Shown one piece after another: positions 1 through 64,000 of a DNA stretch of 64,000 nucleotides (positions within the stretch are counted from its first letter, which is position 1; the number at the start of each line of letters is the position of its first letter). Location of the stretch: assembly GCF_006345805.1 (NCBI RefSeq), contig NC_043004.1, positions 103,168,001 through 103,232,000 on the forward strand, written 5' to 3'. The position numbers were made by a program, and so were the translations under genes. The notes under the pieces are model-generated. The model did not search any database. It saw only the letters and a list, made by a program, of their open reading frames with translations, and was not told where the DNA came from. This stretch comes from Octopus sinensis. Lineage: Eukaryota.

Positions 1-286
1 GTAGGCAAGGTTTGCGTTGAGAAACTCAATACAAACATTTAGATTGGTGATATAGTTAAAATTAAATTGAATAAAGTTAGATCAGCGTAAGAAGTGAATT
101 CAGTTTATGTGAATGAGACTTGTGTTGAGAGATTCAAATAGCTACATTTAGTTTTTGTGATAAAATCGGAATGCTTTAAAAATTTATGAACATTTGAAGT
201 GAAGGTTTCGCTTTATTTATTCAATAACAGTAATGGATTATGTAATAGGATTTGTTTGAATTCTTTAAAGTAAACCAGCATGGGGC

Positions 287-291
287 ATACA

Positions 292-325
<34 letters not shown>

Positions 326-710
326 CATACGTACGTACGTACGTACGTACATACATACATAACATACATACATACATACATACATACATACATGCATGCA
401 TGCATACATACATACATACATGCATGCATGCATGCATGCATGCATACATACATACATTCATACATACAACCGAAATTGCGAGGATAATCTGGTTCTTGAC
501 TGGAGATAGAAAACTTCGAATGATCCGTCCTTGTTTTCTTTTTATCGTCTATCTGGATTTTTTGTTGTCCCTTTTTGTATCACCTAACTATCCGGGTGTT
601 TTGCGTTCTTGTCCCATTTTGTATTTTATATATACACGCATACATACATACATACATACATACATACATACATACATACATACATACATACATACATACA
701 TACATACATA
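287..710. repeat. (ACAT)n/(GCAT)n microsatellite blocks flanking a short dispersed-repeat fragment
   Basis: Tetranucleotide arrays at about 287-467 and 640-710. They account for the MYVC/HTYI ORFs. Confidence 0.95.
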
Positions 711-959
711 CAAATTTAAATTTCCTTTTGCATGTTTCATTGTGGAGGTCTAATGGGCCAGAAGAAACATGTCTATTCCTCTTATAGGTTGACTTCAAAG
801 GCCAAATCCGTCACAGTCTGTTCTGCTCCAATCGTTCCAAAACGTCGAGCAATTCAGTTTATTGGAATCATCTCCGTCATTTGCTTTTAAATCTTAAACA
901 CCCCCTAGAACAAGTGCTTTTTTTATTAGTCTTAGTCTTGGGTTTGTCACGACGAGTCT

Positions 960-1226
960 ATAGCGCCCTTGAGACGAGAATTTATTACGGTTTCCATGGC
1001 ATATAAACGACTGATAGTACAATACTCTGCTCACACCCGAAGGAGATGTCAATCCAACGTTGAGCTAAGCCTCATCCGTTGCTGCTTCCCGTTTTCAACC
1101 GATTGGCTTGGAATACCGGGAAAAGAAGTGCTTTTCTTTAGAATACAACGTGCCACCTGGTCTGGGAACAGAAACCACGACCTTATGATAGTAAGTCCAA
1201 CACCCTAGTCCCTAGGCCACTTGCCT
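960..1226 (-). mobile_element. Diverged tRNA-derived SINE
   Basis: Minus strand reads GAAGGCAAGTGGCCTAGGGACTAGGGTGTTGGACT...GTGGTTTCTGTTCCCAGACC, an A/B-box-like head resembling the other SINE heads in the window. Confidence 0.55.
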
Positions 1227-1369
1227 TCAAATATGTGTCTGATAACTGCTTGTATAATCTTAGAGGATCGAAGATATCCTTTCGAATTTGCGTTTATTAT
1301 GCAGAACGCTCCGTTCAATGTAGTTGTGCTGAGTATGTATATCAACACTATAGCTAAGGGAAAAAAACT

Positions 1370-1930
1370 CGGGTATGTTCCTTTAGGTGTGAGTGTCTTG
1401 TAGCAATCTCCTGCTCTTGATTTCCAAACACGTCGAAGTGGGATGTGATATAGCGGTCGCAAGTCCAAGAACGGCTGTACTTCATATCAGTGTTAGTGTC
1501 ATCTTCAAGTCTTCCGAAAACATATCCATGCATCATTTTTTTTTCTCTTTTGGTGTTAGAGCCGGAGTGTACTGAACCTTTCACGTCCAGGTTTTCCTTC
1601 AGCTATATTAATCTCGCTAATTGTAGGTTGTGTGAGAGGCCGTCAGCAAAAGAGTATTTCCTTGGTATCTCACTGCCAACTCGTGGGCTGTCGTTTTCTT
1701 CGCTTTTTAGCACTTGGATTGACATATATAATTTTGCTGCTGCTGTTTAGAAGGCGCTGTCTGAAGAATACTATTCGACATTAGAAAGTTGTCTGAACTG
1801 ATCTCAAGCGTCTACTTCCTTCGTCTCTTCTTAGGCAGAGCCGGTCGATATCACTGATTGAATAAACGTTTCCAGCTCACGTCAGGATCTTGCGGATTTT
1901 AATGTCCACGGAGTGGATTTCCTTCACAGA
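1370..1930 (-). mobile_element. Degraded R4/Dong-like non-LTR retrotransposon fragment (RT thumb and downstream region)
   Basis: Manual minus-strand translation gives VDIKIRKILT*AGN..SDIDRLCLRRDEGSRRLRS (compare SDxDRLYLxRxEGGRGL). Further on it gives KKMMHGYV..SRSW..ITSHF..NQEQEIATR (compare KxMHG...AIQEQEIxT). Stops and frameshifts are present. Confidence 0.7.
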
Positions 1931-2399
1931 CTAGCCAAGTATCCTAAACATTGATATGTCTGCCAGTCTGTCTGTCTGTTTGTCTGTATATATGTGCGTA
2001 TATATGTGTGTATATATGTGTGCATGTGTGTGTATGTATGTATGCATATTTGTGTATTGATGTCTGTTTGTAAGCATGCATGCTTGTATATGTATATGTA
2101 TGACTGCTTGTATCTGTGTGTGTGTGAATGTGTATGAATGTGTGTGAATGTACGTATGCATATATATATATATGCACATATATAAGTACATACACTCTCA
2201 TATATTTATATGTATACACACACACACACACACCTAGGTGCGTGCGCGTGTGTGTGTGTGCGTGTGCATGTTAATTTAGAGTTCTTTGTTTTAAAGCTTG
2301 TTTAAGGGAAACAACAGGACATTTATTTATGAGGAGACTCAGTACAAAAAGTAACATTAGGGTGAGAGGAATATAAATTCTATTGAAGGGAGTAATTAA

Positions 2400-2700
2400 A
2401 GGGAAATTAGCGAAATATTTCAAATTCTCAGTTGGAATAAATATTCGAATAGAAAAGAAAGATATATCATGTCTGTCTACACCAAAGACACAGCTAAATA
2501 CATATATTTATATGGAGACAGAGCATGTATTTACAGAGCCAAAATATCAGTGATAAAATGCCTTCTTAGAAGAGCATTTAGACTTTCCACCACTGATGAA
2601 TTACTAGATAAAGAAACCCGAGGAATAAAACCAATATTCGTTGTTAATTTTACAACGGAAGAACTGGAGAAAATTAGAGGAAAACCTACAAAATAGACCT
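2400..2700 (+). mobile_element. Degraded Penelope-like element, C-terminal RT region
   Basis: ORF 2469-2696, SVYTKDT..YL..KISVIKCLLRRAFRLSTTDELLDKE..IK, matches the Penelope pattern SVYxKxT...K.SVI..LL.RA. Confidence 0.65.
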
Positions 2701-2899
2701 GCACTAAAATTGAACTTTTGTGAAAATAGAAATAAAATGGTCTTGTGGTAGAGTGAAAATAGCAGTTCTAAGGAGGGAAATGTAGAAAAAGGGATTTGTC
2801 TGGAAGTTTTATAGGGTGTTAGAACTTTTCAAAAATATACAATGTACAGCATAGCCCATACTAGTCGCGATTCAGCTACATGATGTAGAGTTCTTTGAA

Positions 2900-4290
2900 T
2901 TTGATAAAATCTCGACTAATGTAATTTTATAAGAAGCCCTGCAAACAAAATTAAATACAGTGGGTTCGAAGTAAAGGGACATTTCCGAAAGAGAACCAAA
3001 TAATGAATGAAAGACGGTTTACAAAAACGCTGGGAAATGGGAATCGAGAATTTGAATCTCATGGTTTGTTTATTTTCTTGAGAACAAAGCAGTAGTTGGC
3101 TTTCATTGTTTTCTATTTTCACGAAAAGCCAATCAGTCTTCATTAAAATAAAAAAAAAATGGATTTTATCATTAGAAGACATCAGGAAGTGTTAGCACTC
3201 ATGAAAAGACCAAGAATCGTAACTGATGTTGTTTCACCCAATGGAAGAATCATTGGCTCTTCCGGCGCTCGAAATTCAAATTTCATAAATAGAGAAAAGG
3301 AAAACGGTGAGCTGTTCTCTATAGAATCCTAAATTCCGTAACATTTTTCGCAACTAAGAACATTAAATTGCATGTTCACAAACAATCCCGAATACTGGAA
3401 GAAGAATGAGATTTTGACTCTAGAAAAAAAAAAAGAAAAAGAAGGAATGTTTGAAAAGGCCAAGAATATGGGGTTAACAACGAAAGAGCAAATGATGAGA
3501 ATCATGTAAGAAACGATCAATAAGTTCCACAATGAAATGGAAGAAAGACATTTCCGTCTCAGTTTTTTTTTTTTCCTTTCTTTCTTTCTCTCGCTCGTTT
3601 GATTTATATCAATAACGGTTTCCAGATTACCATTGTTTCTCCTGACGAAATGAGTAACACATCACTTTTAAATTAATTAATTGTATATTCTAGTTACGTA
3701 ATTATATTAATAATGATGTCTTATGTCATTGAAACAGCTGTTGCGCACCATTAAAGGAGAAACCATTTCTGAAATATATGCTTTACTGCTTTATTTTAAA
3801 TATAACATGGAATATTTTTATAGATATTAGAGAATTACCATTTGATTCAAATAAGAGTAACAGCATTTATGAAATATAGATTTGAAAGACAGGTTATCTC
3901 AACTTTGTAGAGTTTCATAACACCTGATATAGATGGATTTGAGCTTCATAAAGAAATCTTAGTTGCTAAGATGCTTCTGGAAAATCGCCTAAAGATTCAG
4001 ACTTTTAAGATAAAGGAATTCTTAAAGTTTATTTATTCAGTATAGAGACGAAAAGACTTTTTTTTCTCCAAATTTGAGAGTAGCTATTCAAATAATGCTT
4101 ACTATTGCAGTTTTAATAGTCAACTGTGAGCGATCTTTCAGCAAGTTGAAATTGATCTTATCATATTTGAAAGCGTTGCTGAGATAAAACTGTCGGCTTT
4201 TGCACTTACTCAGCATTGAACGTGAGGATATTGAAAACACAAATTTGGGATATTATTAATGTGTCTGCATCGTTGAATACAGTTTTAAAT
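2900..4290 (+). mobile_element. Internally deleted hAT (Tip100/ZMYM1-like) transposase remnant
   Basis: TTF zinc-finger-like SWFVYFLENKAVVGFHCFLFS near 3060-3120. A basic KKKK..MFEKAKNMGLT..ETINKFHNEMEER segment near 3420-3560. The hAT dimerisation motif PNLRVAIQIMLTIAVLIVNCERSFSKLKLILSYLK near 4068-4172, followed by LLSIERE. Confidence 0.8.
3635..3763 (+). ncRNA. Degenerate type I hammerhead ribozyme with long stem II, inserted in the hAT remnant
   Basis: CTGACGA (3642-3648), stem II AATGA...TCATT with inner ACATCA/TGATGT, then GAAAC-AGCT-GTT. The stem I partner GAGAAAC is displaced about 14 nt downstream. Confidence 0.5.
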
Positions 4291-4556
4291 TGAAGTTGAT
4301 AATTATTCTCAAAAATAACCAGGTTAGGTGCAAACAAGTTCCTTATTTAGAATTAGAATCAAAATTAGAATTTCTTTTAAAGTTCCTTAAAGTTGAAATG
4401 GTTCATTTCAATAAACACTGACTTGTTTCTTTTTTAATTTATTACTTGTATTGATAATTGTTTTAAGTATAATTTACGTTTTAATATGCTTTATACATAT
4501 CTAGATATAATTTTCCTTTCTCTTAAAATCAACATCTTAAAAGTATATTAGAATTG

Positions 4557-4779
4557 TATGCATTTATGTATGTATGTATGTATGTATGTATGTATGTATG
4601 TATGTATGTATGTATGTATGTATGTATGTACGTATGTATGTGTATGTATGTATGAATGTACAGAGAAAATAAAATCTCATGAGGCAGTATATGTGCAAAA
4701 GTATAGCAATATTTTTAAACCGGCAAGTTTAAAATCAGACATACAACAGAAATCTAACGCAGCATATTTACAGAGAAAA

Positions 4780-4814
<35 letters not shown>

Positions 4815-4849
4815 TATTATTATTATTATTATTAGTGGTGGTGGTGGTG

Positions 4850-4937
<88 letters not shown>

Positions 4938-4944
4938 ACTCACA

Positions 4945-4983
<39 letters not shown>
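4557..4983. repeat. Compound microsatellite (TATG)n, (ATT)n(GGT)n(AGT)n, (AT)n
   Basis: Visible directly in the sequence. Confidence 0.95.
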
Positions 4984-4986
<3 letters not shown>

Positions 4987-5217
4987 TGTGTTTTTTTTAA
5001 TGTTCAGTTGTAATGAAAAGAATTTTACATTAATATGCTGGGTTACTCTATACTACTTTAGAGGACAAATTTATTATTCTCAAACAAGAATGTTGTTGAC
5101 AATGGCTTTGAAGTTTCGGCCAGCTGAAGCCAACGCCCGACACCATTCTTTTTTAAGATTAATAAATTAAGAAATAAAGCTCTCTCTCTGTCTCTCTGTC
5201 TATCTATCTATCTATCT

Positions 5218-5257
<40 letters not shown>

Positions 5258-5281
5258 ATCTATCTATCTATCTATCTCTCT

Positions 5282-5347
<66 letters not shown>

Positions 5348-5478
5348 ATATATTTATTTTTATATATATATATATACACATATAGATGTAAATATGTACA
5401 TATATCTATGTATCTATGCATATATATTATTTATATGTATGTATGTATGTATGTGTGTGATGTAGGTATGTATGTATG

Positions 5479-5540
<62 letters not shown>

Positions 5541-5898
5541 CACAAAAAAACGGAAAACAGACACAGAAGATCGCTATATCCTTATCAGTTATCGGCCAGA
5601 GGATCAAACGCAATTTTGCACCTTCAACAATAATATTACTCGTTTCTGGTTGCACCGGCAGCAAGAAGCCGCCGGGAAATGGTGAGGCAACGAACAAGGG
5701 ACCAAACATTACGATGGAGAACAAACAATCTAAATAAACAAATATGCAGAACAGAAAACGAACATTCAGACATGAAATAAATGTGATTCAAGACGAGACC
5801 ATTAGGAGAGGAACGAGGTACAAAGATATTTGATTTCTAATTGACAGTCTACTGCTGACGATTATATACAAATAGAACAAGCTATATTGGAACAGGTT

Positions 5899-6115
5899 AG
5901 GCGGCGAGCTGGCAGATACGTTAGCGCGCCGAGCGAAATGCTTAGCAGTATTTCGTCTGTCGTTACGTTCTGAGTTCAATTTCCGCCGAGGTCGACTTTG
6001 CCTTTTATCCTTTCTGGGTCGATAAATAAAGTACCAGTTTCACACTGGGGGTCAATGTAATCGACTTAATCCGTTTGTTGTCTGTCCTGTTTGTCCCCTC
6101 TATGTTTAGCCCCTC
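5899..6115 (+). mobile_element. SINE family C (tRNA-like head, GCCTTTCATCCTTTCGGGGTCGATAAA central domain)
   Basis: AGGCGGCGAGCTGGCAGA..GAGTTCAA head. Further copies lie near 15021, 24640, 29630, 34832, 42355, 46285, 52780, 55630 and 63860. Confidence 0.85.
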
Positions 6116-6393
6116 AAATGACTGAAACAAGTAAAAGAGTAAAAGAGAGTAAAGAGTTGTATGAATATGAACGAGAACGTGGACACACACACACACACAT
6201 ATACACGCGTGCACACGCACACACAAACAAATAAACAAGACAAACAAACAAACAAGGGCAGTCAGACCAAGAGTTGAAAATTACAATATATTTCAATATT
6301 TGCCATTTAATATAGACATGTAATTGGAACTATTTAACATGAGTTAATAGTATCAATATCTAGAAAAACATTTACTTTGTTAAATAAATAATA

Positions 6394-6791
6394 CTAGCAG
6401 TATCGCCCGGCGTTGCTCGGGTTTGTAAGGGAAATAACTATATAAGCATTTTTAGAGAGTTATAGCCAAAAAATAGCAAAAAAAGCATTAAAAATGGGAA
6501 AAAAAATGATGGTAAATTTTTTTTTAATCGTTGACTCATCGTAGACATTTTTAGAGAGTTATTTCCCTTATATAATAGCGAAAAAAATGCATTAAAATGG
6601 AAAAAAATTATGGTAAATTATTTTTAAAATCGTAGACTCATCGTAGACGCGCGCTAATACCCAGAAGGGCTCGATATGAATCACAACTATAAGATACCCG
6701 GTTTTGGTTAAACTGCACCGCAAAATGTGGGAGTAGTTAGGAATCTAAATCGTAGGAGACAGACACACAACTTCACTTTTATATATAAAGA
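6394..6791 (-). mobile_element. Non-autonomous Helitron, copy 1
   Basis: Minus strand reads A|TCTTTATATATAAAAG...CCCGAGCAACGCCGGG (hairpin)..CTAG|T. This gives a 5' TC, a 3' hairpin plus CTAG, an A|T insertion site and no target-site duplication (TSD). Confidence 0.85.
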
Positions 6792-7630
6792 TTAACTGCG
6801 AATCGAAATGAGATCGTAGGATTTCTCGGTTTTTCCTTATAATGTTCTCTCATCAAATAACTGAATAACGTCGGTGATAAGTTACCGCTAAAACACTCAA
6901 ACGAGACAAGATTTATTGGAAACCATTATAGTTGTTCGAAAATGTCAGCAAGATGAGACAGGCTGTTAACAGAGGTAATACTATACAATGACATGCGCAG
7001 TAAAGATAAAATAAATAAACATTTTCTTCTTTTTTTTTCATCGCTGATACAATAAAGTGAATATGTTTTTATAAAAATAAAGAATATTTGTGGAATGTCC
7101 TAGTAAATACCTCTCTAAACAGAGCTTTCATTGTTCTTGTGGACAGAGGTCAGGAACTATGCGAGTATATACATACGAGTTACTTATTTATGGAACAGAT
7201 GACAATGTTTATGTGATAAGTGTATGAAGAAATATTCAAAGATTCCAGGTTCTAGGATATACTTACGATCGTTGTGGCTCTTGAATATATTAACAATTTT
7301 GTTCAATAAATAGTAAGCAAGCCTCTTATGTTCCTCTGGGAAAACATATATGGAATTAATTTGATTCTGGCTTATCTGAAAATAGCAAATAAAGAGACTC
7401 CCAGAAAAATTTGCAACGCGTAGATCTATGCATGTGGTCTGTTAAATGTGACTGTCAGAGTGTCGACAGACCGAAAAGTTGCATATCAGTACTTTGTAGT
7501 TACTATATCTCATACCTTTTGACACGATCCAATGCTTTTAAATAAATAATACATAAGTACAATATGAAGGATGATATAATAGAAGTAATGTATCCCAGAA
7601 CAGACAATATAAGAAATAATACATTACTTA

Positions 7631-7930
7631 CTAGCAGTATCGCCCGGCGTTGCTCGGGTTTGTGAGGGAAATAACTATATAAGCATTTTTAGAGAGTTAC
7701 TTCCCTTATATAATAGCAAAAAAATGCATTAAAATGGGAAAAAATTATGGTAATTTTTTTTAAATCGTAGACTCATCGTAGACGCGCGCTAATACCCAGA
7801 AGGGCTCGATATGAATCACGACTATAAGATACCCGGTTTTGGTTAAACTGCACCGCAAAATGTGGGAGTAGTTAGGAATCTAAATCGTAGGAGACAGACA
7901 CTCACACAACTTCACTTTTATATATTAAGA
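7631..7930 (-). mobile_element. Non-autonomous Helitron, copy 2 (shorter internal repeat region)
   Basis: Same termini and hairpin as 6394-6791, and also inserted at A|T. Confidence 0.85.
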
Positions 7931-8065
7931 TTAGCTCAATCATTCGTTGAACCAAATGGCGCAGTGGAAGCATGCCGGACCTTCCGAACTTAGAAGTCCG
8001 TTAATCAAAACTACGCTCTACGAAGAAATGAATATTATTTTTGATATTTATATATCGCAACTGAG

Positions 8066-8454
8066 CAGCTCTGGATTCACCATTAAGCAAAATAAGCACG
8101 TGCTTAGGGCATCAAGGGAAGGAAAGAGAACACAGAAGAAATGGTAAATCGTTTACGACACAAAAATTCTCTTTAAACTTGTTAAAATAATATTCGAAGT
8201 GGCTTATATGATCGGAAATATAATTTCGAAGCGTTTTCTGCAAATAAACAAGTAGAAAACTTTTCAAAGATAAATATAAAGGGGAAGAATACAAAAATAA
8301 ATGTTATTTTCCATCTTGCAAATAGTTTCGTTCCATTTTGAAAAATAAGAATTTATTTTATAGTTTATTATTGTTTATATTTTGAATTACATATATAGAG
8401 GGACACCAAATCTTTTAAGTGCTTAGAGCTTCTATGGGTCTTAATCCGGCCCTG
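8066..8454. mobile_element. hAT (Tip100-type) MITE
   Basis: Terminal inverted repeats (TIRs) CAGCTCTGGATT / AATCCGGCCCTG (CAGGGCCGGATT type). 8-bp TSD CAACTGAG/CAATTGAG. Confidence 0.75.
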
Positions 8455-8850
8455 CAATTGAGTTTTCTTTAGATATACCAATTATATGTGTATACAAATA
8501 CCTACAAGGATAAGGTATAAATTATATAAGGCTGTTTAAATTTATACAGGCTCAGCTGTCAGGGGAGGGCAGAGACGGCGACGACAACAATAACAGAACT
8601 TTTCGCTGAGTATACATACAGTATAAACTGCAACAAGAGAGATTCCAAAAAATGCAGTACTTTTCGTTGTTTCAAACAATGAAAGTTACGTTACTAAATA
8701 TGCAATACATAATAAAAATAGTTCAATAACAAACTTCAAAAATGCGCTTTCCAAAAAATACTGCCGTTTTCTTTGTTTCAGACAATGTAAATTATGTTAA
8801 CAAATATACAACGTACACTATAAAAATGTTTAGTATGCAATATTGTGCAT

Positions 8851-9274
8851 ACTCTTTACTCTTTTACTCTTTTTACTCTTTTACTTGTTTCAGTCATTTG
8901 ACTGCGGCCATGCTGGAGCACCGCCTTTAATCGAGCAACTCGACCCCGGGACTTATACTTTTGTAAGCCCATTACTTATTCTATGGGTCTCTTTTGCCGA
9001 ACCGCTAAGTAACGGGGACATAAACACACCAGCATCGGTTGTCAAGCAATACTAGGGGGACAAACACAGACTCACAAACACACACACGCATATATATATA
9101 TATACATATATACGACGGGCTTCTTTCAGTTTCCGTCTACAAAATCCACTCACAAGGCTTTGTTCGGCCCGAGGCTATAGTAGAAGACATTTGCCCAAGG
9201 TGCCACGCAGTAGGACTGAACCCAGAACCATGTGGTTGGTAAACAAGCTACTTACCACACAGCCACTCCTACGC
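8851..9274 (-). mobile_element. SINE family A (tRNA head, CCTTGGGCAAG CORE-like box, internal (AT)/(GT) microsatellite, (AAGAGTA)n tail)
   Basis: Full-length copy of the most abundant repeat in the window. A-box TGGCTGTGTGGT, B-box GGTTCAGTCC. Confidence 0.9.
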
Positions 9275-9321
9275 ATGTTACAATATATTAATAAATGTGT
9301 GCATTAACTACGCACTTAAAC

Positions 9322-9590
9322 TATTCAATACATGTGGAAGAGACGACTGTATATGTGTGTCTCTGTGTACGTGTATTAAGTGTGCGCGCGATTGTGTGTA
9401 CCGTTGGTGATTTTTTTCCCTCTGTCTTCCCTTTTCTGGATCTTTCCTTCTCCTATGTTTCCGACGAAGAGCTCCGCTCGAAACGTTAAACCCTCCTTCT
9501 TTCCTTCTTTCCTGAGCGTCTAATAACACTATATTTGTTCCACGTCCTCGCGTTGTTGTGTTTTCTCTTTGTGTTTTTTTGTTTGGATTA

Positions 9591-9595
<5 letters not shown>
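9322..9595 (+). mobile_element. Short Penelope pLTR-like non-coding element with a minimal hammerhead motif
   Basis: GTTT-CCGACGA-A-GAGC(TCC)GCTC-GAAAC-GTT-AAAC at 9457-9491. Homologous minus-strand copies lie at about 23858-24062 and 24133-24330. Confidence 0.6.
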
Positions 9596-9663
<68 letters not shown>

Positions 9664-10318
9664 GTGTGTGTGCGTGCGTGTGTGTGTGCGTGTGTGTGTG
9701 TGTGTGTGGTGTGTGTGTGTGTGTGTGTGTGTATGCACGTATAGTGAAGAAATAAAGAATGAAGCAGCATTTTCATTATTTGATATTTAATTCAATTACT
9801 CGTGTTTCAGATGGATCGACAAGTTGCATCCGCTGTACATTGAGGTTCGATCCACAGGCTGATCGATTAGTAAACCAAATGTACAAACCTGTTGAGTACT
9901 AAATCATTCTTTCCAAAGCTTTAATCGTTTCTATCAGATTTTATGTTGGAAGATATACAATTAAGATCTTGTGAAAGCGGGTGATATAAATTATCCACCT
10001 CAGGCTCCTCTCAATTTATTACCCTGTCTCCATTCTATATTATTTGGTGATAAGTTTTTTTTACATTTTTTACTTTTTATCAGGTACTAGTAATTTAATG
10101 CCTATGGGGAAGAAACAACGACTCTCTTCCAGTTAATTAGTCAAATATTGAAAGATTCCGGAACCCTTATATTCTTATTCATGCGTAAAAGCCAACCGAT
10201 CATTGGACTACCGAGGTTTCCAACAGGAAAATCCATCACCAACAGTAATTCACCCCGAGACCACATTTGCTGCTTTGTATCGATGTCTACAATCAATAGA
10301 TTGGTATTTATTTTGATG

Positions 10319-10703
10319 TGGAGGCGCAATGGCCCAGTGGTTAGGGCAGCGGACTCGCGGTCGTGGGATCGCGGTTTCGATTCCCAGACTGGGCGTTGTG
10401 AGTGTTTATTGAGCGAAAACACCTAAAAAGCTTCACGAGGCTCCGGCAGGGATGGTGGTGATCCCTGCTGTACTCTTTCACCACAACTTACTCTCACTCT
10501 TTCTTCCTGTTTCTGTTGTACCTGTATTTCAAAGGGCCGGCCTTGTCACTCTCTGTGTCACGCTGAATATCCCCGAGAACTACGTTAAGGGTACACGTGT
10601 CTGTGGAGTGCTCAGCCACTTACACGCTAATTTCACGAGCAGGCTGTTCCGTTGATTCGGATCAACCGGAACCCTCGTCGTCGTAACCGACGGAGTGCTT
10701 CCA
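10319..10703 (+). mobile_element. SINE family B (tRNA-Arg-like head), tail type 1
   Basis: Head TGGAGGCGCAATGGCCCAGTGGTTAGGGCAGCGGACTCGCGG..GGTTTCGATTCCC. TSD ATTTATTTTG. A near-identical copy lies at 57069. Confidence 0.9.
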
Positions 10704-10937
10704 TTTATTTTGGTATCTATTTACATCCCTCAAGGTCGTAATGTAATTTACTACCTAAAGAATCACTAATAAGGAAATCAACCTACAAGTAATTGCAGAT
10801 TAAGATATTAACATATAGTAAATTATTAATTCATGATTTCATTAAAAACTCAAGATGTAAATACTTTGTAATTTCCAAAGTATTTTAAATAATATGAAAA
10901 CTAGCTTTAGAAGGAATTTCTAACTACGTAAATATAT

Positions 10938-11337
10938 GGAGTGGCTGTGTGGTAAGTAGCTTGCTTACCAACCACATGGTTCCGGGTTCAGTCCCACTGC
11001 GTGGCACCTTGGGCTAGTGTCTTCTGCTATAGCCCCGGGCCGACCAATGCCTTCTGAGTGGATTTGGTAGACGGAAACTGAAAGAAGCCTGTCGTATATA
11101 TGTATATATATATATATGTATGTGTGTATTTGTGTGTCTGTGTTTGTCCCCCTAGCATTGCTTGACAACCGATGCTGGTGTGTTTATGTCCCCGTTACTT
11201 AGCGGTTCGGCAAAAGAGACCGATAGAATAAGTACTGGGCTTACAAAGAATAAGTCCCGGTGTCGAGTTGCTCGATTAAAGTTGGTGCTCCAGCATGGCC
11301 GCAGTCAAATGACTGAAACAAGTAAAAGAGTAGAGTA
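10938..11337 (+). mobile_element. SINE family A
   Basis: Reverse complement of the 8851-9274 family. Confidence 0.9.
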
Positions 11338-11625
11338 TATAACAACAGTCTCGTAAAGTTTGTAGATCTAATAAGTTTTTTTGTTTTGTTACTTTAGCAC
11401 AATCGTGATATTTGCGTCTCTTTAAAGAAGGCTTATTGTTGGTCAGTGAATTTGTTGTCGGTGGATTGTCATCCTAGAAATTTTCCACACACGTGTATTT
11501 TCCGATGTTTCCAACGTTGTTTGCGCTTATTTTCAAGTTTTTTTTTTATTAATTCAGTTATTTAAATGTGCTTCAAATGTACAATGTTCATCTTTACTAA
11601 ATGATTGCTGTAGTTGTTTAACCTC

Positions 11626-12159
11626 TATGTCACGCTGGTGAGACCCATATTGGAGTACGGGATTCAAGCCTCTTCTCCTTATCTCCTCAAAGACATACAG
11701 CATCTCGAAAGAGTCCAGAAGCTGGCTACCCGCATGGTTCTTGGTCTCAAGAATTTGTCTTATGAAGAAAGGCTGAAGAAGCTCGACCTTTATTCTCTTG
11801 AAAAACGACGACGCCGTGGTGATCTCATTCTTGCTCACAACATCATAAGCGGAAAGTGTAACCTCTCGAAAGAGCTGTTCTTCACTCCTGCTCCAGAGCG
11901 TCGGCTGCGGGGTCATTCCGAAAAGCTCTATCTGCGACGATTTCATCTCAATCGAAGGAGAGGGGCTTTCTCCGTCTGGGTTGCGGATCCGTGGAATAAG
12001 CTGCCGGACGAGATGGTGAAGATGCCGACGATCGCTCGGTTCAAAGTCTCCCTTGACCACAAGTGGCCTGAACTCTTTACATGAACACCACCCTGTACAT
12101 AACTCCATGTCCCCCTACATGGCCTTGCTTTTGCTTTTTGAGCCAAAAAATTAACTAAC
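11626..12159 (+). mobile_element. 5'-truncated CR1/L2-group LINE, 3' end
   Basis: ORF reads LYVTLVRPILEY...LERVQKLATRMV..LSYEERLKKL.LYSLEKRRRRGDLI...LRGH..KL...WNKLP. It has a (TAAC)n tail and a probable TSD TAACCTC. Confidence 0.9.
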
Positions 12160-13368
12160 TAACCTCAGGTCAAGTCTTAGTCTTCAAGTTGTTCCTGTCT
12201 TGTATTCAGGGAGAATGTCTAGGATCATATTTTTCAGAATATCTTTCTTCCTCTAAAACGTTAATATAACAATTTCATTATCGAGCGATGATGTCTTTTT
12301 AAATGGTTCTCTTACCTCATAATATATAGAGGTGTCAACGCGCAATGTAAAGTTGGATTTTTCTACTGGTAATTTACTTGTTAAATTACTCAGAACTTTT
12401 AAATTTATAAGTATGGTTTCAACTGTTTTCGGCGGGTGTAGTCATTGATCCTACTTTAAGAAGACAGATTTATCAATGAGTAACTTTTTTTGTTGTTAAT
12501 TTTACCTAAGAATAGAAATTGTATGATACGTTGTCACTCCATATAAGTTCACCGAGATATTCCAACAAAGGTTCAACGAAGTTCCACTAATATAAGCTAC
12601 GTTTATATCCACACTAACAATGACATTTTGTACAATAACAATATGTCCAATGATAATGACAGCAAAAACGACAATAAAACCGGGAAATACTGCTATCTTT
12701 CTTCCCAACGTCAGAGGCTGGCACCGAATATGTTTACAGATAGACGCTTCATTCACAAAAAATACCGTATTAATGTGGCACGTAAACAAATTCTACATTT
12801 TGCAGTACAGCATTCAATGCCATTAAAAACTACTTTATGGAGCTTAAAGAGTTTATCATCGCACGTACCATTCACATAACAATAAATCAGGAAAGATTTT
12901 TTTTAAATATTTTATTAGGATATAGAAAACCAGCATTTTAAATTATACTCAACTCAGACTTGACGGATCTTTATACAATAGAAGTGGTCTTATAGCATAC
13001 ATAAAAATGAATATATTCAATATATTCAAAATATAGGTATCACAAATAGTATTCGCAGTTATTGAAGAAACAAAATTGCTCAATAAATGAAGGCTTTCGA
13101 AATAAGAACCAGTACATGATGCGCACTAAAATAATGAACATGCACACACATGTATGTATATAAACATATATATATACACCACTAGAGTGTGTGTACTGTG
13201 ACCAACGGTTCACAGGCTACACACTCCAGCTATAGCATTTTAACACTCTTACAAACACCATCATAAGGAGAGAATTCGATGCACTCAACTCACGGTTTTC
13301 AAATACTTTAGATAGCAAAAAGGTAGCTTAATAGCCCCACAGCAAAACTTTTTTCTTTTACACACTAA

Positions 13369-13515
13369 ACCAGCCATGAGCAAACAGCGGCCCGTGGGAC
13401 TTTCTGAGAGGCATGCCTAACGAAAAATTACCTTGAATATTTTTTGTAGTGATGCGGCCCGCCTGATGATAAGCTATGTCTCATGCGGCCCTCTTCTCGA
13501 AAAATGTCTGCCCTA
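13369..13515. mobile_element. Diverged hAT-Charlie-type MITE
   Basis: CAGCCATGAGCAAACAGCGGCCC start with repeated GCGGCCC subterminal motifs. Confidence 0.45.
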
Positions 13516-13519
13516 AACA

Positions 13520-14990
13520 TTACACGCAAACAAACATACATCTCACCAGTCATCAGCAATAAATCTTTTACAGACATCAGTCTCTGCTCCGCACGCCCTA
13601 ACTACGAGAACCACATGACAAGCAATCACTCAACTTTCCCGGACCACCTACTACTTATCATTACAATGAACTCCATCAAGAAAGAGAATCGAGGTTATCA
13701 GAATCTAACAACTCCAGAATCACCAGCATAGACACAGCAAGATATATATGCAACAAAATAATTGTGGACGCATTCAGAAATTACATTCTATGAAGCAACA
13801 TAAAAACCTATAACCTCAATGACGCACCAGAAATAGGCAACCTCATGAAAATAAGAGACAGCATCAAACACTATTCACCGAAAACACACACACAGCAAAA
13901 ATAAATCTCAGCATCAAACAAGTAAAGAACAGAATAATATAAAATTAACCACGCGCAAAAAAAAATAAAAGAAAACTGGAAAACATTTGTATCCAATATA
14001 TGCAAAGTAGAGTAATTAGCATCACCCACGACAAACACAGCAGTCATACCACATCCTAAGTCACAGTAAGAAACTTCAAATAATATATCCACACTGCACC
14101 ATTAGGCAATTTCACTTATCAGGCATTTGACGAAAATCAACGACTAAGAATCAAAAAGAAACAGTTGTAGAGAACGAAACATACGCACGATTTTGAAGCC
14201 CTTCCGTCCATCAGGCGCTTAAAAGGCAATAGAGAAATTTAAAACCTCTAAAACCACAGGCCCAATAAAATCACTAACATAACACCTAAATCATACATGC
14301 TCTCAAGAAATCACTTCACCCAGCAATATTTACAACTACTAGTACCAACACTGTCGAAATTCCAAAATTTGGAAACGAGAGACAATTATAGCTATTTTAA
14401 AGTGTATCTAAAACTCAAGTAAATTATTATGCCAATCCCTTCTTATATTCATACTAGAAATTTCTAGACCGGCTAATCATTAACCCCATTTTTATTTCCG
14501 CTCAGATCCAGACCACTTCATTCTACCATAATACTTGACAACACTAACACAGAAAATATGCAAAAGCTTTAACAATGTTTCCACTCGTACCATTCTAATT
14601 AGCATCGATATTAGCAAAACTTTCGACTCTTTTCCTACTGTCCTTTTATAGCAAAATTATTCAGCTTCACCTCAAGAAAATCATCAAAAATGTTAGCTAC
14701 CAAACTTGCCAGGCTTGTGTCGTGAATAAGAACAACCCTTCCGGAAACTGCATTTTTCAAATAGTGTACTACACAGATCTGTCCTCTTACCCATTCTTAT
14801 TCAACGTATACTTACATAAACTTTTCACACCAACACAAGACATGCAGACAGCTTCCTGCGCAGATGACATCACACATTCTTCGACTATCCCCCTGGGGCT
14901 GTTGCACAGTTCCTTCAAACCTACATAAATCACTTAGAAACCTGCTCTACATCGATAGACACAAAGTAGCACTAATACTTCAGTTATTCG
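13520..14990 (+). mobile_element. Heavily degraded LINE reverse transcriptase region (I/Jockey-group-like)
   Basis: Fragments LTTLTQKICKSFN, TILISIDISKTFD and CADDIT (YADD box) at about 14480-14880, with many stops and frameshifts. Confidence 0.65.
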
Positions 14991-15020
14991 CTTCTTTCCA
15001 ACAACTTTAGAGGAAATACA

Positions 15021-15225
15021 AAGGCGGTGAGCTGGCAGAATTGTTACTGCGTTGGACAAAATGCTTCGCGGCATTTCTTCCGACTTTACGTTCTAAGTTC
15101 AAATGCCGCCAAAGTCGACTTTGCCTTTTTTCTTTCGGAGTCGATAAAGTAAGTACCAGTTGAGTAATAGAGTCGATGTAATTTCTATTGCTGGCCTTGT
15201 GCCAAAATTCGAAGCCAACATTAAA
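15021..15225 (+). mobile_element. SINE family C
   Basis: AGGCGGTGAGCTGGCAGAAT head and central domain. Confidence 0.8.
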
Positions 15226-15282
15226 GTAAATGCAACTAGTAACCACACTCAAAAGCATAAACACACAACACACACTTACGCA

Positions 15283-15322
<40 letters not shown>

Positions 15323-15844
15323 GCACACATACACACATACACACACTCAAACACATACACATTCACATACAAAGACAAAACTGCCAGGCATTACATACAG
15401 TACTTCCAGAACATTCATAGCGTGTCTATAAGACATAGTGAGAGAAGCAAATCGGTACACAAGCATATTGAATGTAATGGTCTTTGCCCAGAAGCAATAA
15501 CAATGGAATAACGTTGTTTTGTAGATAATATATTAGATCTATCATGGACTAACCATCACAAGGTCCAGTTATTGTTCAGCGTCGTAGTATGTGCGCCTGA
15601 ATGACCTGAGAGTTATGCCAGCGGACCACAACAATGTATCGGAGTAATTACATGAATTTCGGGCTGGATGTCTTCCGCTCAGAGTTCAAATCCCGACATG
15701 GCCTACTTCACTTGTAGACTTAAGCTGCCATCTGTATGACACCACCGCCTGACACCTCTATTCTCTTTAATCTAGAACACTCCATGGCAAGAATTCAAAC
15801 TGGGTCTCTGGCTTGGGGAGAACTCTCTCTCACACACACACACA

Positions 15845-15900
<56 letters not shown>

Positions 15901-15961
15901 GGCACTTTAACGGGTCATGGGCATTGCTTTCCTTTTTGATAAAAAGATTAAGGGAAAATCT

Positions 15962-16481
15962 TCAGTTGTGTGGTTAAGAAGTTCGTTCTCCAATCACGCA
16001 GTTTCTGGTTCAGTCCCATTGCGCAGCACTTGAGCAAGTGTTTTGTACTATCGCTTCGAGTCAATCCCAATGCCTTGTGAGTGAATTTGATAGACGGAGA
16101 CTTATAGAAGTCCGTCATACACACGCAGGCACACATACACATAAACACACTAGCCAATACACACATTTTTTTCTCTCCTCGTTTTTTCTGTGTCCCTTTC
16201 TGTAGAAGAGCGTAGGCTCGAAACGTAAAAGACTTTTTCTATTCCTGAGCGTTATACTAATACATCTGTTTGTTTTGTACACCACCTGTTTTTTTCGTAA
16301 ACTCTCCCTATATATATAATATATATATATACTCTCTTTTACTCTTTTACTTGTTTCAGTCATTTAATTGTGGCCATGCTGGAGCACCGCCTTTAGTCGA
16401 GCGAATCGACCCCCAGGACTTATTCTTTATAAGCCTAGTACTTATTCTATCGGTCTCTTTTGCCGAACCGCTAAGTTACGG

Positions 16482-16559
<78 letters not shown>

Positions 16560-16720
16560 ATATATATATATATATAATATATATATATACATATATATAT
16601 ATATATGAGTGTGTTCTTGTGCTTGTAACCCTCTATCGTTTGATAGTCGGTGTCAGTTTGTTTTCGTCACCATAACCTAGCGGTTCTAAAAAAAAACCCG
16701 GCATATTAAGTACAAGATGT
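15962..16720 (+). mobile_element. Old SINE A split by nested insertions (HHR element at about 16150-16310, inverted SINE A tail at 16331-16480)
   Basis: The 5' half at 15962-16140 and the 3' half at about 16610-16720 flank the inserts. Confidence 0.65.
16196..16231 (+). ncRNA. Minimal hammerhead-like motif with variant core
   Basis: CTTT-CTGTAGA-A-GAGC(GTAG)GCTC-GAAAC-GTA-AAAG. A second copy is at 23724-23759. Confidence 0.55.
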
Positions 16721-16910
16721 ATGATAGTACATAGAATACTGATATTTAAAATGTAATCTTTGCCTTGAGGAAATGCATTACACAATTATTTCTAAATTTG
16801 TATTATTGAATTGTAATTTTACATTTCAATGATCTCACAAATATAGGACATTTAAATATTTCAATACTGAATAACCCATTAATTATAATCGCTTTTTACA
16901 TATTCTAATA

Positions 16911-17165
16911 TACTCTTTACTCTTTTATTTGTTTCAGTCATTTGACTGCGGCCATGCTGGAGCACCGCCTTTAGTCGAGCAAATTGACCCCAGGATTTGT
17001 AAGCCTAGTATTTATTCTATCGTTCTATTTTGCCGAACCGCTAAGTGACGGGGACGTAAACACACCAGCATCGGTTGTCAAGCGATGATGGGGGGACTAA
17101 CACAGACACACAAACATACACACACACACACACACACACAAATACACACACTCACACACACTCCT

Positions 17166-17230
<65 letters not shown>

Positions 17231-17670
17231 GAGGCGCAATGACCCAGTGGTTAGGGCAGCGGACTCGCGGTTGTAGGATCGCGGTTTCGATTCCCAGACC
17301 GGGCGTTGTGAGTGTTTATTGAGCGAAAACACCTAAAGCTCTACGCGGCTCCGGCAGGAGGTGGTGGCGATCCCTGCTGTACTCTTTCGACACAACTTTC
17401 TCTCACTCTTTCTTCTGTTGGCCTGCTCGCTTAGCCAGCGGGGTGGCGTCATTTGAAGGCTAAAACAATGCGAAACGCATTATGACCAGCGATGTGTAGC
17501 AGCATCTGATAGCCTGGTCGGACACGGTGATATATATATACGTTGGGCTTCTTTCAGTTTCCGTCTACCAAATCCACTCACAAGGCTTTGGTCGGTCCGA
17601 GGCTATCGTAGAAGACACTCGGAACCATGTGGCTGGTAAGCAAGTTACTTACCACACAGACACTCCTGCT
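16911..17670 (-). mobile_element. SINE family A carrying a SINE B insertion in its microsatellite
   Basis: The family A halves at 16911-17228 and 17531-17670 flank the SINE B. Confidence 0.85.
17229..17530 (+). mobile_element. SINE family B, tail type 2
   Basis: Same head as 10319 but an unrelated 3' half (GGCCTGCTCGCTTAGCCAGCGGGG...). Confidence 0.85.
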
Positions 17671-17972
17671 TAATTTTTGTAAAAAAAGATTTTTAGCATA
17701 GACAGATAACTAATTATCGTGACGTGAAATTTCTGTTTCTAATTGTAGGCTATTTTTATTTTTCCCTTATCTACTGACGTCATCAAAAATTAAATATAAA
17801 CTGGCTTTCCTTAGAATATATTGGATGGCCTAGTTGACTTTGTGTTAGCATATATTTTCGGACTGGTATTTCATATCTTCTGTTTCTAAATATGCTGGAA
17901 TAATAGAAAAGATCGCCGCTGATATCTGGTGTAATCACCAATTAAATATGTAATTTTCTCCATTCTTATTCT

Positions 17973-18005
<33 letters not shown>

Positions 18006-18410
18006 CTAGCAGTATCGCCCGGCGTTGCTCGGGTTTGTAAGTGTAATAACTATAAAGCATTTTTAGAGAGTTATAGCCAAAAAACAGCAAAAAATACATT
18101 AAAAATGGAAAAAAAATTATGGTAAATATTTTTTAAAATCGTTGACTCATCGTAGACATTTTCAGAGAGTTACTTCCCTTTATTTAAAAAATATGCTTTA
18201 AAATGGAAAAAAATTATGGTAAATTATTTTTAAAATCGTAGACTCATCGTAGATGCGATGCGCGCTAATACCCAGAAGGGCTCGATATGAATCACGACTA
18301 TAAGATACCCGGTTTTGGTTAAACTGCTGCACCGCAAAATGTGGGAGAAGTTAAGAATCTAATCGTAGGAGACAGACACTCACATAACTTCACTTTTAAT
18401 ATATATATAT
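18006..18410 (-). mobile_element. Non-autonomous Helitron, copy 3
   Basis: Same CTAG and hairpin end as copy 1. The other end merges into (AT)n. Confidence 0.8.
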
Positions 18411-18769
18411 ATAATATATTATTATATATATTATATATTATCTAATATAATAAATCTCTGAACGAGATATAAACAGTAACCGCTCGACAACGTAAGGGGT
18501 ATTAGCCATCTGAATGTGGCTAGCCACTGGGGGGGGGGAGGGTTACTGATGCTTTTAGCCCCAGGCGATCAACGTCACCAGAAGGACTTTAGACACTATC
18601 TCAGTGCCCTTGTGTGATTTGCAAAGGGAAGTCATCCTCCCTCGAAGACCTTCGTTCAGAGATTTATTATTGTTTTCAGACAGTTTTTCTACATCAGTGA
18701 CAGTGATTACTGTGAAAAATGTTATATATTATTTGCAAGGGGACTCCTTCATCGAAGACCGGTGCTTAC

Positions 18770-18814
18770 CATGCGTTGACGAGAGGCAATTACCTTGAAA
18801 CTATAGTCCGTATG
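18770..18814 (+). ncRNA. Type I hammerhead ribozyme (U3/G8 core variant)
   Basis: Stem I CATGCG/CGTATG, core TTGACGA, stem II GAGG(CAATTA)CCTT, GAAAC, palindromic stem III ACTATAGT, and GTC cleavage triplet at 18806-18808. Confidence 0.85.
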
Positions 18815-19119
18815 TAGTACTCGGGTCTTCGAGGGGGATGACCTCCCTTTGCAAATAACACAAGGGCACTGAGATAGTGTCTAAAGTCCTTCTGGTGACG
18901 TTGATCGCCTGGGGCTAAAAGCATCAGTAACACCCCACCCCCCAGTGGCTAGCCACATTCAGATGGCTAATACCCCTTACGTTGTCGAGCGGTTACTGTT
19001 TATATCTCGTTCAGATTATTATGTTTTCAGACAGTTTTTCTACATCAGTGACAGTGGTTACTGTGAAAAACGTTATATATTATTTGCAAGGGACTCCTTC
19101 ATCGAAGACCGGTGCTTAC

Positions 19120-19164
19120 CATGCGTTGACGAGAGGCAATTACCTTGAAACTATAGACCGTATG
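19120..19164 (+). ncRNA. Second hammerhead copy, cleavage triplet mutated GTC>GAC
   Basis: Identical to 18770-18814 except GAC at 19156-19158. Confidence 0.75.
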
Positions 19165-19330
19165 CAGTACTCCGGTCTTCGAGGGAGGATGACCTCCCTT
19201 TGCAAATAACACAAGGGCACTGAGATAGTGTCTAAAGTCCTTCTGGTGACGTTGATCGCCTGGGGATAAAAGCATCAGTAACACCCCCCCCCAGTGGCTA
19301 GCCACATTCAGATGGCTAATACCCCTTACG

Positions 19331-19383
<53 letters not shown>

Positions 19384-19618
19384 ACTGATTGATTGATTCT
19401 AGTTTCAGCTTATGAGCTGTGGCCATGCTGGGGCACCGCCATATATAATTATTACAAATTTGGATTTGGCCTGAAATAGGAGTTGCGGTTCTATTGGTAA
19501 AATCCTAAATTTGTAATAACATTATAAATGATACTGTTTACATTGCATTAGTAAAATGTAAAATAGTAAATGTGTCCTGCTAATCTGGAATACTTATTAT
19601 TTCCTAAGTTCTTTAAAT

Positions 19619-19652
<34 letters not shown>

Positions 19653-20436
19653 ATGTATGTATGTATGTATGTATATACGCATACACACAATATATATATA
19701 TATAGATGTAGATGCATACATACATGCACACATATATAAATATGTGAGCGTGTATATATATATACGTACTCACACAAAGTGCATATGAATATATAAGTAT
19801 ATTCATAAATATACAATTAAACGCGGTTTTCCTTCAACTTTAAAAACTGGTAACTTTTCATGCTTTGTTAAGATATTAGCAATTTCTTAGCGGTTCTTAA
19901 ACTAAGACTCGTATGAAAATTCTCATAATCTATGTGAATTCGGTTGCATTTTCTATCAGACTGCATCAGCTGTTTCTTTTCGGTGCCATGCTGGCAGATT
20001 AAACAAATTGTGCAGAGGATTCAAGAAAGTAGAAATTGCTTCATCACTTCAATGCTCTCACTGTGCTGTAGAGTTTTCATTCTACGCAAGTCGACATATG
20101 CTTTGAATACGTAAATATTCATTAGTGTAAGAAATGATGTTTAAATGTTCATGCTGCGTTTCATGTATTAATTACGCACACACACGTATACACCCGCACA
20201 TACACACACACACATCCACATTCACACTCTCTTGTTTGCTCACGCGCACACGAGCACACACACTCACCTATACATAAATACATAAATACATACATACATA
20301 CACACACACACACAAACATGGATTCAAAAATCGTGCGCATATGTGTGTATATATTTATATGTGTGTGTGTATGTATACACACATATATACACAAACTTAC
20401 ATACATGCGTACATACATACATACATACATAAATAC

Positions 20437-20467
<31 letters not shown>

Positions 20468-20757
20468 CATACACACATACATACACACATACATACATAC
20501 ATGCATACATACATACACACATATATACATACATACATACATACATACATACATACATACATGCATACATACATACATACACACATACATACACACACAC
20601 ACAAACACAGACAGACACACACACCACCCTAGTCATAGTGATAATTATGGTTTTCCTTTTGGGTAAACATTGCATACCGCTGTCTATATTAATTTTCCAT
20701 ATCTATCAATCTGTCTGTCTGCCTCTGTGTGTGTGTGTGTGTGTGGTGTGTGTGTGT

Positions 20758-20948
20758 AGGCGCAGGAGTGGCTGTGTGGTAAGTAGCTTGCTAACCAACC
20801 ACATGGTTCCGGGTTCAGTCCCACAGCGTGGCATCTTGGGCCAGTGTCTTGTTCTATAACCTCGGGCCGACCATAGTCTTGTGAGTGGATTTGGTAGACG
20901 GAAACTGAAAGAAGCTCGTCGTATATATGTATATATATATACATATAC

Positions 20949-20982
<34 letters not shown>

Positions 20983-21207
20983 CTGTGTGTGTGTGTGTGT
21001 GTGTGTATTTGTGTGTCTGTGTTTGTCCCCCCAACATTGCTTGACAACCGATGCTGGTGTGTTTATGTCCCCGTAACTTAGCGGTTCGGCAAAAGAAACC
21101 GATAGAATAACTACCAGGCTTACAAAGAATAAGTCCTTCGGTTGATTTGTTCAACTAAAGGCGGTGCTCCAGCATGGCTGCAGTCAAATGACTGAAAGTA
21201 ACAAAAG
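20758..21207 (+). mobile_element. SINE family A
   Basis: Full-length copy with head AGGCGCAGGAGTGGCTGTGTGGTAAG. Confidence 0.9.
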
Positions 21208-21335
21208 TGACTCAAGGCCCGACTCGCTCGGCTTTGAGTCATTTTTGCAGTATTCTGAAGATTAATAGATATATGGATGATGTATATACGTATAAATGCA
21301 TATATACTCATATATTGAGTACACACTGTCTGTCG

Positions 21336-21393
<58 letters not shown>

Positions 21394-22226
21394 GTCACAC
21401 ACACACACACGCCCAGAATCGACTCCAGTAATACACTGGTATTTATTTATTGTCTTTGTTCCTCATCTCTACACTGCTTACTCAAAAGACTTCTTTATAG
21501 ATTCTTTATAGACTTTAACCGGTCTGTCTGTTAATAAAGTCTAAAAGTCTGTATATTGTTGTTCTTCGATTAGTTTTATACCCAATAACCCTTACAAACT
21601 AACAATAGTCTAACAATTCCGATAGCTATCCTTATTCTCTGTAACTGTTACATCGTCCCAGTTCTTATTCATTAAACCTCAAATGAGAACCAGGGCAAAT
21701 TATCCAAACTATTTTTACAGATTAGGAGGGTCAAAAAGAAAAAAAAAAACAGAAAAGAAAAAAGAAGTTACTAATTCAGACATCATGTTGCCAGACATCG
21801 GACTTGTTGTTCTTTAGTCTCACGTGAACGCTAATTAAATAAACCATAATTAAAAGCCTTCTCCCGTAGTGTCCATCCTACATTTTTAACGAGATTCTAG
21901 GATTACGTAAACTAGTATGCCCTTCCTTGTTATGACTGTGGCCTTTGATTTGAGGGATATATAGCTACCATTTCTTCAAAGCTGAACGGCCACGAAGAAG
22001 CCTGCCTTATTGGTAAGAAGAGGTTCTCTTATTGATTAGCAGTAGGCTCTACTCTGATTAGCAGAGGCTCTGAAGAAGTGTTTCTCGACATTTTACCCTT
22101 GCGTGATCCTTAGAATAAATTACATTTCTCAAATAACCCCTGCACAAAAGAATTATATACTATATCTTTCTCATATCTTTTCATCGTAGTTCACGTGGTA
22201 AATATCATATATATATATATATATAT

Positions 22227-22443
22227 TACTCTTTTACTTGTTTCAGTCATTTGACTGCGGCCATGCTGGAGCACCGCCTTTAATCGAGCAACTCGACCCC
22301 GGGACTTATTCTTTTTTAAGCCCAGTACTTATTCAATCGGTCTCTTTTGCCGAACCGCTAGGTAACGGGGACATAAACACACCAGCATCGGTTGTCAAGC
22401 AATGCTAGGGGGACAAACACAGACACACAAACACACACACACA

Positions 22444-22501
<58 letters not shown>

Positions 22502-22660
22502 TACGACGGGCTTCTTTCAGTTTCTGTGTACCAAATCCACTCACAAGGCTTTGGTCGGCCCAAGGCTATAGTAGAAGACACCTGCCCAAGGTGCCACGCA
22601 GTGGGACTGAACCCGGAACCATGTGGTTGGTAAACAAGCTACTTACCACACAGCCACTCA
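22227..22660 (-). mobile_element. SINE family A
   Basis: Full-length copy. Confidence 0.9.
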
Positions 22661-22804
22661 TATATATATATGGTTATAATTTTTCGATAGCATAATAGAT
22701 TAGATAGGATGATGTCTATATTACAATATTACAATAACCAATGATATGTTGTGCATATATCGTAATGTTACGATCATGAAGATGGCATTAGCTTATCTCA
22801 CTAT

Positions 22805-22878
22805 TTCTCGCGGAACCCCTAGAAACCTTTTGCGGAACCCTAGGGATCCATAGAACTCCGGCTGAGAAACGCAGCTCT
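22805..22878. mobile_element. hAT-Charlie-like MITE end fragment
   Basis: Repeated GCGGAACCC motifs followed by GGCTGAGAAACGCAG. Confidence 0.4.
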
Positions 22879-23189
22879 GTAGTACAACTGGTAAGTTGGT
22901 TACATAAAAACCACCAAGCCGTCACGGTTGATGTGCGCTCTCGTTTTCATTTTGTATTTTTAGTTTTTGCTATGCAGCAACCTAATTTCCGATGCGGTCG
23001 TTACCATGAAGAGGATGACGCCTGCTGAAATAAATTCACGCAGTATGAGTTAGTTGTGACTTTTGAAATAATGATTTATTATCAAAAGGTTTTGCTTCTA
23101 AAATAATGCTATTTCACATTTGTACAATGTCATGAATTCATATAAAAGACTGAATCGATTGCTAGCTTATGAATGAATATCTTTTTTCT

Positions 23190-23566
23190 TCTATTCTTTT
23201 ATTTGATTCAGTTATTAGACTGTGGCCTGTTGGAGCACCGCCTTAAAGAAATTTTAGTCGAATGAATTGCATCCAGTACCTTTTTTCTTTTAGCTTTGTA
23301 TTTATTCTATACGCCTATTTTGCCGAACAGCTAAGTTACGGAGGCATAAATACACCAACACGGGTTGTTAAACGGCGTTGGGGGACAAACACAGACAGAT
23401 ATATACGACTGGCTTCTTTCAGTTTCCGTCAACCAAATCCACTCACAAAGCTTTGGTCGGCCCGAGGCTATTGTAGAGGTCACTAGTCCAAGGTGCCATG
23501 CAGGGGGACTGAACCCCGAACCATGTGGTTGGGAAACAAACTTCTTACACACTGCCACGCCTGGGC

Positions 23567-23568
<2 letters not shown>
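23190..23568 (-). mobile_element. Diverged SINE family A
   Basis: Homologous to the family A consensus. Confidence 0.8.
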
Positions 23569-23628
<60 letters not shown>

Positions 23629-23659
23629 ACGCACACACATATACCTCTGTCCGGCCATC

Positions 23660-24059
23660 ACCATGATTGACCGCTAGCCACTAAAGGATTTTTTTAATTC
23701 TCTCTGTTTATTTTCTCGTGTTCTTTTCTGTTGAAGAGCGTAGGCTCGAAACGTAAAAGGCTTTCTTACCTTCCCGAGTGTTAAACTAATACACCTGTTT
23801 GTTGTTTACACCTGTCTTCGTTTTTTTTTTGTAAATTCAAACTATGTGTGTGTGTAGTGAATCTAAACAAAGAAGAACAAACAACAAAAAGCAATAACGC
23901 AGGGACGCGGTACAAGTACTGTATCATCAGACGCGCAGGAAAGGAAGGAAAGAGGATTTAACGTTTCGAGCCTTGCTCTTCTTCATAAATAGAGGAAAGT
24001 CCAAAGGAAGGGAAGACGGAGGAAGAAAATCACTAACAATACACACGCAGTTACATTTT

Positions 24060-24138
<79 letters not shown>

Positions 24139-24330
24139 TAATCCAAACAAGAAAACAAAAAGACAACAACGCGAGGATGTCGAACAAATAAAGTATTATT
24201 GGACACTCAGGAAAGAAGGGAAGAAGGAGGGTTTAACGTTTCGTCGGAAACATAGGAGAAGGAAAGATCCCGAGACGGGAGGACAGAGGAAAAAAAATTG
24301 CAGGTAGTCTTCACGAGGTCACATACTAAA
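23660..24330. mobile_element. Cluster of three short pLTR-like elements with minimal HHR motifs, separated by microsatellites
   Basis: Plus-strand motif at 23724-23759 (core CTGTTGA). Minus-strand motif at 23956-23990 (core ATGAAGA). A third minus-strand copy near 24230-24250 has stem II deleted. Confidence 0.6.
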
Positions 24331-24639
24331 AAGACGGAAGTGGTAAAAAAGGAGGAAAAATGTTTTTTAAAAACAGGAGAGCTGAATCAAAGAAGGAATG
24401 GTAAAAAAAGGTGTGCGAGATGACAAGGGTGTGTGTGTGAGTTTGTGCGTGTGTGTGTATGTATGTGTATGGTGGAGAATAATATATATATATAATATGA
24501 CTTCAGAAAGCTAATATACTTTAAACGGGCAGGACTTGAACTCGGTTAGCCGATGAAACTACCTACAATAACACATTGAACCTGACATTTCATCGTTTTT
24601 GTTTTATTTTGTTTTGTTTTATCCATTCTTCTAGCTTCT

Positions 24640-24860
24640 GAAATATTGGTTTCAAATTTTGTCACAAGGCAAGTAAGTTTGATGGGGGGTGGGCGTAAGT
24701 CGATTACGTCGACCCCCTTTGTTCTACTGGCAATTAATCTCGAAAGTATGAAAAGCATAGTCGACCTCGGCAGCTTTTGAACTCAGAACCTTTAGACGGA
24801 CGAAATGCCGCTAAGCATTTTGCCTGGCATGCTAACGATTCTGCCACCTCGCCGCCCTTA
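24640..24860 (-). mobile_element. SINE family C
   Basis: Reverse complement of the family C head and body. Confidence 0.8.
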
Positions 24861-25805
24861 TCTTCTGGGATATTGATTTCTAACATGGGTACAACGTCAC
24901 AAGATTTTAAGGAAAGGGTATAATCAATGAAATTAACTCTCCTCTTCGATCTTGGCTGAATGAAAGAAATAAACTGACTTTAATATAATATGAAATCTGA
25001 ATACCAATCGTGACAAGATAACGAAAGGTATTTTATGTTCGATTGTCCAGCAATTCTGCCAAGATACTGTCACTAGAAATTTCTAAAAATATTGGTTAGA
25101 AAATTAAATGGTTGCAGTCCATCCTCATCTGATGCGAAGAGATAATAAAAGATGTTACCATATGTATTGTGATAGAAAGTGGGGAAACGTTAATGAAGTT
25201 GGTTTGACGACAAGTCACCGGATAATGGCTACATGTGATATCAAATACCTTCCATTGACCTAAATCTCCTGTTCTTGTTGTTGTAGCTTAACCCCCGGGT
25301 CAGCCCTGACCGAGCAGAACTATAACCAAAAGACCTCGCAGTTATGACGCTACTATCATCTCAAGCATTATGCATCTAAAGCTGTTAATTCATTTCCGAA
25401 AAAGTAGGGTGTAATTTGACGAAAATTGTTTGTTCTTCCTAACATATCGAAAGTCCATGTAAAAGCTCTCTCATTGAAATTAGGGGACAGCTTTCACTGG
25501 AAAATGGGTTCTTCATATTCTAAAAGAGTCGAAAATCTTTCTTTGTACCTGGTTGTAATTAAAGTAATCCTGGAAAGATTTAACAAAATCTATTTGTTCG
25601 GATGCATCCCAAGTGAGTCTAAAAGCTTCAGCCACGTGCCAGTGTTAATTAAAGAAGTTATCTAAAAGAATCGGAGCCTTATCAAAAGCTAGTATTTACC
25701 AAACCATTCTAGAATGAATTTATACTGTTTAAGACTATTTCGGAACATGTCTAATAATGCTTCCTACCAGAAACATTGACTGAGTTACTGATTCTTTTGT
25801 TCCAT

Positions 25806-26195
25806 TCATCTTCTCCGCCTACTATTCGTGGGAGGGTCGAGGTGGAGAGGTAGAGTTCTCAGGTACCTTCTCCATAGAGTCGTATCAAAAGTAACTTCCG
25901 GTTGGATTCCCAAGCATAACCAACTGTGACTATGGATATTATTCAAACATCTCGTTCTTGATCTGCCACTAGGTCCCCTGCTGATTGGCTCGACTTGAAG
26001 AAAGCCTCTTGCGATTCTTTCTAACGACATTCTAATCGCATATCTATAGCTCCAGAGTTGTGACTCTCAATGCGAAGAATTAACGGCTCGACCGTAAGAG
26101 ACGCCCTGATCTCAGAGCTACGCACCCTGTCGAATAGCGTTACTCCACAAATCCTTCGGAGGATTTCTGGAGTTTTCGGCCGCTTGTATTCGTGA
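25806..26195 (-). mobile_element. RTE-clade LINE 3' remnant
   Basis: IQAAE..LRRICGVTLFDRVRSSEIRASLTVEPLILRIE and RMSLERIARGFL...GPSGRSRTRC..HSWLCLGI (compare RPRGRPRTRW). Confidence 0.75.
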
Positions 26196-26391
26196 TACTT
26201 CTTTAAAAATATCTAAATCCGTTTTATACAGTGTCACGTAATTATGTACAACATAACTTCTTGCGTTGAGATACTTTTTGTTTTAGTAAAGATGTTACTT
26301 ATTTCCTTGGGCAATTAAAGAATGAACCCGTCAGTTAACTGCGGCAGTTGATGACAAGTGCGCTAGTAAAATCAAAACTTACATGGATCTA

Positions 26392-27235
26392 TCAGGTCAT
26401 CCCACAAGTTCTGTCCGAATTTTGAATAAAGAAAACAAGAGATCAAATGTTATATTTAATTGAAATTTAATCATCAATGTACTTTCCTTGATTATCTATG
26501 ACTGCCTTCCATCTATTTACAAGCTTTTTAATCCCATCAATGTAAAACTCTTTTGGTTTCAACGCGAAAACTCTGATATGTCAGTTTCGACCTCCTCTTG
26601 GCTTGCGAAAGTTATGTCCCCAAAATGATTCTGTAAACTACGAAATAAATGGTAGTCTGAAGGAGCAAGGTCGGGAGAATAAGGTGGATGAGGAATTTTT
26701 TCCCAACCAAGCTCTTCGATCTTCTGTGATGTGATCTTTGCAGTGTGGGGTCGCACATTGGCCTGGTGAAACATCTCTCATTTTCGATTCACTAAAGGAT
26801 TCTTTTTTCTTCAAAGCTTGGCTCAAACGCTCTAATTGCTGACAGTAGACTTGAGCATTGATTGTTGTATTAGGTGGTAACAATTTAAAATGAATTACCC
26901 CTTGCAATCCCTCCAGATAGAGAGAAGAAACTTTTTCTCATGAAGTTCCTTTCTCGGTTGTAGTTGAGCTTTTTCCCTTTTACCAAACCACTGTTTACGA
27001 CGTTTAACATTTTGACAGAAGATCCATTTTTCGTCACCAGTCACAAGTCTTTCCAAAAAGTGTGAAATGAGTTTGCGAGAATGGAGAGAAGAACAGATGT
27101 CAACTCGGGATTTGCTGTTGCTTTCGGACAATTCATGGGGTACCCATTTTCCAAGTTTAGGAACCTTTCCAAGTTGTTGAAGATGACTATGAACAGTTGT
27201 ATGGTTTGAACTAAGCTTTATTGCCAAGTTTTCAA
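26392..27235 (-). mobile_element. Mariner transposase remnant, frameshifted, one TIR retained
   Basis: Motifs WVPHEL, TGDEKW, HQANVRPH (second catalytic D lost) and YSPDLAPSDY. TA|TCAGGTCATCCC terminus at 26390. The N-terminus is replaced by the element at 27248. Confidence 0.9.
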
Positions 27236-27247
27236 ATGTATGTATAG

Positions 27248-27858
27248 GGTGAAATCAATTAGTTTGGAATAATCATTAATTTCACCAAGTAGATTTCGGC
27301 ATGTAAAAGCCCAATTCGAGGAAGGTTTAAGTAATACTAAGTAATTAAGGGTTTAGCAACGATTTGCCTCACCACACACCGAATTTAGAAATAGCAGTCA
27401 AAGAGTTATGGCTATTCTTTCTACTTAAAAGGGAGATCTCAGTAAAACCACAGCACTTAAAAGGCAAACGCAGGCAAAAGAGAAAGAAATGACGACAATC
27501 ATTCTATATTAAGTCACCTACGGACGTACGTTTCGAAATTAAGTCTTAGGAAAGCATAAAAATTAGATAATTATGTCTTACCCGACTATGTTTCTCTTCA
27601 GCGTAGGAATCTACAATTATGAATAATTGTGTATTAAATTTGGAGGCACTAGAAGACATCACCTCAACTCATGGTATCAGAGCGAGCGTAAGCCGTTACC
27701 AGTACCACCAAATTCAAAGTGTGAATGAAAGTTTGTGTCACCAACCTCCTCCCACCAGCGTGCTCCCTTTTAAGTAGAAAGAATAGCCATAACTCTTTGA
27801 CTGCTATTTCTAAATTCGGTGTGTGGTGAGGCAAATCGTTGCTAAACCCTTAATTACT
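27248..27858 (-). mobile_element. Penelope pLTR-type non-coding element with a 96-bp inverted repeat and a hammerhead
   Basis: Inverted arms at 27340-27435 and 27763-27858, plus a one-sided extension at 27248-27339. Homologous to the element at 48700-49232. Confidence 0.8.
27517..27607 (-). ncRNA. Intact type I hammerhead ribozyme with extended stem II
   Basis: Minus strand reads CCTACG-CTGAAGA-GAAA...(long stem II)...TTTC-GAAAC-GTAC-GTC|CGTAGG. Stem I is perfect, the core is canonical and stem III (ACGTACGT) is palindromic. Confidence 0.9.
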
Positions 27859-27907
27859 ATATATATATATTATATATATATATATATATATATGTATATG
27901 TATCTAT

Positions 27908-28080
27908 AGGCGTAGGAGTGACTGTGTGGTAAGTAGCTTGCTTATGAACTACATGGTTCCGGGTTCAGTCCCACTGCGTGGCACCTTGGACAAGTGTCAT
28001 CTACTATAGCCTTAGGCCGACCAAAGCCTTGTGAGTGGATTGGTAGATGGAAACTGAAAGAAGCCCGTCGTATATATGTA

Positions 28081-28178
<98 letters not shown>

Positions 28179-28354
28179 ATATATATTATATATATGTGCG
28201 TGGGTGGGTGTCTGTGGTTGTCACCCCAACATCGCTTGACAACCGATGCTGCTGTGTTTACGCCCCCGTAACTTAGCGGTTCGGCAAAAGAGAACGATAG
28301 AATAAGTACTAGGCTTACAAAGAATAAGTCCTGGCGTCGATTTGCTCGACCAAA
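27908..28354 (+). mobile_element. SINE family A, 3' end truncated
   Basis: Head and body match family A. Confidence 0.9.
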
Positions 28355-28359
28355 GTTTC

Positions 28360-28546
28360 TGTCTTTAGGTAAAAGAAAATAGAGGAGGATCAGTTAATTA
28401 TGATTTTATCCAATATTTTCCCTCTCAGAGCCATACACTTGTTGCAGCGGTCCTGCAGTTTTTCTAAAAGAACTCGAAAGTGTGGGCCTCCAACCAGGCC
28501 TTTCGCGACAGTTTTAAATCCACGAACTTTTGAGCACCCCCTCGTG
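28360..28546. mobile_element. Mariner-type MITE fragment
   Basis: Ends in GAACTTTTGAGCACCCCCTCGT, the reverse complement of an ACGAGGGG..AAAAGTT mariner-type TIR. Confidence 0.55.

Positions 28547-28635
<89 letters not shown>
28547..28635. repeat. (GATA)n microsatellite
   Basis: Visible directly in the sequence. Confidence 0.95.
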
Positions 28636-28884
28636 TATATCATATTATATATATAGTATTTAGAATACACACACACACATATGCAGATGACATAGAGATT
28701 GCTCACAGGCCTTCCCACTGCATCTAAGTTCGTCTGGTTATTTATAACGTATTCACCTTCTTCCTTTTCTTCTTTTTTCTTTATTTTTTTCCTTTACTTT
28801 TATCCTCTTCTTTCCTTATTACCTGAAGGATATCTTTTGGGCTTTTGCCAACCACAATGTTCGCTTTTCCTATTGGCTGTCGAT

Positions 28885-29214
28885 TGCGGCGGCGGCGGCG
28901 GTGGGGGGGGGCAGAGGCTTTGAGGCGCGGCGGCGGGAGAGAGTCTTTCAGGGACGGCGGCGGTAGCGCTGGTGGTGAGGCTGCTGGTGATGGCAGTGGT
29001 GGAGGCGATGGTGGAAGCGGCTGCGGCGGTGGTGGTTGTGTTGGTGGTGGTGGTGGTGGTGGTGGTGGTGTTGGTGGTGGTGGTGGTGGTGTGGTGGTGG
29101 TGGTGGTGGTGGTGGTTGTGTTGGTGGTGGTGGTGGTGGTGGTGGTGGTGCGGTGGTGCTGGTGGTGGTGGTGGTGGTGGTGGTAATGATGAAGATACCG
29201 ACGACGACGACGAC

Positions 29215-29249
<35 letters not shown>

Positions 29250-29250
29250 C
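28885..29250. repeat. GC-rich trinucleotide low-complexity tract (GGC, GGT, GAT)
   Basis: Visible directly. It may be exonic (see findings). Confidence 0.9.
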
Positions 29251-29317
29251 TTATCCCCGTTTCCATCCTCGTCCACTATTTCTTTAACAAGTTTAGATCA
29301 CATTTCTTTTCATGTGT

Positions 29318-29348
<31 letters not shown>

Positions 29349-29904
29349 TCCATTTTTCATTTTTTCTTTTGGATATGGTGGGTGGAGGGGACAGACAGAG
29401 GATTTTACCTTCAGGTCGACTAAACCTTAGAATTACGTAATAAAAGAGAACGGATGCAATAGAAGACGGAATCTCTGCCGAAGTTGCTGCTATCTTATAC
29501 ACGTGCCAACGGTTCCATTGCTGGTGAACTTGCAATCGCTCGAAAAACCTCTTTGGCAGACGTCCAAGTTCTATTATTCTTCCAGAAAACACCGGCACTT
29601 TTTTGTACATAGAACCACGTGAAATGAGTAGGTTGGCAGAATCGTTTAGATCGTCTGACAAAATGCTTTGCATCGGTGTATAGTTGACATCCTTTACATT
29701 CTGAGTTCAAATTCTGCCCTGATTAATGTCGGCTTTCATCTTTTCAAGGTTGATGATATAAAGTAACAGCCAAGTTCTGGAATCGAGTTAATATTCCTTA
29801 TGACACAGTCTAGATGCGAATGGAATTATAATAGAAGAGTTGCTTCTCGCAAAATCTTTATACTTAAAATCCAACATACACACAAACACACACACACACA
29901 CACG

Positions 29905-29949
<45 letters not shown>

Positions 29950-29965
29950 CACACACACACACACG

Positions 29966-30048
<83 letters not shown>

Positions 30049-30464
30049 GCACACACGCGCACACACACACACGCACACACACAGAGCCTACAAGGCGCGA
30101 TGAAATGACTGAGGTGTTTGGAAGACAGAGTCAAATCCTACCCAAGTCGAATTTGCCATCTATACCTTCAGGACTCTATAAAAATGGCCACCGGTTGTTG
30201 TTTAGTCCAAGAGCAACGTTGATCAGAAAAACTATGATCAAAAGCGTTCCAGAACGTGACCTCCATATGATGAGTAGTTCTAATGTTCTCTATCTGTAGC
30301 CTACTCTTCCTAGTTGTAGGCCGCCATTCGCATCTATTTTAGCGCGGGTTGTTCTCAATGAGCGTTGCCGATGATTAAGGCCGGTCGGCTGCTTTGCATC
30401 AAGTCATGAAATCTGTTTCTTGGCTTGTGATGGGGAAGCTTACAGAAACCTAATTCTCCACAGA

Positions 30465-30860
30465 AGCAAACACACAAGCATACACACATACATACATACA
30501 GACAGACAGGCAGACAGACAGACAGATACACACACATACATACATACATACATACATACTTACATACATACATACATACATACATACGTACATGCATACA
30601 TACATACATACATACGTACACCATACACACATACATACATACATACATACACACATACATACATACATACATACATACATACATACATACACCATACACA
30701 CATACAAACATACATACATACATGCATACATACATACATACATACACCATACACACATACATACATACATACATACATACATACATACATACATACATAC
30801 ATACATACGTACATACATACATACATACATACACACATACACACATATATACATACATAG
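30465..30860. repeat. (ACAT)n microsatellite with periodic CACCATACACAC interruptions
   Basis: Visible directly in the sequence. Confidence 0.9.
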
Positions 30861-30977
30861 AAACAAACAAAAATCCCTGCTGTTGATGTCGAAATTTCAA
30901 TGAAAGAGCCTTGAATCATGATTAGAAACCGATTCTTTCTCTATTGGCATGAAATCTTGAAATAAAACTGAACAATG

Positions 30978-31310
30978 AGTTCAGTCCCACTGCGTGGTAC
31001 CTTAGGGAAGTGTCTTCTACTATAGCCCCGGGCCGAGCAAAGCTTTGTGAGTGGATTTGGTAGACGGAAACTGAAAGAAACCCGTCGTATATATGTATAT
31101 ATATGTGTGTGTGTGTGCTTGTGTCTGTGTTTGTCCCCCTAACATCCACTTGACAACTGATGCTGGTGTGTTTACAATCCCGTAACTTAGCGGTTCGGCT
31201 TAAGAAACCGATAGAATAAGTACTAGGCTTACAAAGAATAAGTCCTGGTGTCGATTTGCTCCAGTATGGCCGCAGTCACATGACTGAAACAAGTAAAAGA
31301 GTAAAAGAGA
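30978..31310 (+). mobile_element. SINE family A with truncated head
   Basis: Starts at the B-box. Its tail supplies the spurious N-terminus of ORF 31256. Confidence 0.85.
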
Positions 31311-31322
31311 ATGACATACATA

Positions 31323-32975
31323 CACGGGAACTGGGATGCGGGACGAGCGTGTCAGCATATGCGGACGATGTCACCGTCATAGTGTCGAGCGACAAACACA
31401 TCCAGCTGATAGGCGAGACACTAAGAAAATACGAAACGGTGACGGGAGCGAAGATTAACCCGGAAAAGTCAGTGGGTTTGCTACTCGGCACCTGGAGAAG
31501 CAAGCCCATGCCGTCCAACTGTGGCTCAGTAGTGGGACGCTGGACGGACGGACCGGTTAAATTGCTCGGGGTCTGGTTCAGTCCGGACCTCCAAATGGAT
31601 AAGAACTGGGACGAGATCACGAGTAGAGTGGTCGCTCTCAGCCAAACATGGGCCGAGAGAAAGCTGTCTCTAAAAGGCCGGGCGGAGGTGGCGAACGCGT
31701 ACATCGCATCCGTCATCGATTACCGCCTGACCGTCGTACCTTGTCCCGACGCCACCATTTGCTGTCAACATCCGTTGAATGGAGGACTGGGCATGCCGTG
31801 GTTGATGATGCGCAGGCATGCGCTGAGACTGCGGCATCTCTGGAACTTCATCGACGACGGTGAACAGATGTGGGTGCCGTTTGTGAGGTGCGCCTTCCTG
31901 CAGCTCGTCTCACTGACCGAACTGCAATCGTGGATCAAGAAGAGACCGAAACTGGGCGATTGGCACCGAGAGTGTCGCCAAGCTCTACAGCAGCTCTGCC
32001 GACCGGGGTCAAACTTGTGCAACTTACAAACGACTAAAGCGTTCTATAGAGGACTAGTGGAGGGGAGGTCCGACGACACACTCGGGGCAAACCTGGGCGT
32101 CGACGAGAAATTCCTAACCCGCCTGTTCAGGACGACGTTCGGGCGGGGGCCTATAGATAACTTCCAGAAATCCCTGGCTTGGCAGTGCTATCGAGACGCA
32201 CTACCTGTTCGAGAGAAGAGCTACAGGCATGGTTCGAAAACCATCACCGGACCGACCTGCCCGAGATGCGGTCAGAGCGACGAAACCGTTCTGCACGCAC
32301 TCGTGCAGTGTCCAGATATTTCAGAGCTGTGGACCTTCGTCGAACAGCTGTTGTCACGTGTAGGTCGGGCCCGCCTATCGGCCGAGTCTATCGTGAGTAT
32401 TGTTCCACCACCTTCCTTTAAACGGGAAGGGAAAACGGTTTTCGTTACGCTGATGGCTATGGCGAAAGAATGTGTGTGGTGGACGCGTTTGAAAGGACTG
32501 CAAACAAACACCTTCCTCTCTGGTCAGTCTCTCGTCAACTTTTTCAAGTACCACTTGAAAAGGAGGATGAGAATAGAGAGGAAGGCTTTGTCGAACGAAT
32601 GTTTTAATAAAAAGTGGGTAAAAGTGGCAAAAATGGTCAGTATAAAAGACGACACTATTTTAAGCATAAATCTGTAAGCAAAAGAGACAACGAGAAGTAA
32701 GGCGACTTACTCATGTGTTCTTTTTCGAACTGTCTGAGGTGACCTTGGTCTTTTTTGTAGGTTTTTCTTTCCAAGGCTACACCTAAACTGTGAACTTTAT
32801 ATATATATATTGCTTTTTTATACACCACACAACCCACAGATCCCTATTGATCAAACGTTTTATTTTTGTTTTTGTTTTTTGTGCCCCACCCATCCCACCT
32901 CGAAAAGAAAAAATTCTACATTGTATTTCGTCCATTTTTATTCTGTGTTTAGCCCTGTGTGGCTACAATAAAAAG

Positions 32976-32976
<1 letters not shown>
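31323..32976 (+). mobile_element. 5'-truncated Tx1/L1-clade LINE (RT C-terminal half, zf-RVT, 3' UTR)
   Basis: Open frame to 32677 containing SAYADDVT, GAKINPEKS, LSLKGRAEV, GGLGMP and CPRCGQSDETVLHALVQC. An apparent in-frame deletion follows VVPCPD. AATAAA at 32967 is followed by (TCTA)n. Confidence 0.92.
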
Positions 32977-33605
<629 letters not shown>

Positions 33606-34831
33606 ATAGGAAGCTATGTTTTCTTTTCTGATAAAATTTTATTCCAAATTTATCTTTTTAATGATTAAATTTCTTTTTTATAATAATAACAACGTATTTG
33701 AAAATATTTGCTGAACGAGATATACTGTTAACATTACACTTGGTAAACTGCGTGACGCTAAGTACAGTTCCCAATAGAGTTGAATTGCATCAATTTATAA
33801 ATATATGGTTGCTTTTCTGTGTCAGCAAAAAGACGCGAAAATATCAAAGGTTATACTTTTAGAGAATCTGTACCGAATATTGGTGAACAACACTTATCAG
33901 GCTGTAAATGGAAGACAGCCCAACACAGTGTTATGCAGTACGCTACGAATTGTAACTGTCTCTTTTCATTTTCTAATGTTTCGATTGTACCAACAAGGCA
34001 GTTTTTAGTCAGCTAATAGCGGCGACTCATAAATAACCAGTTTCTTGAACGTGTCCCGGTATTTTCAGGGCTTGGAAAAAGCTGGAAGCCTCTAGCGATG
34101 ATGGGTCCACCGTGGTCAAGGGAAAAAAGATTTTCAGAGGTCAGAGACGTCTTTAGGATGGTCAAGTTTCTCTAGGTCTTGGTCATTATCAACGATAAGA
34201 ACTATCGCCGTGCAAGTCAAAGGAGAGAAGTCCACAATCGGAAGTGTGGTGCATGTACGCACAAATCCACCGAGATGAGGAGAGAACAGTTTGTGTCTGA
34301 CAAAATCAATGAGAATTGTGATGGTGGAGGTCTGAATATCATGTGAAGTGACTTTTTACTTTCCGTGATTCGAAACCCTTGCATTGGACTGCTGCGTCTG
34401 GAATGTCGTTGAGAGTGGGGTGGTTCTACGATTCCAAAACTCATTGGGGGTAGTGACATGGTGGGCGTGGGGAGTGGAGTGGTTTAGTGGAGCCCAACTA
34501 ATCTTGACATGCTAATCTTCAGTTGCCACATCAGAGGCATCATTAGAGCTGAGGGTAATGATGATAGATGAAGAAACGAGCGACTTACCTCCGACTTTTC
34601 AGCTGAAGAGAGTGTTGCTTATAGTGTCTAACCTCTTTCCACATCCCCAGCCTCACAGACCTTAGCGTATCTCTACTTCCAAAAACACATTTTCCATTGC
34701 TGGGCTGAGAGCAGTTTTGTTGAACAACGTGCTTCTTTGGTGTTTCTTTTGAATATGTGAACCATTGTTGTGGAGCTATGTTTTTTCTGCTTAGTGTCTT
34801 TGTTTTTCTTGTGTAACACCTTGCTCTCGGT

Positions 34832-35040
34832 AAGGCGACGAGCTGGCAGAAGTGTTAGTACTCCAAGTTAAATGCTTAGCAGCATTTCGTCCGTCTTCAC
34901 GTTCTGAGTTCAAATTCCTCCGAGGTCGATTTTGCCTTTCATCCTTCCAGGGACAGTAAAATAAGTACCAATTTCAACACTGGGGTCGATGTAATCGACT
35001 TAATCCCTCCCCGAAATTGCTGGCCTAGTGCCAAAATTTG
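34832..35040 (+). mobile_element. SINE family C
   Basis: Family C head and body. Confidence 0.8.
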
Positions 35041-35879
35041 TTCTCGGTTGCTTGGTGTGTCCTGTATTCTTAGTTGGATTTTAAAGAAATTATTCGTCAT
35101 ATACACCCTTGTATTGAAATAATATATCGCATTCCCACAAATACTAAAGAACTTATTTCTTAATCAAACCAACTGCTGGTTCTTTCAATTATTCAAGCTT
35201 GTTTCACCTGAAGAATATTCCATGGAACTATCAGAAGTTTTTGAAACGTATTAGTTGTTGCAGAACTGAAATTAGGTGTTTAAAACAGAAAACATAATTA
35301 AACTTCTGCCGCAGTTGTCTTCAATATTTTGTCTTATTTAAAAAATAAAAATAAATATAAAGTTTGACATGAATTTTATTTTATTTTATTTCCTTTCATT
35401 TTATTTATTATTATTATTGTTGTTGTTTTTGTTGTTTGGCTATCAAGTTACGAATGTTAAAAAAATTAGATGCTAAATAGATTAACGAGCTTATTGAAGA
35501 TTATTCAAATTGCTTCAATATCTGGAAGAAATATTCAACTTTGACAGAAATTCAACACCCATTTTAGACAATTCCTTACTAAAATACTAACATGTTTGCT
35601 GAAGTATCTTGGAGTTTTAGACCTAAATGAGAAATTACATTTAAATATGGTTGACTTTTGTCATGAAAGAACAGTAATTAAAACAACTATGAACCGATCC
35701 AAAATTTTCAACTTTTTACAAAAACCCAACAAAAATTCGGGCAGCGAATTGACAGTGTCGTCAGAGCATCAGTTAGAAGGTCTCAAGGTTCCAATATCTG
35801 AGTTCCAATATCACCGGCCTTAATTTTGCCTTTCATCCTTTCAGGAATGGTAAAAAGAATAAAGAAAGAAGTACCAATC

Positions 35880-36160
35880 CTGGGTGGTACCTATTTTAAA
35901 AAAAAACTTGGAAGTTATTCTATCGGATCTCTTATGCCGAACCGCTAAATTACGAGGAGGTAAACACTCTAACACCGGTTGTCTACCAGCGGTGGTGGGG
36001 GCGAACACAGACTCAAAAACACGCACAAATATCTGCGACGGACTTCTTTCAGTTTCCGTATACCAAATCCACTCGCAAGGTTTTGATCCCACGCTGTGGG
36101 AATGAATTCCGAACAATGTGATTGTGAAGTAGACTTCTTACCATACAGCCACGCCTGCGG
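35880..36160 (-). mobile_element. Diverged SINE family A
   Basis: Homologous to family A. Confidence 0.7.
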
Positions 36161-36879
36161 CATGGAATGGTATATGTCTTTTAAAATGCTTTCATATCAT
36201 GAAATAAGTTTTGAAAATCATATGCCTTGCACTTTGCTACATGTCTGTGTGCGTGTGTGTGTGTGTTTGTGTGTGTGCGTGTGTGTGTGTGCGTGCGTGC
36301 GTGTGTGTGTGTGTGTTTGTGTGTGTGTATGTGTGTGTTTGTGTGTGTGTATGTGTGTGTGTTGAGTTTTTTTTTAAGGCGTTGCCTCAGTATGGCTGTA
36401 TTGCATTGACTGAAACGAGTAGACACGTAAAAGAATAAAAGGCTAACCTCAGCAGCAAACTGTAAACGGTGTTTAAATGTAATCAATTCCAAACGGGGTG
36501 GGGGTGGGGGGATGAAAGAAACAGATGTTCATTTGAACTAATGAAGTGTGAGCTTTAAGATATATTTCAACGTAAGAAAAAATTGTTGAAATTTTTTTCA
36601 GAAAATAATAAATAAATAAATGATATTCTTTTGCTGAAATACGCAAAAAGTCAGGCGAACATAGTTGAAAAAACAAAAATTAAAACTACTCAGACCTTAT
36701 AAATTAAACGTATTACTGACATATTCAATAAAGAAATGGCAAGAATATGGAAATAAATACTTGTTTCAACACTGTTTACAACAACAACACCGAAGTATCC
36801 TAAGATTCCAGGAATAACATAGACAATTTAAATTAAGAGAGAAAGATTATACGTGTAAAGTTGTAGAAGCGCTTCTATC

Positions 36880-37505
36880 ACCTTCCCTTAGGCGCCGTAT
36901 CACCTTCCTTGAGGAATGTGGTAATTTTGGGTTGTGATGTCTGTTGCTTGTTGACCTTAACTCACTGCTGACTCGTTCACTTGGCAATTTCCATACGGAC
37001 TTTATAGTACCTCTAATTGTATCAGTTTTCTTCCAAAGCGCTAGGACATCCGGCCAGAATATGTTTCAGAGTACAAAATTATGTTTGACACCGCTTGTAA
37101 GAAAGGGTTTTGCTTTCCCTAGATTTTAAGGTCATTTGGGAGTTAACAAGAGGTTAGCTACAGCTTTTCTTAGTCAGTATTCGCAAGTTATCTTCAGTAT
37201 AGTGGTTGCTCTAATGTTTGGTCCCACTGTATCCCACTGTCCCTGGCAAGCAAACTCCATGACTTTTACGTAGCGATTTTCCCTTGTTCAGGCTGTCCGT
37301 ACTATGAGCCTTCTCTTGCCCCTGGCATTGGCATTGCTTCACTTCTCGATGTAGTGGTTGCCAAATTTTAACTGTCCACCACAGACCATGCCAACAATTT
37401 CCTAGTGTTTCCCGTATGCCCCATCTTCTTTCCGAGGGCTTCCACTTCCTGCCTTTCTTTTGGTTCATCTTCGTATATCTGATTCTCTCATGCCCTTGAG
37501 AAATG
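36880..37505 (-). mobile_element. Degraded HERO/R2-group non-LTR retrotransposon, C-terminal fragment
   Basis: Minus strand gives KKGRKWKP, CQGQW (compare QQGAW) and LKHILAGCPSALEEN*YN*R (compare LEHILSxCxxALxxGRYxWRH zinc knuckle). Confidence 0.6.
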
Positions 37506-38448
37506 TAATGTGTGTGTGTGTGTGTGTGTGTGTGTATTCTTCTATTTGTTTCAGTCATTGCACAGCCATGTGTTGTACAATCACAACTTTGAGGGATTTG
37601 ATCAAGCGAAACGTCTCCAGTATTAATATGTTCTTTTTATCTATCGTTCTTTTTATCGCAACTGCTAAGTTACTAGAACTTCAACTCTCCAAGATTGACA
37701 GCCAAACGGTGGCATACACATGCACACACATGCATATGCACACATACATACGTACATACATACATATATGCATACATACATACATACATACATACATACA
37801 TACATACATACATACATACATACATACATACATACGTACGTACATACATACATACATACACAGATTAGGTGTGATTTTGTGGATACGGTCATATTTCTGT
37901 GGAAGACGTTACACATGATTAACAGCTGCCCAGAAATATCAACAAAGTACTACGTCCCTTTACGATACGACGTTACAAGAAAAAAGTCAGTTCTGGAAGA
38001 AATGTAGAGAATACTATGTTATTGAATTCATACACAAACATCAACACAAGGAATATTGGTGGAACATTCTCGTTCAAACATTTCCGAGAAGCGTAAACCT
38101 AAAAGGCTGGATATTGTTGTTTGGAACAGGCACAAACGTTTACACTGTAATAGGAGATAGATGTTCTGCTGATGAGAGCATGGAGATATAGATATATAGA
38201 TATGTAAACATGATAATAATAGAATATAGATAAAAATAATAATAAATCTCTGAACGAGATGTAAACAGTAACCGCTCGACAACATAAAGTATACTAGCCA
38301 TCGCAATATGGCTAACCACTAGGGGTGGGTGTTACTGTAGCTTTTTAGCCCCAGGAGATCATCGTATCCAGCTGGCTTTGGACACAATTTCTGTGCCCTT
38401 ATGATATTTGCAAAGGGAGGTCATCCCCTCTCGTAAACCTAAGTGATA

Positions 38449-38493
38449 CGCACGGACTCCAGTTTCGAGATTATTGTCTCTTGTCAACACACG
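38449..38493 (-). ncRNA. Type I hammerhead ribozyme (U3-A8 core variant), inverted copy
   Basis: Minus strand reads CGTGTG-TTGACAA-GAGA(CAATAA)TCTC-GAAAC-TGGA-GTC|CGTGCG. Confidence 0.75.
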
Positions 38494-38730
38494 GTAATCA
38501 CGGGTTTTCGATAAGAGAGACCTGTTTGCGAATATCTATTTAATGTTTTTCCCAGTAACCACTGTCACTGATTTCGAAAAACAGTCTGAAAGCGCTTACT
38601 GTTTACATCTCGTTCAGAGATTTATTATTGCTTTCAGACCGTTTTTCGAAATCAGTGACAGTGGTTACTGGGAAAAACGTTAAATAGATATTCGCAAACA
38701 GGTCTCTCCTCATCGAAAACCGGTGATTAC

Positions 38731-38775
38731 CGTGCGTTGACAAGAGACAATAATCTCGAAACTGGAGTCCGTGCG
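38731..38775 (+). ncRNA. Type I hammerhead ribozyme (U3-A8 core variant)
   Basis: CGTGCG-TTGACAA-GAGA(CAATAA)TCTC-GAAAC-TGGA-GTC|CGTGCG, with GTC at 38767-38769. Confidence 0.8.
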
Positions 38776-39089
38776 TATCACTTATGTTTACGAGAGGGGA
38801 TGACCTCCCTTTGTAAATATCATAAGGACACAGAAATTGTGTCTAAAGCCAGCTGGAGACGATGATAACCTGGGGCTAAAAAGCTACAGTAACACCCACC
38901 CCTAGTGGTTAGCCATATTGAGATGGCTAGTATACTTTACGATAAAAATAATGAAATATAGAGAAAGACGTTTTTTTTTAAATTGAAGATATGATATAGA
39001 GACAGTAATAGGCATTTAAAAAGAGTCTTGGGTAACATGTTAGAGGAAAATAAGGTGTTCCAACGATCTTATACTATAGACTCGGGATA

Positions 39090-39370
39090 TGTTAGACGGA
39101 AACTGAAAGAAGCCCGACGTAAATATATATATATATATGTATATAGCTATGAGTGTGTGTTTCTGTGTCCTTGTTTGTCCCCCATCACTGCTTGACAACC
39201 GGTGGTGGTGTGTTTATGCTCCCTTTGCGGTTCCGCAAAAGAGACTGATAGAATAATAGTAGGCTTTAAAAAAAAAAAGTCCTAGAGTCGATTCATTCGA
39301 CTAAAATCCTTCAAGACGGTGCCCCAGCATGGCCGCAGTTAAACGACTGAAACAAGTAAAAGATAAAAGA
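39090..39370 (+). mobile_element. SINE family A variant, partial
   Basis: Body and tail match family A. Confidence 0.75.
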
Positions 39371-39409
39371 TGCATACATACATACATATATATATGTATA
39401 TATATATAT

Positions 39410-39467
<58 letters not shown>

Positions 39468-40152
39468 CACACCGATATATATACAAGTCTGCTGAGAATA
39501 AACTAACAGACAAATCTTCAGAACGGTTCAGGGTGTTATGCGCGCGCACACACACACACACACTGAGAAGAGGGACCGGTAGGTACATAGACAAACAGAC
39601 AGACAGACAAGCAGACAAGCAGACAGAGTGACAGATAGACAGACAGAACAATGACATTGTGAGAGCATAAAATCGTGTTTAGTTTTCAGTAAGTACAGCG
39701 CGGTACAATGTGTCAACGACCGGATCGCAGACGTATAACGAATTATTTGATACGCTTCATAATGGCAGCCTGTTGAAGAAATAAACATGTGAATATGAAT
39801 GTTTCTGTTGTTATTTCATGCTGTTATGAGGCGACGAGCTGGCAGAATCATTAGCACGCCGACAGAAATGCCTTCGAACGGATTATGTGGAAGATACCAT
39901 TAGACTAACTGCGCAGACTGCAAATCTCGAGAAGCAACGATCGAATGTTGTAAAATCGGATGGAAATTTTTTTTATAAGACGTAAGGAATGATAGAGCAG
40001 ATTTAAAAAGGGGTTATGTACAAATAATATACAAAACGTATAATATAAGAAATAATATGAGAAAGAGGGGCATGTGCAAATATAATTTGCAATACATTAA
40101 GTATAAAGAAAATGTAAATAAAAAGAGAATATGAAAAATATATGCATATACA

Positions 40153-40556
40153 CTTTACTCTTTTACTTGTTTCAGTCATTTTTGACTTCGGCCATGCTGG
40201 AGCACCGCCTTTAGTCGAGCAAATCGACCCCGGGACTTATTCTTTGTAAGCCCAGTACTTATTCTATCGGTCTCTTTTGCCTAACCGCTAAGTGACGGGG
40301 ACGTAAACACATCAGCATCGTTTGTCAAGCAATGCTAGAGGGACAAATACAGACACACAAACAGACACACACATACATATATATATATATAATATTCATA
40401 TATACGACAGGCTTCTTTCAGTTTCCGTCTACCAAATCCACTCACAAGGCATTAGTCGGCCCGGGGCTATAGCAGAAGACACTTGCCCAAGATGCCACGC
40501 AGTGGGACTGAACTCGGAACCATGTGGCTACTTACCACACAGCCACTCCTGCGCCT
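40153..40556 (-). mobile_element. SINE family A
   Basis: Near full-length copy. Confidence 0.9.
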
Positions 40557-40827
40557 ATATAATAATAATACTTAAATATTAAAATAAATAATAATTAAAA
40601 TATATGCATATAATAATAATATTTAAACATTAAATTAAATAATAATTAAAATATATATCGAAATATAAAATATTTTAAATATAATAAAATAAAAAGTAAT
40701 AAAAATGTGAATATAAAATTATATGCTAACGAGAAAATATATAAATATATAAATAAATCAATTGTGGACCAGTCCGTCGGGAACGGGTAGTATCTTCCAA
40801 ATTTACTCAATTTGATATCGTAGATTT

Positions 40828-42030
40828 CTATCCTTCAATAAACTGTATCCCAAATAAGCTGTAACGGAACATTGATAAATGATTTGCATAACGTTTTTTG
40901 AACGTTCCTTCACATATCCCGATATATGTCTTTTCGGTTATGTTATTGTTGTTGGAGGTTACAATCACATAAGTCGCGTATATAACTGACTCTGTCATAC
41001 ATAGTTTATCAAGTGGACAAGACTCAGATTCAAGACAATTACAGCCAGCTTCACTCTTCTGGCACTTGCTTCGTGTGATAATGTTTTCCACTGAATTCAT
41101 ATTGAACAATTTCCTGGATTTATGGTCACCCGGGAAGTGCTTATCTAAAAGCGCGTGGAATTTCTTGCCAATGTTTGTTTTAACGTTGAGGGCAAAAGGA
41201 GGGGCAAACCAAATAATATTTCTAGACCTATTCTTACGCTTTGTTTTATCACTATTGGTGTTTAGACTATCATTACAAGGGGACTTGTAAACTAATTTTT
41301 CTCTAAACCCGCTATTAGCAAAAGCTTTATTGTAATATGGTGTGGCCTTATTAAAAATTTCCTCAGAAGACGAGAGAGCTGACACATTTTTGCTAATATT
41401 CTCTATTAAGTTCCTAAGTACGCTCGATGGGTGGCAAGACTACTTATGTGTGTATGTAAGTTTTCCATTAATTTTATGAAACGACTTGTAAGAGGAAGAA
41501 GTTAGGTCGAAGGACACAACTAAATAATCAACTACAGAATGATAGGTAGTTACAGTAATTTTTAGCCCCAAATGACAAAAAGGAGAAATTAACCGCTTTC
41601 TAAATATATCATCCCGGTATAGTCCCACATTATAAGATAGGTAATTATAATGTTTTGTTTGTTCCTTCTCGAGCCATGCCTGGCTCATAAGGGCGGTATC
41701 CCGGTTTCCTTGGCGTATAGGTTCCTCACCTGGACGGGACACCGGTCCGTCGCAGGCGAGCTGCAAGATGCAGGAGGAAAGAGTAAGAGAAAGTTGTGGC
41801 GAAAGAGTCAGCAGAAGTTCGCCATTTCCTTCTGCCAGAGCCGCGTGGGGCCCGGTCTGAGATTCGAACCCGCGATCCCTCGACCGCGAGTCCGCTGCTC
41901 TAACCACTAGGACATGTGACACCTCTTAATTATAATGTAGTGTATGCAATGTTTGTGCTATCGTATGACCCCATAGAAACATCGAATAGTTCGTCACTAT
42001 TCGACATTTCTATCCAAGTTGCAAATGGCA
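40828..42030 (-). mobile_element. Degraded Penelope-like element (RT plus GIY-YIG endonuclease), interrupted by a SINE
   Basis: RT motifs FDVSMGSYD and GLYRDD. Downstream RNIIWFAPPF..NVKTNIGKKF, CNC..CPLDKLC..SVIY and YIGICEGTFKKRYANH. Confidence 0.9.
41652..41925 (-). mobile_element. SINE family B, tail type 3, internally deleted
   Basis: Homologous to 50311-50622. TSD TAATTATAATGT. Confidence 0.85.
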
Positions 42031-42034
42031 GAGT

Positions 42035-42230
42035 ACACCGTAGACATGCGTACACAAAATGTGACAAGGCTGACACTTGGAAATACAGGTACTACTCATT
42101 TTTGTCAGGTGAGTTAACTGGAACCACATGAAATAAAGTGTGTTGCCCGAGGACACAACACAGTGCCGGGTATCGAACTCACGACCCTACGATCGTGAGT
42201 CGAATACTCTAACTACTAAGCCACGTGTCT
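42035..42230 (-). mobile_element. CORE-type tRNA SINE sharing its tail with SINE B type 1
   Basis: Head GTGGCTTAGTAGTTAG..GAGTTCGATACC, then GTGTCCTCGGGCAACAC, then tail GTACCTGTATTTCCAAG..CAGCCTTGTCAC. Confidence 0.7.
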
Positions 42231-42271
42231 GTAAGTGCGTGTGCGTGTGCTAGTGTGTGTGCATATGCGTG

Positions 42272-42302
<31 letters not shown>

Positions 42303-42354
42303 TGTGTGTGCATGTGTGTGTGTGTGTGTGTATGCATACATGTATCTGTGCTTT

Positions 42355-42773
42355 TCTTATTTCTTTAATGCCCACAAGGGGCTAAACATAGAGGGAACAA
42401 ACAAGGCCAGACAAAGGGATCAAGTCGATTATATCGACCCCAGTGCGTAACTGGTACTTAATTTATCGACCCCGAAAAGATGAAAAGCAAAGTCGACCTC
42501 AGCGGAATTTGAACTCAGAACGTAGCAGCAGACGAAATACCTATTTCTTTACTGCCCACAAGGGGCTAAACACAGAGAGGACAAACAAGGCCAGACAAAG
42601 GGATTAATTCGATTATATCGACCCCAGTGCGTAACTGGTACTTAATTTATCGACCCCGAAAGGATGAAAAGCAAAGTCGACCTCGGCGGAATTTGAACTC
42701 AGAACATAACGGCAGACGAAATACCACTAAGCATGTCGCCCGGCATGCTAACGTTTCTGCCAGCTCGCCGCCT
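42355..42773 (-). mobile_element. SINE family C with tandemly duplicated body
   Basis: The body from GTATTTCGTCTG to AAAGAAATA is present twice. Confidence 0.88.
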
Positions 42774-43093
42774 TTTTAGCTGTTCTTTTCTGTTTGTGTT
42801 TGTCCCCCACCACGGCTTGACAACCGGTGTTGTTTTGTTTACGTTCCCGTAAAAGAAATCGATAGAATAACTACGTAGGGTTCGGTTCGTTCGACTAAAA
42901 CCTTTCAAAGCTGTGCCCCAGCTTGGCTGCAGATCGAATGACTGAAACAAGTAAAGGATAAAAGATATGAACATATTTGTAGAACTAATTATTTGTATTT
43001 TCATGTGCGTGTGTGTGTGTGTATGTGTGTGTGGGGGGTATTTGTGTGTGTGTGCTTGTGTGTGTGTAAGATGTATGTATGTATGTATGTATG

Positions 43094-43126
<33 letters not shown>

Positions 43127-43438
43127 GTACGTGTGTGTGAGTACGTACAGCCATATACACTTTAGCATGCGTACATGTTTGTGCACAAAGTGTAGTAAAT
43201 CAAGGTTTCGCGAACATCCACCTGCGGTCGATGGTGATACACTGGTTAAGTGTACTCCTAGATACACTGAAAAATATCTCCTTAATCTAAGTCTCTTGAA
43301 TTAGTAAGCCTAAACAGCAAGCGAAATAAGCTGGCTACATATATCTGTATGGAGCTTAAAGAGCTTAAATACTTGCGTAGAAATATGTATATAAATTCAT
43401 ATAAACATATACACAAGCACGTAAATACATATGTATAT

Positions 43439-43482
<44 letters not shown>

Positions 43483-43667
43483 TATATAATATATATATAT
43501 ATATATAAAAAAAACATATGCATATATACATACATATATGTACGTACCTACCTCTACATGTATATATACACGCATATATGGGTACAGGACACCAAAAAAC
43601 GTCGAACACAATGAGAAACGAAAACATAAACACAAAACCGAGGAACTTGGACATATTTTTAAACAAC

Positions 43668-43714
<47 letters not shown>

Positions 43715-43799
43715 ACACACACACATATATATATACACATACATATACATACAAGTATGTATATGTATGTATCTATCTATCTATCTATACATATATACG

Positions 43800-43844
<45 letters not shown>

Positions 43845-43897
43845 TTGTATGTATGTATGTATGTATGTATGTATGTATATATATATATATATGTATA

Positions 43898-43928
<31 letters not shown>

Positions 43929-44028
43929 CATATATACATATATATATATATATACATATATACATACACCACACACATATATATGTATATACATATATAC
44001 ATATATATATATAGATAGATAGATAGAT

Positions 44029-44087
<59 letters not shown>

Positions 44088-44696
44088 TAGATATATTACA
44101 CATATAGATATACGATAGACACTAGCCGTATAAATGTAAGCTACGTATAAACTATTAGAGCCAGTATTACACTAAGTTATTTTTACATGACGGGTGTGCG
44201 AAAACATCAGCACCCACCCAGAATGTTTTGCATCTGTTGCTGAAACCAACTGTTCTTCAAGTATGTGAGTAATCGAAATTTCCACACAAGTACACATACA
44301 TACATATATACATACATATATACATACATGTATTTATGTCAATGTCTGTCGATCCGTCTGCTTGTCTGTCCTTCTGCCTGTCTGCTTCGCTGTCTGTCTG
44401 TCTGTATATATGCGTGAATGTAAGTATTCCCCATATCCCTCTGATATGCGCTGTTCAAACTAAAATAGCGACAGACGTAATAATAGAAACCCGTAAGTAT
44501 GTAGAACACATTAAAGCCGTAACGAGTACAGACATGTGCAAGAATATACGTGTTTGCGAGTGTATATCGTACTTCAGTTCCATTCTGCCCTCGCAGAGAA
44601 AGAAATGCCGGAACGCCGCTTCCATATAGCATGGAACACGCGCACACACACGCTCACTAACACATATATGTACGCATGCATAGGTCGATATATCTA

Positions 44697-44895
44697 TACT
44701 CTTTTACTCCTTTACTTGTTTCAGTCATTTGACTGCGGCCATGCTGGAGCACCGCCTTTAATCGAGCAACTCGACCCCGGGACTTATTCTTTTGTAACCC
44801 AGTACTTATTCTATTGGTCTCTTATTGGACGTAAACCACCAGCATCGGCAATGCTAGGGGGACAAACACAGACACACAAAAACACACACACACGC

Positions 44896-44957
<62 letters not shown>

Positions 44958-45039
44958 AAACATATATACGACGGGCTTCTTTCAGTTCCGTCTACCAAAT
45001 CCACTCACAAGGCTTTGGTCGGCCCGAGGCTATAGTAGA
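44697..45039 (-). mobile_element. SINE family A running into the gap
   Basis: Family A tail and body. Confidence 0.85.
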
Positions 45040-45139
45040 NNNNNNNNNNNNNNNNNNNNNNNNNNNNNNNNNNNNNNNNNNNNNNNNNNNNNNNNNNNNN
45101 NNNNNNNNNNNNNNNNNNNNNNNNNNNNNNNNNNNNNNN
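45040..45139. other. Assembly gap (run of N)
   Basis: 100 N bases. Confidence 1.
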
Positions 45140-45459
45140 AAACAAGCTTCTTTGTGACTTCGTCCACTGTACGCTACTATATCCAAACCTTTCTCGAAAG
45201 AAACACTGCCCTGTCGTCTTAAAACGGAAGGACAATAGGATAATGTAATTCTGGATATATCTGAAAAAAATCAGAATGACGACGACTGAGACAACATTTA
45301 GCATATGGCCCCTAGATCAACATGAACATAGGGCTAAATTAAAACATGAGTAACAGCTTACCCCTATAAATGAAACCATGTGATTTCGCAAACATAGACG
45401 GTGAAACAAACGAACTTCCTTGATTTACCGTCTCAACAGTAAACTCACAATGTGTACCG

Positions 45460-45604
45460 GTTCAATGCATGGCTTTTTCGTTGAAACCATGTGGTTTCGG
45501 GTTCAGTCTCATTGCACAGCACTTTTGGGCAAGTATCTTCTATAGTCCCGGCCGACTAATGAATTGTAATGGATTTCGGCAGACGGAAATCGTGTGGAAG
45601 CCCC

Positions 45605-45655
<51 letters not shown>

Positions 45656-46196
45656 TTTGTGTCTTTATTTGTCAGTCCCTTCCCTCCGCTTAATAACCGG
45701 TGTAGTTTTCCTTATCTCCATGTAACTTTGCAGTTCGACGAAAGAGAGTCACTGGATAAGTATTAGTCTTTCAACAAAGCAAAAACTAAAAACCGAATGT
45801 ACTATCATCGATTTGTTCGACCTAACCCTCCAAGGCAGTGCCCCAGCATGGCCGCAGTCCACTGAAAGAAACAAGTAAAGGTAAACGATAGAAAAAAAAT
45901 CAAAAGATTTGAAGAGCCTCATCTGAAAGACGAGAGAAATTATTTGAAATATTAATCCTCCAGTTGCTCGGTTGTCATACGATAGTGGGGGCGGACAGAC
46001 ACAGACACACAAACACACACATATTATATATACGATGAGCTTCTTTCAGTTTCCGTCTGCCAAATCCACTCACAAAGCTTTGGTCGGCTCGAGGCTATAG
46101 CAGAAGACACTTGCCCAAGGTGCCATGCAGTGGGATTGAACCCGGAACCATGTGGTTGGTAAGCAAGCTACTTACCACACAGCCACTCCTACACCT
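45460..46196. mobile_element. Diverged plus-strand SINE A (about 45460-45880) and partial minus-strand SINE A (about 45968-46196)
   Basis: Homologous to family A. Confidence 0.75.
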
Positions 46197-46284
46197 ATGA
46201 GGGTACTTTGTTTACCGTGGCGTTCCTTATTCAATACAATTTATATTCTCGTCATGAAATGATTAGCAGAATGCAGAAAACAAT

Positions 46285-46682
46285 GGCGGTGAGCTGGCAG
46301 AGTGGTTAGCACGCCGGGCAAAATGCTTAGCAGTATTTCGTCTGCCGCGACGTTCTGAGTTCAAATCCCGCCGAGGTCGACTTTGCCTTTCATCCTTTCG
46401 GGGTCGATTAAATAAGTACCAGTTACGCACTGGGGTCGATATAATCGACTTAATCCGTTTGTCTGTCCTTGTTTGTCCTCTCTGTGTTTAGCCCCTTGTG
46501 GGTAGTAAAGAAATAGGTATTTCGTCTGCCGCTACGTTCTGAGTTCAAATCCCGCCGAGGTCGACTTTGCCTTTCATCCTTTCGGGGTCGATTAAATAAG
46601 TACCAGTTACGCACTGGGGTCGATGAAATCCCTTTGTCTGTCCCCCTCTATGTTTAGCCCCTTGTGGGCAATAAAGAAATAA
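46285..46682 (+). mobile_element. SINE family C with tandemly duplicated body
   Basis: Same dimer layout as 42355. Long TSD AGAATGCAGAAAACAATG. Confidence 0.9.
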
Positions 46683-46854
46683 GAATGCAGAAAACAATGT
46701 CCTCGGATTCATTTATTTAAAAAACTGAAAAATGCTTTCTATTTTCCCCGAAGCAGAAAGCAATGTTTGTCTTTTGAAAACCAGCTCACGTGAATATGAA
46801 AACGAATATTCATTAGCTTTGATGCGAAATCTCCTCAGTAGAACTTCACTCGCC

Positions 46855-47110
46855 GTTTCTACAATCTGTAATCTGTGAATATGAGACTTGAAAGAACACG
46901 GTGAAGGCGGATGGGAAACTAATGTGTTTAATCGAAAGTACTTCAGAAAGATGCTAAGGTCGACTGTCTGGACCGTGTCACAAATGAGGAAATTCTGAGA
47001 AGAGCAAGGTCACGGTCTTTGCAAGAGATTGTAACAGAACCTGTTCCGCCTGGCTGGTCACATACTCCGTCTAGCTGACCAAGGGCACGAGAAGCAGCTA
47101 TGGCCTGAGT
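46855..47110 (+). mobile_element. RTE-clade LINE remnant
   Basis: FRKMLR..LDRVTNEEILRRARSRSLQEIVTE..RLAGHILRL. Confidence 0.7.
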
Positions 47111-47139
47111 TCTGCTTTACTCGTCATCGTCGTCAGTGT

Positions 47140-47205
<66 letters not shown>

Positions 47206-47379
47206 GCGTGTGTGTGTGTGTGAGTGTGTGTGTGTGGATGTGTTTGTGTCTTTGTGTCTTCAGAGGAGGAGGTAAGTTGATTACAATGACCGTAGTGCTC
47301 AAATGGTACTTATTTTATCGACCCCAAAACGATTAAAAACAAAGTTGACCCCGATGGATTTTGAACTCAAAACTCAAAG

Positions 47380-47414
<35 letters not shown>

Positions 47415-47458
47415 TAACCAAAAATAAGCAACAAGAATGGATCAGTATATATATCTCA

Positions 47459-47524
<66 letters not shown>

Positions 47525-47552
47525 GTCTATAATATATATATACACACATATC

Positions 47553-47603
<51 letters not shown>

Positions 47604-47623
47604 ATATAAATATATATACAAAT

Positions 47624-47677
<54 letters not shown>

Positions 47678-47708
47678 CATATATATATAGATCATAAACA
47701 TATATATA

Positions 47709-47745
<37 letters not shown>

Positions 47746-47878
47746 TATGTTCGTAAATGCCGAACGATGGAAACGAGTGCTCATCACCTCATTGGTAGAT
47801 ATAATTTCTTTATTCGTGAATTAGGCTACCATTGGTTTAATGTTAAGAAAAAGTAGGGAAAATTTGCTAGTGTCTTAA

Positions 47879-48346
47879 GGGGCTATATCTTAGAAATCCG
47901 CCGGTCCAATGGTTTTCATTCATGGAAGATTAAATAGTCAAGACTATTTAAGCATTTTATCTGATCAAATTCATCCTATGGTTGCGGAACTGTTTCCGGG
48001 GGGGAAATGCAATCTTTCAGGATGATAATGCACCAATTCACACAGCTAAAGTTGTTACTGAAAGGCACAAGGAACATTCTAGTGAATTTGAACATCTTAT
48101 CTGGCCACCACAGTCCCCAGATCTCAATATTGTTGAACATTTATGGGGTATTTTATCCTCCACCATCATCTCTACAACAACTGGAGACCGTTTTGGCTGA
48201 AGAATGGACAAAAATTCCTTTGGAGACAATTCAAACTTTGTACGAGTCCATATCTCGTAGAATTCAAGCTGTAATTACTGCCAAAGGCGGTCCTACCCAT
48301 GTGATAAATTTGTTTGAAATTTTAAGGTGTTTTGTCCAACCCATGT
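47879..48346 (+). mobile_element. Tc1-like transposase 3' remnant
   Basis: GAIS*KSAGPM..YLSILSDQIHPM, FQDDNAPIHTAK, WPPQSPDLNIVEHLW and RRIQAVITAKGGPT, ending in TTTTGTCCAACCCATG|TA. Confidence 0.85.
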
Positions 48347-48660
48347 ATAAGAACACCATGGCCAGAACAAAAACAAAATAATGCAAATTCACCACACGAA
48401 AAAAATTCCCAAAAGAGAAATCCAAGGGAGACAAACATCCCCAAAATGCCACTCAAGGGTAACGTCCCTTGATTCATTACTTTATTCACGCGAATTTACG
48501 AGAATCCCCGTGAACTAAAAGTGGGTGTGTTTTCCCAAATGGAGGCGAAAACCTTTCTCCATGTGATCGGCTTGAAAATTTGTTAAGACACTCGGATATT
48601 TTCCTACTTTTCTTAACAAGAAACCAACGGAAGACTTAGTTCACAAAAACACACAGACAT

Positions 48661-48692
<32 letters not shown>

Positions 48693-48699
48693 ATTTCAA

Positions 48700-49369
<670 letters not shown>

Positions 49370-49398
49370 ATGTGTGTGTGTGTATATATATATATGTG

Positions 49399-49429
<31 letters not shown>

Positions 49430-49963
49430 TAAAAAAACGTGTAGACCATCATCATGTTATTTAGCCAGAGTTTTCAGACGATACATACACTTCGGAGAAT
49501 TGCATGAAATTTGTTTTATTTACCATTTTACTGCCTTGGATTTATTTCCTCGTAGTTAAAAATTATTAGATTCTAAAGTTGTGTGACCAAAATGATAACT
49601 TGTAATTATGTCAATGTGTATACACACGCGCCCACGCGCGAGTACACACACACACAGATACATACGCACGCACTCACACACACATACGCACACACATACT
49701 CACGGTTCCGGGTTTAGGTACCTTGGGCATGTATTTACGTGTTACTGTCGCCTTGCCGTCACATTTTATGAGAGTTGTAAACGAGTGTCACCGTCGTGTG
49801 AGTGGTGCCCTTTGTTTCCAAAATTTTGAGAAAAGATATCTGGTGATGGGGAAATATTACTTCACTTGGAAACAGATGGTGGTTGGCAACAGGAAGGGCT
49901 TCCAGCCACTGAAAATCTGCCTCAACAGGCTGGCCCCTACAATCACCGGATCTCAGTATAAAC

Positions 49964-50281
49964 CAGGAGTTCCCAACTGTGGTCCACATGGAACCCAGGG
50001 GTCCACAGAAGCTTTAAGAAGGTCCACGAGTAAAAAATTGTAAATTTGTGGATCCATGCATAAATTTTGTTTATTAGGAGAGGTACCTGTATTTATAGAA
50101 ATTTTCAAGATTTGTGTTTCGAATTTATGTTATGACTATAACGAAATTGTTTCATTGTAAGTTATTACTAACCTACAAACAAATATTTTATTTCAAAAAT
50201 TTACATGTGCATATATGGAGTCCACAAATGATAAGATAGCTCTCAGGGTGTCCACAAGCAAAATAAGGTTGGGAACCCCTG
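49964..50281. mobile_element. hAT-Charlie MITE
   Basis: TIRs CAGGAGTTCCCAAC / GTTGGGAACCCCTG. 8-bp TSD GTATAAAC/ATATAAAC. Repeated GGTCCAC motifs inside. Confidence 0.85.
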
Positions 50282-50310
50282 ATATAAACGAACAGTTATG
50301 GTGCATTTTG

Positions 50311-50622
50311 TGGAGGCACATGGCCTAGTGGTTAGAGCAGTGGACTCGCGGTCGAGGGATCGCGAGTTCGAATCTCAGACAGAGCGATCTATATGTTTAT
50401 GAGCGAAACACCTAAGCTCCACGCGGCTCCGGCAGAAGGTAATGGTGAACTTCTGCTAACTCTTTCGCCACAACTTTCTCTCACTCTTTACCTCCTGCAT
50501 CTTGCAGCTCACCTGCGACGGACCGGCGTCCCGTCCAGGTGGGGAACCTATACGCCAAGGAAACCGAGAAACCGGCCCTTATGAGCCTGGCGTGGCTCGA
50601 GAAGGAACAAACAACAACAAAA
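50311..50622 (+). mobile_element. SINE family B, tail type 3
   Basis: tRNA-Arg-like head, CCTGCGACGGACCGGCGTCCCGTCCAGG domain, (AAC)n tail and TSD ATGGTGCATTTTG. Confidence 0.88.
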
Positions 50623-50968
50623 CAATGGTGCATTTTGGAACTGCAAGTGGGGATCCGCTTCCCTCTACCATTCGTTACTGAAAGAGCTAAAGCAAAATAG
50701 TAAATTAGGGACCCACAAAAGTATTTTTAAGGGCCACTGAAAAAGCTTTGCTTTAGATGTATTATATTAGTATGTATTGCAAGAAACAGCTCAGTTTCTT
50801 TCTCTAACATTTTACATAGTTCAACCTAAAGAAGTCAAGGTGTGAAAAACAAAAAAGGAATTTTAAAAGAAGTATTTATAAAACTGGTTTTGGACATCGA
50901 ATGGCTGTAGGGGTCCACTAGTATAAAATAGTTATCAAAGGGTTCCATATATATATATATATATATAC

Positions 50969-51127
50969 TTATTCAAAGCAGCAGAAAATTCAACAAAACC
51001 TGTTACTCTGAGTTTCCGTTAGGTTTGTTGAATTTTCTGCTGCTTTGAATAAAGCATATTACTCTACCACTGGTATTTGAGTACTCTTTTTTCCACCTTG
51101 TTCACATTTATGTGTTTACTCCGGTAT
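50969..51127. mobile_element. Short inverted repeat with one-sided extension (Penelope-type end fragment)
   Basis: Arms at 50969-51001 and 51021-51052, embedded in (AT)n. Confidence 0.55.
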
Positions 51128-51145
51128 ATATATAATATAATATAT

Positions 51146-51183
<38 letters not shown>

Positions 51184-52196
51184 GTTCAGAACCCCTGGTT
51201 TACAAGATGTACGAGCCAATTCCTCAACATTGTAAGGTTTTGACTGATGCCGAAGATGAACCAACTTCGTGTTGAATAATAAATAAAGCTTCTACTGAAC
51301 AAAGTGTTTCCTTTATTTTGTACATATCTTTAGGTTGAGTGCGAATGATGTGGAGAGAGCACTTACCTTAGTTGTTTGGACAACGTGCTTTTGCGTCCTC
51401 TCCATGAGCAGCCCCAGGAAGTTTCCCTCTGTGGAGGAATTTATTTATTGTTGTAATTTTATTTTGTTACTGTTTTTTATGTACTTTTTTTTACATGCCT
51501 TTTATGTAACCCCACATTGTATTGACCTAACGTTTATTTTATATATTTTTTTATGAACCTTAATTGATTAATAAAGAAAATATTATCATCATCCTCCTCC
51601 TCATCATCATCATCGTCATCATCAAATAAATACCAGTTGAGTGTTGGAATCGATGTAATTGATTTACCCCTTCACATGAAATTGCTGGCCTTGTGTCAAA
51701 ATTTGAAGCTAATATTATTCTTGTTGTTTTCCATCGAGGTCAGTTTTGCCTATTATCTATTCGGGGTCGATAAAATAGATACTAATACACTTGAACTTTC
51801 TCTTTTTTTTTTTTTTTTTTTCACGGAACTTATAAATGATACTAAAAAATTTAACGTCAAATAATTTACAGTAATGAGGGAAGATCCGCGCGGGATTTAA
51901 AGGAAGGGAAACAACTTTACTTAGTAACTGAAAGTTACATTAGTTAGATTTACGTCCCTTGATTTATTTATTTTTTTACTTGTAAGCGTGAATATCACAC
52001 AAGAATTCTTGTTAATGAGTTAATTGCTAGAAAGAAGCTAATAAGTTAAATATATTATGACATTTATTTTAAAGGGCTTTTTTTCTGAATAGAAAATATT
52101 CAATCAGATCAAAATCTTTTTCGCAAATATTTATTTCCACGTTTCTTTCCGTAAGTGGTCCAGGTCGTTCTGAAGTAACTAAACTAGTTTATGTAA

Positions 52197-52428
52197 TCTT
52201 TTACTCTTTTACTTGTTTCAGTCATTTGACTGCGGCCATGCTGGAGCACCGCCTTTAATCGAGCAACTCGATCCCGGGACTTATTCTTTTGTAAGCCCAG
52301 TACTTATTCTATCGGTCTCTTTTGCCGAACCGCTAAGTAACGGGGACATAAACACACCAGCATCGGTTGTCAAGCAATGCTAGGGGAACAAACACACTCA
52401 CACGAACACACACACGCATATACATATA

Positions 52429-52463
<35 letters not shown>

Positions 52464-52622
52464 CGACAGGCTTCTTTCAGTTTCCGTCTACCAAATCCAC
52501 TCACAAGGCTTTGGTCGGCCCGGGGCTATAGCAGAAGACACTTGCCCAAGATGCCACGCAGTGGGACTGAACCCGGAACCATGTGGTTGGTTAGAAAGCT
52601 ACTTACCACACAGCCACTCCTG
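52197..52622 (-). mobile_element. SINE family A
   Basis: Full-length copy. Confidence 0.9.
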
Positions 52623-53004
52623 TGTAATCTTTCACTATATCTTTCATTTATTTAAAAAGTGGTGCGATGATTACAGTTAGAATGTCTTTCGTCATACTCA
52701 ATCAAGACAGACCAAGGGCTAAACATCGAAGACTGTGACTATTACACTAGCAGAAGAAATAATCTCATCTGTTATTGGCACGAAGCCTTGAAATTTGGGA
52801 TAGGGGGAAAGTCAATTGCATCGACCCCAGTCCTCAACCGGTTCTTATTTTATCGACTCCGAATGGATGAAAGGCAAAACTGTCTTTGGCAGGATTTGAA
52901 CACAGAACATAAAGTTAGATAAAATGCTGCTTAGCATTTTGTTTAGCATGCTAACCATTCTGCCAGTTCACAGATAAAATAAAATTGTGATCAGAAAATA
53001 ATCC

Positions 53005-53433
53005 TACTCTTTTACTTGTTTCAGTCATTTGACTGCGGCCATGCTGGAGCACCGCATTTAGTCGAGAAAATCGACCCCGGGACTTATTCTTTGTAAGCCT
53101 AGTACTTATTCTATCGGTTTCTTTTGCCAAACCGCTAAGTTACGGGGACGTAAACACACCAGCATCGGTTGTCAAGCGATATTGGGTGGGGGGTCAAACA
53201 CAGACACACAGACATATGCACACACACACATATACATATATATATAATATATATATATATATACACGACGGGCTTCTTTTCAGTTTCCGTCAAACAAATC
53301 CATCCACAAGGCTTTGGTTGGCCCAAGGCTATAGTAGAAGACACTTGCCCAAGGTGCCACGCAGTTGGACTGAACCCCCAGAACCATGTGGTTGGTAAGC
53401 AAGCTACTTACCACACAGCCACTCCTGCACCTA
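53005..53433 (-). mobile_element. SINE family A
   Basis: Full-length copy. Confidence 0.9.
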
Positions 53434-53699
53434 TAAAAAATTTTTTTTTAAATAAAATAGAATTTTTTTCAAAATGGGTAATTTATGTTAGATACTCATT
53501 CTTTCTGCTGGTTTCTGTTGCTGGATGGCGGCACAACTGAAAAATATCCCTTATGGGTTTAGTTGACCATATCGACTCCAGCAGGGATTTTCTTAAGTCT
53601 GTTATGCATTTTATCAATACATATTTGGCAAACTTGAATTACAGGGTATAAAAGTAAACAAAAACAATGATAAACCTGTGTGCTAATGTATGTATATAT

Positions 53700-54113
53700 A
53701 GGCGCAGGACAGGAGTGGCTGTGTGGTAAGTAGCTTGCTAACCAACCACATGGTTCCGGGTTCAGTCCCACTGCGTGGCACCTTGGGCAAGTGTCTTCAG
53801 CTATAGGCCCGGGCCGACCAATGCCTTGTGAGTGAATTTGGTAGACAGAAACTGAAAGAAGCCCATCGTACATATGTATATATATATGTGTGTGTGTGTA
53901 TATTTGTGTGTCTGTGTTTGTCCACCTAGCATTGCTTGACAACTGATGCTGGTGTGTTTACGTCCCCGTCACTTAGCGGTTCAGCAAAAGAGACCGATAG
54001 AATAAGTACTGGGCTTACAAAGAATAAGACCTGGGGTCGATTTGCTCAACTAAAGGCGGTGCTCCAGCATGGCCGCAGTCAAATGACTGAAACAAGTAAA
54101 AGAGTAAAAGAGT
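53700..54113 (+). mobile_element. SINE family A
   Basis: Full-length copy, head-to-head with 53005-53433. Confidence 0.9.
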
Positions 54114-54659
54114 ATGTGTTCGTGTGTGTGTGTTTGTACTTACATTAATGTTCTGTTGTGTATATATATATATAAACAAAATTTTGGGGAGGAAGATAAT
54201 TGATTGCATCTCAACTGGTACTTATTTTATTGATTTTAGTGAAAAGGCTGCTCCTCAGGTGTTTGGCAAAAATCAAAGTGTAGTGTGTGTTGATGGGAGG
54301 TGGGTATCATAAAATGGCACTTCTGTTCAGTTTCCATTAACCAAATTCCACTCACAAGGCATTGGTTGACCTGAGACATTAGCAGAAGATGCATACCAAA
54401 GTGCCACACCGTGGGACCAAACTTGAAACAGCAGAGTTGCAAAACATAATTCACAAGTACACAGAAATGCTTGCACCTTAAAAGTAAGTCAATAGCAAAA
54501 CATGAAATTTAACTCACAAAAGCTATGTTCAAATTTGCTGTCCTCTAACGTGATATTTCAGCTGACATTTCTACCAATTCCACCATCCACCCAATTCATT
54601 CAAATGTTTTTATTAGTTACTTCCAACATGTGACAGTAATGGTTTTCACATGACAGTAG

Positions 54660-55482
54660 TATAATTTTGGGAGGAGAAACCCAGCGTCCACCTGCTCCCT
54701 CCACAACACTAGTCTCAAAAAGTCTTCATGTGAACGTGACCTGGGTGTTATTGTCGACAGTGATTTGCGTTGGACAAAACACATCGCTAAAATTGTCAAG
54801 AAGGCTGAGGGTGTCTTGGCATCACTCACCAAATCCTTTGTGAGCCGCTCTCTGGCTATCTATCTGCAGCTTTATATAGCTATGGCAAGACCTCACCTGG
54901 AATTTGCATCACCGGTCTGGAACCCCTATCTTGCCCAGGATATCAATCGTCTGGAAGCTGGTCAGTGACGTGCAACCAAAAGAATACCCTCCATCAGGCA
55001 TTTGCCATATCCTGAACGCCTTACTTCCCTGGGCATGGACACATTGAAACTCCAACGTCTGGCAGCTGACTTGACAGACACCCATAAAATTATTAACCAT
55101 CTTACAAACAATAACTCTGAGCATTTTTTCAAACTCCACCCATCTAACACCCATGGACATATTTACAAAGTTAGAAAACAGCACAGCTCCCATGACTTCA
55201 GGAAACATTTTTTCATGCTGAGAGTTGCTGAAGCCTGGAACAAACTGCCGGCATCAGTTGTTAGTTGTCAGAGCACTGCATCCTTCAAAACTTCCATGCT
55301 TTCTAAGATTCGCCAATACTACACCTGATTTTCTCCCCTCCATACACACACAAGCATGTATCTGACTCATACATTGTTCGCTTTCCAGACATTTTTACAT
55401 TACTGCATGTACTTTATATGCACTTTCTGACAAGTTGTGGTGCACCTGAGCACTGTATAAAAAAAATTTCATTATTATTATA
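54660..55482 (+). mobile_element. 5'-truncated CR1/L2-group LINE, 3' end
   Basis: ERDLGVIVDSDLRWTKHI, LYIAMARPHLEFASPVWNPY, PYPERLTSLG, RKHFF..RVAEAWNKLP, and an (ATT)n tail. Confidence 0.88.
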
Positions 55483-55872
55483 ATTCTGTGTTATTAGGAA
55501 CCAGTTACTTTTTGTACTCATCTCAGTACATAAATGCAAGAAGGCTGCAAGAGAAGATATCACACTAAGTGTAAGATACCACATCAACTACATTGATCTG
55601 AGACTGAGGATTTAATATTGTCTCTGTTAGAGGCACAAAGCCTGAAAAATTGGTGGAGACGGGTAGTTGATTGTATTGACCACAGTGCTCAACTGGTACT
55701 AATTTTATCAACTTGAAAGGTAAAAGTTGACCCTGGAAGAATTAAAACTTGGAATGTACATAAAGTCAGAGGAATAGCCACTAAACATATTGTCCAGCAT
55801 GCTGATTATTCTGCTAGTGCAGTGCTTTTAGATGAATGTTTAATATCAACCGTATTGATCTCACTGTAAAGG

Positions 55873-56145
55873 AGTGCAGATGGCCCTGTGGTTAGGCAAC
55901 TGGGCTCTTGATCATTAGGTCATGAATTTGATTCCCTGTCCAGAATGTGCATTATGTCCTTGGGCAAGACACTTTACTTCATGTGGCTTCAGTTCACCCA
56001 GCTGGCTAAAATGAGTAAGAAGATCAACAGTGACTGGTCAGTGGCAATTTAGTGAGGCAGCATCAAAGAGTTGGTGATATAACCAAAACTTTCAGGCTTC
56101 AAGAAGGATATATACCCAGCAGGGGACTGCTACATCCTATCTTGA
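55873..56145 (+). mobile_element. Diverged CORE-type SINE
   Basis: tRNA-like head followed by TGTCCTTGGGCAAGACACTT. Confidence 0.65.
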
Positions 56146-56504
56146 CCCTTTATATATATATATATATATATTATCATGTAACGTCTGTTGTTCATATCTA
56201 TAAGTATACATCACCCTGTGATGCGCTTGGATACATTATTAGTGATGTTTCCTGGTGTCATTGATTTGGGTCTTGCAACAATCAAACACCTTCACCCAGG
56301 TGACCCAGCCAGGGTTGATGAAGCCCTGACCTGTGTCCAAGTATCACTACTGGCTCAAACCTCCTGGTTAGTACTGTGGAATCTGCAAGAATGATGCCAT
56401 CTCCCTATTCTAAATGCGAAAAAAAACCCCAAGAAACTATGTATTTTTGGAGAGATTACAGCTGAATAAATTCACCAAGGAAAGATGGTTGGTGAAATGA
56501 CATT

Positions 56505-56730
56505 TAACACTTAAGCATTTAAATTGGCCAAAATATTATGTTTTATCTTCAAACTGGTTAGATTTGGCCTTCCATACCTATCCCTAATGTCATTTTAAAA
56601 ATGAAAAAAAAAAAAAAATAGATAATCACATTATCGAAATCTCAAAGCTACGAAATAATGTATCATTAATTTAAAATTACATGAATACATAAGCATTACA
56701 TTTGACAGAGCAATCTGAATACTAAAGGGT
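56505..56730. mobile_element. Old piggyBac-type MITE
   Basis: Degenerate termini TTAACACTTAAGCATT ... AATACTAAAGGGTT. Confidence 0.5.
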
Positions 56731-57068
56731 TTGACTCTAAAATTAAAGGGGGATAACTAAATACAAGACATTTATAGCTGGAATATACATTATATATCCA
56801 GGGGGGCACAGCTTCCTTAATTTCTTTCTAGTCTTCACAGGTCACCTGTATTCAGGGCCCACATCTCACCACCATGGAAGTTAATTTTTATCAGGGTAAA
56901 TGGTGCAAACAGGGTGAGGTACATTGTTATAGGGCCAAAAGAAAGTTATTAAAATTTGAACTCGCCTCTCCCTCTCTTCCTCTGACTGGGATAACCATGG
57001 GTTTCTTCTACAGTAAGGCACCTGTTTCTGTCCCTCCATCATAGCCTCACTGCTTATCCCCTGGCAAG

Positions 57069-57437
57069 TGGAGGCGCAATGGCCCAGTGGTTTGGGCAGC
57101 GGACTCGCAGTTTCGATTCCCAGACCGGGCGTTGTGAGTGTTTATTAAGCGAAAACACCTAAAGCTCCACAAGGCTCCGGCAGGGATGGTGGTGATCCCT
57201 GCTGTACTCTTTCACCACAACTTTCTCTCACTCTTACTTCCTGTTTCTGTTGTACCTGTATTTCAAAGGGCCGGCCTTGTCACTCTCTGTGTCACGCTGA
57301 ATATCCCCGAGAACTACGTTAAGGGTACACGTGTCTGTGGAGTGCTCAGCCACTTACACGTTAATTTCACGAGCAGGCTGTTCCGTTGATTCGGATCAAC
57401 CAGAACCCTCGTTGTCGTAACTGACGGAGTGCTTCCA
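57069..57437 (+). mobile_element. SINE family B, tail type 1
   Basis: Near-identical to 10319-10703. TSD ATCCCCTGGCA. Confidence 0.9.
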
Positions 57438-57519
57438 AAAAATCCCCTGGCACAAAGTCACCTCCCTCAATACCATTCCCTCTCGCAGTTAAGAGATCTT
57501 TGTTGAGCAAGTTATTTAG

Positions 57520-57840
57520 TGACCTCGCTGGTACTGGTGCCTGGTAAAAGCCATCCAGTAGATGCTGCAACGTAGCTGACATCAAGAAGGGCATCCAGCC
57601 ATAGACACAATGCCAAAGTAGATAGTAGAGCTAGGTGCAGTCTTCTGGTTTGCCAGTTTCTACCAAACCCAACCCATGCCAGCATGAAAAATGGACATTA
57701 AATGATGATGATGATGATTATCATCGTCATCGTTTAATGTCCGCTTTCCATGCTAGCATGGGTTGGACGGTTCAACTGGGGTCTGGGAAGCCCGAAGGCT
57801 GCACCAGGCCCAGTCAGATCTGGCAGTGTTTCTACAGCTG
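57520..57840. mobile_element. Two tail-to-tail fragments of a (GAT)n-tailed retroposon
   Basis: CCCATGCCAGCATGAAAAATGGACATTAAATGATGATG faces CATCGTTTAATGTCCGCTTTCCATGCTAGCATGGG. Confidence 0.7.
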
Positions 57841-57951
57841 ATGATGATGATAAATGATAACAATGACTATGTACTCAATAATCCAGTTATTATAATCCAC
57901 AAAGCTGAACTGGCCAATCTTTAAAAAGAAACAAAGAAAGGTGGAGTTTAA

Positions 57952-58172
57952 CCCTTTCGTGACCAACCCAGCTGAAACCATCTCTGGCTCTGAGTACAAA
58001 TAACTTGTTTTCATAAGTTTAGAATTAAAATCTTCCACCAAACCTTAGTCACAATTCATGTTCCTAACACTAGCTTAATGATAACTAAGTTATTTTACTA
58101 AATTCTTTGTTATATTTTAAATTAATTGAAAGAAACATAGAGCATCTCAAAATAAATACAGTAACGAAAGGG
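57952..58172. mobile_element. piggyBac-type MITE
   Basis: TTAA|CCCTTTCGTGAC ... GTAACGAAAGGG|TTAA. Confidence 0.9.
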
Positions 58173-59224
58173 TTAATAATTTAAAAAATTATTTTACTTT
58201 GAAAAACATGACACTACTTGTGATAAAACAAACTGTGATAACAGAAACTAATAACTAAAAATTTATTTTGTTTTTAGTCTTTTTTATATTTCTGAAATAG
58301 TACAAATAGTTTCATTATATGTGAAACAGAGAGAAACATTATGAAAGTCTATAATGAACACATGAACACTTTCACACTCGATTGAATTAATTCGACTTGG
58401 CATGTCAGGTCAGAAAGGTTGTCAGTGTGGCATTCCGATTCCAGTAACCTGCCAACCATTGTTCTATAATTTGACATAGCACAGAGTTTCTGTGGGAACA
58501 CATTAACAAGAATTCAGCTAAGATCTATAATGCAGTGTGCTGGATTGATCCAGCAGAACATTTTCAAGAAAATGAAAGAAAGACTTAATATTTTGTGTGA
58601 TTAGATGAAATACATTAGTAATGTGATTGATAAAATACCCACCATTGGCATATGTGACTGATGAAATATCCATTATTGGCATGTAGTGGATAAGGACCAA
58701 TGTTTCTATGAGAATAAAAGCTCTGAATTTTCATGAGTCTAACATTGCTGTAACTAGGGAAAGGACTTAGTTTAAAATTTCAAGTATGATGTCAGACCAA
58801 AAATAGTTATACAACAAAGTTGTATAGGAGCTCCTTCCCAACTGTCAGTATACATAATACAACTTCAGGAAGAAAGCCAATTTTCATATTAAAGATGTGC
58901 ATTCATTTGATGTGATCCAAGTATATCAGAAATATACGCTTTTTTTGTATCTTTTATTCAAGAAGTCTTATGGAGCTTCCAAGAATATTAAGAGGGAAGG
59001 AAATGGTATTCTCAAACTGGAGATCTGGCACGATTGATTGCAACAAAGTGAACACCACTAAAAGTACCAAAGGTGCCATCAGATGGGGGTGTTGAACAAG
59101 GAAACAGGTTATGTTTATAAGAAATGAACAGCTTACAGAATGGCTGGGTGTGTTTAAGGTTGTTGTTATGAATTATGATTCATCTGAGCTGAAAAACCCA
59201 CTCCCCAGACCATGAACTATTTCT

Positions 59225-59720
59225 GCCTTTCTTTACAGTGCTCTGCAGACAGCTGAGATTCTATTTCTCATTAGGATGTTTCACACACATTTTGCAAATC
59301 CAAACCAGCAAAACTCGGATTAGGCCATTCACCCCACAAGAATCCACTCTGTAAGGGCCAATCTATTTGAGCCCTGATGAATTCAAAGCATGCTTTACAG
59401 TTTTCCTCAGATATTATTGGCACTCTGCTTGTGACACATTCCAATTAATCCAGACTACTTGGTTCATTTGCAGACAGTTCTCATTGATTGCTTTAATGCT
59501 GTGCAAGTCTTCATTCTACTTGATATCAACTGCAGACATATTCAGTAGTTGACTTCTAACATTCTGTGAATAAATATCTCTGCTGTTGAGGATGTTTTTA
59601 ATGGTCTAATACATCCAGGACAATCATAATGACAGTGTCTCTGTAGGTGATACAGCTTTCACACCTGACAACACCTGAGATACAAAGTAATGCTCTGTAA
59701 TAAACAGTGTTCTTGTGTAG
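59225..59720 (-). mobile_element. Highly degraded Tc1-like transposase fragment
   Basis: Minus-strand pieces resemble IS..N.KA..EF.RA..DW, ILWG and CLQSTVKKG. Confidence 0.5.
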
Positions 59721-60019
59721 CAACTAGTATAATACTGTAACAATGTATGATGGTTTCATCATGAATTTTAATTAAAGTTTGCAACTCTTTACTTGTGGTT
59801 CTAAATTAATGGAATTGTGAAATTTAAAACCATGGAAGACTTTTGAAAAAATTATTCAAATTAAATATTATTCAAATAAATTTTTATAATTTGTTTTAGG
59901 TGCTGATAAATTTCTTCATATTATCAATATGTATTGATTATACTATTTGAAAACAATAAAAAATTCAAAAATCTACTTAATGGTTCTAAATTCATAGCAG
60001 CCAGTATGACGGTGTGTGT

Positions 60020-60602
60020 CTTTCAGCTTTTATGTGTGGCCATGCTGAAGCACCTCCCTGAAGGTCAAACAAATCAACACCGGTACTTATTTTATTGGTC
60101 CTTATTCTATAGGTTTGTTTTACTGAACCATTAAGTTACAGGGACATAAACAAACCAACACACATATGTACATACAATGGGCCGCTTCCTGTTTCTATCT
60201 GCCAAATCCATTCACAAGGCTATAGGAGATTCTTGCCCAGGTGTTGCACAGTAGAGCTGAACCCCAGACCACATGATTGGGAAACCAGCTTCTTAACTAC
60301 ATGGCAACACGTGTGTGTGTGTGTATATATGTATATATATATACATACTCTTTTACTTGTTTCAGTCATTTGACTGTGGCCATGCTGGAGCACCGCCTTT
60401 AGTCAAGCAAATCGACCCAGGACTTATTCTTCGTAAACCTAGTACTTATTCTATTGGCATCTTCTGCTGAACCGCTAAGTTACGGGGACGTAAACACACC
60501 AGCATCAGTTGTCAAGCGATGTTGGGGGGGACAAACACAGACACACAAACACACACATACATATATATATATACATATCTATATATATATATATATTATA
60601 TC

Positions 60603-60637
<35 letters not shown>

Positions 60638-60817
60638 TATATATACATATATATGACGGGCTTCTTTCAGTTTCCATCTACCAAATCCACTCACAAGGCT
60701 TTGGTCGGTCCAAAGCTATAGTAGAAGACATTTGCCCAAGATGCCACGCAGTGGGACTGAACCTGGAACCAAGTGGTTTGTAAGCAAGCTACTTACCACA
60801 CAGCCACTCCTATGCCT
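60020..60817 (-). mobile_element. Two tandem SINE family A copies (old at about 60020-60310, younger at 60346-60817)
   Basis: Homologous to family A. Confidence 0.85.
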
Positions 60818-60959
60818 ATATATATATACATATATATATATACTGTAACGAACTTGGGGCAGAATAAGGACTGCTCCTCCTATGTATCATGTTTCACAGT
60901 AGAACTGAACCTAAGACCACATGACTTGGAAACAGGCTTCTCAACCACACAGCAACACA

Positions 60960-60991
<32 letters not shown>

Positions 60992-62444
60992 CCGTAACTA
61001 ACTTGGGGCAGATTAAGGACTGGTCCTCTTATGGATCCTATTCCAAGTGACCATCACAGATGATAAACTGTTGTTGCCAAATCAGGATGTTTTACTCTTA
61101 TAAAAACATTTACCTCCATAAATATCACATTTATAAACCAATGAGGATGCCTCCATGTAATCACTCAATCAACTAGAGATAACAGCTAAATTTTCCCTCA
61201 AATTACACATTATTGACTGAGACAAGAATGACACATGTTAGATAATGTGGTTTTGGATGCATTATGTATGAAAATAAAATTGGATGGTCATGGATGGAAT
61301 TCTTTGATCATAAGTTTGCCTCATCAGAGCTGACCAAGAACTAAACGACAACATCATGTTTACTTTTTGGATAATTCATGAGTCACTAAGCCCTCAGTGG
61401 ATAGGCTGATAGTATTCTATTACTGTCCAAATTAGCAAAGTATAATCCTTTCATTTGATATTTATAACAAGAAATAACTTCAAGAATATAAATATAGATT
61501 AACAGCTTTTTTTTTTCCATATAAATATGAGCATGACTTGAGACAGGTTTGTAGTTGTCTATTTATACATTCAGATGTATAGTGTCGCTTTCTCTTCTCA
61601 GCACTTCTCTCCATTCCACTCCTTGTCTCACTCTCTCTCTTTTTTTTTTAACCTTTCTTTGCCTAACTTCCTTCCATTGCTTGTCTGTCTTGCCTCCAGG
61701 CAGACCAGTTCACTCCTCAAACAAAAATCAGTACAAATGAAAAATAAAAATAAAAACTAAAACAAAAACACACTCTTCCTCTCGGAGGCAAACATTTTGG
61801 CTGCTACAAATATGCTTTCACAAGCAATCTTACACAAACCTTCCTAGCTCACAATACACGTACATATCCAAAACATACAACTGCACATTCAAAAGTTCAC
61901 ACACACATATCTTCAAACCCACACAGATGCATATGTGCACACATACACACACACACATTCAATTATTTGAAACTGAAGCTTCAATCTGTTACTATAAATA
62001 AATTATATAAACTCTACGATTATTGAGTACTCTCTCATACATACATATGAACATAGGCATATACGCATGTAGATAGAAGTACACGTGCACGCATTCACAA
62101 ACACATACATATGCGTGACAACGCCTATATTATTGTAAGTGTACACACATATAGAGATGCTTACGAGTTCTCAGGCATACACTGATGTCATCACATACAT
62201 TTCACTGTAACCACATGTATACTTACACACATACACATGCATATACTTAAGTACGCATACATGTACATGAACCGTATGTACACACACTCACACACACACA
62301 CACATACATGTATATAAATAACCATATGTACAAGCACTGTATAAAAATCTGTAGTTACATCTTTTTTCTTTATGCAAAATTTACAGTATGGGTTAAAGTA
62401 GTACACAGCTTGTAATGACACACACTGAGCAACAGCAGCTGTAA

Positions 62445-63035
62445 TCGTCGTAGTGTTGGTGGTAGTGTTGATGATGATGGCGGCGGTGGTGGTGGTGGTG
62501 GTGGTGGTGGTGGTGATGGAGTTAGGAAAGAATGGATACCGATGTTGACGGGAGTGGATGTAGTAAAAGTAGTAACAACTATGATTACATAAGTAGTAGT
62601 AGTAGTGGTAGTGGTAGTGGTGATGGTGGTGGTTGATTTAGTAGACATAACAGAGGTAGTGTAACTCTGAATGGTGGTAGTGCTGGTAAAAGTAGGATAA
62701 GTACTAGTAGTTGCAGTGGTGGTGGTGGTGGTGGTGAAAACAGTATAGTAGTTGCAACTAATAACAGTTGTGGTAGAAGTACTGTCAATGTTGATGGTAG
62801 TGGTGGTGGTGGTGGTGGTGATGGTAGTGGTGAGGTTGTTGACAACAGTCGTCGGAAGGAGGGGTGGACGTATTGGTATCATCGATACAGTTGGTTGTAT
62901 CAGAGAAGCTCACGGACAATGGTAAATAGTAGTAGTAGTAGTAATATTAGTAGGAACAGTAACAGTAGTAGTAGTAGTAGTAGCAAGAGTAAAAGTAGTA
63001 GTAGTAGTAGTAGTAGTAGTAGCAGTAGTAACAGG
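62445..63035. repeat. (GGT)n/(AGT)n low-complexity tract, probably within the PPP1R8 3' UTR
   Basis: Trinucleotide repeats immediately downstream (minus strand) of the stop codon. Confidence 0.8.
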
Positions 63036-63416
63036 TGCAGCAGTTACAGAGTGGTTCAGGGAACAGTTCCAAGTGAGCTTTTTCATTCTCTATCGCTTTC
63101 TCTCTCTCTCTATCTCTCTCACACACACATACACTTAGTGCCTAGCACACACACACACACACACACACACAGAGTTCTGTTTGTGGAGCAGTAGGAGCTG
63201 GTGCAGTTACTGCAGGAATATTAAGAGGAACAGCACTGTCCACAACAACAACATCAACAACAACATAGCTCACAGTGCCAAAATAGCAGTAGCCTGTCAG
63301 TTTGTCTGTCTGTCCGTCCGTTGTCCATAAGACCAACACAGACTCACACACACAGAACAAAAACAGACACATATATTTTACAGGCCATACGTACATACAT
63401 GCACACACTATAGTCT

Positions 63417-63764
63417 CTACACAAGCAATGTTGGCAACGGCTTTTTGCCCGGCCACGCTTCCTTTGCATATTTCTTCTTCTTTGGTTCCTTGGCTGCCTC
63501 TTCTGGATTCATAACCACTGGGTTTGCTTTCACTACTGGCACCACTGTTTCTTCTTCTTCAAGACTTGGCGCCAAGTTCGGAATTGGTAGGCCAAGTTTG
63601 GCTGCTATGCTGTAGGAACTTCCCATGCCGCTTTGGCCATCGCTGGTGCCACCTGGAGGAAGATCACCATACAAACTGGGAGCATTGAATGGAAAATTAG
63701 CTGAGCGTTTTACCGGTTCCACTCCCATATTTGAAGAACCTGTGCTGGATTCAACTTTGTTTCG
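63417..63764 (-). CDS. PPP1R8: Nuclear inhibitor of protein phosphatase 1 (NIPP1), last coding exon
   Basis: The C-terminus LYGDLPP...LPIPNLAP...NPEEAAKEPKKKKYAKEAWPGKKPLPTLLV* matches my recollection of vertebrate NIPP1 (LYGGLPP..MPYPNLAP..EPKKKKYAKEAWPGKKPTPSLLI). A phase-0 acceptor TTTTCAG|CGAAAC lies at 63765/63764 and the TAG stop at 63417-63419. Upstream exons lie beyond the window. Confidence 0.93.
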   Translation of the reverse strand, partial: RNKVESSTGSSNMGVEPVKRSANFPFNAPSLYGDLPPGGTSDGQSGMGSSYSIAAKLGLPIPNLAPSLEEEETVVPVVKANPVVMNPEEAAKEPKKKKYAKEAWPGKKPLPTLLV

Positions 63765-64000
63765 CTGAAAATATATTTATTGAAACTTAAGTAAAATCAA
63801 ATAAAATATGGTTAAATAACAATTTCGACATTGACAACAGCACTGCCACAAAACTGACCTCAGTACATGACAGGTACCTATTTGATCAACACAGAAAGAT
63901 GGAAGGTAAAGTTATCCCCAACTGGATTTGAACTCAGAATGTAAAAGGATGGAACAAAATACTGTAAAGTATTTATTCTGACACACAACCCCAACTCATT

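Follow-up and report, generated by a model that had tools for sequence, protein, structure and literature searches.

The window, the whole 64,000-nucleotide stretch of Octopus sinensis DNA analysed here, carries at 18447-19332 one insertion between TA-rich tracts, in which an inverted partial copy lies head-to-head with 1.9 tandem units. The flanking sequences are a TA-rich target tract on the left (18399..18446) and a (TA)n target tract on the right (19333..19381); because the flanks are (TA)n, a target duplication is unreadable at this locus. Sequence comparison defined an inverted arm on the minus strand (18447..18650, locus L001), which is 5'-truncated and lacks a hammerhead, and a first tandem unit of 355 nt on the plus strand (18652..19006), whose positions are numbered q1-q355. 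The inverted arm spans unit positions ~173 to 355+~20 and terminates at the long fixed end A, ...GAGATTTATTAT[TGTT]. The second, partial tandem unit (19007..19332, plus strand) terminates at the short fixed end B, ...CCCCTTACGTT, and an internal copy of the 'tail' region, running from end B (q332, 18983) to end A (q355+24), occupies 18976..19031 on the plus strand. The tandem copies are 96% identical over 333 nt and the inverted copy (18444-18650) is 95% identical to the unit, which bears out the head-to-tail repeat with a preceding inverted partial copy described in an earlier note on this DNA. The unit length of ~350 nt proposed there is correct as the spacing at this locus, but the family unit measures ~355 nt, the second window copy having a small deletion. 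Base pairing is possible between the inverted arm and the forward unit along ~200 bp (18447-19031), and read-through transcripts of this segment would give long double-stranded RNA.

Each tandem unit carries a type I hammerhead on the plus strand, at 18770..18814 (motif intact; motif and covariation) and 19120..19164 (sequence comparison). As the earlier note had placed them, the helices I start at 18770 and 19120, 350 nt apart, with TTGACGA cores at 18776 and 19126; the first site reads GAAAC-TATA-GTC and ends at C18808, and the second has the cleavage triplet GAC (U16.1 lost) at 19156-19158. A rod defined by repeats, fold and covariation extends helix I (18730..18857, plus strand). The arms proposed for it, TATTTGCAAGGG at 18730/19081 and CCCTTTGCAAATA at 18845/19196, are present, and TCGAAGACCGG at 18752/19102 pairs with CCGGTCTTCGA at 19172, the first copy of which is CGGGTCTTCGA at 18822, with one change. 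The TAGCCA/TGGCTA and CTGGGG/CCCCAG hairpins were both found. The GAC triplet is a private change, seen in 1 among 123 distinct subfamily-1 rods; two consecutive intact hammerheads are therefore absent at the window locus, which could be cut at most once and yield no monomer. The window copy thus appears to be a dead product, disabled at its second site as had been suspected, and in a double hammerhead only site 1 would be cleavable.

A separate insertion at 38233..38941 belongs to subfamily 2, is 80% identical and has U3-A8 hammerheads; it consists of two head-to-head arms with termini A and B, one each. Elsewhere in the window, a repeat starting with TACTAG and followed by a GC hairpin occupies 18005-18398, with a related stretch at 6447-6648; we take the 18005-18398 repeat to resemble the 3' end of a Helitron on the minus strand. 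A LINE fragment with RT and zf-RVT domains by Pfam lies at 31220-32677 (plus strand), and 11614-12084 (plus strand) looks like the end of a LINE ORF, with no Pfam match.

The hammerhead consists of helix I CAUGCG/CGUAUG, the core UUGACGA, helix II GAGG/CCUU with loop CAAUUA, GAAA and the palindromic ACUAUAGU, and the cut is predicted 3' of C18808 (q157). The core is a U3 variant; in subfamily 1 the two conserved pairs U3.G8 and G10.1.U11.1 are wobbles, so this subfamily may be slow. An Rfam search detected no hammerhead in the window at gathering score, nor in either copy at E<=10; the assignment accordingly rests on motif and covariation. For covariation, 28 copies were picked at <93% identity and 7 were dropped for chimeric flanks, deletions or redundancy. 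In the remaining 21 copies, 93.6% of cells pair, compared with 28-46% in slid controls, and 10/30 pairs show two-sided change, although independent events are few because the rows are related. The 3-8 core pair is U-A in 10 copies, U.G in 8 and C-G in 3, and is never broken (21/21). The centre of the helix III palindrome is AU in 9, GC in 9 and otherwise in 3; ACUAUAGU in subfamily 1 is mostly replaced by ACUGCAGU elsewhere, a double change that keeps self-complementarity. Such self-complementarity fits the dimeric hammerhead described in PMC4209133 for short palindromic helices III, a source that also describes U3-A8. Helix III is disfavoured in the monomer (-11.7 vs -17.0, a cost of 5.3 kcal/mol), and the palindrome duplex is worth -7.2 kcal/mol. 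For the 350-nt monomer the folding energy is -110.3 kcal/mol (z = -3.4; 0/100 shuffles as good), and its circular fold has a z of -3.3. In the putative hammerhead of subfamily 3 (L224-L243) the core reads CCGAAGA (U4C), and a C.A mismatch takes the place of the basal pair of helix II. Among the examined loci, 23 distinct monomers have a motif-intact hammerhead on both sides.

The unit belongs to a family dispersed over most large contigs of the 2.7 Gb genome. A DNA search returned 2694 first-look candidates, of which 40 were scored, and the best full-length matches among those 40 are 94-100% identical. Exact-pattern searches, which give lower bounds, found at least 161 copies of a 45-nt hammerhead and at least 431 of a 33-nt end (tail) motif genome-wide, with 0 for either control; the copy-number check proposed earlier thus reveals a dispersed family with 161 exact hammerheads and 431 exact end motifs. 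There are at least three subfamilies, 10-20% apart, the third met through the 33-nt tail motif search. More diverged subfamilies, 68-76% identical, occur at L253:1295-1421 and L126:3333-3592, with the same A/B ends or the inverted form. We examined four sets of 99, 27, 17 and 18 distinct loci, after removal of 14, 3, 13 and 2 duplicates of one place, respectively. The unit has no LTR and no tRNA head, its longest stop-free frame is 67 codons, and the GC of the region is about 0.39. Arms are short (longest 1003 nt), and head-to-tail runs reach 2.8 units, uninterrupted by an ORF. Copies inside one locus differ by ~2%, from which the family is judged young but without identical copies in the sample. 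Four runs guessed to be RNA, as assembled contigs, covered 23-30 of 30 bins with no end pile-up and one single-contig joint; being assembled and only guessed RNA, these contigs are uninformative on strand, cleavage and circles. On the motif, the covariation and the lack of a long frame, the earlier classification holds: the unit is non-coding, present in many copies and of the non-LTR retrozyme kind, with a type I hammerhead.

Regular ends characterize these insertions. End B (q328-334, ...CTTACGTT) terminates 76 of the 172 arms in 99 subfamily-1 loci, and end A (q17-27 in the following unit, ...GATTTATTATTGTT) another 70; the remaining 26 stop at other positions. The two fixed ends are ~47 nt apart, and neither is the ribozyme site. 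The 99 loci contain 59 head-to-head pairs, 48 with two canonical ends; 45 of these combine A with B, 2 are A+A and 1 is B+B, where half would be expected to be A+B (p = 6e-11). The rule was repeated in the three further sets (10/10, 9/9 and 4/4, after exclusion of 2, 2 and 4 pairs in which an end was non-canonical), so that 68/71 inverted insertions over all sets have one arm per end. Of the canonical pairs, 30/48 sit in (TA)n, and all 18 outside (TA)n have target duplications of 9-16 bp (18/18; mode 12-13), scored with a few bases of slop allowed, compared with 10/188 in a swapped-flank control. Most single-arm loci showed no target duplication. A (TA)4 lies within 14 nt of 78/146 ends, and the flanks are 91% AT. 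When subfamilies 1 and 2 are aligned, conservation is highest in the B-A region (93% vs 78-83%, one pair compared), as expected of a putative protein-binding and priming site. Junction overlaps were seen in 36/59 head-to-head pairs, mostly of 1-4 nt, too short for microhomology to be called. What the earlier note had missed is that the element is dispersed in short arrays, and that these ends, the target duplications and the inverted arm form a Penelope-like insertion signature, which gives the mobilisation route.

The tandem structure and microsatellite flanks would also suit a satellite-like repeat spread by DNA recombination, its inverted arm arising by fold-back or repair with no second priming; fold-back self-priming on antisense RNA has indeed been proposed for Penelope inversions (PMC3846280). 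We regard this as very improbable: the family is dispersed on most large contigs and has target duplications, and recombination or fold-back alone would not give the inverted arm a fixed second end, as found in 68/71 pairs.

The 5' ends, by contrast with the fixed 3' termini of the arms, are flat along the unit, with 5/172 near the cut site vs 5.3 expected. cDNA arrived at the ribozyme site in 167 instances and ended there in 4, which is the background rate, and 25/172 arms passed two or more ribozyme sites; these read-through counts are inflated because most loci were selected for holding a hammerhead, and in the set selected on the tail only, 1 of 29 stopped. The lack of 5' ends at the ribozyme site indicates that a linear cleaved monomer was not the usual template. 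Comparison at 16 diagnostic sites showed agreement of tandem copies in 602/621 cases, of opposite arms in 661/672 and of different loci in 55%. Locus-private variants between arms were shared in 12 cases and unshared in 132; the unshared ones are expected of post-insertion change and thus say nothing on one versus two RNA molecules.

Hydra-clade elements of the genome are candidate helpers. At 40828-41925 (minus strand) the window carries a decayed Hydra-type Penelope-like ORF fragment, interrupted by another repeat, with 14,303 first-look candidates in the genome. Through its segment 40828-41439 we reached a family of many copies with a 717-aa frame (L134-L138), which is autonomous, Hydra-clade and young, with copies 96-97% identical (e.g. 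L135:3767-6312). Pfam and PDB searches did not recognise the 717-aa ORF, and the clade call rests on RWK, DKT, CxCx5C, CxxC and CxH motifs and a visual match to Hydra-1_Obim. This family has a hammerhead-like motif with a CCGAAGA core in its 3' UTR and inserts in (TA)n, with opposite arms one short and one long, ~68 nt apart, as judged from the 5 loci with both ends readable, an alternation like that of the unit. It was rejected as an end-sharing helper, as it has neither ends nor other sequence in common with the unit (p = 0.11); the Penelope-like family of the L141 chimera was rejected likewise (p = 0.55). At L082 the surrounding family acts only as a target, its relatives lacking the unit, and the neighbour at L226 is a chance one.

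The published octopus element Hydra-1_Obim has a 27-nt motif with 12 exact matches in the genome. The words CGGTTACTGTTTA, CTTACGTT and GATTTAT..TATTGT occur at the 3' end of Hydra-1_Obim-type copies (L244-L268) as well as in the unit's tail, though in a permuted order; shuffle p values for these words were 0.003, 0.003 and 0.05 in three copies picked post hoc, and the 13-nt shared word occurs in only 3/25 Hydra-1 copies. Hydra-1 may be regarded as a tentative lead for the helper. Among the four families compared, no autonomous element shares the unit's ends outright. The helper is likely a Penelope-like reverse transcriptase/endonuclease of the Hydra clade. L141:1452-2625 and L158:1452-2640 are one chimera at two sites with different flanks, 96% identical, in which a subfamily-2 arm ending at A stands head-to-head with the 3' end of another Penelope-like family; this may reflect co-insertion of two RNAs that later moved as one piece.

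Could the copies instead be 5'-truncated pLTR ends of an autonomous Penelope-like element, either unfound or lost from the genome? Ends, tail and inversions are as in autonomous elements, and the examined loci number only 161 against thousands of first-look candidates. The unit itself is not such an element, with an RT and GIY-YIG ORF between pLTRs, as no ORF lies in it or is joined to it in sense; the earlier note had raised the case of a mere pLTR beside an autonomous ORF, and in the loci examined no ORF was found joined in sense. Units stand head-to-tail up to 2.8 times without an intervening ORF, and protein searches of the loci match 8, none with an ORF so joined: at L082 the unit has inserted into an old element, relatives of which are without it, L226 is head-to-head with a decayed fragment across other sequence, L141 and L158 are head-to-head chimeras, and the remaining four, judged by position only, show no sense ORF junction. 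The helices are also the short canonical ones of retrozymes, whereas the PLE hammerheads observed in this analysis have a long helix II. A pLTR origin is therefore unlikely, and the unit is in all likelihood a non-autonomous, Penelope-mobilised hammerhead retrozyme.

Non-LTR retrozymes were defined, with circles shown in coral, mussel and axolotl and Penelope-like elements (PLEs) named as candidate helpers, by Cervera and de la Pena in 2020 (PMC7229834), which gives units of 350-390 bp in mussel and 330/350 bp in axolotl. With the metazoan elements as described there, the octopus unit has in common a non-coding unit of 150-450 bp with GC below 50%, a type I hammerhead with a 6-bp helix I, a 4-bp helix II and a short palindromic helix III, tandem copies, target duplications of >4 bp and autonomous PLEs in the same genome. 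It differs in that arrays hold 1-3 units, mostly head-to-head inverted, and that circles are here only predicted; the octopus cores are U3.G8, U3-A8 or C3-G8 with U4C, the standard CUGANGA never being the majority form. The main text of PMC7229834 does not contain the words 'inverted', 'octopus' or 'cephalopod', though its supplement could list cephalopods. A plant LTR retrozyme, with a type III hammerhead in LTRs and a 4-bp duplication, was rejected, the octopus unit having type I and 9-16 bp.

PLEs form partial tandems, accompanied by a truncated copy in inverted orientation and by a tail of 30-40 bp that is frequently confined to one end (PMC8557442, Fig. 2), and Penelope target duplications are 8-10 bp (PMC3846280). 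A Penelope protein is reported to nick and extend both strands, to prefer AT-rich DNA and to start internally at two sites that define the tail, with no difference in start site between strands (PMC11167929). The octopus insertions resemble the PLE pLTR and tail of these three sources in their partial tandems, inverted 5'-truncated copy and one-ended tail, and in duplications of 8-16 bp, AT-rich or (TA)n targets and two internal start sites; they differ in that the unit has no ORF, the tail is 47 nt vs 30-40, and the whole element is the repeat. With Hydra-clade PLEs, including Hydra-1_Obim (PMC8557442), they have in common (TA)n targeting, a hammerhead near the end and short/long ends; these PLEs show no extended homology to the unit, and word order and hammerheads differ. 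Vertebrate retrozymes have been presented as non-autonomous PLE derivatives, and 8/9 Xenopus elements failed to cleave (bioRxiv 10.64898/2026.07.22.740005). The conclusion on origin is the same, but in that preprint it is based on co-occurrence and pLTR similarity in 35 genomes, with no mollusc, whereas the octopus evidence is insertion anatomy. As the cited sources describe it, the insertion architecture is already known for autonomous elements. In the literature searched, Penelope architecture was not found used as evidence for retrozymes, nor was the rule of one end per arm found counted; the family was likewise not found described in literature on octopus or cephalopod hammerheads, Penelope or retrozymes.

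We propose the following route for the retrozyme. Where a locus has two intact hammerheads, its read-through transcript would fold as a double hammerhead through the palindromic helix III and cut out a monomer, which a host ligase would close into a circle. The helper protein would nick both target strands ~12-13 nt apart, and cDNA would be primed at end A by one nick and at end B by the other, on the same sense RNA. Synthesis would proceed round the template over a variable distance in each case, and the two products, both truncated, would be joined head-to-head. A non-autonomous retrozyme with Penelope-type priming on both target strands very probably explains every genomic observation. The whole reading, including a small RNA circle as the inferred template, we favour only slightly over its negation. 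The circle is weakened because PMC11167929 found the ribozyme dispensable in vitro: hammerhead mutants inserted normally, and uncleaved RNA was the main substrate. Also against it stand the two weakened pairs of subfamily 1, the cost of helix III in the monomer and the failure of 8/9 Xenopus elements to cleave. A caveat is that the same variant in both arms could reflect successive waves of one source.

The template of the same Penelope-mobilised element could instead be linear, either a multimer left uncleaved or a monomer copied repeatedly through template jumps, with the hammerhead acting later or only with protein and the circle unnecessary. The weak core of subfamily 1 speaks for a linear template, and the lack of 5' ends at the ribozyme site fits it as well as it fits a circle. 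Against it, with neither a circle nor jumps, short arrays (maximum arm 1003 nt) would shrink from one generation to the next; compensating changes have preserved the dimer palindrome and the 3-8 pair among the subfamilies, which indicates selection on cleavage; and related retrozymes in coral, mussel and axolotl occur as circles (PMC7229834). We therefore consider a linear template possible but rather doubtful. The circular template can be extended into a more speculative joint proposal, to which we give a similarly low credence in its entirety: a protein dimer would nick both target strands and prime with each subunit at its own site (A or B); both cDNAs would come from one 355-nt ribozyme-made circle and continue across its ligation junction; the recognition motif of Hydra-1 would have been taken up by the circle in permuted order; and the strength of the ribozyme would have been adjusted from lineage to lineage through the 3-8 pair as C-G, U-A or U.G.

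The class of element is itself known, and no host function is indicated. The integration of retrozymes, and the head-to-head inversions with a one-ended tail in PLEs, are open questions in the papers cited; the octopus family provides counted genomic evidence for Penelope-type priming by a retrozyme, and it sets a near-strict rule for any mechanism, namely one end per arm, the same variant in both arms and no stop at the ribozyme site. It adds natural U3.G8 and U4C hammerhead cores, and together a 355-nt RNA and a 700-aa Hydra protein make a compact system for comparing circular with linear templates. Were the extended proposal true, a single event would account for tail, head-to-head inversion and tandem repeats in all Penelope-like elements.

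Follow-up and report, generated by a model that had tools for sequence, protein, structure and literature searches.

The 64-kb window (the whole stretch of DNA that was analysed) contains, at 38229–38952, two arms of one repeat unit in opposite orientation, and the locus raises the question of what kind of element leaves such an arrangement and by which route it was inserted. We consider it very probable that the locus is a copy, arranged head-to-head within a 12-bp direct repeat, of a non-coding 356-nt hammerhead repeat present in high numbers, and that the locus stems from a single insertion performed in trans by the reverse transcriptase (RT) and endonuclease of a Penelope-like element (PLE) from an RNA longer than one unit. 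That is to say, the element is likely a non-autonomous retrozyme of the PLE type with a PLE enzyme as its inserter, which is the best reading of the features described below.

Anatomy of the inverted locus

The locus includes the following features (positions are those of the window).

38229–38240 (+), left copy of the direct repeat, likely a target-site duplication (TSD); the element end shares its last 3 nt
38941–38952 (+), right copy of the direct repeat, likely TSD; same 12-mer
38238–38593 (−), left (inverted) arm; exactly one 356-nt monomer, read in sense on the minus strand, with the tail end (terminus A) as its 3′ end
38591–38940 (+), right (sense) arm; a 350-nt permutation that begins within the tail, passes over the monomer junction (38629/38630) and stops at terminus B
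38238–38283 (−), Penelope-type tail, a 43–46-nt extension that separates termini B and A; lacking at the other outer end, and also present at the sister locus (18445–19335)
38590–38597 (no strand), inversion junction; an 8-nt palindrome in which AGC (38591–38593) is common to both arms and 38595 differs from the left-arm letter
38594–38629 (+), loop of the predicted arm-to-arm hairpin; 36 nt of tail sequence
38239–38301 (−), ATG-led frame of 21 codons running through terminus B into the tail; its position is as described for the pLTR and tail in PMC3846280

Alignment of the right arm (38591–38941) with a doubled left arm spanned the monomer junction and revealed 14 substitutions and 1 indel in 348 columns (~4% divergence), with the right arm 6 nt shorter than a full turn of the 356-nt monomer. 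The arms are placed head-to-head, with their sense 5′ ends in the centre and their 3′ ends at the flanks. The 12-mer GATAAAAATAAT occurs only twice in the whole 64 kb when both strands are scanned, at 38229–38240 and 38941–38952, and the match cannot be extended. Because the final AAT and the first G of this repeat also match the element ends, the length of the duplication is 8–12 bp. A sequence-only reading of the locus had described a left unit of one full turn, a right unit that reads across the end-to-start junction (quoted at 38613–38639) and a 12-bp TSD from a single insertion event; all three descriptions agree with the alignment and with an exact 12-mer flush with both ends, save that the edges of the TSD are ambiguous.

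The locus has no long open reading frame (ORF) and no ORF with RT and GIY-YIG domains as in an autonomous PLE; the 21-codon ATG frame is the only one present. This frame exists in both subfamilies, at the place where pLTRs hold an ORF start, with 4 of its 21 residues differing and with no clear constraint, and might conceivably be a vestige of the start of a PLE ORF.

The window includes one further copy of the family.

18445–19335 (no strand), sister locus, ~80% identical; an inverted arm of ~205 nt ending at terminus A and 1.9 tandem sense units (18652–19335) ending at terminus B, within an (AT)n tract

The sister locus has the same two outer ends, 43–46 nt apart in the unit, as the locus at 38229–38952, and its TSD is not readable because it sits in (AT)n. 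The monomers of the 2 loci are 356 and 355 nt long with GC contents of 0.42 and 0.45. The tandem-unit junction of the sister locus (19007–19023) lacks ~4 nt exactly at the tail end; the junctions at 18652–18680 and 38610–38639 are intact. In addition, a lone off-template base completes a small local palindrome at each of the inversion junctions (38590–38597 and 18643–18654), as expected of self-priming (n = 2).

These features bear on 2 alternatives that involve DNA rather than RNA. The first is an inversion at the DNA level after insertion, through two insertions or through replication fold-back or repair of a tandem array, the 12-bp repeat being a chance match or a by-product. Long inverted repeats can arise by template switching, and the 4% difference between the arms and the A/T-rich flanks would suit such an origin. 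By contrast, (i) the probability of the exact 12-mer at a given place, flush with both ends, is ~3e-6, or ~6e-5 for its 9-bp version, according to local base frequencies; (ii) both outer ends are the fixed termini of the family, and the arms share at least 5 minority letters; and (iii) the geometry recurs, both at the sister locus and in further contigs. We therefore regard this origin as very unlikely. The second alternative, a MITE or fold-back DNA transposon with long terminal inverted repeats (TIRs) and hammerhead-like text by chance, is hardly credible. The long inverted repeat and the TSD would be explained by it, and the window has other palindromic elements, but the ends of the locus are asymmetric, with the 43–46-nt tail at one of them only, in place of symmetric TIRs or a fixed structure; the centre is not constant from copy to copy; the family also has a tandem form; and the hammerhead has compensatory pairs.

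The surroundings of the locus are repeat-rich. In the flanks (37990–38240 and 38953–39110), which are both moderately repeated, frames read on across the insertion site, and from the likeness of their motifs they may derive from a single decayed non-LTR element that the insertion interrupted; Pfam analysis of 4 flank frames returned 0 families. A broken PLE-like ORF remnant (40828–41925, −), interrupted by another repeat, is located 2 kb away. Pfam gave 0 matches for this remnant; for a 203-aa part of it, the nearest atlas clusters (0.94–0.96) contained GIY-YIG in 18–27% and HTH_animal in 29–55% of their members where any family was common. In scans of viral, metagenome, and prokaryote genome collections, no autonomous PLE sharing the terminus of the family was found, and the remnant has no DNA match to the 356-nt unit. 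Other transposon remnants are a LINE ORF with RT and zf-RVT domains (31220–32677, +), a mariner-type Transposase_1 (26641–27254, −), a DDE_3 (47952–48197, +) and a LINE-like C-terminal ORF recognized by eye only (11614–12084, +). Two long inverted repeats, at 27340–27858 (96 bp, 100%) and 48783–49244 (148 bp, 97%), have no hammerhead matches and are likely of MITE type. An interspersed repeat of ~400–430 bp exists in more than 10 copies of 80–94% identity in both orientations (for example, 8870–9270, 10938–11332, 22226–22659, 52200–52622, and 53005–54115), and these copies would yield far more double-stranded RNA (dsRNA) than the locus at 38229–38952. No tRNA genes were found in the 64-kb window.

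The family and its hammerhead

The sequence-only reading had named a lack of other family copies as a ground for abandoning its interpretation. Copies were found: besides the sister locus, 4460, 4668, and 2675 contigs in three DNA runs align to the element (figures that are not a copy number), and the summed contig depth on the element is orders of magnitude above that of a unique flank bin. Among the matches listed, contigs have loose ends behind 38940, the right-arm end at terminus B (45, 34, and 31 contigs of X1, X2, and X5, respectively), and behind 38633, which is tail end A within ~4 nt (50 contigs of X2). At least 8 distinct antisense-to-sense joints at scattered places were counted among 15 of 46 and 12 of 38 joints, leaving out three "opposite strands" joints whose direction is not given. 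We read these joints as inversion junctions of other copies; their sides are 21–30 nt long at a min_likeness of 85, and some could be deletions or misassemblies. At no fewer than 5 positions (30 of the 40 listed variant rows were tested), both arms share a letter that differs from at least 80% of the family depth in X1 and X2, which points to one template or one small subfamily.

At the locus itself, the contigs are less informative. The best 15 of 46 contig joints do not include an empty-site joint from 38240 to 38953 with a single TSD copy, and contigs show presence, not absence. Flank-to-flank joints from 38238/43 to 39016/19 occur in three runs, the intervening letters being not known. The right junction is covered by one X2 and one X5 record with only 23 letters within the element (the bar being 31), so that sharing across the organism labels is only a hint. 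X14, a guessed RNA run, has 366 contigs, which come from the family and are uninformative on this locus. Two motifs of the family had 0 matches in the viral, metagenome, and prokaryote genome collections.

Each arm contains a putative hammerhead.

38723–38781 (+), type I hammerhead of the right arm; core 38737–38769 with U3–A8; predicted cut 3′ of C38769
38443–38501 (−), type I hammerhead of the left arm; core 38487–38455 with U3–A8; one helix I G–C pair changed to G–U

The right-arm hammerhead is composed of a helix I of 6 bp, a bulge and 5 bp, a 4-bp helix II capped by a 6-nt loop, and a short helix III whose loop has 2 nt. On both strands of the window, the hammerhead descriptor matched these two cores and otherwise just the two units of the sister locus; the hammerheads on both strands proposed by the sequence-only reading, together with the predicted cut, agree with these matches. 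Rfam analysis returned 0 matches at the gathering threshold and no hammerhead at E ≤ 10. Its sub-threshold matches (12 and 4; miRNA, rox1, snoRNA, and others) were rejected as hairpin look-alikes.

Across 4 copies from 2 subfamilies, 95.7% of 116 hammerhead pairing cells are paired, and 4 pairs are changed on both sides between the subfamilies, with at most 1 such pair in slid controls. A column shuffle attained 4 two-sided pairs in 254 of 500 trials, so with 4 sequences of 2 subfamilies the observed count is not above the shuffle. Within the family, the structure of the ribozyme motif is constrained. Most of the depth in family contigs has A8, and G accounts for 3% (X1) and 14% (X2); therefore, the U3–A8 core is not a decay of this copy. 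The helix III loop of the family is palindromic (38765 G>C in 97% and 83% of depth), and this palindrome is lost in both arms here. The monomer has a circular fold z of −3.7 and is predicted to be highly self-paired.

The hammerheads of the sister locus (18776–18808 and 19126–19158) have a U3·G8 core, not U3–A8; helix III is fully palindromic in unit 1, and unit 2 has lost U16.1. Behind 38466, a loose end in X2 (6 contigs, agreement 0.74) gives, when reverse-complemented, a canonical CUGAUGA core followed by helix II, from which other subfamilies seem to keep C3–G8.

In a read-through RNA of either strand, the hammerhead motif comes 3′ of its own complement. The predicted arm-to-arm duplex involves 309/310 nt with 298 pairs closed by the 36-nt loop, and has perfect runs of 52, 49, and 38 bp. 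Forcing helices I and II in this RNA is predicted to cost 98 and 105 kcal/mol, compared with 2.4 in a single arm, and the predicted helix III homodimer has −2.0 kcal/mol here versus −7.2 kcal/mol at the sister locus. A hammerhead with a weak helix III needs a tandem partner (PMC4209133); in these models, the ribozyme would be buried in the duplex and without a dimer partner. An active ribozyme in the read-through RNA was rejected on this folding penalty and this weak homodimer. Since the motif follows its own complement and forcing it would cost 98–105 kcal/mol, the copy at 38229–38952 would likely not cleave in read-through RNA; that is to say, it is likely silent as a ribozyme there. The sequence-only reading had expected a transcript in either direction to hold one ribozyme and a dsRNA hairpin of ~340 bp. 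One motif per strand and a long hairpin are retained, but the hairpin is nearer 300 bp (298 pairs) and the ribozyme is predicted to be trapped.

The same reading had proposed a substrate for ADAR or Dicer. If transcribed through, the locus would plausibly provide a good ~300-bp substrate, given its perfect runs, but a generic one: repeat-derived dsRNA, palindromic repeats included, dominates hyper-editing, and Penelope of a lizard is already reported among the heavily edited families (PMC5625713). Co-option of the locus as a regulatory dsRNA or a self-cleaving switch, for which the predicted duplex and ADAR hyper-editing of such repeats could speak, is in our view highly improbable. The arms are drifting apart through non-compensated changes, several of them at CpG sites; 93 non-repeat ORFs and 8 others gave no host-gene Pfam match, with only transposon domains at E ≤ 0.001; and related contigs number in the thousands.

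Priming and the form of the template

The arrangement of arms, tail, and TSD could be produced by a PLE enzyme in 5 steps: (i) a staggered cut in A/T-rich DNA would expose two 3′ ends; (ii) the right end would prime cDNA at an internal RNA site (site B), and 350 nt would be copied over the monomer junction; (iii) the left end would prime at a second site (site A), ~45 nt further 3′, which would leave the tail at that end only; (iv) the AGC microhomology would serve to join the strands, directly at their ends or with the B-primed cDNA snapping back over the 36-nt loop and copying itself; and (v) fill-in would leave the TSD. A snap-back would fix the inner end of the left arm, so that the exact 356 nt of the left arm would be explained from the length of the right arm.

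These steps agree with what is described for a purified PLE protein. It cuts and extends both target strands and favours A/T-rich DNA, its RT starts from two internal positions on either side of the tail, and in vitro the hammerhead cleavage is dispensable and unprocessed RNA is the main template (PMC11167929).

The sequence-only reading had concluded that the template was circular or tandem. A template longer than the unit is supported by the right arm, which spans the monomer junction; since tandem units occur at the sister locus, the permuted order gives no preference for a circle. Sense arms begin again within the tail, 6–26 nt below a whole turn, in 3 of the 8 contig joints (38607, 38609, and 38611) and at both loci of the window. 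For these 5 of 10 cases, the binomial P is 0.003, and for the contigs alone it is 0.06; both values refer to a 21-nt window in 180 mappable nt that was picked post hoc, and to joints among those listed. This clustering is not decisive: it would be expected whether the RT stalled on a circle or the RNA had its 5′ end in the upstream tail. When the sister locus was compared three ways (11 differing columns), the circular and the tandem template did not separate.

It is possible, though doubtful, that the same PLE enzyme copied a circular monomer RNA, with the RT running one turn and stalling at its own bound start site, so that the arms are one turn long. The arm lengths (356/356 and 350/356 nt), the restarts within the tail in 5 of 10 cases (joints among those listed) and the predicted self-pairing of the monomer would fit such a template; circular RNAs (circRNAs) are produced by mussel and coral retrozymes (PMC7229834), and circles have been proposed as templates for PLEs (PMC4209133). 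Against this, equal lengths would result from a linear RNA that was transcribed from a tandem locus and began in the tail of the upstream unit, and such tandem DNA exists at the sister locus; a snap-back sets the left inner end, which leaves one coincidence rather than two; the ribozyme cut does not coincide with the arm ends; and the in vitro result cited above makes cleavage dispensable. A bolder form of the same idea, which we consider unlikely, is that the insertions are fossil records of a Penelope RT copying circular ribozyme RNA, starting at either of the sites that flank the tail, running whole turns and stalling 6–26 nt before its own start. If so, arm lengths would be quantised at n × 356, which would constitute direct genomic proof that the circles of animal retrozymes serve as the PLE template and provide a read-out of how inverted arms are made. 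We still prefer the reading in which a PLE enzyme inserted the element from an RNA exceeding one unit. With many copies of variable centre, the questions of a circular or tandem template and of twin priming or snap-back become answerable by counting, and the whole-turn clustering of inner ends in the tail is the part worth a genome-wide count.

Comparison with PLEs, retrozymes, and LINE-1

PLE insertions often carry an inverted 5′-truncated copy and a 30–40-bp tail at one end (PMC8557442). In PLE pLTR insertions, TSDs of 8–10 bp are described, those with an inverted pLTR being 9–10 bp long, together with a tail on one arm and junction palindromes, and head-to-head is the commonest order (PMC3846280). 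Opposite-strand hammerhead pairs 100–700 bp apart and U3–A8 cores are known from PLEs as well (PMC4209133). A head-to-head inverted 5′-truncated copy is found here, at the sister locus and in at least 8 contig joints, and two fixed 3′ termini with a tail at one end are present at both loci. Comparison of the locus with PLE insertions (PMC3846280, PMC8557442, PMC11167929, and PMC4209133) revealed that (i) the head-to-head inverted copy, the tail at one outer end only, the likely TSD of 8–12 bp, the junction palindrome and microhomology, partial tandems, A/T-rich and microsatellite targets, a hammerhead in the repeat and its U3–A8 variant are shared; (ii) unlike PLEs, the locus has no ORF, and the entire unit is a closed 356-nt repeat; (iii) the tail of 43–46 nt is longer than the quoted 30–40 bp; and (iv) the PLE hammerhead is of the minimal type, whereas the hammerhead here has the canonical size, with 6 bp in helix I and 4 bp in helix II. 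The special circularly permuted dimer of the sequence-only reading is thus not upheld, because the inverted layout with tail and TSD is a known PLE footprint (PMC8557442, PMC3846280, and PMC4209133) and recurs in other copies.

Metazoan non-LTR retrozymes have monomers of 150–450 bp (mussel ~350–390) (PMC7229834). The locus shares with them the size range, a GC content of 42–45% (below 50%), a non-coding unit with one type I hammerhead, a tandem form, many copies, a TSD of more than 4 bp, and a strongly self-paired monomer, and differs from them in its inverted arrangement and its tail; the word "inverted" is absent from the main text of PMC7229834 and occurs once in a preprint on animal retrozymes (10.64898/2026.07.22.740005). 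Where retrozymes have at least two tandem hammerheads on one strand, the locus has one per strand, and the sister locus has 1.9 tandem units, the second motif being without U16.1. Because of its one hammerhead per strand, the locus falls outside the rule of two tandem hammerheads by which that preprint defines an active copy. The comparison supports a retrozyme-like unit at 38229–38952. In the literature on octopus, Penelope, and hammerhead repeats, at the level of titles and abstract openings (supplements being outside this scope), no description of this 356-nt family was found.

Taken alone, the locus is no more than ordinary transposon debris. Its family, by contrast, unites a retrozyme unit with a hammerhead of canonical size and the full PLE footprint of tail, inverted arm, and TSD, which are usually described apart. 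The preprint argued from vertebrate phylogeny that animal retrozymes derive from PLE pLTRs, and itself names that limit (10.64898/2026.07.22.740005); the family adds mechanistic support, from an invertebrate-like genome, for a life cycle of animal retrozymes that is driven by PLEs.

The closest parallel outside these elements is LINE-1. In the 5′ inversions that arise by twin priming of LINE-1, two target ends prime on the RNA, which gives a head-to-head inversion with a microhomology joint inside a TSD. Unlike LINE-1, the locus has no poly(A), two fixed internal start sites are used, and the arms overlap across the whole unit; because of this overlap, the result here is a long palindrome.
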